A stretch of 64,000 nucleotides of DNA from Diplonema japonicum (Eukaryota > Protista > Euglenozoa: Diplonemea). Within the stretch, counting starts at the first letter, position 1. Each line of letters opens with the position of its first letter. The position numbers and the translations under genes were made by a program. Positions 1-64,000 of this stretch are shown piece by piece. The notes beneath the pieces are model-generated. The model was not told the DNA's origin. It made no database searches and saw only the letters and a list, made by a program, of their open reading frames with translations. Location of the stretch: assembly GCA_964019335.1 (NCBI GenBank), contig OZ025715.1:62001-126000 (forward strand). The letters run 5' to 3'.

Positions 1-397
1 AAAAAAAAGAAGAGCCCTCTACTTTTATTCTTGTTACCATTCTTCCTCTTTTTATTTCTCTCCTTTTTTTTTTTTCCCCTTGACACAACACATCTTCAAG
101 GATTTTTTTTTTATCTTCCCCCACCTTTTCCGAATGATGAGCCTACAACAAAGTCTTAAAAAAAAAAAATTGGGAAATTTTGGAAAAAAAAAGAAGAAAA
201 AAAGCGTTGAGGAGAAAAAAAAAAAAAAAACAAAACAAAAACAAAAAACCACCCTTTTTTTATCCCCACCACACTTCACAATTTTTCCCCCTCCCCCGCG
301 CCCTTTTTTTTTTATATTTTTTTTCTCTTTTTTTCAGTTTTCCCATTTTGGAAAAGAAAAAAAAAAAAAACGCAGAAAAAAAAAAAAGAAAAAAAAA

Positions 398-1343
398 ATG
401 CTTGAAGCCATACAGACACATGATTACAGGAAGATCGCGAGAGTGATGGAAGACAAGGTGGTGAAGCAGGAATGGGTCGACGAAGCAGTGGCGACAGGAA
501 ACGCAATGGCCTTGACTCTGTTGAAGAAGCACGGTGCGGTAGTGGGCGAGGACGCCGTCGAAAAAATGGTGAAGCTGGGACACGTCGGTGTCTGCGTGCT
601 GCTGGACAGCGATAACACCAACACCAAGGGGAAAGCCCTGGTAGCGATGGCCGCAGCCTCTGGCCACAACGACCTTGCAGAGGTTCTATTGGAAAGATCT
701 TTCGACCCGAACGAGAAGGACGCCTCCGGCAACACCGCTCTGCACTATGCAGCAAAGAGCGAATCCTCCGACTTAGTAAAGAGCCTCATTCTCTTCAAAG
801 CGAAAAACGATCTGAAAAATAAAGACGGGAAGGTACCCGCTGATCTCATCCCTGCAACAAACAAGCAGCTCATCAAGGAAGTCAACAAGACCCCCGTCAC
901 AGGCGAGAAGGCTGCCGCCATGGCTGCACGTTTCAAGGCGCAGGGCAACAAGGTCTTCGCAGAAGGCGAGTTCTGCAAGGCGGCCAAGTTCTACACAGCC
1001 TCCATTTCTCACGATGCCGGCAACCACGTCCTCTACTCTAATAGATCCGCGTGCTTCTTCAACCAGAAGAAGTACACCCGAGGTCTTGCTGATGCTGCGC
1101 AGTGTGTGGCCCTGAACCCCTCGTGGGCCAAGGGGTACTTCCGAAAGGGGTCGTGCTTAGTCCAGCTTGAGCTTCCTGAAGCGGCGATGGAGGTGTGGAT
1201 TTGGGAGGGTAAAAGGGGGGGAAATCTTTTTTAAAAATAAAATAAAATAGACATATGAGGCTGGTCTGAAAATCGACAAGAAGAACAACGACCTTGTGAA
1301 AGCCAGAGACCAGCTGCTTAAGGACATGAAAAACAGGAAGTAG
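398..1343 (+). CDS. Ankyrin-repeat + TPR protein (2 exons; intron 1193-1250)
   Basis: Ankyrin motif GNTALHYAA and STI1-like TPR (KAQGNKVF...YSNRSACF...WAKGYFRKG). Removing the GT..AG intron 1193-1250 gives AAME|TYEAGLKIDKKNNDL and completes the TPR. Stop TAG 1341-1343. Confidence 0.9.
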
Positions 1344-1764
1344 GAAGAGAATGAGAGAGAGAGAGAAAAAAAAAAAAAAAGAAGAAGAAGAAGAAGAATG
1401 GGGGGAAAAGGGAGAGTGCTCGTAGATTTTGACGTTACCCCCCTCCTTACCCCCTTCGTTTTTTGTTTTTTGTTTTAGATTAGTGTGTCACATTCCCCCA
1501 TCTTTTTTTACCCCCCCCTTTTTTTCTTTTAACCCAACCCAGTTTTTTTTTCGTTTCTCATTTTACCCTGTCCTTACGCTTCACAACCCCCTCTTTTTTT
1601 TTTCTTTCTTTCTTTTCTCGATGACATCACATCTTTTTTATTCCCTTTTTTTTTTTTTTTTGCCCCATCCTTCCCCTTCCATGTTATCCTTTCTTATAGG
1701 TTGGCCGAGCTTCTTTCTAGAGGGAAAAAAAAAAGAGAGAGAAAAAAAAAAAAAAAAAAAAAGA

Positions 1765-3048
1765 ATGCCATCAAATAAAGTCCTACTAACGGCCTTGCTC
1801 GGCTTCACAGTGGTAATGATGTTGAGGGTTATAGGGACCGGGCGGGGGGGAGAAAAGGGGTTACACTACACAGTTGGGATCTGTGCCTCTGTGAAGGACG
1901 ACGATAAGTGGTTGGAGGAGTGGATCGATTTCCACGAAAAAGTTGGCGTGGAACAAATATTTCTCATAGACGACGGGAGCACCGACAACACCGCCAGCAT
2001 AATACAAAAATACCAGAAACAAGGCATCGTAACCAAAATACCTGGCGAAGTCCCTCAAGGCGACTCAAGATGTATACTCCCAGACGCACGAGACAGCGCT
2101 TACATAGCAAAGTGCTACGACCACGCAGCTCCGCTCTTGGATTGGATGATCATTATAGACACCGACGAATATTTATTCCCCCGTCAAGGGTGTTCTGTTA
2201 AGACATACATTACACAAACTTGCAACACACTAGTGTCACATATACCTTTACATTGGGAGATGTTCGGGTCGTCAGGTCACCTTCTCCACCCGGAAGGCGG
2301 ACTTCGCGAGAATTTTCTCACTTCGGGCGGGGACTGTTCTGCCTATGTTGATCAATGGGGCTCGAGCTGTGCAGCGTTCGGGGGGAACTGCAAGGAGTGC
2401 CGGCACACAAAGTACATCGCAAACACAAAACGGTGTTTGAAATCTGCTGTGCACTGCCACAACCATTTTCCTGAAAGACTACGGTTGGCAGACAACAAAT
2501 GCGACATCACACCCGACCCCATAGCTTCGTGTAAAAAATGGTGGGAACACGGAAGCCACCACAAGAAACCAGTATTTGAAGAATCCTGTTGCGGTGCTGG
2601 CCTGGGGTTGAACCACTACTCCCCGAAGTCCGAAGAAGCCAGGCGGTGGAGGAGCAAGCGGAAAATGCGCAATGGGCTTGGCAACGACAGGGATGCGACG
2701 CCTGGTATGGACAAGCGGGACCTCAACTATGTGCTGTCAACGGATATCCTCCGCTTCACTACAAACGAGACTTGTTTTACAGAGCGGGGGTGGGCGTACA
2801 CTCCCCGCCCAGGCCACGCCCCCAACCTCACATCCACTGAGTTCATCTATCCCGCCCTCGCATCCTGCACCTCTCATTGCCTCACGGCAACGAACTGTCA
2901 CGCCTTTACCTACCGCCCGTCTTATTCTTCCTGTAACATTTTTGGATACACCGCTGCTGCTTGGCCCCCTTCCTCCATACCCTTGATCAGAGAGAGGCGC
3001 GACGGGTACATATCGGGGGTTCCAATACGGGGGCAGCTTTGTCGATGA
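1765..3048 (+). CDS. Type II membrane glycosyltransferase (GT2/GT92-like) with C-terminal PAN/apple-like domain
   Basis: N-terminal TM anchor; LEEWIDFH..GVEQIFLIDDGSTD and WMIIIDTDEY (DxD) motifs; LNHY near the end of the domain; CxxxC...CxAFTY...C PAN-like tail. Confidence 0.8.
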   Translation: MPSNKVLLTALLGFTVVMMLRVIGTGRGGEKGLHYTVGICASVKDDDKWLEEWIDFHEKVGVEQIFLIDDGSTDNTASIIQKYQKQGIVTKIPGEVPQGDSRCILPDARDSAYIAKCYDHAAPLLDWMIIIDTDEYLFPRQGCSVKTYITQTCNTLVSHIPLHWEMFGSSGHLLHPEGGLRENFLTSGGDCSAYVDQWGSSCAAFGGNCKECRHTKYIANTKRCLKSAVHCHNHFPERLRLADNKCDITPDPIASCKKWWEHGSHHKKPVFEESCCGAGLGLNHYSPKSEEARRWRSKRKMRNGLGNDRDATPGMDKRDLNYVLSTDILRFTTNETCFTERGWAYTPRPGHAPNLTSTEFIYPALASCTSHCLTATNCHAFTYRPSYSSCNIFGYTAAAWPPSSIPLIRERRDGYISGVPIRGQLCR

Positions 3049-3125
3049 TTTTTTTTTTTTTGTGTGTGTTTTTTTTTGGTTTTGTTTTTGCTTTCTTTTT
3101 AAGCCGCATCAGGGGAGGGACCACC

Positions 3126-3300
3126 ATGCCTGAGCCGGAAGACGTGCAGAAGGATGACATCGCGATCGACGTGAGGCGGTCCCCGAGGACCGTGCCGGAG
3201 TCGCCTAAGCATGAGCAGCAGCCGCCGAGGCCGAAGCTGTGGGGGATCGACGTTAAGTACTGGGTGCTGCCGCTGCTGTCGTTTCAGGTTTTTTAGAGGG

Positions 3301-3342
<42 letters not shown>

Positions 3343-4408
3343 ACACCAACAGAATGCTGGGGCGGTGCTTCTGATGCGCGGGACGCGTTCGATCGAAGGG
3401 CAAAACGAGTTCAGCTCCCAAGCGGCGGTTATCATGCAGGAGCTGATCAAGGGGCTGGCGTGCTGCCTCATCCTTCTGACCACAGAAGGCACAGTCGCCT
3501 CAGCGTGGGAGGTCCCGCATGAAGCACTGAAGACGGTATTAACCAAAAAAAAAAAAAAAAAAAAAAAAACCACAGGCGGTGCCTGCGATGTTGTACCTTG
3601 TACAGAACAACTTCCAATACATAGCAGTAGGGGTCTTGGATGTGGTCACGTACACGATCAGCGGGCAGACGAAGATTTTATGGACAGGGCTGCTCACCGC
3701 GACACTGTTGGGGAGGCAACTGCAGTGTAATAAATGGTCCGCACTGCTGTTGCTCTCGGGCGGGGTGTCGATGGTGAACCTGGGCGGGGTCGGGAAATCG
3801 GAGGCACAGGCAGCTGAGATAACAAGCGTCCAAAGACTCGGCGGGTTGTTCTTCATTCTCACTGCCGCAGCATGCTCGTCTCTGGCCGGGGTATATTTCG
3901 AGAAAATCTTAAAGGGTTGCAAGGTACACAAAAAAAAAAATATATATATATATAATAATAATAATAATAATAACAAAGGTTTCCCTGTGGACGCGGAACC
4001 TTCAGCTTGCGTTTTACTCTGTAATCACCGGGTTGATCGGGTTGTACTTTTCGACGAAGGACAGAAATATAGTTTCGACCCTTGGTTTCTTCCATGGGTT
4101 CACTTACCTTACGTGGATCTGTGTTTTTATGAACGCGTTCGGCGGGCTGCTGGTCGGCACTGTTATTAAATATGCCGATGCTGTGCTGAAAGATGTGTCC
4201 ATTGGTGCATCTATTTGCATCTCGGCTCTGGGATCGGTATGAGGAGGGGAAAAAAAAAATCAATACAATAAAGGTGTTCCTCTATGGGTACTCACTCACG
4301 CCCCTTGTGGTCTTCGGTGCTGGGCTGGTGAGCTATTCGATCTTTGTCTACAGCGGTAACCTTGCAAACCCTATTAGTTGTGGGGCCAAGGATACTGACA
4401 GTAAGTAA
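3126..4408 (+). CDS. SLC35A-type nucleotide-sugar transporter (5 exons; introns 3288-3352, 3536-3575, 3924-3978, 4237-4273)
   Basis: Spliced product reads ...LSFQ|NAGAVLLMR...EALKT|AVPAMLYLVQNN...AGVYFEKILKGCK|VSLWTRNLQL...GGLLVGTVIKYADAVLK, which are the family motifs. All four introns are GT-AG and restore the frame. Confidence 0.9.
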
Positions 4409-5346
4409 GAAAGGTCCCGTCCTTCCCCCTCCCCAGTGTTTCTTTTCCGTTTTTTTTTTTTCATTTTTTTTTTCATTTCTTGAATTCCCCTCTTGCTAGA
4501 AAAGGGGCAAAATAGTCGAGGAGAAAACAAAAAATATTTATTTGGTAAAAAAAAAAGGGAGGGGGGAAGCCTTTTTTTTTTTGTTTGTTCACGTATTTTA
4601 TTTACATGACTCGATTCGTTTGTAGTCTCCGTATTTTCTTTTTTTTTTGAACTTTCGACCTCCCCCCCCCCCCCGCTTTTTTCCCTTTCTTTCGTGCAGT
4701 GAATACCTGACCCTGGGGAAAGAAACAAGAAAAAAAGTAAAAATGTATAGGTACCCTTCACAACGGTGCTGCAGAAACAGATGGGAAAAAAAGGGAAAAA
4801 AAGAGACATTTAAGGGTACCTGCGGTATGTGGCAGGACGTCTGGAAAAAAAAAAAATGCCTATCATAGCTCGTTTTGATAAACAAGATGACATTATTTAC
4901 AAAATCCGCTGTTCAGCTTTTCGATCCCCCCCCCCTTTTTTTTACCACCGCTGCGTTGGGTCTTCTCCCCACAGCGACTTTTTTGTTAAAAGAAAAAAGA
5001 AATTGTTCGACAACAGACAAAGCAGACACCCGCAAAAGCACCCCAGAGCGGGGACTGAGTGGATGACACCGGAGGACTAGTTGGGAGTGCGAAAGCGCGA
5101 ACATCAAAATGTCTGGTTTTATTCCTTGTTACCCCCCCCCCCCCCCCCCTTCCCCCTCAGTTCATCTGCGTCCACCGCTTCATGCGGGAAGTGTGCCTCA
5201 CTCCCCTCTGGGTTGGGAGGGGAGACGGAGTAAGAAAAGAAGGGGAACAAAAAAGAAGCAAAGCAATCGCAAGATCGGGATATCTTCTGCTGTAGTCTTC
5301 TTATACTTTGAGCCACTTGCACTTTTCAACAACAAAAAGGTTACAC

Positions 5347-8300
5347 ATGGCGAGAACACTTGCACTTCTCAGTGCACTCAATGTTGCAACCGCAGTCACT
5401 GTCGAGTGGAGCAGGGACTCTCAGAGAGGCTCCCCGATGCAGCTGTCCGGGACGGTTGAGGCGCTGCAAGTGTACATATTCGTACCCGATGACGGGGACA
5501 TCAAGACAGTGGAGTTCTTCTTGGACAAGACTGTGGCGGGGAACACAGCCACGCACAAGGAAGGGAAGGCACCTTACGACCTTGCGGGAACATCAGGTAC
5601 GACCAGTCTGCCGCTGAACACTGTGAACCTTCCTGCTGGGGCACACTTTGTGGAGGTGCTCGTGACGAGAAAGAACGGGGCAACGGAGGAGGCACGCGGA
5701 GACTTCACGATACCTGCTATCTCGAACGGGGCGGCGCTGCTGGACGTGAGCGCGACTTCTGACAGGATGGGCGGTGTGCCGTTGGACGGGCGGACGATCC
5801 CGCACACGGAGGAGATGTACATCTTCATCGACGGATCCTCAATGGGCGACAGGGCGGTGCAGTTCTTCATGGACCGCTCGAGTGGCGTCCCCGACAGGAC
5901 AGACACCGTGACCCCCTTCGACTATGTTGGCGAGGAAACCGACGGCACAGCAGTGAAGCTCAACAAGAACGCCCTGGGGGCAGGCCTTCACACGCTCACC
6001 GCCTACGTGGAGGGGAACGGCAACCAGATTCAGAAGGTGTCGGCGATCTTCACCATTGTTGCCTCGCCCAACCTTCCAAAGTTGGAGTTCTCCCCCAACC
6101 CGGACAGGTCGGCGTCCGCACCACTGGAGGGGGCCACCCTGACCGAGGCTACGCACATCTTCATCGCCAACGACAACGGGGTGACGCAGGTGAAGTTCTA
6201 CCTGAACACGCCTTCTTCGGGGACGGCGTTCCACATTGAGGGAGGGAAACCCTTCGACTTCGGGGGGACTGTCAGCTTTTCGGTGGACCCCACAAAGCCC
6301 GCCATCGAGTGGGACCTTGCGGAGGCAGCTGAAGGAGCGAACACCGTCATTGCTGTGGTGACAGTGTCGGGCACCGATATCGAGATCCAGGCCAGCTTCA
6401 CGGTCAACAAGCCTTCCTCAGGAAAGGACTGCAACACAGCAGTGTGTGCTGACATCAAGGTGACACTGCCACGCACGCTCTCCTTCGACTCGGACGTCGG
6501 GCACATCAAAGACTCGAATGACCTGGGCACAGGGTTCACCTACGTGCTCCCACACACACCTGGTCTTGGCAACCCTTACAAACCGGCATTGCTCACAATG
6601 GACACCTCTGCGGCTGAACTCAGAGTGGGGACCACGAATGGTATCGAACACAGTACTGAGAACGATGCCGACAACTTGCTGTGCTGCGGTGTACCTGCTG
6701 CCGATGGGAAGGTCATCACTTCGGTTTGGGTTGACAAACCCGGCACGATGAGCCACGCGGGGAAGTTCGAGATGGCTGGTGTGTTCTTCGGGAATGACCA
6801 GGACAACACGGCCAAGCTTGTGTGGGTGAGCTACAAGAGTGGTGGTGCTGTGACGGCGGGCATCATGTTCAACGTCGAGATCGACGGCAGCTACATCTTC
6901 AACCACAGGGTTCCCGTCACGAGTGCTGCGGGTCAGTCCTTCCACCTGCGGCTTGAGGCCGACCCCGCGACGAAGACGATCTTAGGGGAGTACTCTCTTG
7001 ATGGCATGTCGTACATCACAGTGGGCTCCACCGTCGCCCCCGACAAGCTCTTCAGTCTCGGCACGGCAGTTGTAAACCCTGCCATCGGCACAGCCACCTT
7101 CGCAGGCATCACCACAACACACAGGAAGAACACCAGTCCATTGGTATTTATTCTGAGGGAGTTTAAGTTGGACTCTGGTGCACCTACTTTAGAGCTCACG
7201 CCCTCTCTCGTGTCCGAGTACGTGGCTAGCGGGGGCTCGAAGACCGTCACGGTGCAAATCGCTTACATCGACCCCTTGACAGACGTGGAAGTCTCGAACG
7301 TACCTGTCTGGGCCACGATCCTGCCGTTGTCGAATATCGCAACACCTGGCTCGTTCGACGTGACTCTCGACACGGCACAGGTGCCTGCTGGGACGACAGT
7401 GACAGCGACCGTGACCCTCAGCAGCGCGTCGACTGGGCTCTCTGTAGGCCTCCCCCTCTCTCTGGAGTCAGTCGATGCCTCTGCGCTGCAACTCACGATC
7501 GACCCTGTTCGGCTGGACATGATCGGGAAGCCGGACTCCGGGAGCACCGGTTCCGTGATCACGATCACGACGCATCCCCTGGTCCCCACCGTCACTTACT
7601 CTTTGAGCTGCGACGAGCCTTGGCTGAGCTGGCTCATCCCCGGACCCGCTCCTGGGGAGGTGACGGTGCTCGCAGACACGAACGGGCTGGCGGAGGGGAG
7701 CCACTCCGCAACGTGTGTGATGAGTGCCCCGAACTACGTTGACATTACGATCCCTGTGAAGCTGGTACTGGGGAACAGCAACTGCCTGCCCATGGTGTGC
7801 TCGGAGATCAGAGTCCCCGTCCCGCACAACATCACCTTCACGCAGGACAACGGTGGGTCGCTGCTGGACAAGAACGGTGTGGGGACCGGGTTCACGTACG
7901 TGTTCCCGCACTCTCCTGGGGCCGGGACATCGCTTGATGCCTACATAAAGGACAACCTGGAGGTGGACACGGCGAACGGGGAGCTGCTCGTGACGACAAC
8001 GAAGGGGATCGAGTACAAGACTGAGAACAACGCTGACAACTTACTGTCGTTCGGGTTCGCGGCACCGAACCAGATGACCTACATTTCAACATGGCTGATG
8101 AGGCCGTACACGGCGAACACGAATGGGAAGTTCGAGCAGGCGGGTGTCTTCTTCGGGCACGACCAGGACAACGTGGCGAAGGTGGTGTGGGTCTCGTACA
8201 TGCAAGGGTCGAAGAAGATATACGCCATCATGTTCCTGGTTGAGGTGGAAGGGGTCGTTGTGAAGAACGTGAAAATCAACGTGCTGAACGGACCTGAGCT

Positions 8301-9774
8301 GTCATACGAACTGCGCATCTTGGTGGACCCTTACAACCGGAAGATCTACGGAGATTACTCTCTGAACGGGGTGCTGTTCTACCCTCTGGGTGTGGTGTCG
8401 TCCATCCCTAGTGAGTTCTTCAGCTTCGACGCTGCTGGGATCGACCCTATCATCGGAACACGGAGCTTCGGTGGGATCGCCGCCTCTCAGAGGCACGGGA
8501 CGATCGCCTGCAAGTTCCGCTTCAAGGATTTCTACCTGAAGGTTGGGGAGCGGCCTCTTCCGGATCTGGAGTTTGACTTCACGCGGAAGTCGTTCGGAGT
8601 GGAGTACCCGACGAACATGGCCTTCGGGCCTGACGGGAAGCTCTACGTGACGTCCCTCTTCGGGCAGATCACTGTCCTCACCTACGACTCCAACCTCAAC
8701 GTTGTGGACAGTGCAACCTACACGACGCTGCCGGATGAGCTGGGGCCACGCCTCACGCTCGGGATAGCCATCGACCCGCACTCGACGGTCGGGGACGTCA
8801 TTCTATGGGTGGCTCACTCCAGCCCCGAGCTCCGTGCAGGCGGGTTGAACTCTGGGATGGTGTCAAAGCTGAGCGGGTCCGAGAACGGGTTCCCAACGAT
8901 GACGCACCCCTTGACAGGCCTCCCCAGGGCAGAGGCCAACCACGGGCCCAACAGCTTGCACTTCAAGGATGGGAAACTGTACTTGGTGATCGGGGGGAAC
9001 AGCGGCGCGGGGGGAGCGGTCACGGTTCCAACAGAGTTCGGGAAGCGTGAGGAGCAGTTCCTGGCGGCGGCGATTGTGGTGGCGGATGTGTTCGCCCCGG
9101 GCTTCAACGGGCAGTGCTACGCGAATGGTGAGGACCCGTGGGGGAAAATAACAGGGTGCGACGTCACGAACTGGGCGACAGGGCTGAGGAACAGCTATGA
9201 CTTCGTGTTCCATACGAACGGACAGGTGTACGCCACGGACAATGGGCTGGGGTCGTTCCACTCGGGAGCGTACCCTGTGAGGCCGACACCGCCATGCTTC
9301 GGGTTCGCAAGCCATGCGCCGTACTACGACGGCGGGCAGAACCCCTTGGAGCAGACGGACCTGCTGTACAATGTGAAGCCAGGGAGGTACTACGGGCACG
9401 GGAACCCTGCGAGGGACGAGTGTGTGTTCAAGGACGGGTCGTACCAGGGTGTCCCTCCCGACCCGAGGTTCGACCCCCCCATCGGAGACTTGGGGATGCA
9501 CGCCTCTGCGAACGGGATCATTGAGTACACAGGCAACGGGGGCTGTGGGAACCTGGCTGGCGACCTCCTCGTTCTTAGGTACTCCTCTGGAGACGACATC
9601 CTCCGTGTGGAGCTGTCCCCCGATGGGCTGCACGCTGTAAAGATCACCACCATCGCCATCAACTTCAACGACCCCTTGTCCATCAGGCAGAACACCAACG
9701 GCGACATCTTCGTGGCGGAGCATGGCGGGAAGAAGGTCACAGCCATGCGGTTCAAGGATAATTGCACACCATAG
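5347..9774 (+). CDS. Large secreted multidomain protein: 3 Ig-like repeats, 2 lectin/ConA-like domains, BACON-like domains, C-terminal glucose/sorbosone-dehydrogenase-type beta-propeller
   Basis: Signal-like N-terminus; internal repeats (VEFFLD/VQFFMD/VKFYLN...PYDL/PFDY/PFDF; two C...GTGFTYV.PH.PG domains); PTNMAFGPDGKLYV, GLRNSYDF and YATDNG propeller motifs. Intronless and GC-rich. Confidence 0.75.
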   Translation: MARTLALLSALNVATAVTVEWSRDSQRGSPMQLSGTVEALQVYIFVPDDGDIKTVEFFLDKTVAGNTATHKEGKAPYDLAGTSGTTSLPLNTVNLPAGAHFVEVLVTRKNGATEEARGDFTIPAISNGAALLDVSATSDRMGGVPLDGRTIPHTEEMYIFIDGSSMGDRAVQFFMDRSSGVPDRTDTVTPFDYVGEETDGTAVKLNKNALGAGLHTLTAYVEGNGNQIQKVSAIFTIVASPNLPKLEFSPNPDRSASAPLEGATLTEATHIFIANDNGVTQVKFYLNTPSSGTAFHIEGGKPFDFGGTVSFSVDPTKPAIEWDLAEAAEGANTVIAVVTVSGTDIEIQASFTVNKPSSGKDCNTAVCADIKVTLPRTLSFDSDVGHIKDSNDLGTGFTYVLPHTPGLGNPYKPALLTMDTSAAELRVGTTNGIEHSTENDADNLLCCGVPAADGKVITSVWVDKPGTMSHAGKFEMAGVFFGNDQDNTAKLVWVSYKSGGAVTAGIMFNVEIDGSYIFNHRVPVTSAAGQSFHLRLEADPATKTILGEYSLDGMSYITVGSTVAPDKLFSLGTAVVNPAIGTATFAGITTTHRKNTSPLVFILREFKLDSGAPTLELTPSLVSEYVASGGSKTVTVQIAYIDPLTDVEVSNVPVWATILPLSNIATPGSFDVTLDTAQVPAGTTVTATVTLSSASTGLSVGLPLSLESVDASALQLTIDPVRLDMIGKPDSGSTGSVITITTHPLVPTVTYSLSCDEPWLSWLIPGPAPGEVTVLADTNGLAEGSHSATCVMSAPNYVDITIPVKLVLGNSNCLPMVCSEIRVPVPHNITFTQDNGGSLLDKNGVGTGFTYVFPHSPGAGTSLDAYIKDNLEVDTANGELLVTTTKGIEYKTENNADNLLSFGFAAPNQMTYISTWLMRPYTANTNGKFEQAGVFFGHDQDNVAKVVWVSYMQGSKKIYAIMFLVEVEGVVVKNVKINVLNGPELSYELRILVDPYNRKIYGDYSLNGVLFYPLGVVSSIPSEFFSFDAAGIDPIIGTRSFGGIAASQRHGTIACKFRFKDFYLKVGERPLPDLEFDFTRKSFGVEYPTNMAFGPDGKLYVTSLFGQITVLTYDSNLNVVDSATYTTLPDELGPRLTLGIAIDPHSTVGDVILWVAHSSPELRAGGLNSGMVSKLSGSENGFPTMTHPLTGLPRAEANHGPNSLHFKDGKLYLVIGGNSGAGGAVTVPTEFGKREEQFLAAAIVVADVFAPGFNGQCYANGEDPWGKITGCDVTNWATGLRNSYDFVFHTNGQVYATDNGLGSFHSGAYPVRPTPPCFGFASHAPYYDGGQNPLEQTDLLYNVKPGRYYGHGNPARDECVFKDGSYQGVPPDPRFDPPIGDLGMHASANGIIEYTGNGGCGNLAGDLLVLRYSSGDDILRVELSPDGLHAVKITTIAINFNDPLSIRQNTNGDIFVAEHGGKKVTAMRFKDNCTP

Positions 9775-10399
9775 ACGCCAACCTTTTCTCTCTCCATGTA
9801 AATGAGTCAGTTCCCCGCTATGTGTCATACCAACTTGTGCTCCAAGAATGAATAATACCTGGGATTGCTCCCTTTGACCGCACAGTAGCAAAAGGTACTG
9901 TTGGAAGAAAAATGGCGCTTTTGACACAGAATTCAAGAACAAATATGAAAAGTAGCCCACTAGGTAGCCCACTAGTTTGGTTTCGTATTATTTTTTCGAA
10001 TGCATGTTCCACACTAAACCAGAACTGACTGAAACTATTTAAAACCTCTCATACTCTGCCTCTCTTTTATGAACACAATCAATACGGCGCTTGTCTACGT
10101 TCTTTCTCTCTCGTCCTCTTCTCCCCCCCCCCCCCCCCCCCTAAACTGTTCTACGGAAAAAAATAAAAAAACACAAATAAAAAACTAAGAAAAACACTAT
10201 ATAAATATATTCGCAAAAAGGAAAACTCTACACGTGGGAGAAGAAGGGGGGGGGGGGGGGAAGGACAGTACCAAATAAGCAGGATTTCTACCCTGTTACC
10301 CTCCAACTCCCCCCCCCCCCTTGTTTTTCCCCTCGAACCTCCCCTCCTTATGTCTTGTGAACCATACGCCACTTCCAAGGCACCACAGGCTCCCCCTGC

Positions 10400-13300
10400 A
10401 TGCGCCCCGCACCGCCACCAATTGATCTGCGCACGAAGACATGTTTCACACGAAGTTGCTTCGATGGCACGTCGGGTGCGAAAGAAGAACTGCAATTCTC
10501 TTCCATGCTTGCCGGAAGTGGTGTTCAAAAAAAACAACACAGCCGAAGGAGCAGGAAGGTCGCAGTCCTGAAAACCGCGTCTGGGCTCAGAGGAATGGAC
10601 TTTCTCCGCAGCCCTGGCGAACGGGCCTTGAGCCCTTGCGTAGACAGGAACCAAGGGATCGTAGACTTGAGCGACGTTGACTTAGATGAGGCGAACCTGC
10701 ACGCAACCCTTGAAGTACTGAAAACCATATCTGGGGTAAGGGGCATCACACTGGGCGGTCATAGGGTGGTGTCCAAAATCACCGGCCGTATGCTTCTGAA
10801 GCTTGCCAACGACGTACCTAGCATCACTAGCGTGGACCTTTCAAACACTTTTTTCGAAGAAGCTGGGGTTCACGACCGTCTTGCGTCCCTTGTCGAGGCC
10901 AACAAGCTGTCCTTCGTCACCACGCAGGCTACACGCTCGACATTCGCAAAGTGCCGTTCCGCACAAAAGCTCGACTACTTAAAATTGAAGGAACGCGTCC
11001 GTATCACCAAACACTACAACGAACGCATGACCCTCATCCACTCCATCTGCCACAAGCGGTTACTTACGGAACAAGCTGGTTTGCGAGGCCTGCTCACCAT
11101 CTTAGAATGTGGAGAATACAAAGAACTCAGCATCCAACTCCAAGCACACTCCAAGCGGATCGCAGCCATAGTGGAATGGAAGAAAGCTTTGCGGAAACCG
11201 AGGGAGCGCTTCTGCGACGTCGAACAGGAAGCACGAAAGGCGATCATCAAAGACATGTTCGTCGCGTTCAGAGAGCTCTCGCACCTCAAGCTAGTCTCGC
11301 GGCATAAAGTCGAAGAAGAAGAGAAGAAACAGAGACGCCACTACAGGAGGCAGCGCTACGAGGTCTCTAAGAAATATCTCCAGGAACGCCAACGTATCAT
11401 GAAACAGGACATTCAAATGTGGGCGGAGCTGATGAAGAACGAGCAGGAGGACAGCATGATGATCCAACAGCGAGAACTCGAAGGGGTGCGGAAGCGAGAA
11501 GAAGAACGACGCGAAAAGCTGGCGAGGGAACAGAGACACAACGACAAAGTCGCAGAAGAAGCACGGAAGGTGAAGAAGATCCAACGGGAACAATTCAACG
11601 AAAGGGAGAACATGCAACGGCAGGAGCGCATCGTGAAATCAGAGATCATGATGAAAGAAGACAAGTGCAGGTACGAGGTGGGGGTGTTGTGGTGTGCTGA
11701 ATACAAGCAGGCGCTCATTGCGGAGAGGAAGGGGACCTGCCGGCGTGAGAAGGATGACGCTGTATCGATACCACCGAAGGTTACACTGCACAACATGCAA
11801 GATCGCTTGAAATTCTTCAACACAGGGCAACCAATACAGCGAAGAGTGGCGCCTGAGGCTGAACTAACACTGTGCCAGCCGCTCTTGACGTATCACGGTG
11901 CGGGGCACGATTCAGACGACGACGAGACACCCGACGAGTGGGTGGAACGGAAATCCCGTATCCACGGCGGGACAGTCTCCTTCAAGCTGGACACGAACAG
12001 CAATGGGTACCATCCTGGCGATTCGTTGGACATTGTGGATAAGCTGGTGGAGCCTCAGGTCACGATCGAGGTCGACACTGTCATCTACCACGGAGTGAAG
12101 TTGGCCAAGATCAGCAGTATAGAGAGGCAGGATGCAGACAGCGAAAAAGACACATGTGCTCGATCCACAGCAGTGCTCGGCAACAACATAGTTAGCGTAG
12201 TTATGACACTGCTTCCCTTCGTCACCGAGGTGCATGTGTCCGTCCTCCTGCAGCTCATCGGGTTCAAGACAGGCCTCGAACGGCCCGACCTCGGCAGCGT
12301 GTTTATCTCCATAGAGTTGGAGCTGCTGTTCTCTACTCACAGGATGTATGATGGCACTGCGAAGGGCAACATCTCGACTTCAACGAGGCACATAGTGGAA
12401 GTGCTGATCGCTCCGTCAAGCTTTTCATTCGCACTGCCGTCAACGTGCATTAGTTACAACGAAGGAGACGGTGACTGCTACTTCTTTAGGAATATCAAAG
12501 TGTCGCAGAACGAGAAACTGGAACGGTGCCTCGACAACTGGGAGGGGTACACGCTGTCACTGCGCTCGATGGGTGTGATGTGCCCAAGGGACACCATCTG
12601 TTACTTTCGAAAGCCGGCCACAAAGACGGGGAGGGCACCATACGCTGCCGTCGATGACGATTCTCTAATCCTGCACGAGCGGAAGAAGACAGTCACGTGC
12701 GGGGGTAAAACTATTGCTCACATCACAACGGGCATTCTGCATTACTCGGACAGCAGCTTCGTGCCGAGCAACCAGTCACCTCTACTCGTGTTCCAGCTCA
12801 CAGGCCACATGTATGGGTCACGTCTCGCATCACTTCTGAATGCCCTGCTCTTCAGGAACGACTCGTGTGACCCGTTGGACGGCGTCCGTACCATCATCAT
12901 GACACTGCAGCACCCATCGGGCGAGATGGATATCATCCGGCTGGCGATCGAGGTCATTTCAGAAGACACAAAGACCACTGTCATCCTTGGAAGCGAGACC
13001 GCTTTGTTCCGCAGAGTGACCGGCGACCTGAACGAATGCCTCACCCCAGACATCATCGTGCAGGAACCCGTGCGTGTGGCGCCTGACGCCATCGTCACCG
13101 ATGTGGACACGGAGAACTTCAACAGCGGCAGCCTGCACGTCAACCTCACGAAGGGTGTGCCGCAGGACCAGTTGTACATCTCCAGCGGAGCCGTCATGCT
13201 GGAGAGCAACAACGTGAAGTATAAGGACGTGGTCGTGGCACACTTCAGCAGCACGAAGCACAGAAACGGCACCATGCTTAGTTTGGAATTCGTGCGGAAC

Positions 13301-15925
13301 GCGTCTATCAATGCGGTGCAGGCCATTGTGAGGTCGCTGGTGTTCATGACGGAGACGAGCGTGAGCAGCGTGGGTGAAGGGATCAAGAAGCGGAAGGTGG
13401 CTGTTGAAGACATCCTCCCGGGAACTGTCAGAGCGGGCACGCGCGAGTTGGAGTTCCAGCTGACAGTAGACCAAGCCGAGCCCGTGCATGCAAGGATATC
13501 TCTGCGCGTGGCAAATGCCCTTCTTGTCATCCCCCCGTACTTCCAGACACTCACCTACGTCGAGGCCTCCGACCCTATCAGGCTATGTGGTAGGTTCGAG
13601 GTGCCGCCAGACTTGGCAACATTCGATGGTGGGTTGCTGATAGCCGAGATCACAAACGGTTCGGAGCCGAAGGACATGCTCGGGCTTCGTCTGCCCGACA
13701 ACGGGGAGCTGATGCTGGGGCCGAAGAAGGATAACGATGTGCGGGACCTACAGATGGTGCTGGGCCCATTGAGAGTGGTCGTGGGGTCCGTGTACAGGAC
13801 GGACACCAAGATCGAGATATACTTCCGGCAGGAGCAGAAAGAATCAAAGAAAATGAGGAAGAAGGATGTGATCGCGATTCTCAAGGTGCTCACGTACCAG
13901 CACAAAGGTGACAACCCACGGCTGCTGCGGAAGGTGGTGAGCCTGTCGCTGGACGACGGGTGCGGGGCGCCGAGCACAGCCATGGTACAGGTGACAGTGC
14001 AACCGGTGAACGATGTGACGCAAATTATGCGGGAATCCACGAAGGCTGAGAAATACCGGCAGGAGTCGCGCGAGGACATCATGGGGTATTGCCCTTTCCA
14101 GTCATGTTCCCTGTACGATGCCGACACCGAGATCTTCTCCGGGGGATACCTCACCATAGAGATCCTGCAGGGAGTGGAACGTGGGACCGACAACCTCACC
14201 CTCCTCCCCTCAGCACTCCAGCTCCGCAAGGACCACTCCTGTAAGCAGCTTATTGAAATTGAAGACTCACAAGTTCTGCACAACTCAGAGCACATTGGTG
14301 ATTTACTTATTGGCCAGGACTTTCTGAAGATCACCTTTCCGAAGCAGTCGGAGTACCCTACCATCCAGATGGTCGAGCGTCTCATGCGTGTTGTGCGCTA
14401 CCGCTCCACGGCCAAGCGTCTCAAGCCGTCGACGGTGGTCATGCTGATACGAGTTGCAGGGGATGACGGTCCTGAAGGGCGTCTGAAGGTCCCCATAAAC
14501 GTCATGGGGCCGCTCATCACCATACCAAGCGGTGTGGTTGAGCGGGTGTGGCGGGACAAGCCTATCACAGTAATCCCCACTGTAGTGCTGAACCTCCCTG
14601 ATAGGCACAAGTGCCTTGGGGTGTACATCACCTGCAGCATCACTGATTGGAACAGTGACGACTTGCTGGGCTTCTGCTTCGATGATTCGCCTTTCCACTT
14701 CACCATCAAGAGGTGGAAGAATATCCTCGACGGGTCCAAGGAGCTTGCGACCATCACAGAACGCACGGATCACAGCATGCGGGTGAACTTCGTGTCGAAT
14801 GGGGCGTGCACCGCGAAGCATGTGTCTGGGCTGCTGAAATGCTTGTCCTTCACGCACAGAAAGCCCCCCTCGGCACGCTCCACGCGGAGCGTCGACGTCA
14901 TTGTGCACGTGCAGGACGCGCTGCCCGGCATGATCGTTCAGTCCATAGCCGTTTGTGAACCAGGCAGGCCTACAGAGTTAATCTTGCGCTACCCCATTGT
15001 CGATGCTATTCTGCGTGCCAGTCCAATGAAGTTCCTCGTCGATTGCAACGTGGAAGACAACTACACGTTGCACTTTGAGAAGGGGATGTACATCTCCGCG
15101 GAGGTGCTCGGGTCAAAGAACCTAGGCGAGGACATCCTGGACTTCGCCCTCCCCAACGAGTACAAACCAGGAAACGGGTGGTTCCCATCAAAGCTCGACT
15201 TGTGGATCGACGGAGACGGGTGGGTGAAGGCGAAGGACACGCGACTGGGCCATGTCGAAGGACGTGGCACGGCTGGTGTGAAGCTATGCTTCGTGAACAG
15301 CACAGTCGAGAAGCTGGGAGACATCCTACGCTGCATGACGTATGTCAACACGGCAAAGCGAGCCGCACAAGGGGCAGTGCGAGAGGTGCTGCTGTCGATC
15401 AAGTCAGGGTACCCTAAGGTAATGAGACGCAAGATGACGATAAATCTGAAACCACCGATGATCGACCCGGGGGGCGCAGTGGTGAGAATACAAACAGGCG
15501 AGCGGAGCGCACCGATTATCGAGGCTGCTGAGATCACTGCCTCCAACTACGCATCAGCAGAGCTGACTGTCGGCTTTGTGAGGACGGCAGCCAGCGAAGT
15601 GTATCAAAAGTGTTCGGGGTGGGAGATTACATTAGAACACCCAGACATCTCAATCAGCAAGGGTGGCGTGGTCAGCTTTGACGACACCACACCGTACATC
15701 GTGCTGAACCAGAGCGCGCAGCTCACGACCATCGAGTTCACCACCACTGACACTGCGCTCATCCAGAAAGTGATTAGATGCCTCACCCTCCGTAACACAG
15801 ACACCACCTACCGTTTCAAGTATCCCGTTATCTACACACGTCTTGTTTTAGAAACTAAAACATTTGCCGAACATGTTTTGGGACCCAAGTCAGGGTACTG
15901 TGTTGTGGGTATCGATGCCAAGTAG
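10400..15925 (+). CDS. LRR-like + coiled-coil protein with about 8 bacterial adhesin/cadherin-type repeats
   Basis: 1841-aa uninterrupted ORF; N-terminal LRR-like segment (VDLSDVDLDEANL...ITSVDLSNT); E/R/K coil; repeats such as VTDVDTENFNSGSLHV...VQAIVRSLVF and LDDGCGA...VTVQPVND. Confidence 0.7.
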   Translation: MRPAPPPIDLRTKTCFTRSCFDGTSGAKEELQFSSMLAGSGVQKKQHSRRSRKVAVLKTASGLRGMDFLRSPGERALSPCVDRNQGIVDLSDVDLDEANLHATLEVLKTISGVRGITLGGHRVVSKITGRMLLKLANDVPSITSVDLSNTFFEEAGVHDRLASLVEANKLSFVTTQATRSTFAKCRSAQKLDYLKLKERVRITKHYNERMTLIHSICHKRLLTEQAGLRGLLTILECGEYKELSIQLQAHSKRIAAIVEWKKALRKPRERFCDVEQEARKAIIKDMFVAFRELSHLKLVSRHKVEEEEKKQRRHYRRQRYEVSKKYLQERQRIMKQDIQMWAELMKNEQEDSMMIQQRELEGVRKREEERREKLAREQRHNDKVAEEARKVKKIQREQFNERENMQRQERIVKSEIMMKEDKCRYEVGVLWCAEYKQALIAERKGTCRREKDDAVSIPPKVTLHNMQDRLKFFNTGQPIQRRVAPEAELTLCQPLLTYHGAGHDSDDDETPDEWVERKSRIHGGTVSFKLDTNSNGYHPGDSLDIVDKLVEPQVTIEVDTVIYHGVKLAKISSIERQDADSEKDTCARSTAVLGNNIVSVVMTLLPFVTEVHVSVLLQLIGFKTGLERPDLGSVFISIELELLFSTHRMYDGTAKGNISTSTRHIVEVLIAPSSFSFALPSTCISYNEGDGDCYFFRNIKVSQNEKLERCLDNWEGYTLSLRSMGVMCPRDTICYFRKPATKTGRAPYAAVDDDSLILHERKKTVTCGGKTIAHITTGILHYSDSSFVPSNQSPLLVFQLTGHMYGSRLASLLNALLFRNDSCDPLDGVRTIIMTLQHPSGEMDIIRLAIEVISEDTKTTVILGSETALFRRVTGDLNECLTPDIIVQEPVRVAPDAIVTDVDTENFNSGSLHVNLTKGVPQDQLYISSGAVMLESNNVKYKDVVVAHFSSTKHRNGTMLSLEFVRNASINAVQAIVRSLVFMTETSVSSVGEGIKKRKVAVEDILPGTVRAGTRELEFQLTVDQAEPVHARISLRVANALLVIPPYFQTLTYVEASDPIRLCGRFEVPPDLATFDGGLLIAEITNGSEPKDMLGLRLPDNGELMLGPKKDNDVRDLQMVLGPLRVVVGSVYRTDTKIEIYFRQEQKESKKMRKKDVIAILKVLTYQHKGDNPRLLRKVVSLSLDDGCGAPSTAMVQVTVQPVNDVTQIMRESTKAEKYRQESREDIMGYCPFQSCSLYDADTEIFSGGYLTIEILQGVERGTDNLTLLPSALQLRKDHSCKQLIEIEDSQVLHNSEHIGDLLIGQDFLKITFPKQSEYPTIQMVERLMRVVRYRSTAKRLKPSTVVMLIRVAGDDGPEGRLKVPINVMGPLITIPSGVVERVWRDKPITVIPTVVLNLPDRHKCLGVYITCSITDWNSDDLLGFCFDDSPFHFTIKRWKNILDGSKELATITERTDHSMRVNFVSNGACTAKHVSGLLKCLSFTHRKPPSARSTRSVDVIVHVQDALPGMIVQSIAVCEPGRPTELILRYPIVDAILRASPMKFLVDCNVEDNYTLHFEKGMYISAEVLGSKNLGEDILDFALPNEYKPGNGWFPSKLDLWIDGDGWVKAKDTRLGHVEGRGTAGVKLCFVNSTVEKLGDILRCMTYVNTAKRAAQGAVREVLLSIKSGYPKVMRRKMTINLKPPMIDPGGAVVRIQTGERSAPIIEAAEITASNYASAELTVGFVRTAASEVYQKCSGWEITLEHPDISISKGGVVSFDDTTPYIVLNQSAQLTTIEFTTTDTALIQKVIRCLTLRNTDTTYRFKYPVIYTRLVLETKTFAEHVLGPKSGYCVVGIDAK

Positions 15926-15987
15926 AGAGGCTTTACAGCTTTACTTCCTCCTTTTCTTCTGCTTCCAGTTGTCGTTCCCCCTTTCCT

Positions 15988-16024
<37 letters not shown>

Positions 16025-16038
16025 GAAAAAGAAAAAAT

Positions 16039-16299
16039 ATGGGGAAATGGCCCACGTACACCATGAATGAGGTGCGGACCCACAACAAGGAGACCGATCT
16101 CTGGGTGGTGGCACATGGGAATGTCTATAACCCTACCTTGTTCGTGGGGCATCACCCTGGGGGTGCAGGGGCGCTGCTGAAGAAGGCAGGGATGGATGTC
16201 ACAGCGGACTTCGAGTTTCATCGCGATCGAAAGATATGGCGAAAATATAAAATTGGAGAGCTAGACACAAAGCAGCAAGCTTCGTGCGGGGTTTCGTGA
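16039..16299 (+). CDS. Soluble cytochrome b5 domain protein
   Basis: YTMNEVRTHN...WVVAHGNVYN...HHPGG...AGMDVTADFEFH heme-binding signature; no TM tail. Confidence 0.9.
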   Translation: MGKWPTYTMNEVRTHNKETDLWVVAHGNVYNPTLFVGHHPGGAGALLKKAGMDVTADFEFHRDRKIWRKYKIGELDTKQQASCGVS

Positions 16300-16403
16300 A
16301 CAGGCAGGTTGAATATATATATATAAAGGAAAAAAAAAAATAAAGAGAGAGAGAAAGTAAATGAGCCGAAGCTTCTGCTTTCAGTAATCTCGCTCTTTTT
16401 TTA

Positions 16404-18223
16404 CGCTCTATATTCGCTAAGTGACCCACCAGAACCCGCATTTTGAAGAGCTAAAAAAATTTCTAATTGCTTTTTCTAGGGCTGGAATGGATTTATTTGC
16501 GTCCGGGGCCCAATGTTCGACATATGGAATTTTTTTTTTGTAATAATAAAATTTTTTTTGGTGATTTGCCTTACTTTGTACTATACAAAATGAAGCAGCT
16601 CCGGTGGAAAAAACACAGCACAAGTGGGGTTCGAACCCTGATGAAAAAACCACTGTGTCGGGATTCGAACCCGCGACTCCTGGAACAAGGGGGCCTGACA
16701 GGTGAGCACGGTAACCACTCTACCAGGAATTCAAAACTCTGACCCCCCATCTTTACTCAGGCATCCGACATAGTGAGTGGAGTAGGTCCCCTTCTTTCCA
16801 CACCAGATATCCTCCGCGATGCACACTCACGACGTGCCTCAGCCCATCAACACTGTGATGAAATAAACACAGAATACGATATGAGATAAAGGAGGTTCCT
16901 GTTCTGGAACGTCCTTGTCTACTTATCTACCCCTTTCCCTGTTCTCGAAGTCCGTCGTACTACTTCAGATTCCTGATGCTGTTTACTGTTGTTGCTGCTG
17001 CGTTGAGGAGGTTGTCCATGTCCTCTGTTGTGCCTCGGGTGGCCCTCCTCTGCTTCCTCGGTCTTGTGCTTCTTGTACAAGATGAGGCTGGGGTGCCATC
17101 CTTTGTTTTTGCCTGCTTATGGCACTTCCACTCCGTCTGCTCTGAGATCTCACTTCTTGCCCTCTTTTGTGTAGTGGACCCGGTAGTGGAGCTCCTTGTG
17201 GCTGTACTCCGCTATCGCGATCCTGTCCATCTGGAGTCCTCGTTGTCTGAGGCTCTCTGCTGGCTGGAAGGGCTTGCTTTGGTCTTTCCCTTCGAGTTGC
17301 CCGTGTGCTCTCAGGAGTAGGAAGTATTCTCCGGTCGTCGTACTGCTTGTTTCATAGTCTCCGTTCCGTTCAGGCTGGTCATCAAACCAGGGCACGCGGG
17401 TCAAGGATCTTCCAACGCAAACGTGACCGGTGATCGGTGTAATTCCCACATAAGTACCTTCCAAGCAGAAATAACTTCTGCCCCAAAGGCAACGTCACTT
17501 TCAAATGACTATGCCATTTGGACTGTACGTTGCCCTGTGGTGGACGGCGTAGACGCGCATCTGTCTCTTCAACTATAAACTCCCCTACGGAACCCTCTTT
17601 GACCTTCTCGTCATCTCCACCCGTTTGTATTTGGTGATTACGGCCGAAGTGCAGAGGACGGGACTGTTATGCTTACTGACTAACAACTAACAATCTTACA
17701 ATGTTAAGAGCTGTCCTTCCCTCAAAACTGCACTTTTCTCAACTAGACTCCCACAAGCTTACGAAAAGCTTTCGCAGAAATACCGGTTTGGGCTGCCGTT
17801 TCTCCCCTGTGGTGAGCCTAAAAAAATCCGCTGGAGTGGGGTTTGAACCCGCTAGACTACTATGCCTCGCCAAATATTTTCGGCTGAACTACTGGTCGGA
17901 GGAAAGATGCTGGCTTCTGGGATCGTACCCTGTTGACCATGTTTTTCAAAGGGAAAAGTGCCCAGTTGCAAAAGTTTGGCAAAAATGGCCAAAACCCAAA
18001 ATGGCGACTTCCAAGGTCATTTTGGTTGGCCCCCAATATTTTTTTTTTGGAAAATCTTTTTTGGAACTTCCTTGGAACTCACCGTTCTTTCATGTTCGAC
18101 ATATGGATTTTTTGAAAAAAAAAAAAATTCAATGAACCTTTGGGCATTTTTGACATTTTTTCCCCTATAGCCCCCTATAACCCCTTTGGGACATAGGGCG
18201 GGTCACTTAGCGAATATGGAGCG
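16404..18223. mobile_element. Non-autonomous TIR DNA element (24-bp TIRs, TTA target duplication; PIF/Harbinger-like signature)
   Basis: CGCTCTATATTCGCTAAGTGACCC (16404-16427) versus GGGTCACTTAGCGAATATGGAGCG (18200-18223), 1 mismatch. TTA on both flanks (16401-16403, 18224-18226). Internal direct repeat ATGTTCGACATATGGA near both ends. Confidence 0.8.
16644..16730 (-). promoter_or_regulatory. tRNA-derived Pol III unit (A box, B box, T6), not a functional tRNA
   Basis: Minus strand reads TGGTAGAGTGG...CTGTCA...GCGGGTTCGAATCCCG...GTTTTTT. The acceptor stem does not pair. Confidence 0.6.
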
Positions 18224-19320
18224 TTATTTATTTATTTCTTCTTTTTTCTTTTCTATTTGTAGTTTTTTTTAACTGCTCACATGGGCGTGAAGCATCCCCC
18301 CCACCCCGTTCCATTCCAATCTTGCATTTAACTCTTGTTTTCTCTCTTTCTGTACTTTGTGGAACCCAATCATGGCAACCCCAACAGCTACACCGAGCTC
18401 CTCGTAAGCATGTGAAGAGCACGTGGTGGGGATGACGAGATAGTGATCGTAGAAAGCCGGACGAGCGGGGGGTGCATAAGCCAGCATGCCGCCATCGAAG
18501 AAGTTCACGTTGATCAAGACCTTTGGGACCAACCAGTAACCGCCGCCCGTCCAGCACCCGCATCGTGGACAACCGAGCACTGTTCCCTCATCATATCCCC
18601 AATGGTAGAGATACCCTCCAAAAGTTCTTTTCGACCAAACCCACTATAAGTCTCTCCGCGCTGTTGCGCTTCTGTGCTCCGCTGTCGTATACCTTCCCTT
18701 GAGACCCGTGATCAGCTCCCGTGGTGCCCTTTGTGTACCTCTTCAAGGATAAAGACAAATACAGCAGTCCATCACCCGTTACTCCACTCGTCCAGTCTTC
18801 GCGTCTACTCTATCTTAGAGGAGCAGCTGCGATCCAACTCAACAACTTGCTCGTTGGTTTCACGCCCAAGCTGCTGACTGGATACCACGACGGGCCTAAG
18901 GTACTACCATGACAGAAGGGATCAAACACTAGATGAGTTGATTGTCGTTAGGCGATCCTGTCATATACTGCAGGTTCCCTGCAATGGCATCTTATCCAGG
19001 AGTTCGAACTGGTTTGGGAGGGAGAGGTCCTGGACAGGAACGGGGGTGAGAAGCTTCAGAAATTTGGATTCGTGGGCTGCGTGGACCATGAGGCAGTTTG
19101 TTTGGGAGAGCTGAGGGATGAGAGCTCAGAAGTGGTTTCGAGCCTGTGGTGGTCTACTGAGCAGGTTGACTTGTGTCGCTTTGACGTTAAAAGATCGAAT
19201 TTTGTGTGGCAGGACAAGCTGTCTAGTTCCTGAATAAGTTTTTTTGTTTTGTAAGTGCTTCTTTTTTTTTCTTTGAGGTGTTCTATTTTTTTCTTCCCTC
19301 CTCACTTTCTAAAGCGACCT

Positions 19321-20418
19321 ATGGCGGCAAAAAACCCATATCAGTCACTGGCGCGCGAGTCGAGCAAGTCGAAAAAGCCGAATAAGTCGAGTGAGCCGAA
19401 CTACAAACGCAGGGAGCTGAGAGATGAAAACAAGGCGGCTCTAGCCACAAAGAACCACAAGAAGACGATTAAGAGGATTGAGAAGCCGGAGCTGATAGAC
19501 AAATACAGGGCGGCTCTAAGCTGGGCGCTACATACGCAAACACAGTACTGTCCCGAAGAGCTGATTGAGGATTTTGAGCGGACATTACTGGGGGTGATTA
19601 AGAAGAACTTTCTTGGTTCTGAAGAACTGACCATTGACAAGGTCAAGGAGTGGCTTACCCTTAAAGTGCAATCCAGATATCAAGAGACATCGAACGCGAA
19701 AAAAAATGAAATGATCGAGAAGCATGTAGAATTTTCAAGGAGGGCGAAGGGTTCTGGAAAAGGAGCACTCCATTTGTCAAGAGGAGTGTTGAAAACTATG
19801 TGTGTTTGTAGCCAGGGTAGCCTGGCCGAAACAACGTGGTATTCGATGAACACGGAGGGACACAGTTACTACCTTGGGAAAGAGATACAGGAAATAGACG
19901 AACCCGCAATCCCCGGCCTGTGTGAGGGGATCGTGTTTGAGGTGGTGGAGGAGGCACATGAAAAGGACCATTCTTCTGTGATCCAGCTCTCAAGCCTCAC
20001 ACATGATGTTGATGGTTGTGAAAATGTCTTCTATGGAGTAGACCCTGACACTAAACATTGGGAACTGAAAACCGCTGACAAAGGTTCTGTTGATGACATA
20101 CCGGGGTGGAAGAAGCATATGTTCCAAATCGAGGCTTGGCTGGGAGGGTTACACTTACACGGGTGCCGTGTGCGCATGACAAAGGGGGTTTACAAGATCA
20201 CAAAACTACCATCTGTATCCCCTGACGGAAACGAGAAGAAGAACCTCTCAAGACTTTTGACTGAACTTCGAGCCCGCCAACACAACAACTGCATTCAAAG
20301 GATTGAGCTCAAGAACGGCAAGTTGTCATGCAGGAAACTCACAACCGAGAAAATTCCTGTTCACATCCAGAAGAACGCGGCCAAGATCAAGAAGGCTGCA
20401 GCCTGTCAGTTGGAGTAA
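19321..20418 (+). CDS. Hypothetical basic protein (365 aa) in a repeat-rich block
   Basis: Long open frame with protein-like composition; no family recognised. Confidence 0.5.
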   Translation: MAAKNPYQSLARESSKSKKPNKSSEPNYKRRELRDENKAALATKNHKKTIKRIEKPELIDKYRAALSWALHTQTQYCPEELIEDFERTLLGVIKKNFLGSEELTIDKVKEWLTLKVQSRYQETSNAKKNEMIEKHVEFSRRAKGSGKGALHLSRGVLKTMCVCSQGSLAETTWYSMNTEGHSYYLGKEIQEIDEPAIPGLCEGIVFEVVEEAHEKDHSSVIQLSSLTHDVDGCENVFYGVDPDTKHWELKTADKGSVDDIPGWKKHMFQIEAWLGGLHLHGCRVRMTKGVYKITKLPSVSPDGNEKKNLSRLLTELRARQHNNCIQRIELKNGKLSCRKLTTEKIPVHIQKNAAKIKKAAACQLE

Positions 20419-20630
20419 GTTTACCTCATTTTTTACTTCATTTCAATTTTTGCCTCTTGGTCGGGTGCGGGTGTAGAGTGTGCACGGTGCCCTTGTTTTT
20501 CCCATATTTATCCCCCGGAAACGTGTTCCCTTCTTAAGAAAACGTTCAAAATACGTTTCCATTTCCTTATTTTCAAAAAAAAAAAAAAAAAAAAGGCTTG
20601 AAACGCGTTTCCTTGCCAGCATAGCCGCCC

Positions 20631-21517
20631 CTGTACCTTTTCGTTTGCATCCAGGTCCCTTATTCTAACCACTCAAACCTGTGCTAGCAGACAAATTTTT
20701 CTTCCAACCCTTTTTTTCAGGTGAGGACCGGTAAGTGCAACTCTGTGTTGGGGAACGTGTCTGTGATTTTTAAGAAGGTTTTTACCTTTCTGTGAGCTTT
20801 GAGGCTTTTCCTGGTCTAAAGGTAAACATCATTGTTCCACACATTGCCTTGCCGCTTCCACTCTTAGACACAAAACGAAGTGTCGCCCCCTTTTTTTTTC
20901 CTCATTAGAGTCTAAATCGATTAGGCTGTACCTTTTCATTCACATTCAGGTCCTTTATTCTAACCACTAACTTGGTACCTGTATTTTTCTTCCAACCCTT
21001 TTTTTTCAAGTGAGGACCGGTAAGTGCAACTCTGTGTTGGGGAACGTGTCTGTGATAAGCTTCTAAAGGTTTTTTTTAAACTTTCTGTGAGCTTTGAGGC
21101 TTTTCCTGGTCTAAAGGTAAACATCATTGTTCCACACATTGCCTTGCCGCTTCCACTTTTGGACACAAAACGAAGTGTCGCCCCCTTTTTTTTCCTCATT
21201 AGAGTCTAAATCGATTAGGCTGTACCTTTTCATTCACATTCAGGTCCTTTATTCTCACCACTAACTTGGTACCTGTATTTTTCTTCCAACCCTTTTTTTC
21301 AGGTGAGGACCGGTAAGTGCAACTCTGTGTTGGGGAACGTGTCTGTGATAAGCTTCTAAAGGTTTTTTTTTTTAACTTTCTGTGAGCTTTGAGGCTTTTC
21401 TTGGTCTAAAGGTAAACATCATTGTTCCACACATTGCCTTGCCGCTTCCACTTTTGGACACAAAATGAAGTGTCGCACCCCCCCCCCTTTTTTTTCCTCA
21501 TTAAGAGTCTAAATTAG
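20631..21517. repeat. Tandem repeat, 3 units of about 295 bp
   Basis: Units start at CTGTACCTTTT at 20631, 20926 and 21220, with near-identical bodies. Confidence 0.9.
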
Positions 21518-21592
21518 ACTCTTTCATTTTCTTTTTATGTTTGTTTAGAAGGCCTTTTCACAAAATCATAAAACCCATTCGATCCAACAATA

Positions 21593-22259
21593 GGGGGGGG
21601 GGGGGGGGGGGGGGTCACATGGGGGTGGTAAAGTGGGTTTTTTCAAATTCGGAAATGCAGAACACTGGAGCCGCTTAAACCATGTAAAACGCCCCTTTCT
21701 CGACCAAAAAATCGATTTCCGCCCGGTACTTTTTACTTTTGGGCACCTACAAATCATTATTTTGCGTTTTTAAAACTGGTGACCACGGTTTGGTACCTGG
21801 CCTGTTGTCTCCCCTGTAGTTTCTGAGTTTTCTGAAAATTTTAGAATTTGACCATGGTTTGTTCCACCCTTTGAACGCGGCTCTTTAGGATGCCGCTACC
21901 GTTTGAACGGCAGAGTACTGTCTTACATTGTCCGATTGTGAACTTTTCTGTGTTTTGCGCGGCATTTCTGATGAATATCTATCATTTTCCCGAGGTTAGG
22001 ATGGTAAGTTTGTTTTTGCAAATATTTCAGGTACCAAACCGTGGTCACTGTTTTTCAAAAATACAGATAAAGTATAAACAAGTGCCCAGAAATGCTCTAA
22101 TCCGGCGAATTTTGATTTTTTGGTTAATTTGGAGGGTATTGGGCGGTTTTTTTTTACCTTAGGGGAAAGAATTTTAAAAAACTTTTTTTTTTCACGTTTA
22201 ACCACGTTTTTTAGGACCATGTGACCCCCCCCCCCCCCCCCCCCCCCTCCCCTCCCCCC
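21593..22259. mobile_element. MITE-like element with poly(G)TCACATGG / CCATGTGA-poly(C) termini
   Basis: Terminal inverted repeats flanked by TA at 21591-21592 and 22260-22261. Internal perfect 21-bp IR 21779-21799 / 22028-22048. Confidence 0.65.
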
Positions 22260-22261
22260 TA

Positions 22262-22418
22262 GGGCTATGCTGGAATGGAAACGCGTTTCCATGCATTTTT
22301 TGAAAAAAAGGGAAACGGAAACGTTTCCTTATGTTTCCTTAAGAAGGAAGCCGTTTCCATAAGAATTTTGAAAAGTATGGAAACGGAAACGTTTCCACGT
22401 TTCCTGCCAGCATAGCCC
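22262..22418. mobile_element. Short MITE (GGGCTATGCTGG TIR, TA-flanked, multiple GGAAAC/GTTTCC motifs)
   Basis: TA|GGGCTATGCTGG...CCAGCATAGCCC|TA. A diverged inverted relative lies at about 20500-20627. Confidence 0.7.
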
Positions 22419-22483
22419 TAGGGGGGGGAGCAATTAAACATAATGTTGCTGACCCAGGTCTGCCTGGGTGCTGACAGTCCCTA

Positions 22484-23746
22484 AGAGTACAAAATTTGGC
22501 TTGGGTTGGTACTGTTAATGGGTTACGCTCGGCACCGAATATGAAGAGCTACTGGACAACAAATTCTAATTTAACCATCCCGGCTTTTGAGAAATGAGGA
22601 AACCGATTCGTTGACATACAGCGCCGACCTTTGACAACCTGGAAACATCAATAAGGCCTGAAACTGCACCTCTAGGTTTCTTGACATCATTGTCAACCGG
22701 TGTAGGACTGTGCGGACCCCTGGCAAGTGGTTGTCTGTTGACGACAGTGTTATCCCGACAACAATAAAAGTCATGGAACCACGAAAAAACAACTCGGTGG
22801 GCATCAAGGTAGTCGCTACATGCGACTCATAAAACTGTTACCTGGCGAATTTCAACATTTTCAGCAAAAAGTCCACAACACAAGACCGTCATGCATGCTG
22901 TCGACCCCTGACCGGCAGGACCAGCTCCAGGGGACTGGAGTCATATGAAAACCCGGAAGTGGACCATGGTCGTTTTTTATTGGGTCCTGGAAAGCTGTGT
23001 TGCCAACTCCTCCATAATCTGGAAGAAGGGCAGGGAATGTGGCAGAAATTATGGCTTCCCGAGCTTCAAAGAAGAACTTGTTGGCAGACTTCTCACCCAT
23101 GCCCCAAAAACCGATAGCACACACCCCCCGACAACACCGTCACCGACCCCCAAGCGCAAACACGCTAGCAATGAGGATTCCCTCACTCAGAAATACCCAA
23201 AACGTCTCGATTTGACCCTAAATCACACCTCCGAGACCATGATGAACGGAACGAAGGTGAGGAGGGTGCTCTGTGCTGTTCCTGGGTGCGGGAAGAAGGT
23301 GCAAACGTGGTGCCCCTGTTGCAAACCCCCTTATGCAAAACGTGTTTTTTACCCTTGCATGCTACCCCAGCTGGAAAAAAAACTCACAAGTTGCTTTTTT
23401 TCATCCCACAGCCCCAAAAAGTCTCCAGACTGACCTCAATCCTAGTTCAGGGCACCAAATAGGGCTGAATGCTGCCCTTTTTAGCCCAGCCATAACTCCA
23501 CGGACCCCCCACGACAAGACCCCCCAAAATCGGACATAAAAAGTACACCCTCAACCCCCCTCTTACACACATAGTTAAGTGTTCTCATCTGAATCTGGCA
23601 CCTGGAATTGAAAATTTTAGTACCGTTTACCCTTTCCTATGGTTGTCCTTGCACCTTCCTATGGTTGCATGCTGCCCTTTTTTTGAGTATTCAAAGCAAC
23701 AACGAAAATGGGGGGTACCGTAGATAGGCTCCGGGCGTTTTAGGGG
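22484..23746 (+). mobile_element. piggyBac transposon derivative, 5'-truncated (copy 1)
   Basis: Disrupted transposase pieces PGKWLSVDDSVIP, GIKVVATCDS, KTRKWTMVVFYWVLESCVANSSIIWK and a Cys-rich tail CAVPGCGKKVQTWCPCC. Right TIR ...GGGCGTTTTAGGGG|TTAA. Confidence 0.9.
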
Positions 23747-23761
23747 TTAAAAAAAAAAAAA

Positions 23762-24128
23762 ATGACTATGTTCTTGAGATGCAAGCGAGACACCATGTAT
23801 GCAGTGCTTTTGGGGAAAAAAAAAAGAAGAAAAAAACATCTAGGACTTGGTTCATTCACTGTGACGTGACAGACAAAGTGGAGGCAGTACGGGAGAAAAT
23901 AAGTGAAATTCAAGAAATGAAACGTATGTCGCTAAGGGGGGGGGGGGGTAAAAAGAAACACCTACAGCCACTGATATCCGGCTAATTCGGGAAGATGAAG
24001 TCCTGCTGGACACGAAACAAACACTTGCGGAACAAAATATCGAGAACGCCAATCTCATCTTCGTGGTGTTCCGGACTGGCGAGGAGTGGGAAGAAATAAA
24101 TGTTAAGAAACCCGTTTATACCTCCTGA
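23762..24128 (+). CDS. Elongin-B-like ubiquitin-fold protein, 91 aa (introns 23797-23843, 23924-23967)
   Basis: Spliced product is MTMFLRCKRDTMTWFIHCDVTDKVEAVREKISEIQEMKPTDIRLIREDEVLLDTKQTLAEQNIENANLIFVVFRTGEEWEEINVKKPVYTS. Both introns are GTATG..AG. The ORF track misses it. Confidence 0.8.
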
Positions 24129-24328
24129 GCAAAACCCCCCTCCCCTTGTTTAATAAAAAAGCGCATTGCATATACCCTCCCAGTGTTCTTTTTTTTTTTT
24201 TTTTTTCTTTTTTTTTTTAAAGCTTAGATTTCCCCCCTCACCATTTCCCCCGATATTTTGCGTGCAAAAAAAAAATCTTTTTTTTAACCCCACACAAGGT
24301 AATACGAAAAAAAAAAAAAAAAAAAAAA

Positions 24329-26182
24329 ATGGTTAGATCTGGTGACCCCACCGAGATGGAGCCCCCTGCATCGGCACAGGTGACACTATGGATGGCGAAG
24401 AATTTTGTAGTGGAGCTTGTTGACAATATGCTGGCTTACGTTTCGAAGGACCAGCCGACGGGGGACACGATCCCGAAGGAGATAGGGAGGTGGGGAAATG
24501 TCAAAGCTGAGGTCGTGAGTTCCTGCCAGCAGTGGAAGGATCTGCAGACAGCGGTGCTCGAAGACGAGAAGGTCATAATGAACGACGAGTTCGCAAAGGA
24601 CAAGGAAAGGTTCGCAAAAATGTCCGTAAAAGTACCCCTGAAAGACGACAACTTCCTCTTTGTAGACTACTCAAAAAATCTCGTCAGAGAGGACATCATG
24701 ACCAAACTCTTCGCCTTTGCCAGGTCAAGGGACGTCGAAAAGATGCGAGACGCCATGTTCACCGGTGAAAAGATCAACATCACCGAAAACAGAGCTGTCC
24801 TCCACACCGCCCTGCGCAACAGATCCAACACCAAAGTCGAAGTAGATGGTAAAGATGTCATGCCTGGGATTAATTCCGTCCTTTCTCACATGCGTGAATT
24901 TTCCGAGGCGGTTAGATCTGGAACCCACACCGGGCACACCGGAAAGGTTATCAAACACATTGTGAACATTGGAATCGGTGGGTCCGACCTTGGTCCCTTG
25001 ATGGTGAACCAGGCCCTCACCCCTTACTGCCATGAGAGGATGAAGTTCCACTTCGTCTCGAACATCGATGGGACACATCTTGCAGAAGCTTTGAAAGCGA
25101 TCGACTTTGAAGAAACCCTGTTCATCGTTGCATCCAAAACCTTCACAACAGCAGAGACAATTACAAACGCGACCAGCGCGAAACAAGCTTTGCTTGATTA
25201 CTACAAGAAAACAGGTGTTGATGCGGAAGGGTGCGTGGCGAAGCATTTCATCGCATTGTCGACAAACGCGGAAGCGGTCGGCGGATTCGGAATTGACACA
25301 AACAACATGTTCGAATTCTGGGATTGGGTTGGAGGACGGTACTCGCTCTGGTCTGCCATCGGGATGGCGATTGCCCTTGCTGTGGGGATGGACAACTTCG
25401 AACAGCTTTTGGAAGGCGCGCATATTATGGACCAGCATTTCTGCAACACTCCCCTTGAACAAAACGTACCTGTGGTGCTTGCTCTGCTCGGCGTGTATTA
25501 CAACAATCTTCTTGGCGCACAAACACAGATGATTCTCCCTTACGACCAGTACCTTGTGAGGTTCGCTACGTACTTCCAACAAGGCGACATGGAGAGCAAC
25601 GGGAAATCTGTTGACAGAGACGGCAACCCTGTCGGTTACAACACAGGACCTATTATTTTAGGTGAACCGGGTACTGGATCGCAACATTCTTTCTTCCAGC
25701 TGATTCATCAGGGGACGAAATTAATCCCATGTGATTTTGTTGGGTGTTTGGAGTCGCATAACCCATTGGCTGACAACAAACACCACAAGATGCTGATGGC
25801 GAACTGTTTCGCGCAAACGGAAGCCCTGATGAAGGGTAAAACCGAACAGGAGGTCCGTTCAGAACTGGTAGCGAAGAAGATGCCCGAGGATGAAATTGTA
25901 AAGCTGCTCCCGCACAAGGTGTTCCAGGGGAATAATCCCACAAATACCATTCTTGCTAAGAAGTTGACACCTCTTTCTCTTGGTGCGCTTATCTCTATGT
26001 ACGAAATGAAGATATTCACCCAGGGTATCTTGTGGAACATCAACTCGTTCGACCAATGGGGTGTCGAACTGGGCAAGGCCCTCGCCGCTGCGATCCTTCC
26101 CGAACTGCAAAAGGGTTCGAGCACATCCTCTCACGATGGATCCACAAATGGGCTCATCAATATGTTGAATTCTCATTTGTAG
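24329..26182 (+). CDS. GPI: Glucose-6-phosphate isomerase with PTS1 (-SHL)
   Basis: [48 protein letters not shown] and [12 protein letters not shown] motifs. Confidence 0.98.
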
Positions 26183-26255
26183 GTTTTTTTTTTGGGGGGG
26201 AAGGGGGGCATGTGCGTTTTCATTCTTCCTTTCTTTTTTTTAACTTCTTTCTTTC

Positions 26256-26286
<31 letters not shown>

Positions 26287-27208
26287 TGGGAAGAAAGAAG
26301 AAAAAATCGCAATAGTGCCGCATCCTCTCGGGGCGGGGGTTTTTTTTTTCTTCTTCTGTTCTTTCTTCCCTATTTCTGCGGTGTCCACCCTGGTTGATCT
26401 GAAAAAACTTGGGGAAGATGAAGATTATTCCTTTGTTCAGACCGGCACCAGTTGGAAACACCATAATGTAGAAGAAGAAGAAGAAATTTTTTTTTTGTGC
26501 GTACCATTGGAAGGTACCCTTTCCCCCCCCCCCCCCCCCCCCCCGATTTTTTGAGAGGCGGGAGGTGGAAGGAAAAGTACGGGGGGGGGGGGGGAGTTGC
26601 AAGAACGAAAAAAAGGGGGTATATTCTTTCTGATATCTTTATTACTGTCTTCTTTACAAAGATTTTTTTTAAGAAAAAAGAATACCCCAGGGGGGGGGGG
26701 AGGAATAGGAGGAGCTAAAAAAAAAAAAGAAAAAAAAAAAAAAAAAAAAAAAAAAAGCGGGTTCCAGTTTTTTTTTTTTAAAATTGAAAAAAAGAAAAAT
26801 ATAGAAATTAAAAAAAAAGAACCCTCCCATCCATTATATCCGCTTGGCAAAAAAAAAAAAAAAAAACAGAAGAAGAAAAATAAAGGGGAGAACAAAAAAA
26901 AAAGAGAGAAAACCAAAAGTTTATGTAACCTCCGCCCGACATAACTCGAGCACTTCTCCCCTTCTTCACGTTTACTTTATTATTTTTTTTTTTTTTACTT
27001 TTCTTTTTAAAAAAAAATTAAGAGGGGATCTGACAACAACCCCCGCGACCACCCCCTCTTGTTTTTCCTATTATAAATTTCCCCCATACCCACCTTTCCC
27101 CCCCCCTTTTTTTATTGATTTTACAAATACCACCGTATTTTTATATATAAAAAAAAAAGAATCCCCCCCCCTCACCCCACCCCACCCAACCCCAAAAAAA
27201 AAAAAAAA

Positions 27209-28651
27209 ATGGATAGAAAACAACGCGGCAAAGAGGATACAAATAATAAAAAGGCTAAAAAGCCGCCTGTTCCATCGTTCGCAGCGTCTACGAAAAAAGT
27301 GGTGCCTGCGTCAAGGCCCACTCCAGGGGGGAAGAAGGTGGTAGCAAAGCGAAGCCCAATGCCGAGCCCGCGAAGCACCTCCGGAACCCCCGCCGGCACC
27401 AACACAAAGAACATTTCAAAGGACAGATCTAAACAACAACTGCACTCCACAACCACCAAGCCAAACGTCCGATCAAAATACGGCTCTTTAAGAAACACTG
27501 AAATGTGCCCAAAATGCGGGTCTCTCGTAGCGAAAGGTGTCATTAAGCACGGTGGTGACGCATCGATTGGACAATTTTCAATTCCACCGAAAGATCTTGT
27601 CATCGACACCTCGAAAATTCTCGGAGAAGGAGGTTTCGGGAGAGTGTACCTAGGCGACTACCAAGCAACAGAAGTTGCCGTGAAGGTAATGCTTGGCGAT
27701 AAGAGCCCGAAAAAAGAAGAAATCGCAGAATGGAAGAAAGAAGTCGACATTATGACCCGCCTTCGACACCCCAACATATTATCGATTCTCGGCGCAGTTT
27801 TCGAGGACGGGAAACTTGCCATAGTTACGGAATACTGCGCAAAAGGGTCATTACGGAAGGTTGTTCGGGACATCGCCCGCGGTGCCAGATTAGAGGTAAC
27901 ATGGGGGAGGAAACTTGATTGGCTGATGCAGGTTGCAAAGGGAATGGCGTTTCTACATCATAAACGGATTCACCACCGTGATTTAAAAGCGTCAAATGTC
28001 TTTGTTTCTGGGGAGACAATGAAGATCGCTGACTTTGGATTGTCAAATTTTCGTGTTCCGAATACCCCAAATGCAAAGCCTGCCACTCCGACTACATCCC
28101 CGCTGTCACAGAGTTTGAAGAACAACGCGCGGGAGATTAAGGAGGTTGTAGCGTACCACAGTCCCGGGAAGGAGGGTTTTGCACCGAAACCGCCTTTTAA
28201 AGGAAACGTTTCTTCTTCTTCTTCTGGTGCGTCTTCCGCTTCTGAAGCCGATGCATCTGGTACATTCGCATTCGTCGCACCTGAGGTTTGGGCAGGTAAG
28301 CCCTTCACCAATGCATCAGATGTTTACTCATTCGGTGTTTTTATTATCGAAACCGCCACTTCTAAAGTACCGTTTGACGAAGTTCCTGATGAAGAAGAGG
28401 ATAAGTGGGCGAACCGGATTAGGCGGGGCACGGCGCGGCCTGTTCTTCCGGAGTATGTTGGGGGTGAACCCATCCCGGAGACGCTTAGGGAGGTGACCGC
28501 GAAATGTCTGGCGTTCGAGCCCAAGAAACGGCCGGATTTCCGGAAAATCGTCAGGATGATCCAGCAAGAGTTGGACGAGCCTTACTCTTATGTGACTTGC
28601 GCGGTACCTTACGAGTCCGATGATGACTGTGAGGTTTGTAAAATTTTGAGG

Positions 28652-28693
<42 letters not shown>

Positions 28694-28779
28694 AGGATCC
28701 TTCTATCGAGCAATATGATGGCCAGGATGACTCTGAGGAATATAGTGATGCTGAAGGATGGAATAGGGGTGAATATTAA
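27209..28779 (+). CDS. TKL-group protein kinase (intron 28634-28695)
   Basis: GEGGFGRVY, VAVK, HRDLKASN, KIADFGLS, APE and SDVYSFG motifs. Splicing gives an acidic tail DPSIEQYDGQDDSEEY... ending TAA 28777-28779. Confidence 0.9.
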
Positions 28780-28924
28780 GAGGCGGGTGGGGGGGGGGGG
28801 GGGGGGGTGCGATTTCTTTTTTAATAATTCTTATTTTTTTAAGGGGGGTGGAGTATACGTTAGGTTTGATGTCCCCTTTCGATTTAAAAAAAAAAATGAA
28901 ATTCGTTAATTTCTTCGAGTATAA

Positions 28925-30319
28925 CCCCTAAACGCCCGGAGCCTATCTATTGTACCCCCCCCCCCCATTTTCGTTGTTGCTTTAAATACTCAAAAAAAGG
29001 GCAACATGCAACCATAGGAAGGTGCAAGGAAAGGGTAAACGGTACTAAAATTTTCAATTCCAGGTGCCAGATTCAGATGAGAACACTTAACTATGTGTGT
29101 AAGAGGGGGGTTGAGGGTGTACTTTTTATGTCCGATTTTGGGGGGTCTTGTCGTGGGGGGTCCGTGGAGTTATGGCTGGGCTAAAAAGGGCAGCATTCAG
29201 CCCTATTTGGTGCCCTGAACTCTAGGATTGAGGTCAGTCTGGAGACTTTTTGGGGCTGTGGGATGAAAAAAAGCAACTTGTGAGTTTTTTTTCCAGCTGG
29301 GGTAGCATGCAAGGGTAAAAAACACGTTTTGCATAAAGGGGGTTTTGCAACAGGGGCACCAGGTTTGCACCTTCTTCCCGCACCCAGGAACAGCACAGAG
29401 CACCCTCCTCACCTTCGTTCCGTTCATCATGGTCTCGGAGGTGTGATTTAGGGTCAAATCGAGACGTTTTGGGTATTTCTGAGTGAGGGAATCCTAATTG
29501 CTAGTGTGTTTGCGCTTGGGGGTCGGTGACGGTGTTGTCGGGGGTGTGTGCTATCGGTTTTTGGGGCATGGGTGAGAAACAAGTTCTTCTTTGAAGCTCG
29601 GGAAGCCATAATTTTTGCCACATTCCCTGCTCTTCTTCCAGATTATGGAGGAGTTGGCAACACAGCTTTCCAGGACCCAATAAAAAATGACCATGGTCCA
29701 CTTCCGGGTTTTCATATGCCGAACTCCAGTCCCCTGGAGCTGGTCCTGCCGGTCAGGGGTCGACAGCAAACCCTTAGGAGTCGACAGTATGCATGACTAG
29801 GTCCTGTGTTGTGGACTTCTTGCTGAAAATGTTGAAATTCGCCAGGTAACCGCTTTATGAGTCGCATGTAGCGATTACCTTGATGCCCACCGAGTTGTTT
29901 TTTCGTGGTTCCATGACTTTTATTGCTGTCGGGATAACACTGTCGTCAACAGACAACCACTTGCCAGGGGTCCGCACAGTCATACCGGTTGACAATGATG
30001 TCAAGAAACCTGCACATGAGGTACCCAAGCATCGTTTCTGGCCCCTCTTTGACCGCCTCATCGTCTTTTTCTTCTTTATCTGACCAGTCGGGGGAGACTC
30101 ACGTTTTCGCTGCTATTTTGACCATTTGATTTCATTTTAAGCCAACCCTGCCGGTTTCAATTAAAACAAAACTTTTAACGCAAAATGTAGTTTCAAGACA
30201 AAATAAACCGCGCAACAATGCCATATTTTGAAGTCCAGGGGCCGTGTTCAAAAAAAAGTACTTAGCGAAAAAGCAAATTTTGAAATAAGGACAAAAACGT
30301 CCGCGCGGGCGTTTAGGGG
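28925..30319 (-). mobile_element. piggyBac internal-deletion derivative (copy 2, both TIRs)
   Basis: ATAA|CCCCTAAACGCCCG ... CGGGCGTTTAGGGG|ATTAA. Near-identical to copy 1 in reverse orientation. Confidence 0.92.
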
Positions 30320-30811
30320 ATTAAAAAAAAAAAGAGCATGGAGGGACCCAAAAAAAAAAAAGCGGGAGAAAAAAACGTTTAGAAAAGTAAAGTGAAGAAG
30401 AGAAAGTCCTGTTCCTTTACTACCCCCCCCCTTTTTTTCTTTAGAACAAAACAAACTAAATTCTTCCGGTATTTTTCTTTTTTTAAAAAAAAAATCACAT
30501 CTTTAATATTTTTTTCTTCCACATCTTTACCACCTTTCCCCCCCTTGCATTTTTTTTCCTTCCTTTTTTTCATTTCTTTTTTCACGCAAACACAACAAAA
30601 AGAAAAACAAAAAAAAAAAAGAAAGAACACATCCCGTCGTAATTCCTCATTATTTTTATTTTTATTTTATTTTTTAAATAGAGACATCCCCACCCTCCCC
30701 ATCCATTCCCTCATTTTTTTTTCTTTTTTCTTTTTTTTTTCTCAAAAAAATTTCCAAAACGACACAACAACAAAAAAAAAAAAAAAAAAGGAGAGGAAAA
30801 GAAGAAAAACT

Positions 30812-31876
30812 ATGTCGGACATGCACGTAACGTTGGATAAGTTGCTGGAAAAATGCAAGATTAAGTTCGACACTATTAAGGGAACCTCGAGGAAGGCTGA
30901 GGTTTGCGTGCAGTTGGCAAAGCGTGCCGGCATCACCCTCGGCGAGGAGGACGAGAAGAACGATGTCCTGAACAGGCTCGTCGCGGAATGGGAGGAGAAA
31001 TTCTCCGCAGGAGAGGGAAAAGAAGCCCAAAAAACCGCCGAGAAAAAATGTTGCAAGCTCTTCGTCGGCGGGCTCCCGACAGACGTTGACAAGACCGTCC
31101 TCCGATTCGTCTTTTCCCAATTCGGAGAAGTCGCAGAAGTTGACATAAAACGCGATGTAAAAAACGGCCGAGGCAGAGGGTTCGGGTTTGTAGTTTTCAA
31201 AAATCCGGAATCTGCGGAAAAAGCAGCGTCCGAAGAAACAGTTAAAATCCGAGGAAAGAAAGTAGAGGTACAACTCGCTCTACCAACAGGCGACCCATCG
31301 CTCAAAGCACAGCGAGGCCCCGATTCTTCTTGCAAGATCTTCGTTGGGGGTTTGTCGCAGGAGTGCACGGAACAGCACCTTGGAGATTATTTCTCGGGTT
31401 TCGGCAGCATTGCGACGACAGAAGTAAAGCGAGACCATTCAAACGGACGAAGCAGGGGTTTCGGCTTTGTAACGTTCCATTCAGTCCAAGCAGCTATCGA
31501 CGCAAAGGACGCAGTTGTACCAGAAATCTGCGGGAAAAAAGTCGAGGTTTTACTGTCGATGATGCGGGGCGACCCTGCCTTGGAAACTACCCAACGGGGT
31601 CCCGACCCTCGGCGAAAGGTTTTTGTCGGGGGCCTCCCTCAAACAATCACCGAAACCGGTTTAAAAGGCCTTTTCGAGCAGTTTGGAGATGTAACGCATG
31701 CGGAGATTAAACGTGATTTCTCCAACGAACGAAGCAGGGGTTTTGGTTTTGTGATTTTCGAGGATGAACGTTCTGCAGACAGGGCCTTGGCGTGCAAGAC
31801 ACTTTGTTTGGAAGGGAAGCTAATCGATATCCAGGCAACGCTGAAGAAAGGCGACCCGCTTCTTACCGGAAAACAG

Positions 31877-31907
<31 letters not shown>

Positions 31908-32815
31908 CCTCAGCAAAGCCCGCGGTTCTACAGGAAGCCGCGTCCGTTCATAAAATATTCGTTGGCGGGCTTCCTCAAGATGCTACCGATGCGGATTTGT
32001 ACACACACTTCTCATCCTACGGTCCGGTACAGACTGCCGAGGTGAAGCAAGACCCGGTAGCACGCCGGTCGAGGGGTTTCGGGTTCGTCACGTTCAAAGC
32101 TCACGATTCCGTTCTTCGTGCTTTGTCATCGCCGTACCCTTACATAAAGGGTAAGCGGGCAGATGTTAAGCTACCTGTTACATCTCCAGAACAGCCGGGG
32201 CAACAACAACAGCCTGGTACCTCTCAAGAGGACGATCGTAAAATATTTATCGGCGGTATTACCAATGAAATGACCGAGTCGATGGTCGCCGCAGCCTTCC
32301 GGCAAATCACACCGATGAAGATCAATATTGAGATTAAAAAGGACCCCACAACAGGGAAGTCGAAGGGGTACGGGTTCGGGGTGTTGGAGAACCCAGCAGT
32401 GGTCGACCTGGTTCTGATGTACCCTAAGGGGGCGCTGATGGTCAGCGGAAAGGTCCTCGAATTGAAAAGAGCCGCAAGAAGTCAAGGTTCCACACCAACA
32501 CCATCTTCCCTTTTGGATAACACACCAACTAAGATTATTGCTGCGCCTGCCGCCACGTCAAGCTTATACCATCAGCAACAGCAACAGCAACAGCAGCAGC
32601 AGCAGCAGCAACAGCCGGTTGGGTCTGTTGCTCCAGTGGCCCCACCTATGAGCCATTCTGATTCGCCTTCTTTTGCCCACCTTACCAATATAAACTCTTT
32701 CCTGAATTTCACGAATATCGGGCCACAGTCTGAGCAACAGCAACAGCCGCCTTCGCCGTCGCCCTTATCTGATTTTTACCACCTTTTGCCGATTACCTCC
32801 ACAGGGGTGGCTTGA
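30812..32815 (+). CDS. Five-RRM RNA-binding protein (Musashi/hnRNP A-like) with polyQ tracts
   Basis: Five K(L/I/V)F(V/I)GG RNP2 motifs, each with a (R/K)G(F/Y)GF RNP1 motif. Confidence 0.92.
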
Positions 32816-33647
32816 AAAGAAGAAAAAAATGAGGGGAAAGAAAAAGAAAGGGATGGTGGTGGTGGTGGTGGTGGTGGTGGGGGGGGGGGGGGGGGGGAGT
32901 GTTTTGAAGTGTTTATAGTTTCCCCCTCCTTTAAAGTTTGTATTATTTCTCTCTTTTTTTTTTCCCCTATATTTCTGACCACGTGGGGGGGGGACCCAAA
33001 AAAAAATGAAAAAAAATATTGTATCTGTGTTTTTTTTTTTTTTTTTTTTTTTATTTCTCCTCTCTTTTTTTTATTTTCTTTTTTCTTTTGCGATTGACAT
33101 TTAAAAAAAAAAATAAATAAAAAAAAATAAAAGAACAAGGGAAGAAAAAAAAATCTTTTTGAATAGTGAATGACTTATGAAGAAGACAAAGGGGATTATA
33201 AAGAGAAATTCGAAGAAAATAATAAATCTCCCTCTGGTGTACCAAAAGACAAAAAAAAAAAGAAAAAAAAAAAACTCCGAATTTACGGAAACGAAAAAAA
33301 CAAAAAAAAAAAAGAAACGAAAAAAGGAAGCACAAATGAAGAAACGCCAGGGTTTTCTGCAAAGAGTCGATTTGTGAAAAAAAAAAATCTTTTTCTTTTT
33401 TTATTTACAAGAACGAGTCTTTGGTTTGTCTCAACAAAAAGGGGAATTGCTGAAAAAAGTATGTTTTATGGGTTTGTTAAGCTTTCTCCAGGTTTTCTGC
33501 CCCCGACATGCGAACACCGGCCAGTTCCTTCTAAGATAAGGAACTCTTGTGGTACTTTACTAAAAGAAAAAAAAAAAAAAAGAGCTGCTCCCTTTAGTGA
33601 ATTAATGCCTCATATTTTCTATTAATTCTGATTCCATTCCCTTTGGC

Positions 33648-33702
<55 letters not shown>

Positions 33703-34740
33703 ATGTTTTGAGTTTGAATAAAGCATCCTTAGGGATTAGCCGTCAGCAGGGATGGGGTGGATTTTGAACACTCGGAGATATGTTTCGCCTTTTTTTTCTT
33801 TTTTCTTCTCTTTTTTTTTCTTTTTTTTTTTCTAGTTGTAGATTACCCTTCTTTTTTTTTTTTTAGTTCTTCAATTTTTTTATACCTCTTGGGGATAACA
33901 GGACCGACAAAAAAAAGGGAGGGAGAAGGCAAGCGAGAGGGGGGGGACAGCGAGTACCTGCGAGGTATTTAAAAACTTACCAATTTCAAAATACGATATT
34001 TCCTCCCCGAATTAAAATATGAAACGGAAAAAAAAATTAAAAAAAAAATAAGCACGATTCCCCCTCCGTGTCATGCTTATCCACTTGTGGTCCATATAAA
34101 ATTGTCCCATACAATAAAAAAAAAAAAGAAAAAAGAAGAAGGAAAAAAAGAAAAAGGAAAGAGGAAAAAAAAAAAAAAAAAAATGCTCGGTTTTTCTTTT
34201 TCTTTTCTTTTGTTTTCCCTTCCTTTTACTTGCGAGCTGTAGGTTTTTTAGTTTGCCAAACATTTTTTTTTTTTTTTTTTTGGCTATCGATTTTCACCGC
34301 TAGAAATCTCTGAATCCTGCCATGCGAATACTACCTCTCTATGAGCAGAAAAATTGCTCTTTTTGCCAAAAGAAAGAAGGGGGGGGGGGGGGGGGGACGA
34401 ACTCTTCAATCCTTTTTTTTTTGAAAATCCCCCCAGAGTTTGCCGACCGGCTTCAGAGATATCTAGCGTCAGAGTTTTCTAGGGGCTGGTGGGAGGGGGG
34501 GGATCGGGTTTGCTGCAGCGCGCCCCCCCACCCCACTTATTCCTCATATCCCTTCGTACGTGGTTGTTTAAAAAAAAAAAAAAAAGGAAGAAAGGCTCTT
34601 GATCCCTTCTTTTTACTTTCCTTTACTCGCGATCTTCTTTTTTTCTTTTTCTTTTTTTTTCCCCCTCCATTTTATTATTCATTTTGGATTTCACTGCGGT
34701 AACTGGATTTTCGGTCAGCTCCGCGTTAGTGCGATCTCGA

Positions 34741-34896
34741 CCCTGAGATCTATACAGAAAAACTTCGAGGGAGTGAGTTCTTCTTGCTGATACGGCAGCA
34801 GCCGAACGCAGTTTTAGCAACCTGCGCCTCGTGTTCACAAGGCTCAGGACATCAATGAAACCTGAACTGAACTGCCTTTTGGTGACAAGCACGTAG
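34741..34896 (+). pseudogene. hAT transposase C-terminal dimerisation-domain remnant
   Basis: Frame from 34792 reads TAAAERSFSNLRLVFTRLRTSMKPELNCLLV, matching the hATC pattern (ERSFS..K...T.LR..M..E.LN.L). Confidence 0.75.
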
Positions 34897-35001
34897 GGGC
34901 AGATGTTGTGCCCGATCAAGCTGCGTGATGAAACGGTTTCACGATACACCTGCAAGCAAGCTGCATGTGAACCTTTCTGAGGCTGAGTTTCTGGAGTAGC
35001 A

Positions 35002-35034
<33 letters not shown>

Positions 35035-35158
35035 CCAAAAATCGGGGGGGGGGGGGGGGGGGGAGACCTTTTCCGGTAAATTCCTTTTTTCGTATAAAGT
35101 AGAAAAAGGAAGGTAAATTAAAAAAAAAAAGAAAAAAAAAGAAAGAGAAAAGAGAGTC

Positions 35159-35196
<38 letters not shown>

Positions 35197-36110
35197 CGAG
35201 ATTTTGTTTGTGCACATGAAAGTCACTGTGCTCACCCCACCGTATGGCCAAAGACAATAACAGGAATCTCATCCAGTAGCTCTTATACAAAAAAAAATGA
35301 AAATAAAAAGAGGAAAAACAAAGGGGAGGAGAAAAAATGAAGAAGCTGGTACTCACGGATTTAAAAAAAAAAAAGCTTTTTTTTTTCTTTTTTTTTTTTT
35401 CCGAGTAGGGAAGGGAGAACGGGGAAAGGGGGGGGTAAATCGAAGTTTGTTCCCTGCGCCTATGGATACACCCTCAAGAAAGCAAGAAAAAAAAAAAAAA
35501 AAAAGGATCTCTAACGGTTGGCTGTTCCTCTCATATGTCTAAAATTGAGGTTTCTTCAAATTATTGCAGCCGTAAGGGTCTGGGAGGAGAGAGCATCCAC
35601 TCACACAATGTATTGGCCCAAAGATTCTTCTTTTTTTTTTTTCTTTTTTTTTCTCAGAAAGCATGTGGGTTGTCCATAAACGTCAGGGGACTTTACAACT
35701 AGAACTAGTATTAATTTACTGGATTATTTTCTTCTGTTTTTTTTCTTTTCTTTGTTTTTTTAATACCTTTTTCTTTTTTTTTTTCTCTTCACTCCCTCAC
35801 ACACACTTGTCCGTCCCCCCCCTCGTTGCACTCCCCTTTCTTTTTCCTCTGACTATCTAGGGCATATTTAAGGTGATACAAACTTTTTTTTTTTGCCAAT
35901 TTATATTCTACGGTTCCCTGTTTGCCCCCCCCCCCCCCCCCACTCCTGCAAATTCTTTTTTCTTTTCCCACCGCCCTCCCCCCCTTTTTTTTTCTTCTCC
36001 TCCACCTTTCTTCCCACTTCTTTCTTTCCCCCAGAGTTTTGAATGTTGACCCCACACACAAAAAAAAAAAAAAACTTCAGGTGACCAGTTCTTTTCTTGT
36101 TTTCTAAAAC

Positions 36111-36705
36111 ATGCCAGAAGTAGTAAAAGCTGAGTATGAAGGACAGCCTATAAATATAGAAGATGCTGAAGGGGACAATCTCGAGTCCCTACTGGCGTGT
36201 CTGGCCGTGGCGAGGGGGTGTGTGGGGACCGAAATAGAACGTGAGCGCGAGTGCATCCAAGAAAATGTCGTCTCCTTAGAATGCTACACCCAGGTTGCAC
36301 TGCGCAGGTCCATGCGGGTGAAGGCAGCCATGGTCGAGCACACCCTGTGCGAAAACTACAAGAAACACCAGACCACGTCTCCAGCCTTCAAAAACCTTGC
36401 AAGACTACAAGAAGAACAGGGCTTCCAAATGGAGCAATTGGTAATGAACGGAGCCAACCGAAGTGACGTCAAGCTCCTCGTCGAAACCCATGCAAACCAA
36501 CTCCGTGTGGCTTCCCACGCTGCGGAGCTGTCTCTTTGTTCATACGCACACCAACAACGTCTGGAATATTCACAAGCGTTATACGCGATTTACAACCGGT
36601 CCAAAGACATCACATTAGGTTTATCCACGCCAAAGGAAACACCTGAAAAACCCAGTAAAGAATCCACAGGGAGGATTACATCGTTGGTGCCAACATTTGG
36701 TGTTG
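36111..36705 (+). CDS. 5' part of a coiled-coil protein resembling C12orf4/FERRY3 (DUF2362); runs into the gap
   Basis: LARLQEEQGFQMEQL...DVKLLVETH...QQRLEY pattern resembles the family as I recall it; not verified by search. Confidence 0.5.
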
Positions 36706-36905
36706 NNNNNNNNNNNNNNNNNNNNNNNNNNNNNNNNNNNNNNNNNNNNNNNNNNNNNNNNNNNNNNNNNNNNNNNNNNNNNNNNNNNNNNNNNNNNNNN
36801 NNNNNNNNNNNNNNNNNNNNNNNNNNNNNNNNNNNNNNNNNNNNNNNNNNNNNNNNNNNNNNNNNNNNNNNNNNNNNNNNNNNNNNNNNNNNNNNNNNNN
36901 NNNNN
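36706..36905. other. Assembly gap (200 N)
   Basis: Run of n characters. Confidence 1.
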
Positions 36906-37659
36906 GAAAACCGCAGGTGTAAGGCCTCCTAAATTAGCAATGTTTCACCATGTAACCTCAACCGGTTGGCTTCTACCCGTATCGTCGTTAACGTCTGCTT
37001 TCCATTCATTTGGGATATCCACGCTGATCGATGGGACGAATGCTGTTGGCCACCAGTCTGTCGATATCTCGTCCATCAACTGTGATTGGTACGCTGCATC
37101 TTGTTCGCGATTCCTTTTTGGATTTGGCGGATCTGGTTTTCTTGTAGCAGCACCGTTGAAACATGTTTGCACATTCCCCTTGACAGTGTCGTATTTTGAT
37201 GGAAAAGGTTTCTCCAAAGAATTTTCTTACTACGGTCTACGGGATTTCTCATCGTGGCTCAGCCTAATCGATGCCTTCGATTTTGTCGATTATTCTTGTA
37301 AAGGCCGGGACAGCATTCGGAGTTATTGTTCTTCAATTGTTAAGCAAGCTAATGCGGTTGTTAAGAAAAAATGGGGTGTCCCTGGGCCCATTCAGGGTAC
37401 AGCTTTTAGTATGATGCCCACTTACCGGGTTCCTGGGACGGAGGGTCTTGACGATGCGCGTGCTGTGGATCTGCAGGTTTATCTTGCGCAGAACGGTGTG
37501 ACTGTGCGGGTGACGAGTGCTGTTTTGTCCACTCCGTCTCCAAGTTTGTATGTTACGTGTAGTGTTGGGATGCATTCGACTCTCGCGGATTTTGAGCACC
37601 TTACCGAAGTAGTTTTGTCCTTGGGAGGCAAGTTTCCACAGAGTTATGACACCTTGTAA
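36906..37659 (+). CDS. 3' part of a class-V aminotransferase-fold protein (L-cysteine desulfhydrase / Egt2 / CefD-like)
   Basis: KLAMFHHVTS..LLPV...LIDGTNAVG...CDWYAASCSRFLF and EFSYYGLRDFS match the family layout. 5' end lies in the gap. Confidence 0.75.
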
Positions 37660-38508
37660 AGATCGCGGCTCGATTTTTTTTTTTTTTTTTTTCCCTTTCC
37701 AAAGCCTTGTGTGATTTTTCTTTGTTTTTTTTTTTTTTTCCAGCGTAGCTTTTCTGTCGGGGGGGGGTTTTTTTTTTCTTTTGGTCCCTTTTGTGGGATT
37801 TTTAGAATATTCCCAGACTGACCCCTTAGGTGGGAGGTAGTCCTGAAAGCGCTGGAGAGAGGAAAGTTCAGGAGTTACTGGAACAGAAAAAAAGAAAGGG
37901 AAAAAAGAAATTGTAGATTCAACTTTATCTTTTCCCCGAAAGAAGAAGAAGAAGAAGGGGAATACGTACCACTAGCAAAACTTATTTATGTGTCTTTTTT
38001 TTTTTTATAGTTTTTTTTTTTTTTGTCGTAAAAAAAAGAATTAAAAAAAAAAAAAAAAAACCACCTTTACCGCCAAACATAATGACTTCTTTTTTTTCAC
38101 GCTGATGGCAGAGGGGTAGCGTTCCCAGCGGCGCGAGTGGAGCGCGTCAACTCCCTACGCTGTATCGGAGGACCGACCACACACGGGTATGACAGGAGGC
38201 CAGTACTCCCGGAACGAACCACCGTTTTTCTTCTTCTTTTTTTTCTTCTTTACCGCGAACCCTCAGAGGTAAAGAAAAGAAAAAAGAGAAAAAAAAAAAA
38301 AGTCACCATATTGTATTTGGCCTCTTTACTTTTTTTCCTTTTCTTTTCACAGTGAGCGCCCCCCTCATGCACACTGAAATTTTTTTATCGAGTTTTCTTT
38401 TATTTGGTATCACCAGGGAATTTGATTTTTTTTTTTTATTATTATTATTGTAAGGTTGAAAAAAAAATATCTTAGACACACTACAAAAAAAAAAAAAAAA
38501 AAAAAAAA

Positions 38509-38814
38509 ATGTCGCTTCACCCTACCAGCATGGAAGTTGCTCGTGCCAACGCTCTGGCTGCCACTGCACATGCCGAGGCGACTGAGGCATGGAGGTACAA
38601 GTCCTCCGAGGACCTGAAGGCGGCGAGCCATACCAGCGCCATTGCCTCCAATGCTGCCAACAAGGCAAAGTTTCTTTCGGAGATCAACCGACTAGAGGCC
38701 GAGATGGCTCTCCAGCACAGCAGAGCTGTGCAAATGGATACGTGTGTTCGCGCAAACCCCGCCAGCCCCGAGAGAACTCGTATCCACCCTGGCATGCACC
38801 ACCTCACTTACTGA
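38509..38814 (+). CDS. Small Ala-rich helical hypothetical protein (101 aa)
   Basis: GC-rich ORF that starts right after a poly(A) run, like neighbouring genes. Confidence 0.7.
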   Translation: MSLHPTSMEVARANALAATAHAEATEAWRYKSSEDLKAASHTSAIASNAANKAKFLSEINRLEAEMALQHSRAVQMDTCVRANPASPERTRIHPGMHHLTY

Positions 38815-39106
38815 AAACCAGAAATTGTGTCACGTAACGCTTAGAACTTTTTTTTTTTTTTTTTTTTTTTTACTGTTGTTGTTAAAAAAAAAACTCCGGT
38901 TCCCCCCCCCCCCCCCCCCACCACCTCTCCCTCGTTGTAAAAGATTTTTTTTTCCCCCCTTTCACCATCCTCTCTATTTTTTTTTTTTCGTTCTCTTTTT
39001 CTTTACTTGTTTGTTCTTTTTTTTTTTTCCTCCCACCTTCTTTTTCTTTCCATTCTGGCAAACCCATAACGAACAAAAAGCGGGGGGGAAAAAAAAAAAA
39101 GAAAAA

Positions 39107-39844
39107 ATGCCCCGCAAGATCCTAGTAGTAGGCGACGGCGACCTGTCATACTCAGCTGCCCTCGCGGAAATGGTGAAAAACGAAGAGGGCACAGTTGTGT
39201 GGGGGTCAGTACTGCCCAACAGAGAGGAACAAGTGAGGTTGTACACAGAAAAAGCCATACTAGAGAAGGAGAAGAGGCTGGAAGGGCGGGTTCTGTACAC
39301 AGCTGACCTGACGAATTTAAAGATCCCCGAAACGGGGTTTGACGAGGTACATTTTAACTACCCGCATTTGGGATACAGCCAGCAAGCCGAGAGGGGCGGG
39401 AAATGGTCCCGGGCAAACGAACATGTTAAATTCCTGGGGAAAATGTTCGAATCTCTACAAAAGGTCCAAACCTCCGGGGCGAAGATGATGCTCACTCTCA
39501 CACCAACCCCTCCTTACAGCATCAAACAGGTCAGAGAAGCCGGGATAGAACACGGATATGTTTTTGTGAATGAAATTCCATTCGACCCCGCCGAATATTC
39601 AGGGTACCACCCTGCGTGGGGCGACGATCGGGACATCTCCAAGCCAAACACCTCATCATACGGGGAAAAGGGTCGGCGTTTAGTGTTTGAAAACTGCCAC
39701 TGTGCAACATGCGGAATAGTGTGCAAAGGAACCGATCAAATCAAGCAGCACTTGAAAAGCAGCAGACACGACAGAATGATGAGAAAGCAACGGTCTGTGG
39801 AAAACAAATTAAAACCGAAAAGAAGGTGCATTGTACTAATTTGA
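39107..39844 (+). CDS. BMT5/DUF2431-like rRNA uridine-N3 methyltransferase domain + C2H2 (U1/matrin-type) zinc finger
   Basis: KILVVGDGDLSYSAAL, FDEVHFNYPHLG and FDPAEYSGY motifs; CATC...QHLKSSRH finger. Confidence 0.85.
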   Translation: MPRKILVVGDGDLSYSAALAEMVKNEEGTVVWGSVLPNREEQVRLYTEKAILEKEKRLEGRVLYTADLTNLKIPETGFDEVHFNYPHLGYSQQAERGGKWSRANEHVKFLGKMFESLQKVQTSGAKMMLTLTPTPPYSIKQVREAGIEHGYVFVNEIPFDPAEYSGYHPAWGDDRDISKPNTSSYGEKGRRLVFENCHCATCGIVCKGTDQIKQHLKSSRHDRMMRKQRSVENKLKPKRRCIVLI

Positions 39845-39970
39845 AAGAGGAAAAAAAAAAAAAAAAAGAACCCCTCCCAAACAAAAAAAATATCATCACC
39901 CACCCAATTTCTTTTTGTTATTCTTTTTCCATAGTACTTCTTTTTCAAAGGAAAGAGGAGAGAGAGAGAG

Positions 39971-40025
39971 AGGGAGGGGGAGGGGGAGGGGGAGGGGGAG
40001 GGGGAGGGGGAGGGGGAGGGGGAGG
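39971..40025 (+). repeat. (AGGGGG)n tract directly before an ATG
   Basis: About 8 tandem AGGGGG units. Confidence 0.9.
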
Positions 40026-40610
40026 ATGTCGGTACCTGAAGAAGATTGCGCAAAAATAATAAGTCGGTTCTCCGAGGCGGACAAAGGAGTTATAACTGAT
40101 ATCCATCGCATCGCCCCGACAGTTACGGAGAAAATAAAAATTCTGAGAGATTGGGGGTACAAAGAAGCACATACGGAGGAAGAAATGCGAAGTACGGGAG
40201 AAGATGAATATTGTGGACTGTGGCCGGATCAGAAAGGGTCTGGGTGCATGGGCTTGGATCCGATTCCTTTCGTCGTTTTCGAAAAGCACACCGAGTTCAA
40301 AAAAATCGCTGTTTTCGTCGCGCATTACGGCCCCACGTTGAACTTGGACGAAGAGCTGAAGCTCGCACGTGCGTGGTGGGGCGCCCAGTACTCCAAGCTC
40401 GTCACGGAGCACCGGCTTCACAGAAACTGGGAGGTTATCGCGTTAAACCCCGTTCCGCCCCTCCTCAGCGTGTTCCTGGATGAGATCCTCGGGGACGAGT
40501 CCCCCTTAGACCCCTTCATCAGCCATTTCTGCAGAACTTGCAACGTACGTTCTGAACGGTTAGCCTCGTGTTACGTCTGTCCTGTGTGCGCCGATGCTAC
40601 ACCGTTTTGA
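40026..40610 (+). CDS. Hypothetical protein with C-terminal CxxC...CxxC finger
   Basis: 194-aa ORF between homopolymer spacers. Confidence 0.65.
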   Translation: MSVPEEDCAKIISRFSEADKGVITDIHRIAPTVTEKIKILRDWGYKEAHTEEEMRSTGEDEYCGLWPDQKGSGCMGLDPIPFVVFEKHTEFKKIAVFVAHYGPTLNLDEELKLARAWWGAQYSKLVTEHRLHRNWEVIALNPVPPLLSVFLDEILGDESPLDPFISHFCRTCNVRSERLASCYVCPVCADATPF

Positions 40611-40616
40611 AAGAAG

Positions 40617-40652
<36 letters not shown>

Positions 40653-40860
40653 CGGTACATCTGAGATAAGCACTGCATAACTACCGATACTCTTACAAGA
40701 AACTGAGCAGCACTTGTTAAAAAATACAAAAAAAAAAAAAGAAAAAGAAGAAGAAAAAGTGTCAAGGAAGTGTTTTTTCTTTTTCTTTTCCCTCTGACGA
40801 AAAAAAAAGAAAAAGAAAAAAGAAGAAGAAGAAAACAAAAAAAAAAAAACTTAGGATGAG

Positions 40861-41286
40861 ATGGGTGCGTTGAAGAACTTCAACTGTGATGTGGTGCAGC
40901 AAACGAAAACGGTGGAGGGGGACAAAAAGGAACTGATCATCCAATGCGGGCTGTCGTACTCGGGGATCTGCACCGGCAAGGAGTGCGCGGCGGGGAAGAA
41001 GTCTGTCCTCTGCAACAAGGGCTACGTCACGGACCTCATAGTGAATGAGGACTGCGCAACCTGCCCATTGTGCGGGACACCTTTTGAGATCCAGCAGATC
41101 TGCCTGTACCGCTGCGACGCAAAAGTTACCCTTCTAGACCACGTGGAAGAGTCTGCACTCTACCGTCCCAGGAAGGCAGATGTGGTCAAGATAGGCGCGA
41201 AAAACAGTTTGAAATTCAACCCCAACGACCTTACTTTGATGACCATCACCGCTAAAAGAGTAAACGGAGGGTGTCATGTGATGTAA
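40861..41286 (+). CDS. Cys-rich hypothetical protein (MG start, C-terminal CHVM)
   Basis: 141-aa GC-rich ORF with a CPLC motif. Confidence 0.7.
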   Translation: MGALKNFNCDVVQQTKTVEGDKKELIIQCGLSYSGICTGKECAAGKKSVLCNKGYVTDLIVNEDCATCPLCGTPFEIQQICLYRCDAKVTLLDHVEESALYRPRKADVVKIGAKNSLKFNPNDLTLMTITAKRVNGGCHVM

Positions 41287-41458
41287 GGAGAGGAGGATTT
41301 TTCTTTTTTTTTTTTTTTTTTTCTTTGTGCAATACCGGAGTTTTTTTTTTTTTTTTTTTTTTTTTTCCCCTGCAAAAAAAATGATTTTTCTTTAAAGGGA
41401 GGGAAGGGGGGGGCGGAGGGAAGGGTGAGATTTAAAAAAAAAAAAAAAAAAGAAACCA

Positions 41459-42076
41459 ATGACTTTCCAACAGCGTGAGTACGGTCTCGGGGTCCTCCGC
41501 AGCGACCTCTTGAAGCAAGTTATCGATCGCGAAAAACGGCAGATCATCAGAAGCCAAGAGGCCTGCGCACATGAAAGGACTTACTCCGACCCAATCGGGA
41601 CCACGAGAAAACCATGGATTACAGAGCCCTTGGCCGTGGATAAAGGGAACAGTGCTGACGTGCAGTGCTGTGCTATAGGCTATGGGGTGGACCAGCTTAA
41701 AATGCCGAAATTAGCGCTTCGGGGTAAGGTGGTGCCTGCTTCAGGGGCTGAGCCATTCCGAGCCTTTGGGACTTTCAATATCACCTCATTGCATTTGCCC
41801 CCCGCACCTCCTTATGTAGCAAAACCCAACACTGCCAGGGCCTTCACGAACAGCTGCTGGTCCTTCACCAGCCCCACCTTATCCTCAGAGACCTCCAAAG
41901 GCTCTTTCACATCACGGTTGACTTCGACAAGTCATTCTCGTGAACCTAAATCCACTATTGGTGTACCCCCATCTTCCTTCTCTTATAGTATTCCAAAGCC
42001 TCCCTCAAAGACCCAAACTTTGAGCTGCTCAGTCGCGTCAAGGCGCGGGCCTTCCCGGTCTGTAAAAAGACTGTGA
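41459..42076 (+). CDS. Hypothetical protein with Ser/Pro-rich C-terminus
   Basis: 205-aa ORF after an A-run. Confidence 0.6.
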   Translation: MTFQQREYGLGVLRSDLLKQVIDREKRQIIRSQEACAHERTYSDPIGTTRKPWITEPLAVDKGNSADVQCCAIGYGVDQLKMPKLALRGKVVPASGAEPFRAFGTFNITSLHLPPAPPYVAKPNTARAFTNSCWSFTSPTLSSETSKGSFTSRLTSTSHSREPKSTIGVPPSSFSYSIPKPPSKTQTLSCSVASRRGPSRSVKRL

Positions 42077-42263
42077 GAATTTAAAAAAAAAAAAAAAATG
42101 GTTTCCACCATATTTTTTTTTTTTTTTTTTTTTCCCCCATCCCATCAAAACATTTTTTTTTTGTCATCTTCTTTGGGGGCGGGGAAAAAAAAAAAAAAAA
42201 AAAAAAAAAGCGAGAGGGCAGGGGGTGTAAACACACTTCCCTCCCCCCCCCAAAAAAAAAACC

Positions 42264-43700
42264 ATGGAACTTAAAAAGAACATCACACTATGGACAGCCA
42301 TGTCTTACGTAGTGGGGACTATCATAGGAAGTGGAATATACAGCAGTCCGGGCAACGTTCTGGACGGAGTGGGGTCGGGGGGCGCGGCAATTCTTCTATG
42401 GGCAGCCGCAGGGGCCGTCGCCATGGCAGGAGCATTGTGCTATGTGGAGCTTGGGCTGCGATTCTCCGGAGAAGGAGGCGAAATGACATACCTCAAGGAA
42501 ATCTACAACGACCAGGTGGGGTTCATGTTCACCTGGGTCAACTCAGTCGTAACAAGACCCGCCAGTTTAGCATTAGTCTGCACAATTTTCGGTGAACATC
42601 TCCACGCGGCCGTCGGCGGCCCTGACATATTACAAAAAGTGTTCTCGCTTGCCGGGTTGACAATTCTAGCGTCGATCAATGGTTTCTCATCATCTTCTTC
42701 ATCAGGAATGCAACGCGCGTTGACTTTTGTAAAGGTTTTAACACTCATAGGACTGATGTTGTTAGCAGCATTTCCACAGTATGATCCGCAAGATGACCTC
42801 GCTGAAATATCCCTCTCGAACACATCTGGATACATCGGAGACTGGGGCGCTGCGTTTCTTAACGGGCTGTGGGCATACGACGGTTGGAATGGCCTTGCCT
42901 ACGCAACAGCGGAGATGAACGATCCATCAGAAATCCGAAACGCCATTTTGATAGGGGTCCCATTGTGCACTATTCTATACATCATGGTCAACATTGCGTA
43001 CATGAAGGTTCTTTCTGGGAGTGTTATAGAGGAATCTGATTCGATTGCCATAGATTATCTTACTGTTGTGCTGGGGTCGGACTCTGCCGGGAGGGTGGTC
43101 GGCTCGCTTGTTGTTGCCATCAGTACATTCGGGGCGGGGAATGGAATTATTTTCGGTGCTTCGAGATTGGTTTTTTCCGCTTCGCGTGGTGGGTTCCTCC
43201 CGCCTTGCCTGGGAGGTCTGTCACCAAGGCAAACCCCATTGCGAAGCATTCTCTGTCAAGCTTCCATGGCCGCGATTTTGATATCGTTTTTCGATTTTTC
43301 AGCGTTAGTTGTGTACTTTGGCATGCCGACGTATCTCTTCTACCTTTTGAACATTTTTGGCGTTATCTTGCTCCGGTACCGCGACACCCCGCCTCCCCCT
43401 TATCAGGTACCCCTTCCTCTACCTGTTCTCTTCTCGATTTTCGCCTCTGTTCTCGTCGTCTCTCCAGCCTTCTCGATGCCGATCCCCACCGTCGCTGCCG
43501 GGTCCGTCGTTTTGCTAGGGTTGCCTGTATATTATTTGATGAGAAGCACGTCCGGGAGGTGCCTCGGGTCGTGGTGGGCCGCACAGCTGGTGCCGTCTGA
43601 AAGAGAAATTAACCTGACCGAAATGATCAACCTGGAAAGCAGTGATGGTGAAGATGAACTAACTCTTGCAACCACTGCAGGTGACGATATGCAAGCTTGA
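42264..43700 (+). CDS. APC-superfamily amino-acid transporter (LAT/SLC7-like)
   Basis: VGTIIGSGIYSSPG, GALCYVELG and LWAYDGWN motifs; about 12 hydrophobic segments. Confidence 0.93.
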   Translation: MELKKNITLWTAMSYVVGTIIGSGIYSSPGNVLDGVGSGGAAILLWAAAGAVAMAGALCYVELGLRFSGEGGEMTYLKEIYNDQVGFMFTWVNSVVTRPASLALVCTIFGEHLHAAVGGPDILQKVFSLAGLTILASINGFSSSSSSGMQRALTFVKVLTLIGLMLLAAFPQYDPQDDLAEISLSNTSGYIGDWGAAFLNGLWAYDGWNGLAYATAEMNDPSEIRNAILIGVPLCTILYIMVNIAYMKVLSGSVIEESDSIAIDYLTVVLGSDSAGRVVGSLVVAISTFGAGNGIIFGASRLVFSASRGGFLPPCLGGLSPRQTPLRSILCQASMAAILISFFDFSALVVYFGMPTYLFYLLNIFGVILLRYRDTPPPPYQVPLPLPVLFSIFASVLVVSPAFSMPIPTVAAGSVVLLGLPVYYLMRSTSGRCLGSWWAAQLVPSEREINLTEMINLESSDGEDELTLATTAGDDMQA

Positions 43701-43711
43701 ATGAGAGGAGT

Positions 43712-43745
<34 letters not shown>

Positions 43746-43885
43746 TTGATTGAAAAAAAAAAAAAAAAAAAAACTTTTTTGAAAATAAAAAAAAGAGGAA
43801 GAACAGTCGCAGAAAACAGCCGGTTTTCAAAAAGAAAAAAACAAACGGCTCCCCTCCCCCCCCCGTCCGGGTATCCCCCCCAAAT

Positions 43886-43950
<65 letters not shown>

Positions 43951-44028
43951 CCGTATTCCCCCAATAAATTATAGAAAACAAAAAACAAAAAAAAAAAAAA
44001 ACAAAAAAAAAAAAAAGGAGAGGGCGCA

Positions 44029-46890
44029 ATGGACAGGAAATCTGTGTCCTCGATCGCTTTGAGGCCATTACGGTCGAAACGGGGCATCCAGCCCTCGATA
44101 ATTCAGGAAAAACGGGACCCGTGGGAGTTGAATTTGGGTGGGGAGTTCAGCGATGAAATGCTGAACGTACTTCGAAAGACGTGGGCCGACTCCGATCTAG
44201 ACTCTAACAATGCAATGAGCAGAGACGAGCTGCAGGGCTTCATGGACACGCTGTACTTGGCAACAGGTGTCCCAACACCCCCCGACTCCGTACTGCGTCA
44301 GGAAATCATCACAGTGTTCCAAAGCTACGATCTGGACAGAAACTGCCTAATCGAGATACCCGAGATGTGCTACTACCTGAAATATTCCCATCTAGGCAGC
44401 CAAGTCTCCTGTAAATACCGTTCCTACACCGCACCAAACGATGACCCTGACTCAGGGCTCCTTAGCAATGACGACGACAAGGATCTTTACGAATCGGGTG
44501 AGGATATCGCTGAAATATCCAACGCCACGAAGGCATCTGTGAACCTTACTGTTCAAGGTTTGAAATCCGAAACGGGCAGTGACACGACCGTACCTTCCCG
44601 GTTGAACCTGACCATGATGCCCAAGCCGCCGACAGAACTGCTTTCTTTGGACTTTTTAACAAGTGTGTTTTGCAAGAAGACAACTTCTGTCTTGTCGGAG
44701 TTGGCGACGAATCTGATTTTCCCCGACAAGGTGAACCCGTTTGCGGTGTTTGTTCATTTGGGGCAGACTTTGAAATCGGAGATGAAATCCGCGAAACCGG
44801 AACTGGAATTGATTGTTCTGACGTTGCTTCACAGCACGGGCGAGGTTCTTGATCTGCTGTTGGGTTGGCCGCCGCCACCGCCGACGGCAACGGACTCCTC
44901 TTGCACCGAACCTCCACGCGCGGCTAAAAACCAATCGTTACGGGTACAGCTGACATCGTATCTTAACCTTCTCGCGATAGAACACGCCCCGAGCGCGAAG
45001 TGGATCAAAACAGTGATGTTCTTGGCAACGTTGACACGAACCGTTTCGCTGAAATCACCGGTTTACCTTGAAGCAAGTTTCGAAGACCCTGAACTAGGCT
45101 CACAAGGATACACCCTCGACGCGGCCCTCCCCGTCAACCAGTCAGAACAACGCAAAAGCAAAGAAACCCGCGTGAAAATCACATCAATGTCCGGATTCGA
45201 CTGCAGAAACATGAAACTCAACGTGCTGCTACCATTAGGATCAATTGTAACCATTGAAGACATTGCTGGCAAGCTCATCGTGGGGAAGATAAAAGCGGTG
45301 GTGTCCTTGAACAAGGGTAACCTTGTGTTCGACCGTTGCGTCAACGAGGTAGAGTTTTGCATGATGCGGCTTAAAATGCTGACTTCAATCTTCCGGGACC
45401 AATCTATCCTACGAGCTAAAAAGCTTTTCGACACATATTTCGACGTTTCATCGTCTGGAATCGTTTCACGTGAAGAATTCGTCTCGGGGCTCAGACGATG
45501 CGGGTTGACGGTTGAAGATGACGAAGGCAGGGCCGCGTTCAACCTGGCAGATGTTCGAAAAGCCGAAACCATATCAACAAAAGGATTCCTCAAAACAACA
45601 TTCGGCAAGCTCGGGACGACAAACCCGATCTTCAAGCGCTTTCGAGAACACTCCGCCGAAATCCTCGCCTCAACCACCGTGAAGAACCAAATCGTACGCC
45701 CCACCAGATACATCCCACCATCACTTCTAAAACGCAAAACCTCCCATAAGGTGAGAAAACTCAACATAATCCCTTGCGAAATCGAAGACGGCGACGTAAT
45801 AGAACTCGAGCCCGGGACCTACAAGGGGACCATTGTTGTAACCGCTCAAAACGTAACAATAAGAGGACCCCCCGGCGAGGGGAAAGTCATCATCCACGCT
45901 GCAACCAAAGAATCTGAAGCAGTGGTCACCCTTGCAAGCAGACGGAGCATTCTGGAAAATCTAACAATCAGCAACGACGGCGGCGGGATGGGCGTCTCGA
46001 CCTCTCGCATAGGCTACCACGACATCATCAACTGCACTGTTCGAAAAACGCACGGAGGGATTTTGATCACCGGGGATGCGAACGCGAGCATCAGCCGGTG
46101 CAAAGTAACCGACTCAAAAAGATTTGGGATCGCTTTCAAAGGCTCGTCCTCAGGCATCATCGAAAATTCGCATTTGGAGAAAAACTCCGACGGTGGTATC
46201 GTCCTCGAAACACCCTCGAAAAACTGGGTCTCAAAATGCAAACTAATTCAAGGAAAAGGATGCGGCATCGTAGTAAGCGGGTCCCCCGCCATCATATGCG
46301 ACTGCACGGTGTCTGACAATGAGTGTTCTGGGATATGGGTCGACGGCAGCACGACGAGAAGCCCGCCTATTTTATATTCAAATACAATCACAAACGGTCG
46401 GGCTGCCGGGGTTAAGATCAAAAAGGGTTCGAAAGCGGTTCTTGCTGAGAATACCCTTGGCAACAATCACGACCACGATCTCGAGATAGAAGGCGTGGCG
46501 CAGGTTTTAAGCAACACCTTTACAGGCGGCCCTGGTACCGCTGTTTTCTTCGCTCCCAACGCAAAGGGTTTTGTTGAGGATAATGCGCTGTCGGGGTATC
46601 CATTGAACTGCATCTCGATTTCTTCGAGATCGTCGCCCACCATCACCAACAACACATTGGTGGCGCCCTTGTGTGTTGACGGGAAGGCCTTCAACCTAGG
46701 GCAGGACGCGTCGGGGTACATCCACTCAAACTTGGTAGTGGGCTGGCGGGTCGACAAGGGAACGGGTCCCATTACCTCCGCAGCTCAACATACCACTGTG
46801 ATGCTCAACAACTACATAGCACTAACACTTGACGCTGCACGAGCCGCGCGACGCCGCGACTTTGAGAGTTATTTCCAACCATCAGCGTGA
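44029..46890 (+). CDS. EF-hand + right-handed parallel beta-helix protein
   Basis: DLDSNNAMSRDEL, DLDRNCLIEIPEM and DVSSSGIVSREEF EF-hands; GDVIELEPGTYKG followed by G-I/N-rich PbH1 repeats. Confidence 0.8.
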   Translation: MDRKSVSSIALRPLRSKRGIQPSIIQEKRDPWELNLGGEFSDEMLNVLRKTWADSDLDSNNAMSRDELQGFMDTLYLATGVPTPPDSVLRQEIITVFQSYDLDRNCLIEIPEMCYYLKYSHLGSQVSCKYRSYTAPNDDPDSGLLSNDDDKDLYESGEDIAEISNATKASVNLTVQGLKSETGSDTTVPSRLNLTMMPKPPTELLSLDFLTSVFCKKTTSVLSELATNLIFPDKVNPFAVFVHLGQTLKSEMKSAKPELELIVLTLLHSTGEVLDLLLGWPPPPPTATDSSCTEPPRAAKNQSLRVQLTSYLNLLAIEHAPSAKWIKTVMFLATLTRTVSLKSPVYLEASFEDPELGSQGYTLDAALPVNQSEQRKSKETRVKITSMSGFDCRNMKLNVLLPLGSIVTIEDIAGKLIVGKIKAVVSLNKGNLVFDRCVNEVEFCMMRLKMLTSIFRDQSILRAKKLFDTYFDVSSSGIVSREEFVSGLRRCGLTVEDDEGRAAFNLADVRKAETISTKGFLKTTFGKLGTTNPIFKRFREHSAEILASTTVKNQIVRPTRYIPPSLLKRKTSHKVRKLNIIPCEIEDGDVIELEPGTYKGTIVVTAQNVTIRGPPGEGKVIIHAATKESEAVVTLASRRSILENLTISNDGGGMGVSTSRIGYHDIINCTVRKTHGGILITGDANASISRCKVTDSKRFGIAFKGSSSGIIENSHLEKNSDGGIVLETPSKNWVSKCKLIQGKGCGIVVSGSPAIICDCTVSDNECSGIWVDGSTTRSPPILYSNTITNGRAAGVKIKKGSKAVLAENTLGNNHDHDLEIEGVAQVLSNTFTGGPGTAVFFAPNAKGFVEDNALSGYPLNCISISSRSSPTITNNTLVAPLCVDGKAFNLGQDASGYIHSNLVVGWRVDKGTGPITSAAQHTTVMLNNYIALTLDAARAARRRDFESYFQPSA

Positions 46891-46928
46891 CGATTGGAAT
46901 CCTCCCTCTTTTTTTTTTTTTTTTTATA

Positions 46929-47390
46929 TTATTTATCTTTTTGCCCCCCTCCCTAGTGTTTTTTTGGCTGGGGACCCCCATAAATAAAGTAGACTTTATT
47001 TCCCGGCGGGAAATAAAGGTACTTTTATTTATTTTCCCTTGTTTTGGCTAGAAACATCAAAAAAAAAGTAATCCATGTGATCATCAAGCAGAAGAAGTAG
47101 TAGACAGAGTCTGACTAGTAGTTCGACTACTAGTTCTCCCCTTTTTTCTTTTCTTTTCTGCCATTATTTATTTTTAGCATGCCAAATATAAAACGTCCCC
47201 AGCCAAAAAACACTAGGTCGGAGGGCAAAAACGATAAATAAAATCACAGATTCTGCTATTAAAGTGGACTTTATTTTTCCCTTGGCCTCATTTTCTTCCC
47301 TTGGGGTCATGATTTTCCCTCGCTACGCTCGGGGGAAATCAAACCCCCGCGGGAAGAAAAAACGCCCGCGGGAAATAAAGTCCACTTTAT
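46929..47390. repeat. Nested inverted-repeat (MITE-like) cluster
   Basis: 46929-46974 is inverted to 47195-47242. AAAGTGGACTTTATTT (about 47261) is inverted to AAATAAAGTCCACTTT (about 47372). A collapsed hairpin version lies at 46982-47030. Confidence 0.7.
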
Positions 47391-47410
47391 TTTACCAAAT
47401 CAATAGTTAT

Positions 47411-47692
47411 TCTTTTTCTTTTTCTTTTTCTTTTTCTTTTTCTTTTTCTTTTTCTTTTTCTTTTTCTTTTTCTTTTTCTTTTTCTTTTTCTTTTTCTTTT
47501 TCTTTTTCTTTTTCTTTTTCTTTTTCTTTTTCTTTTTCTTTTTCTTTTTCTTTTTCTTTTTCTTTTTCTTTTTCTTTTTCTTTTTCTTTTTCTTTTTCTT
47601 TTTCTTTTTCTTTTTCTTTTTCTTTTTCTTTTTCTTTTTCTTTTTCTTTTTCTTTTTCTTTTTCTTTTTCTTTTTCTTTTTCTTTTTCTTTC
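47411..47692 (+). repeat. (TTTTTC)n microsatellite
   Basis: About 280 bp of near-perfect hexamer repeat. Confidence 0.95.
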
Positions 47693-47712
47693 TTTTTTTT
47701 TTTTTTTTTTAA

Positions 47713-47846
47713 GGTGGTGGGGATAACATGAAAATATAAGAAGTACATCAGATGTGTTGTTCGCTATTGACCTCCTCGTCGGTCATCACCGGTAGCGCCC
47801 GAGTGGAAGAACGTAACGCAGATGCTCAGGGTGACGAACAGGCAGC
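47713..47846 (+). ncRNA. HDV-like self-cleaving ribozyme (copy A)
   Basis: P1 GGTGGTG/CATCACC; P3 ACC/GGT; L3 TCCTCGTC; P1.1 CC/GG; P4 CGCCC-GAGT/GCTC-A-GGGTG; J4/2 ACGAA; P2 GCTATTG/CAGGCAGC. Confidence 0.8.
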
Positions 47847-48038
47847 AAACTGCACGAGCGCAGAATCTTGGTTACCCGGGACGCCCCGGCTAGGGTTGAG
47901 CACACCGCACGCATTAAGGACACGACACGGAACGCAGAAGAAGCTACTGCTCGGCCGAGGAGCGCCCCCTGTAATCAAGTAGGTAGTTCGTGCTTCGTTG
48001 CACGCTAAACGCCACCTAGTGTTGCAATCAAAGCCCCA
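47713..48038 (+). mobile_element. 326-nt ribozyme-headed SINE/LTR-like repeat (copy A)
   Basis: Matches 50417-50742 except for 2 substitutions that I could see. Starts exactly at ribozyme G1 and is flanked by T-runs. Confidence 0.8.
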
Positions 48039-48520
48039 TTTTTTTTTTTTTTTTTTTTTTTCCAGGGGAGGTGCAATGGTTCGAGGCCAATACCTCGCAT
48101 AAACTTGTCTCAGGTGAGCCGGCAACTAACTTGAGGGGGTTGGGTTGCCCACCTTGGACTTGGGTTTGGTAGGCCAGAGTCTTGCTGCCCCTTTTTTGTT
48201 TAAAAATTGGGGGAAACAATAATAAAAAAAAAAAATTCTATCACGCTTTCTTGATCCCGTGGGTCACCAAAGAAACACAAAAAAGTCAAGTTTCATAGCA
48301 TCTCCCTCCCTCTTGACAAATAAGGCCGTTCTGCTTTTTCCAAAGCAAACCCGGTCTTAGTTGAACCTGAACGAAAAAAAAAGAAGAAAAAATTGCGGGG
48401 GGGGGGGGGGGGGGGATATGTATTTTCCTCTTTCTTCTTTTTTTCTTCTTCCTGCAGGCGTCTCCCGGTCCCAGGAAGAGGGGGAGGTAGGGGAGGAGTA
48501 AAAAAAAAAAAAAAAAAAAA

Positions 48521-49117
48521 ATGCCTAAATGGGCAATTGTGATATTCTTACTATTCTTGGAGAGCGGTGAGGGTGTGCTAACGAACGTAAAAATGTGGAT
48601 AGACGGAGTGGAAGCCAATGTGGAGCACAGCCCAATGGAAAGTAAGACATGGAGAGATCTGGAGGAGAGCAGACTGCTGAACATCTCGTCTGCGTGGGAT
48701 GCTGTAGGCTGGGAAATAGGGGAAAGCAAGGCAGGTCAGGTATATAAATTGGAGTGCCAGCCGCTGTCTGAGGATCAGACCTGCCATGTGGTTTTTTTCG
48801 TGTATCACTGCCCCCCTTGCTCTTACGCGTTCACAGGGGGGCTGCCCGCCATTCTTCTGGCCCAAAACTGGAAGCTTTCACACTGCTCTCCCTCATTCAA
48901 AGTTACGTCCGAAGGCACCCACTACCCTATGGTCACTTTCTACCGTGATCTTGTTCCTGATGAAGTGGCTGTGATCCCAACCTCTCCTTCTAAAGCCCCT
49001 CGTTTCGTCTATCCAGCACAGCTTCTGAGCGACGTAAACGTGGCAGACTTCATGTGCCCCAAACCTCCTGGGCTATGCGAGGCTTGTGCGGATGACGAGC
49101 TTTCTAGTAAAACATAA
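48521..49117 (+). CDS. Secreted Cys-containing hypothetical protein (HCPPCS motif)
   Basis: Signal peptide MPKWAIVIFLLFLESGEG; 198 aa. Confidence 0.75.
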   Translation: MPKWAIVIFLLFLESGEGVLTNVKMWIDGVEANVEHSPMESKTWRDLEESRLLNISSAWDAVGWEIGESKAGQVYKLECQPLSEDQTCHVVFFVYHCPPCSYAFTGGLPAILLAQNWKLSHCSPSFKVTSEGTHYPMVTFYRDLVPDEVAVIPTSPSKAPRFVYPAQLLSDVNVADFMCPKPPGLCEACADDELSSKT

Positions 49118-49252
49118 AAAAAAAAATTTTTTTTTGTTTTAGTTCTCCTCATCAGTGTTTTTTTTTTTCTTCTTTTTTTTTTTCTTCTTTTTTTCTTTTT
49201 TTCTTCATCCAGAGGGGAATTTTGGGAAGGAAGAAAAAAAAAAAAAAAAAAA

Positions 49253-49882
49253 ATGCACCTCATTGCGATCGACTTGTGCAAACAGTGCAGGGGTATGGAG
49301 GTAGAAAACCGGCCATACGAGGCACTTGAGCTCAGAGTTCTGGTCGCAGACAGGCTTGGGTACAACGCAGATGACATTGAGTTACAACACGAAGGGCGTG
49401 TGTGGGGGATCTACGTGCTGGGCGAAGACGATGAAGTCGTGGTAAAAGAGAGGGACCCCTGGGAAAGGCTGAAACTGGCCGGCATCGACCTCACAGAAGA
49501 CAACCTAAAGAAGGCCATTGCAAAAAACGACCTATTGTTAGTAAAGCTGCTGTGTTCCACTGGCGCCTTAAAGAAATCCCGCAAGCCCGCTGTGTGGACT
49601 CCCCTACACTACGCATGCAGAAAGGGATCTTTGCCAATTGTGTCAGCCATCCTCGACTCGGGGTTTACCGATATCAATGACCCCAACTCATATGGGGCAA
49701 CCCCTTTGCACACAGCCATCAAGCATTCTTCTGGTAACATACCACTTCTTGCTTTTTTAATATCCCGTGGAGCAACCTTGCAAAGCAAAGACGCATTAAG
49801 GCACACCCCCATGTATTACGCAGTGCAGAATGGTTGCCTTCACGCCGTGAAACTTTTGAAAGATTCTGGTGCGACGTTATGA
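49253..49882 (+). CDS. Ankyrin-repeat protein with possible N-terminal ubiquitin-like domain
   Basis: WTPLHYAC, GATPLHTA and HTPMYYAV ankyrin repeats. Confidence 0.88.
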   Translation: MHLIAIDLCKQCRGMEVENRPYEALELRVLVADRLGYNADDIELQHEGRVWGIYVLGEDDEVVVKERDPWERLKLAGIDLTEDNLKKAIAKNDLLLVKLLCSTGALKKSRKPAVWTPLHYACRKGSLPIVSAILDSGFTDINDPNSYGATPLHTAIKHSSGNIPLLAFLISRGATLQSKDALRHTPMYYAVQNGCLHAVKLLKDSGATL

Positions 49883-50416
49883 GTTCCCCCCCCCCTTTTT
49901 TTTCCCCTTTAAACACCCCCTCCCCCCATGTGTGCGAAAAGAGAAAAAAAAAAGGGGGGGAAACCCCTTAACAGGAGGTTTTTTTTTTTTTTTTTCCCTT
50001 TTTAAAATTCTTTTTTTGGAGAAGCAGACGGGGTCCCCCGCCCATTGCAGTGAATTTTTTCCCTCCCTACCCTTCTCGGCTTATGAGAAACAGTCTGTTG
50101 TCTCCCTCCCTTTTTTTTCCTTCCCCCCCCCCCTTCTTCCTTAGTTTGTAGTGCAAAGGGGACGCAATATTCTTCCGGAAAAAAAAAAGAAAGAAAGAGG
50201 AGAACGAAAAAAGAAAAGGGGGGGGAGATCACCCCTCCCACTACACTGCGTCACTATACACAACAAAAGAAAAAAAAAAAAAAAAAAAAAAAAGCAAGAA
50301 TAGAAAATTTGATAAGTAAAGTATGCTCTTGGCCAAAAGAATGAGAGAAAAGGAAAGGGGGAGGGAAGGGGATAAAAACTGGCTGTTTATTCGTGATTTC
50401 ATTTTTTTTTTTTTAA

Positions 50417-50550
50417 GGTGGTGGGGATAACATGAAAATATAAGAAGTACATCAGATGTGTTGTTCGCTGTTGACCTCCTCGTCGGTCATCACCGGTAGC
50501 GCCCGAGTGGAAGAACGTAACGCAGATGCTCAGGGTGACGAACAGGCAGC
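50417..50550 (+). ncRNA. HDV-like self-cleaving ribozyme (copy B)
   Basis: Same fold as copy A. The P2 5' strand is GCTGTTG, so an A-C mismatch in copy A is a G-C pair here. Confidence 0.82.
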
Positions 50551-50742
50551 AAACTGCACGAGCGCAGAATCTTGGTTACCCGGGACGCCCCGGCTAGGGT
50601 TGAGCACACCGCACGCATTAAGGACACGACACGGAACGCAGAAGAAGCTACTGCTCGGCCGAGGAGCGCCCCCTGTAATCAAGTAGGTAGTTCGTGCTTC
50701 GTTGCACGCTTAACGCCACCTAGTGTTGCAATCAAAGCCCCA
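50417..50742 (+). mobile_element. 326-nt ribozyme-headed repeat (copy B)
   Basis: Direct repeat of 47713-48038 at an offset of 2704 nt. Confidence 0.8.
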
Positions 50743-51860
50743 TTTTTTTTTTCCTTTCTTCCGACACAAAAAAAATGGGAGGTTCCCCTTTCCCCTTTCA
50801 CACTTTCTATTTCTAGCGAATCTCTTTACTGATGGAATCGCGTTCAATAAGTGGGAAAGACAAGAAAAGAAGAAGAGGGGGGGGGAGAAAAAAAGAGGTG
50901 GCACAGGTGTGGCTGCCCTTTTTTTTTTAAATGTCGGGGAGGGGTGAACATTCCTTTCCTCCCTTTTAACACTCAGCAGTTACACCCAAGCAGTTGGTTC
51001 GATTCTTTTTTGTGAAAGAACCTGTTTCGTTGCTGTTTTTTTCCCCTCTCGTTTCTTTCTTCCTTCTTCCTCTTTCTCCCTCTTTCCCCCCCCAAGTTTG
51101 GCTTCTCTCTTTTCTGGGGCGTTTTTTTTTTTTTTTTTTTTTTTTGTATGAACAATAAAAATTGTCTGCACTAAAAGACCTATTCGCTGCTGGCGCTCTC
51201 TTTTTTCTTCTTCTTTTCTTTCACGAAAATGGAACAATTTAAAAAAAAAAAAAAAAGAGGGGGAAAAAAAAAAGAAACAACTTTCCCCACCACCCCCCTC
51301 CCGGGCTATGTTGCGGTTTTTCTTTCTTTCTTTCTTTTTCTCTTATTCTTCCTTTGCAAAAAAAAAAAAATAAAATAAAAAAATAAGGCAAGAACTTGTT
51401 GGATGGAGAATGGGTTGTGAGATCCTTTTTTTTTTTCTTTTCTTTTTTTTTTCTTTTGCATTTGAACAATGAGAAAAAAGGAAAACAAAAAAAATGACGA
51501 CTGGAAAAAAAAGGGGGGGAGATTTAACCACTTAACCCACATGTCATGCTTTTTAATGTCATGCATATATGACATTAAAAAAAGAAAAGAGAAAAAATTC
51601 ACACGAAGAGCATTTTCCTGCGAGAATTAAGTTTAATAGTTGCGTGGTCCATCATTGCACGGGTCTCAGAAAGTCCTCTGGCTATGAATGTTCCACCTGT
51701 GGCAAGTACTTCTGTACCACACCTTCTCCTTAAAAAGAACTCTTTATATGGTTAAATGGTTGCCTTTTTTTTTTTTTTTTTCTTTTTTTTTTTTCCCAAT
51801 TCTTTTTAAGTGTCGCCTCAAAAAATAGACTTTTTTCGGTTTTTAGCCTGTGGGTTAGTG

Positions 51861-51905
<45 letters not shown>

Positions 51906-52299
51906 ACAACTTGTCCAACACAAAAGAGGGGTTGAACACAGGTAGGTCTTTTGTTTGTTTATTTGTTTGTTTTGCTCCACTTTCTTTTTTTTCTCTCTCT
52001 TCTTTTTTTTTTTTTTTTTTTTTCCCGAATGAGTTGCTCAACTTACTTCTCACCACCGCCACCCCCCCCCCCCCCCCCCCTGCCTATCTACCGGTAAGCA
52101 GACAAATACTACTTTTCCTCCCTTCAACCCCCCCCCTTTTTTTTACATTTATCACCCACTTTTCCCCTCCATCTAGTCCGACGCACATTCATGCCTAGTG
52201 GCTCTGAAGACTATGCTGAACAAAAAAAAAATAAAATAAAATATTTCAAACTTACATCCATATATACCTTTTTTTTTTTTTTTTTTTTTTGAGAAAACT

Positions 52300-52588
52300 G
52301 CTAACTAGACCCCTACCTAAGTTGGGGTGAAAATGTAAATCAACCCCTAAATTTTTAAAAAAAAGTTTGAGAAAATGCTCAAGGTCTGTTCATAAAAGTT
52401 AAACATACTCCAGTCCTGCACCTAACCTAAGACTGCTTGGTGGACACACACCGTGGGCCTGTACGGAGTCGTGTGCAATCTGGGCACAGTGCACCCTCAT
52501 CAAGCAACGCAATATAAGCTTTAGCATGGTAGTTTCTGGTTTTACCTGACGGTGAACTGACTACCCTGAGATCCTGGGTCTAGTTAGC
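52300..52588. mobile_element. 289-bp MITE (13-bp TIR, 3-bp ACT duplication)
   Basis: ACT|GCTAACTAGACCC ... GGGTCTAGTTAGC|ACT. Confidence 0.7.
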
Positions 52589-52618
52589 ACTCCATCCCCC
52601 CTTTTTTTTTATTTATTA

Positions 52619-52651
<33 letters not shown>

Positions 52652-53130
52652 AATATTTTTAACCCAAAAATTGCGGAAAAAAAAAAGAAAAAAAAAATCC
52701 TTATTTTCCCAAATAGAATTTCTTTTGATAGGACAACGGGGAGAACGAGGAGGACTTAATGATATTTTGTTATTTCTTTTTTTTTTTTTCCTTGTTGGAT
52801 GACAACCATAAAAAGAGCCTTACCCCCCCCCCCCCCCCCTCTTTCCCCACCTTTTTTTTTCCGCTATTCCAATAACATTAAACCTACTATAGGCCCGGGG
52901 GGCTTGTCTCTGTGGGTCTTGTTTATTTTTACTTTTAATTCAAACAACAAAAAATAAAATCTTGGGTAAACACAATGGGGTTTTCGGTAACTTTTTTTCA
53001 CTCGATATCAACTCCCCTGTTACCCCCCCCCCCCCCCCCCCAGGAAATACAAAATACTGAAAATGTTGGTTTACCCCCACCCCTGAAAACATGAAACAAA
53101 TGACTGCCTTGTGATTTTCCTTTTTATTTT

Positions 53131-53629
53131 AGGAAGGAGATGCCTCGTGCCAACGGCGGGGGAGCTCGAAGGAGTGGGAGGAATCGTCGCAGAATTCCTG
53201 AACCCGCTGCTGCAGTGGTTGTCACAGCTACGATGGGTGAAGGAGGACACCAGCTCTGAAGTGTCAGCGGTGGAATTGGCCATCGACTTCGAATGGACGA
53301 CAGGCAAGTTACTGGGGGGTCTGCTGGAAGATAGGGCTCGCAAGATCAAAGCACTGATAAGAAAGCTGAACGCGGCATGCAGGGCACGGAAGAAGCCACG
53401 CCCCTTCCCAGCAGATGAACAGAAGAGAGTGAAGTCCCTCATCGCAATAGGTGGGAAGACGGCTATGGGTTTCGCCAGGAGGCCCATCTTCGCCACCCAC
53501 ACCACTCACGACAAGCTGATGGAACTGAAAGCCGCTTACAAGCGAGACCGCATCACACGACTCCGCAAGACGCTCAAGGCCTCGATTGGAACGAAAGCAA
53601 TGCTCCAGAAGGGGAGTATAAAAAGATAA
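53131..53629 (+). pseudogene. Possible 3' remnant of a non-LTR retrotransposon ORF
   Basis: GC-rich frame with no in-frame ATG at its 5' end. LLQWLSQLRW...VSAVELAIDFEWTTG resembles C-terminal motifs of protist non-LTR ORFs (from memory, unverified). Confidence 0.4.
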
Positions 53630-54022
53630 CCCCCCCTAACCCACCCAAGGGCGGCCCTCCATGAGGGGGTTTGTCCTGCACTTTGAGTTTTATTCCCCCC
53701 CCCATTCTTGCAATGTAGGTATCTTCTCTTTCTTTGATTTCCCCCCGGGTTGGACCAAAGACCACAGCAGGGGGAAACATTATATATTTTACGCTTTCAC
53801 ACAAAGTTCAAGCCAAGAAAAAAAAAATTTTTTTTTTCCCTTCAAGCAAGTTTTTTTTTTTTTTAATTATTATTATTTTGCCTGCTCACAGTACGTAGGT
53901 GTTGGACCCGAAGCTTGCCAGCACCTGGGAAGGTTTGGGAGATGGAATTCTTTTTTTTTTTTTTTTTTTTTCCTCTTTTTCCTCCCCCATTCCTCCCAGG
54001 GAAGCACAGTAGTCGAGAGGGG

Positions 54023-54054
<32 letters not shown>

Positions 54055-55106
54055 CTGACCCCACTAGATTGCTCCCAAAGTTTTTACTATCATTGACAAG
54101 AGAAACTCGGGGAGGGAAAGAACAACCAACAAGGGCAGTGCCCTACGCAACACTATCTACTTCAGGCTAGACAGAAAAGAAAAAAAAAGGGGGTAAAAAA
54201 AAAAAGTGGGATATTAAAAAGTCAAGGGACGCTCTTTCCCTTGAATTTTTTTATTATTATTATTATTTTTTTCTTTTTTTTTTTTTTCTGTATCTCTTTA
54301 TTTTATCCATACTGTAAAAGCGAGAAAAAAAAAAAAAAAAAGAAAAAAAAAAGGCTAAGCGCCAGATCCTTTTACAGTATTTATTTCCCCCTAACGAGAA
54401 AGTAAGAGGACCCTCCCCCACCTCTTTGCCTCTACCAACAAACAAGGGGTTTTTAAATCACCCTGAGTTACTTAATATAACAGACCTACCTTCAAAGAAT
54501 TCCCCACCACCTCCCCACGAGGGGGCCTAAAGGAACAAAGTCAAAAATGTACGGAAATATTCTACAAGGCCGTAGGGTTTATGACTGCCTAAACAACAAG
54601 AAGAGAGGGAGGGGGGAGAAAAATAAAAAAGGAAACACACAGCTCTCTTTCTCTTTCCCTCTCTCGCAGCTATCTATTCTTATCTATTTTTTTTTTTTTT
54701 TTTTTTTCCCGGGTGGAGTGCTAACTTGACCCCCAATATTTCAAAAAAAAAAAAAAAAAAAGTACTCAAAGTCAGCCCCCCTAGTTTTGTTTCCTTCTTA
54801 AAGCCTTTTGCTCTGCCACACGTGATGTTTCCAAGAATCTAAATCCTCAGAAGCACGATGGGGAGTGCTGGGTTGGCTGCCTTTAGGTCATCGAAGTATG
54901 GAGAGCACGTTGTGTGGGCACTGGATGCCGTTAAGCGTCTCTAGCAAGCTTCAGGCAAAACTAAGGGAGTTGATGTGGAGCATATCCGCGAACTTAGGGG
55001 TCAAGTTAGCAGTTTTCTTATTATTATTATTATTATTATTATTTTTTTTTTTTTTTTTTTTTTTTTCGTTCTACGAGTCTGAACCACATTCAAGACCGAT
55101 GGAATT

Positions 55107-55137
<31 letters not shown>

Positions 55138-55915
55138 AAAAACGAAGGAAATTAGTTTTCCTTTGGTCCCTCCCCCTGCCCCGCCCCTGCCCTGCTGCTC
55201 TGCATTGCACTGCCCTTTCGACACGGCTTTTCAAAAAAAAAAAAAAGAAAAGAAAAGAAAAAAAAGAGGGGAAAAAAAAAGGGAAAAAAGAAGGCATGAA
55301 GAAGAGGAGGTAGGTTGGCCTAGACACTGCCGCCCACTAAGAAAGGGATATTTAGAGGGATGGGGTGGAAAAGTATACTCGCTTCAATTTGCTCCCCCCT
55401 GCTGGTACTTCCTTTATCTTTCTTTGGGGGGAGGGAACAGGTGTCATTCTTTTGCCCTTTCACAGTGCCATTAGGTAACCTCAAAAAAAAAAAAGGCTTT
55501 CTTTTTCTTTTTTTCTTTCCCCCTGCCTTTTTCTGAAGCTTTTTTTTTTTTTACCAGCGAAAAAGTAATAACAAGCCGGAGGGGTAGGAGGCATCCTACC
55601 TCTCTTTTAACATCAGTCCAATTTTTTATTTGCCCCTCCCTTCTCTCGTGTACTCCCCCTGAAGTTACCACGCCCAAAATAATAACCTTTTCCTTTTTTT
55701 TTTCTTTCTTTTTTTTTTCCCTTCTTCCCTCCCTTTTTTTTTTTTTTTTTTTATTCGCTCGCTATCTATAACAACAAGTGGGAAAAGAAATTTTTTTTTA
55801 TCTGCTTTTTTTCTTTTTTCTTTTTTTTTTTTTTTTTTTTTTCCCTTGAAACAAATATAAACAACAAAAAAAAGGGGGGGGGAAGAACGACCAGCCCAAC
55901 AAAAAAAAAAAAAAA

Positions 55916-57379
55916 ATGCTGTTCTTTATAGCCCTCGCATCGCTACTCGGAATCGCTGTCACCGAAACCACGACGAAAAAACCATTGAAAGTGGTGAGTT
56001 ACGACTGCGAGGGTTTCAGCAGCGAAGAAAATGGCGGCTTCACAGACGACCTATGGAGGGTGCTCTCAGGACGGCTGGTCAAAGGAGGCGAGTGGTCCGT
56101 GAACCAAGTACAATGGACCACCAAGAACGCGTTATTGGACGGAAACAGTACATTCGACGTTCTGCTCGGGTGCGTGGGTGCCGAGGATGGACATGTAACC
56201 ACCACCTTTGACGTCACCACTCCTTTCTACGAATCCGCCGTTGGCGTATTACTAAAACGGCCTTCCTCCATACCATCCAAGCTAGACACCTTGTTCCTCG
56301 TTGTCTTAAAGTACATGACACTCATCGCAGTTGCCATCACTGCCTACGCACACATTCTGACTCTGCTTCCGTTTATTGAATCACGAAAGAAATTCACGGA
56401 AACCCCAATTCTGCGAACCGTTATGGACGCGCTTACCGAAGCTGTTAAAACCTCTTTCCTCGTTGAACAGACTACTCATCAAACTGCATTTAGAAGATTT
56501 TTACAAATAGTGATGTTTTTCGTGTGCACGGGTTTGGGGACAATGTGCATGGCTGCAATGACTGCGGAACTGGTCACAAATGTGGTGATCGACCATCCAA
56601 GAGACTTGTCGTACAAAAGGGTCTTGGCAATCGATGAACGGGGTATAAGGTACGCCAGAGAAATTAAATCTGAATTAAAAACCGGAGACGGTGGCGATTC
56701 ACTCCAGCTGTTGACAGACGGCGGTGTTGACGGTGTTGTGGGCGAGATCCCGAACCTTTTCAATTTGGTGAAGCACGCTTCGTCATCGCTGTCTGGGGTG
56801 TACATCCACCCTGCGAGGGTCCGCCCTTTTAGCCTGAGTCTTGTCGTGCAAAAAAACTCCGACCTTCGCGATATCTTATCCAGAAAGATTTCAGAATGGC
56901 GGGAGGAAGGCGGTACAGAAGCCCTTGCTCAAAAATATTTCGGGATGGATATTGTGTCAGGGTACACCAGCTCATCTCCGCATTCTACCAACACGGCGTT
57001 CATCATTGCAGGTGCTGTTGTGGGGGCGCAGGTACTGGTGTATGCTGTGCTGGTGTTTCTCCCTTCGAAAACTCGTTCCGGCTCGGTGCTGTACAAGCCC
57101 ACCACGCAGCGGCACGATATTCTTCAGTGCATCGCACAGCTGACCGCATTGTTATCAACACAAGACGACCCCCGTGCTGTGAACACTGCTGTAAAGTCTC
57201 TTACGGTCCTGCTTGCTTCTCTGTCCGATACATTGGACACACCTTGTGTCAAAGGGAAGTCGAACGACACGCTTATCGACAATGAAACCGAACCCGATGC
57301 TCATGAGGACGCACACTTACCAAACACGGCAACTGAAACACAACGAGCGGACGAAGCGGCTGGGCTGCATCAGTTTTAA
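55916..57379 (+). CDS. Ionotropic-receptor-like protein (GluR0/iGluR topology: S1-M1-P-M3-S2-M4)
   Basis: Signal peptide; FDVTTPFYESAVGVLLK (S1 end); TM segments; MAAMTAELVT (M3-like); VDGVVGE and LVVQKNSDLRDILSRKI...EGG...LAQKYFG (S2); an extra TM. Confidence 0.75.
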   Translation: MLFFIALASLLGIAVTETTTKKPLKVVSYDCEGFSSEENGGFTDDLWRVLSGRLVKGGEWSVNQVQWTTKNALLDGNSTFDVLLGCVGAEDGHVTTTFDVTTPFYESAVGVLLKRPSSIPSKLDTLFLVVLKYMTLIAVAITAYAHILTLLPFIESRKKFTETPILRTVMDALTEAVKTSFLVEQTTHQTAFRRFLQIVMFFVCTGLGTMCMAAMTAELVTNVVIDHPRDLSYKRVLAIDERGIRYAREIKSELKTGDGGDSLQLLTDGGVDGVVGEIPNLFNLVKHASSSLSGVYIHPARVRPFSLSLVVQKNSDLRDILSRKISEWREEGGTEALAQKYFGMDIVSGYTSSSPHSTNTAFIIAGAVVGAQVLVYAVLVFLPSKTRSGSVLYKPTTQRHDILQCIAQLTALLSTQDDPRAVNTAVKSLTVLLASLSDTLDTPCVKGKSNDTLIDNETEPDAHEDAHLPNTATETQRADEAAGLHQF

Positions 57380-57533
57380 GAAGAAAAAAAAAAAAACCCT
57401 TCCGGGTTTTTTTTTGGGGGGGTAAAAAAAATCCATTTTTTTCTCTTTTTTTTTTTCCCCCCGTGAATCGAGGAAAAAAAAAAACAAAAAAAGAGGTGAG
57501 GGGGAGGGGGGGGGGGGGGGAAGGAAAAAAAAT

Positions 57534-58622
57534 ATGCCGTCACCATTCGTAGCTTCTGATCCAATGCGGCATGAATTGTATTGGGATGCGAGTTCTTTCT
57601 CCGGATTGAGTACTCGGCCAGGGACAACGCATTACGAAGGCAGCGTGGCCAGATTCCCGGGTTTCACAGCACAATGTGTGGCGAGTATTGTCGCGCAGCA
57701 GGACGACTCGGCGGAGTTCCCACTCCACGAGGCCGGACGGTACGTGGTCATCCCGCAGACGGCAGACGTCGACGAGGGTATCATAGTTGCCCTGGCAGGG
57801 ATGAGCATAGACAGCGCAGTGTCGATGTGGTACCAGGTGGTTGCAACGGGTAAAACGGAACACGCGATCCCTTCCATTACAATACATAGTAAAAGGTTAA
57901 TGCAGTGGAAGCAATACGCTGTGTGGGTTGTCCACCCTGACCCGTTGTCGCACCCCGACGAAGCAGCTGCTTTTATATCCGCAGCTATCGACACAGTCCC
58001 ACACAATATATTACAGCACAATGCAATGGTGCCTGTTGCAGAAGTTTTGTCACCGTCAGTCCCACTGCCCAGAGAAGTGTTTCACTCACCCGAACCAGTT
58101 AAGCTTAGTTTGGACACTATGAAAATCGAAGGGAAGCGGAATGAACCTATAATGGATGATAAGGGCGTTGTTGCGATTGTTAAGAAATCCGATGCGAACG
58201 TCGACCTGCCGAGCACGCCGATCTTGGAGAACAAAGTCGCTTTTGAAAGGAACGACAGGGCCAAGACGATCGAGTCGCTGCTTTTTGATGAGCCGAAGGC
58301 GAACGATTTTAGTTCGGTTAGTGGGGCGAAAGTTCCCCGGGTAGTGCCAGTGATGCCTGCTCCGGTTGCAACCTTCACCACCATACCTTTCATGGTGCAG
58401 AAGAACATCTCACCTGCACGGACGCGGCCGATTACCCCAGCCGTTCAACTGCCCGTTCAACTGCCCGTGCTTCCAAATCTCCCAACCAGCCCTTTACATG
58501 TGAAATCAGGGCCCAAATTATCCCCACGGGCCCCTCCTGTAGCGACCCTGACATCTCAGCGTGCCAAAGAGCTTGTCACCGCACACTTGCAGAAGGGTGG
58601 CAATGTTGTAGATCTGTTGTAA
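57534..58622 (+). CDS. Hypothetical protein with Pro-rich C-terminus
   Basis: 362-aa ORF bounded by A-runs. Confidence 0.7.
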   Translation: MPSPFVASDPMRHELYWDASSFSGLSTRPGTTHYEGSVARFPGFTAQCVASIVAQQDDSAEFPLHEAGRYVVIPQTADVDEGIIVALAGMSIDSAVSMWYQVVATGKTEHAIPSITIHSKRLMQWKQYAVWVVHPDPLSHPDEAAAFISAAIDTVPHNILQHNAMVPVAEVLSPSVPLPREVFHSPEPVKLSLDTMKIEGKRNEPIMDDKGVVAIVKKSDANVDLPSTPILENKVAFERNDRAKTIESLLFDEPKANDFSSVSGAKVPRVVPVMPAPVATFTTIPFMVQKNISPARTRPITPAVQLPVQLPVLPNLPTSPLHVKSGPKLSPRAPPVATLTSQRAKELVTAHLQKGGNVVDLL

Positions 58623-58692
58623 AAAAAAAAAAAAAGAAATTGTTGCGCTGAATGATTTTTATGAAAAGGACAAAAAAAAAAAGAAGAAAAAA

Positions 58693-60680
58693 ATGTCGCT
58701 CAGAACAATCCTCCCTGAACTTGTTGAAGGGAAGAAGTTCGACGCGCTTGACGAGCCGAGCAAAATCGTGCTGCTCGAAGGCTTGCTCTCCGAGGACACG
58801 CCAATGACGGTTCGCGCGTCGATCCTAACACTGCTGACACAAGGGGTGACACCTGATCAAGTAAACTTCGTAGCGAAGGTGATGCAGGCCAAGGCGGTCC
58901 CCTGCGAGGTGGAGGGCGACGTCTGCGACATAGTAGGGACAGGCGGCGACATGAAGAACACCTTAAACATCTCAACACCCGCTTCCATCATAGCAGCTTC
59001 AATGGGCATGCGTGTGACAAAACACGGAGGACGGAGCGCCTCGGCTGCATCTGGGTCCGCAGACGTTGCGGAACACCTGGGCGGGAATTTAATGCTGGAC
59101 TCAGCACAGGTAAGCGATGTGGTAAAGTCCTGCGGGTATTGTTTCATCTTTGCACCAGCTTTCCAGCCCGCCTTGAAACCCTTGGTGACGGTGCGGAAAG
59201 AGCTCGGGTTCAAAACCGTGTTCAACCTGACGGGAACGCTGCTGAACCCCACCAGGCCTCGATACATGATTCTTGGAGTTGGTTTCAAAGACAAAATCGA
59301 GACAATGGTGGCTGCCCTGTCGAAGCAAAAAAACCTGAAATGCTTGGTGGTACACTCTACAGACGGGATGGACAAGATCTCCCCCGCTGTGCCCACGCAC
59401 TCGTGGATGGTGGAAAGCGACAAGGAACCTGTCTACACGCTTTTAAAACCGGAAGACTTCGGTCTAGAACCCCATTCCAACGAATATTTCTCCGGGGGTG
59501 GTGGTCCCATTGAGAACTCTGCCATTGTGCTGTCCATGCTCCAAGGAACAGCTTCTGAAGAAATCAATAATTTTGTTTATGTTCACGCTGCGGCCTTGGC
59601 GTACGTCAGCGGTCACGCCGACACCTTGAAGTCCGGAATGGAGCTGGTACGCAAAGCCGTCTCCGAGGGGAAGCCCCTTGAATGCCTTGACAACTTCGTC
59701 CGCACCTCGACTCAGATCGCAAAGGGGAAGTCAACAGACATCTTGGCACGCATCCTCAAGCGGCGGTCTGTGGACGTATTATACTCTCAACAACAAGCGT
59801 CCTTTGAAACCCTTGAGGCAGCTGCCCAAGCTGCCATGGAATCCCACCCGCCCATCTCTCTTTCCGAACGGATCACGTCCCACCCCCACTCCGTGGGCGT
59901 CTGTGCCGAGCTCAAGCGCGCCTCCCCGTCTGAAGGCGACATCTCCACAGCGCCCATCCTTCCCCTTGCCGCTGCCTATGCGTCAGCTAACGTGCAGGTG
60001 ATTTCCGTGCTTACAGAGCCTGTTTGGTTCAAGGGCACATTGGACGATTTGAAAAATGTGAGGGAAGAGGTACGTTTACATTTTTTTTTTTTTTTTTGTT
60101 TTGAAAAAAAAAAACAGGTATCGTCAAATGAAACCCGTCCAGCTGTCTTGCGGAAGGATTTCATTTTTACGAAATACCAGGTATCCCCTTTTTTTTTTTG
60201 AGAGAAAGGAGAAAAAAAAATTTTTTTTTTTTATTTCAGGTCCTCGAGGCGCGTTCCAATGGAGCCGACACACTGCTTCTCATCGTCGCAGCCAGCGAGA
60301 CTATGAAGGAGCATGGCGAGAGCCTGAAGAGTTTGATAGAGTACAGCAGGAAGTGGGGAATGGAACCCTTGGTGGAAGTTGTGACCGAAGAAGAAGTGGA
60401 CGCAGCTGTTGCTGCCGGTGCAAAGGTCATCGGCATCAACAACAGAGATCTCAAGACCTTCAAGGTGGACTTGAACAGGACAGGGGTCCTCATTGACTAC
60501 GCCAACGCACACCACCCTGCCCAGGCGGGCAACATCAGCTGGATCGCTTTGAGTGGTGTTTCGACCACAGAACACGTAGCGAACCTTAAGAAGCAAAAGG
60601 CCACTGCAGTGCTCGTAGGCACCTCCCTCATGCGGTCTGCTGACCCGGCCGCCATGATAGGTGCTTGGCAGAAGATTTAG
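58693..60680 (+). CDS. trpD-trpC: Fused anthranilate phosphoribosyltransferase - indole-3-glycerol-phosphate synthase (introns 60070-60117, 60181-60239)
   Basis: TrpD motifs DIVGTGGD, NISTPAS, KHGGRSAS and GSADV. TrpC motifs AELKRASPSEG, ISVLTEP.WFKG, LRKDFI...YQ|VLEAR, LVEV, IGINNRDL and VLVGTSLMR. Confidence 0.93.
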
Positions 60681-61052
60681 GGATCTGTTCTTGGTAAAGA
60701 AGGAGAAAAAAAAAAAAAAAAAGAAGGGAGAGGGAAACATGGGACCGACTTTTTTTTGCAGCGCTTTCCACCAGACGCTCGTCTTCCCACCTCTCCCTTT
60801 TCTTCTTTATTTTTTTTTTTTTTTTTGCTTTCTCTTGTAACGTCTCGTTTTTTTTTTTTTTCCTTTTTTTTTTTTTTTTTTTCCTCCAAGTTTTTCTTTT
60901 TTATTATATACAGCTACGACGTCCTGGACAGGACGCAGGTAAAAGGTACGGGTACGGGGAATTACCTGATTCTGGCAGAAATTAAGAAATCAGTTAGTGC
61001 ACTCTTTGCGTAATTTAGGACGCCACAGCCACTCCACTCAGCAACTCGCTCA

Positions 61053-61150
61053 GGGCCTAAGGCACTACCACGATAGAAGGGATCAAACGCAAAATGAGTC
61101 GATTGTCGTTAGGAGATCTGTCACATACTGCAGGTTCCCTTCAATGACAT
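61053..61150 (+). repeat. Dispersed repeat shared with 18892-18990
   Basis: GGGCCTAAGG.ACTACCA.GA.AGAAGGGATCAAAC...GATTGTCGTTAGG...TACTGCAGGTTCCCT is present at both loci. Confidence 0.85.
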
Positions 61151-61635
61151 TTATTTTTTTATTTATTTATTGGAACCAGCGTCTGTCTGTCTGTCTATCT
61201 GTGAGACCCCCTCCCCCCCCTCCCCCTTTCCCTTCCTCTTCTTTTCTGTTCTCCGAGTAAACAGATGCCTTTTAGGGAGGAAAAAAAAAAGAAAAGGAAA
61301 AAGAAAAGAAGAGTGAAGAGAGAATTGATTCGCAATTTTCTTCTTCTTCTTTTCATGGCTAGCTTTTTTTTCTAATTCTTTTTTTCGTGCAAGATGCCTG
61401 GGGTGTGATGCGCCCTACGGCGCTAGGGAAGGGACCAGCATCCTCCTGCAACATACTATTTGGCGCACGCCGACTACAGAGCAGTCAACGCCAACCGCAT
61501 ATGGCTAGTGCAAGACAATTTTAGCTTGTCTAGATACAAGGAGCTCCACCTGATGTTTGCAGATATTGCAGGCTACACTCTGGGAAGCAGGTATTGGGAT
61601 CAGCGTCTGTCTGTGAGACCCCAGTTCCTTTCCCC

Positions 61636-61675
<40 letters not shown>

Positions 61676-61807
61676 CTTTTTCTCCGAGTAAACAACTGCC
61701 TTTAAGAGAAGGGGGGGAAGAAAAAAGAAGAAGAAGAGTGAGAGAATTGATTCACTTTTTTTTTTTTTTTTTTTTTTTCTCTTCTCTTTTCACAGCTTTT
61801 TCTATAA

Positions 61808-62837
61808 CCCCTAAACGCCCGGAGCCTATCTACGGTACCCCCCCCCCCCCCATTTTCGTTGTTGCTATAAACTACTCAAAAAAAGGGCAGCATGCAACCA
61901 TAGGAATGGGTCGACAGTACGCATGACTAGGTCCTGTGTTGTGGACTTCTTGCTGAAAATGTTGAAATTCGCCGGGTAACCGTTTTATGAGTCGCATGTA
62001 GCGATTACCTTGATGCCCACCGAGTTGTTTTTTCGTGGTTCCATGACTTTTATTGTTGTCGGGATAACACTGTCGTCAACAGACAACCACTTGCCAGGGG
62101 TCCGCACAGTCCTACACCGGTTGACAATGATGTCAAGAAACCTGCGCATGAGGTGCAGTTTCAGGCCTTACTGATGTTTTCCAGGTTGTCAAAGGTGAGG
62201 TAGTGCTGTATGTCAACGAATCGGTTTGCTCATTTTCTCAAGAGCCGGGATGGTTAAAATAGAATCTGTTGTCCAGTAGCTCTTCATGTTCGGTGCCGAG
62301 CGTAAACCCATTAACAGGACCAACCCAAGCCAAATTTTGTACTCTGGGATGGAAAGATTCAGATTCCGCTGTTTTTTTGAACCGAAACGACCGTTCGTGG
62401 AAGATACTATGAGCTCAAGTACCGCGTGTGTAAAAAAAAAGATTAAAAACACCCTCCTCATTGGCCGCTTCACCTAGAGGTGTCCAACGCCCACCTTTTC
62501 ACGGAAATGATATGCTCCAGGCCTTTGGGAGTATTTCTCCCACCCAAGCATGGTTTCCGGCCCCTCTTTGACCGCCTCATCGTCTTTTTCTTCTTTATCT
62601 GACCAGTCGGGGGAGACTCACGTTTTCGCTGCTATTTTGACCATCTGATTTCATTTTAAGTCAACCCTGCCGGTTTCAATTAAAACAAAACTTTTAACAA
62701 AATGTAGTTTCAAGACAAAATAAACCGCGCAACAATGCCATATTTTGAAGTCCAGGGGCCGTGTTCAAAAAAAAAGTACTTAGCGAAAAAGCAAATTTTG
62801 AAATAAGGACAAAAACGTCCGCGCGGGCATTTAGGGG
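61808..62837 (-). mobile_element. piggyBac internal-deletion derivative (copy 3, both TIRs, ATAA duplication)
   Basis: ATAA|CCCCTAAACGCCCG ... CGGGCATTTAGGGG|ATAA. Minus-strand transposase piece EYKIWLGLVLLMGLRSAPNMKSYW. Confidence 0.92.
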
Positions 62838-62866
62838 ATAAAAAAAATTCTCAGGGAGGGGAGGGG

Positions 62867-62901
<35 letters not shown>

Positions 62902-63900
62902 ATGACCGAAACCCTGGAATGGCGGCATCTTCCGAAGCCCCACGCGGAAGCCCTGCGAGAGTGTGGTGTTGCAGGAGACAAAGAACGGCTGGTTAACGAG
63001 ATGGAAGGGAGGCTGGACTTCGAGTCGCTGAGCGGAGCAGGCCTTGTAGGGGGCAACAGATACAAACGGCTAGGGGAAGCTGGAAGGGAAGAGGTAGCAG
63101 CCGGGATGGAAAAGATTGGCTACGCCAATATCGCAGAAACAGTGCGAGGCAAGAGGCTCGACGGAAAGGCACTGCAAGAAGCTGAAGAAACCGAAATCCT
63201 GACATTGCTGGGGCTCCCGCATGACGCAAACGCAGCAAATATACTGAGAAAGCTCAGAACCAACAAAGCTTTCGCGGATCTAACCCTCTACGAGGGGACT
63301 ACGGAAAGGAGCCGTGTTGATTGCTTGTTGGACTTGTTTTCCGATTTAGTCCGCTTTGCAGTCTCGGAAGAGCTCACTGCCAGTGCCCTATCTGTCCTCT
63401 GGTCGATCCTCTGGGAGGTCCATTCCACTTCAATGCAACATAAACTTCCGCCTTCAAACAGCACCAGCATCTTCCACACCCTCTTGACCACCCACTCCGT
63501 CCATACTCCTCCTTACGGGCAAAAACTCATAGACCGTAAGTTAGTCCCGTGTATAAAGGCGTTCTTCAATGAAGTATATTTTTCGCAGTACTCTTTTCTG
63601 CTTCAGGTGTATACCTCTGTGGATGTGGTTGATTTTGAGGCGGCCCGGCCTTCTCCTGTGATGCAGCCGCCTGTTCCCGTTCCTTTGAGAAAATCCCTGC
63701 CTTTGGCTGTCAGAGAGCAGCAGGATAAGGAGAAGGAGGAGGCGCAGTTGAAGGAGGAGTCCGAACGAAAGGCGCGGCCCCCTTCCCCGTCGGTGGCGTT
63801 GAAGAATCAGATTTCAGAACTGAGAACATCGGTGCAAAAAGCAGCAGAGGGCGACATAGAAGGTCTGGAGGACCGCATCGCAATGCTGGAGCTGGCGTAG
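62902..63900 (+). CDS. CFAP119/CCDC189-like (CLAMP domain) flagellar protein with SAM-like N-terminal region
   Basis: LLDLFSDLVRFA...LSVLWSILWEVH...HSVHTPPYG...FFNEVYFSQYSF motif pattern; C-terminal coil. Confidence 0.75.
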   Translation: MTETLEWRHLPKPHAEALRECGVAGDKERLVNEMEGRLDFESLSGAGLVGGNRYKRLGEAGREEVAAGMEKIGYANIAETVRGKRLDGKALQEAEETEILTLLGLPHDANAANILRKLRTNKAFADLTLYEGTTERSRVDCLLDLFSDLVRFAVSEELTASALSVLWSILWEVHSTSMQHKLPPSNSTSIFHTLLTTHSVHTPPYGQKLIDRKLVPCIKAFFNEVYFSQYSFLLQVYTSVDVVDFEAARPSPVMQPPVPVPLRKSLPLAVREQQDKEKEEAQLKEESERKARPPSPSVALKNQISELRTSVQKAAEGDIEGLEDRIAMLELA

Positions 63901-64000
63901 TTTTCTTTTTTCTTTCCCCTACCCCCCCCTGCATAAAGATAATAAGAAGCAAGAAATAAGCAAAAACATCTTTTGCAAAAAAAGTTTTTTTTATAATATT

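What the first reader, a model, noticed from the sequence alone, without database searches (positions are those of the whole stretch)
47713..47846. HDV-like self-cleaving ribozyme at the exact 5' end of a repeated non-coding element
Seen in sequence: every part of the HDV nested double pseudoknot can be placed in order. P1 is GGTGGTG (47713-19) with CATCACC (47784-90), 7 bp including one G-U. P3 is ACC (47770-72) with GGT (47781-83), closing L3 TCCTCGTC (HDV genomic has UCCUCGCU). GG (47791-92) forms P1.1. P4 is CGCCC-GAGT with GCTC-A-GGGTG. J4/2 is A-C(47835)-GAA (HDV has C75-GAA). P2 is 47763-69 with 47839-46, with one bulge. J1/2 carries a 43-nt insert. The predicted cut site, before G47713, is where the GC-rich repeat body begins after the T-run/AA. 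Established: HDV-like ribozymes head R2, RTE and trypanosomatid ingi/L1Tc/SIDER retroelements. Inference: this is a ribozyme-headed short retroelement family that does not resemble the trypanosomatid 77-nt signature as I recall it.
Basis: partly seen in the sequence, partly recalled or inferred. Interest (0 to 1): 0.92.

Follow-up and report, generated by a model that had tools for sequence, protein, structure and literature searches.

The report
HDV-like ribozyme heading a short retroposon
The first 134 bases of a 326-base mobile repeat fold like the hepatitis-delta-virus self-cutting RNA, and related mobile elements in the same genome carry the same fold with different but matching helices. 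The RNA very probably cuts itself free of the long host transcripts it is made in, as known ribozyme-headed retrotransposons do.

Summary
Confirmed by sequence analysis; not shown by experiment. The repeat is a 326-nt non-coding retroposon plus a T-run. At least 595 copies exist, 98-99% identical, and all 30 inspected begin exactly at G1.

The consensus has G where window copy 1 has A47766, so copy 1 has a weakened P2. Copy 2 (50417-50550) is consensus.

A generic HDV descriptor found six element families in 355 kb of this genome and nothing in 7.1 Mb of simulated sequence. The five other families are three APE-type LINE families (L, M, C), a ~1-kb non-coding element and a compact 76-nt ribozyme. 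They keep the L3, P1.1 and J4/2 core while P1, P2 and P4 differ yet stay complementary. Each starts at its element's first base.

Rfam's HDV model matches the compact member (30.4 bits, E 0.004). It misses the SINE because of a 43-nt J1/2 hairpin (P1.2).

24 of 30 copies lie sense to neighbouring genes. About 10 carry a spliced leader at G1, so the template is a Pol II read-through RNA.

Weak points: G1 pairs with C, not U, and no raw RNA reads were available.

The scan noted this family at least 8 times elsewhere in this genome, with no follow-up. It is a new member of a known kind.

The parts
47713..48038 (+). Retroposon copy 1 (326 nt, non-coding)
   Evidence: 100% query. The boundaries come from 30 aligned loci.
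47713..47846 (+). HDV-like ribozyme of copy 1; the predicted cut is 5' of G47713. A47766 weakens P2 relative to the consensus.
47713..47719 (+). P1 5' strand, pairing with 47784-47790
   Evidence: The register control gives 6 of 6 pairs in register; the -3 register also gives 6 of 6 because of the GGU repeat.
47720..47762 (+). J1/2 insert; a 9-bp hairpin (P1.2-like) joins 47721-29 with 47754-62
   Evidence: Centroid structure (on copy 2). Homologous to the J1/2 of element X in L053.
47763..47769 (+). P2 5' strand, pairing with 47839-47846
47770..47783 (+). P3 (ACC/GGT) enclosing L3 TCCTCGTC. U47773 and G47778 match HDV U20 and G25. CC 47774-75 pairs with GG 47791-92 (P1.1).
   Evidence: RF00094 aligns this block.
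47796..47833 (+). P4 hairpin: 9 bp, one bulged A, 19-nt loop
47834..47838 (+). J4/2 A-C-G-A-A; C47835 is the candidate catalytic cytosine
   Evidence: C-N-R-A is conserved in all six families.
48039..48061 (+). 3' T-run of copy 1 (tail and/or target duplication)
50417..50742 (+). Retroposon copy 2 (99% identical to copy 1), followed by the T-run 50743-50752
50417..50550 (+). HDV-like ribozyme of copy 2; consensus sequence, full P2

Best explanation
The element is a SINE-like non-autonomous non-LTR retroposon of a euglenozoan with a Diplonema-type spliced leader. Copies lie mostly in the sense orientation between genes of polycistronic Pol II units, so they are transcribed as part of the host precursor RNA.

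The first 134 nt fold into an HDV-type nested double pseudoknot: P1, a P1.2 hairpin in J1/2, P2, P3/L3, P1.1, P4 and J4/2. This fold cuts the RNA immediately 5' of G1. The cytosine of J4/2 (C47835) would act as the general acid, and a Mg2+ ion would be held by the L3 U.G pair.

The released 5'-OH RNA ends in a U-run and is copied into T-rich sites by target-primed reverse transcription. The likely source of the enzyme is the APE-endonuclease/RT LINE families L and M. They carry a sister ribozyme, the same T-run 3' end and the same 'T-run + A' 5' flank.

Shown here: the fold, its exact position, its recurrence with compensatory helices, the retroposon features and the orientation. Inferred: catalysis, the Pol II origin of most templates and the LINE partner.
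For: 1. All HDV elements are in the right order at the stated coordinates.
2. Descriptor hits: six element families in 355 kb of real sequence against 0 in 7.1 M simulated strand-bases.
3. In the SINE, LINE-M, LINE-L and LINE-C the element's first base is defined independently by flank divergence between copies. In each, the first 6-7 nt are the only fully complementary partner within 160 nt of the 6-7 nt that follow P3'. Sliding the register breaks the pairing.
4. P1 has 2-4 pair types at five of six positions and P2 has 2-4 at all five. P3 is ACC/GGU or GCC/GGC. P4 shows U-A to C-G exchanges between LINE-L and LINE-M and between L045 and L051.
5. Invariant in all six: L3 U-C-C-N-N-G, P1.1 GG and J4/2 C-N-R-A.
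6. RF00094 matches L003:2527-2605 over the full model at 30.4 bits, E 0.0042, with the cut placed at the element's start.
7. The sister core recurs in 23 metagenome contigs with P1, P2 and CNRA in HDV order.
8. Frequent family variants inside the ribozyme fall only in the J1/2 loop (50435, 50447, 50448) and the P4 loop (50517, 50520, 50521).
9. 30 of 30 copies start at G1. 24 of 30 are sense to the longest neighbouring ORF. About 10 copies carry the SL exon at G1, which shows + strand read-through templates.
Against:
- G1 pairs with C in the SINE. All five sister ribozymes have the G1.U wobble, which in HDV contacts the catalytic metal (title of Chen et al. 2009, as cited in PMC13635239).
- P2 needs a bulged A and two G.U pairs, and window copy 1 has an extra mismatch.
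- The nested minimum-free-energy fold does not recover P1 and is no more stable than shuffles (z = +1.45).
- Rfam gives only 13.6 bits, E 7, for the SINE.
- SL-bearing copies, and L054 with its 88-nt 5' leader, show that some templates escaped cleavage.
- Copies are 98-99% alike, so there is no covariation inside the family.
Confidence: 0.8

Rival explanations
1. The fold is inherited from a ribozyme-bearing ancestor, but in this SINE it is catalytically weak or dead because of the G1-C pair and the bulged P2. It would be kept as a structured 5' module for RT, packaging or stability. The exact 5' end would come from another process.
For: G1-C in the SINE against G1.U in five sister ribozymes. 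The weak P2. SL-joined, uncleaved copies.
Against: About 99% of copies start at G1 without the SL. No other process that makes this end is visible. Subfamily variants avoid all core and helix positions. A 7-bp P1 and a two-pair P1.1 are intact.
Confidence: 0.12
2. The 5' end is a transcription start (an internal Pol III or Pol II promoter, with the T-run as Pol III terminator), and the HDV-like match is a coincidence.
For: The T-run at the 3' end would terminate Pol III. An imperfect A-box-like TAGC...AGTGG lies at 47793-47806 (seen in the sequence).
Against: That A-box-like motif lies about 80 nt in, too far from the start, and Rfam finds no tRNA, 5S or 7SL similarity. Chance cannot explain six families with the same core at their first base. 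The SL-joined copies show Pol II read-through templates.
Confidence: 0.04
4. The element is a poly(A) retroposon on the minus strand, and the 'ribozyme' is on the antisense of its 3' end.
For: Read on the minus strand, A-runs flank the element.
Against: On the minus strand the A-run would sit at the 5' end, abutting TGGGGC in every copy, while the 3' end (CCACCACC) abuts variable bases. LINE-L and LINE-M end in a T-run on their coding strand. The SL is joined to the + strand 5' end.
Confidence: 0.01

Closest known systems
R2 5' HDV-like ribozymes and the short R2 SIDE elements (Eickbush & Eickbush; PMC3774820; R2Dwi_SIDE as cited in PMC4035085)
   Same: The ribozyme sits at the 5' end of a co-transcribed non-LTR element and cuts at or near the first base. 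Short non-coding derivatives keep it. The spacing between P1 and P1' varies widely (23 to more than 700 nt in R2). The L3/P3 active site is close to that of HDV.
   Different: R2 uses a restriction-like endonuclease and a single rDNA site. Here the LINEs encode an APE endonuclease plus RT, insert at dispersed T-rich sites and end in a T-run. The host transcripts are Pol II polycistrons.
L1Tc/NARTc/ingi/SIDER ribozyme (L1TcRz, Pr77) of trypanosomatids (PMC3185411, PMC4035085)
   Same: The host is also a euglenozoan with polycistronic transcription and trans-splicing. The LINEs are APE-type and have short non-autonomous partners. The ribozyme occupies the first bases, and copies lie in intergenic regions or UTRs.
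   Different: Pr77 is a compact 77-nt unit with a single-pair P1.1 and also has promoter activity. Here the ribozyme is 134 nt with a P1.2 insert, a two-pair P1.1 and an HDV/R2-like L3. No Pr77 sequence was aligned here. The tail is T, not A.
Large HDV-like ribozymes with a J1/2 peripheral helix (drz-Agam-2, P1.2; PMC4908430)
   Same: A hairpin in J1/2 brings P1 and P2 together. The SINE and element X both have such a stem.
   Different: The sequences are unrelated, and activation by this stem has not been tested here.
Genomic HDV ribozyme (Rfam RF00094)
   Same: L3 reads UCCUCG, P1.1 is GG, J4/2 is C-G-A-A, P3 has 3 bp and P1 has 7 bp. RF00094 aligns these blocks.
   Different: G1-C instead of G1.U, a 43-nt J1/2, and the scores are below Rfam's gathering threshold.

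Membership tests
HDV-like self-cleaving ribozymes | Nested double pseudoknot with strands in the order P1-J1/2-P2-P3-L3-P3'-P1'-P1.1-P4-J4/2-P2' | tested here: met
   Met in both window copies, although P2 is weakened in copy 1.
HDV-like self-cleaving ribozymes | P1 of about 7 bp whose first nucleotide is the cleavage site, with P1' directly after P3' (PMC3774820, PMC4908430) | tested here: met
   7 bp, 47713-19 with 47784-90. G1 is the first base of the repeat in 30 of 30 copies.
HDV-like self-cleaving ribozymes | G.U wobble at the base of P1 | tested here: not met
   The SINE has G1-C47790; the five sister ribozymes have G1.U. From my own knowledge, this pair is common in the family but not universal. 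Its effect here is unknown.
HDV-like self-cleaving ribozymes | L3 with the U...G reverse-wobble pair (U20/G25; PMC13635239) and cytosines that form P1.1 with the GG after P1' | tested here: met
   U47773, G47778, and CC47774-75 with GG47791-92. Invariant in six families.
HDV-like self-cleaving ribozymes | Catalytic cytosine in J4/2 (C-N-R-A) just before P2' | tested here: met
   C47835-G-A-A. Present in all six families.
HDV-like self-cleaving ribozymes | Helices supported by compensatory change among relatives | tested here: met
   Met between families, for P1, P2, P3 and P4. Not testable within the SINE, whose copies are 98-99% identical.
HDV-like self-cleaving ribozymes | Match to curated covariance models | tested here: inconclusive
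   SINE: RF00094 at 13.6 bits, E 7. Compact sister: 30.4 bits, E 0.0042. Both are below the gathering score of 50. Canonical-looking metagenome ribozymes also fail the gathering score.
HDV-like self-cleaving ribozymes | [quoted passage not shown] | not testable with these tools
   Only assembled contigs were served.
Non-autonomous non-LTR retroposon (SINE/SIDE-like) | Many dispersed copies, no ORF, target-site duplications, homopolymer 3' end | tested here: met
   At least 595 copies and 1427 first-look candidates. Target duplication such as TTTTTTTAAA at L003. T-run of 1 to more than 30 bases.
Non-autonomous non-LTR retroposon (SINE/SIDE-like) | Shares terminal sequence with an autonomous LINE partner | tested here: inconclusive
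   blastn finds no similarity to the LINE loci. What is shared with LINE-L/M is the ribozyme type (P3 ACC/GGU), the T-run 3' end and the 'T-run + A' 5' flank. J1/2 and P2 are homologous to non-coding element X.

The most novel reading that the evidence does not exclude
Hundreds of sense-oriented, self-cleaving sites sit exactly at polypyrimidine-tract/AG trans-splice acceptors between genes of polycistronic units. Ribozyme cutting (5' of G1) and spliced-leader addition (at or 1 nt after G1) would then compete for the same junction. The retroposon family would act as a genome-wide layer of mRNA 3'-end and precursor processing. The whole LINE/SINE group would use a U-run/A-primer form of target-primed reverse transcription instead of poly(A).
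Probability: 0.2. Interest if true: 0.75.

Novelty: new member of a known kind. Interest (0 to 1): 0.55.

Why it matters
Ribozyme-headed non-LTR elements are known from animals (R2, RTE) and trypanosomatids (L1Tc/SIDER). I found no report for diplonemid-type euglenozoans in the paper library; the Diplonema genome paper does not mention ribozymes.

Here an HDV-type ribozyme heads at least six element families. These include three APE-type LINE families (L, M, C) and a SINE with at least 595 copies lying sense inside polycistrons. This has three consequences:
- It gives a ready set of natural HDV-like variants with large J1/2 inserts for biochemistry.
- It explains how these elements get a defined 5' end without their own promoter.
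- It predicts hundreds of self-cleavage sites that could affect host mRNA processing, as SIDER2 does in Leishmania.

The T-run 3' ends are an unusual feature for LINEs.

Tried and rejected
- **Rfam:** at gathering score on the whole window, and at E up to 10 on 47600-48100, there was nothing relevant. The 43-nt J1/2 insert defeats the model, and even canonical compact metagenome ribozymes fail the gathering score.
- **Minimum-free-energy folding:** uninformative for a double pseudoknot.
- **My first strict descriptor** missed copy 1 (P2 mismatch) and all the LINEs (6-bp P1). It was relaxed and re-controlled.
- **blastn of the SINE against the LINE loci:** no hit.
- **RNA evidence:** all runs were served as contigs, so no starts could be read.
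- **Divergent SINE copies** (L012, L013) were truncated or deleted and gave no information.
- **MAFFT** could not align the six families in register, so pair counts were made from the parsed helices. No covariance model was built.
- **Corrected reading:** I first took the AUG in the J1/2 of LINE-L/M to be the start codon. The long ORF is in another frame, and its first Met lies 20 nt after the ribozyme.
- **LINE class:** the restriction-like-endonuclease reading from earlier notes was not borne out for the families I tested; they are APE-type.

Full report
**The observation**

- P1 is GGTGGTG with CATCACC.
- P3 is ACC with GGT, around L3 TCCTCGTC.
- GG follows P1' and lies opposite the CC of L3 (P1.1).
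- P4 is a 9-bp hairpin with one bulged A.
- J4/2 is A-C-G-A-A.
- P2 is 47763-69 with 47839-46.

A second copy lies at 50417-50744 and is 98-99% identical. Window copy 1 is slightly atypical. 29 of the 30 genomic copies inspected have G at the position of A47766. The consensus P2 therefore has four Watson-Crick pairs, two G.U pairs, a bulged A and a closing G-C, and copy 1 has an extra mismatch. The 43-nt J1/2 insert forms a 9-bp hairpin in the centroid fold.

**The repeat**

The window is C68:62001-126000 of a 62.5-Mb assembly. All long ORFs in it are on the + strand.

A 39-nt spliced-leader exon ending in CAGTTTCTGTACTTTATTG appears in retroposed copies. It differs at two positions from the entry 'Euglenozoa 14' in PMC3795323. 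From my own memory, that entry is the Diplonema type. The host is therefore a euglenozoan with polycistronic transcription and trans-splicing. I did not name the species.

The repeat is 326 nt plus a T-run.
- The first-look search gave 1427 candidates.
- A 42-nt core pattern matches 595 places with up to 3 mismatches.
- In 30 of 30 loci, similarity begins exactly at GGTGGTG.
- The 5' flank is T-rich and usually ends in one to three A.
- The 3' end is always ...AAAGCCCCA followed by 1 to more than 30 T.
- Target-site duplications such as TTTTTTTAAA are visible (L003).

**Orientation**

The T-run abuts the + strand 3' end in every copy, whereas the bases before G1 vary. APE-endonuclease/RT LINE families in the same genome end in ...CATATA(T)n on their coding strand.

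Ten SINE copies carry the spliced-leader exon joined at the + strand 5' end. Four have SL + G1. Six have the SL's last G in place of G1, as expected from splicing at the A(-1)G(+1) acceptor behind the T-run.

24 of 30 copies lie on the strand of the longest neighbouring ORF. The RNA template is therefore the + strand, and at least part of it comes from Pol II read-through. About 99% of copies nevertheless start at G1 without a leader, so something makes a precise 5' end there.

**Is the fold more than chance?**

I used a generic descriptor:
- P1 of 6-7 bp starting with G
- J1/2 of 1-100 nt
- P2 of 5-8 bp
- P3 of 3 Watson-Crick pairs
- L3 of 7-8 nt reading U-C-C-N-N-G
- GG after P1'
- a P4 hairpin
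- J4/2 reading C-N-R-A

It found six distinct element families in the 355 kb I held and nothing in 7.1 million simulated strand-bases. The LINE loci had been fetched by reverse-transcriptase homology, so they were chosen independently of any ribozyme.

| Family | Locus | P1 / P1' | Other features |
|---|---|---|---|
| SINE | window | GGUGGUG / CAUCACC | P3 ACC/GGU, L3 UCCUCGUC |
| LINE-M | L055, L056 | GGGGCU / GGCCCU | P2 CUGGGGA / UCCCCAG, P4 CCCCUCCC / GGGGGGGG |
| LINE-L | L054, L057 | GGGGCU / GGCCCU | P4 UCUUCUCC / GGAGGAGA |
| LINE-C | L045, L051 | GGUGGGG / CCCCACU | P3 GCC/GGC; P4 CUUGC/GCAAG versus CCUGC/GCAGG |
| X | L053:8771 | GGGGUC / GGCCCU | non-coding, ~1 kb |
| compact | L003:2529 | GGGGGCC / GGUUCCU | 76 nt, J1/2 of 3 nt |

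In the SINE, LINE-M, LINE-L and LINE-C the element's first base is fixed independently, because flanks diverge there between copies. In each of these, the first 6-7 nt are the only full complement within 160 nt of the 6-7 nt that follow P3'. Sliding the register destroys the pairing, except for one alternative register in the SINE caused by its GGU repeat.

The core letters (L3 U, CC and G; P1.1 GG; J4/2 C-N-R-A) are invariant. P1 and P2 show two to four pair types at most positions. Element X shares homologous J1/2 and P2 sequence with the SINE but has a fully different, compensated P1. X also carries a second tandem unit.

**Database and environmental support**

- Rfam's HDV model RF00094 matches the compact member over its full length (30.4 bits, E 0.0042), with the cut at the element's first G. 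RF02682 follows at E 0.04.
- For the SINE, RF00094 is the only ribozyme family listed. It scores 13.6 bits, E 7, because the model cannot span the J1/2 insert and picks a false P1.
- A metagenome scan with the sister core returned 86 contigs. 23 of them have P1, P2 and C-N-R-A in HDV order, and most of those are compact.
- None of the 13 tested contigs reaches Rfam's gathering score, so Rfam's blank on the window carries little weight.

**Variation**

Public runs were served only as assembled contigs, so RNA ends could not be read. The contigs do show the family in runs labelled as two other organisms. One of these holds the neighbouring ankyrin gene at about 95% identity.

Among frequent variants, the six inside the ribozyme lie only in the J1/2 hairpin loop and the P4 loop, while the body has many more. 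This fits selection on active source copies. The table was truncated, so I treat this as suggestive.

**Mechanism**

The element is co-transcribed with host genes. The 5' 134 nt fold and cut 5' of G1, releasing a 5'-OH RNA. Its U-run pairs with an A-run primer at a nicked T-rich site and is reverse-transcribed, probably by LINE-L or LINE-M.

These two families share the ribozyme type, the T-run end and the 'T-run + A' flank. They show no other sequence similarity to the SINE.

Rare SL-bearing copies, and L054 (SL + 88 nt + ribozyme), are templates that escaped cleavage.

**Weak points**

- Catalysis is untested.
- G1 pairs with C, whereas the five sister ribozymes have G1.U.
- P2 is imperfect.
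- There is no covariation within the family.

**Comparison and novelty**

This works like the R2, RTE and L1Tc/NARTc/SIDER ribozymes (PMC3774820, PMC3185411, PMC4035085). It has a P1.2-type peripheral helix as in drz-Agam-2 (PMC4908430).

The active site resembles HDV/R2 rather than Pr77: P1.1 has two pairs here against one in L1TcRz. No Pr77 sequence was aligned.

I found no report of such ribozymes in diplonemid-type genomes. I class it as a new member of a known kind.

First readers noted the same family at least eight times on other pieces of this genome, and none was followed up.

Noticed in passing
L054-L057 (G000 C2, C78, C11, C30); 3' ends near oriented position 7985: APE-endonuclease/RT LINE families with ORFs of about 2000 aa end in ...AACTCATATA followed by 9 to about 38 T on the coding strand. 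Their 5' flank is a T-run followed by CAA or AAAAA. A T-run rather than a poly(A) 3' end is unusual for LINEs.
   Followed up: partly
L021, L027, L044, L046, L047, L050, L051, L054; genome-wide: Retroposed LINE and SINE copies carry the complete 39-nt spliced-leader exon at their 5' end, so they are retrocopies of trans-spliced RNAs. In the SINE and in L051 the leader is joined exactly at the ribozyme's G1.
   Followed up: partly
L053:8771-9803: A non-coding element of about 1 kb with two tandem HDV-like units (8771-8892 and about 9003-9128; the second has a U x U mismatch in P1). It ends in T11. This recalls the double Pr77 signature of SIDER2. L046 holds a partial copy.
   Followed up: partly
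L055:1690-8050: A LINE-M copy lies inside what looks like a GT...AG intron of an Fe/Mn superoxide dismutase gene. The SOD reading frame resumes right after CCCTCAG.
   Followed up: no
window 47410-47690: A (CTTTTT)n microsatellite of about 47 units lies directly upstream of the T-run that precedes copy 1.
   Followed up: no
L074, L087, L105, L109, L143, L084, L069, L100, L103, L130 (metagenome contigs): These are compact HDV-like ribozyme candidates with the core ACC-UCCNNGU-GGU-GGCCCU-GG, and some lack P4 (minimal type). None reaches Rfam's gathering score.
   Followed up: partly
window 47960-47990; L048:8120-8160; L045:1680-1720: The SINE body shares a short motif (CGCCCC..TGTAATCA..AGGT) with the 3' UTRs of other LINE families. 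It is too short for blastn significance and may be an RT-recognition element.
   Followed up: no
L013:300-340 (minus strand): A SINE copy has about 9 extra G between the flanking T-run and G1. These may be non-templated additions at the 5' junction.
   Followed up: no
L048:8310-8530: Two tRNA-like genes follow directly after a LINE 3' end plus A-run.
   Followed up: no
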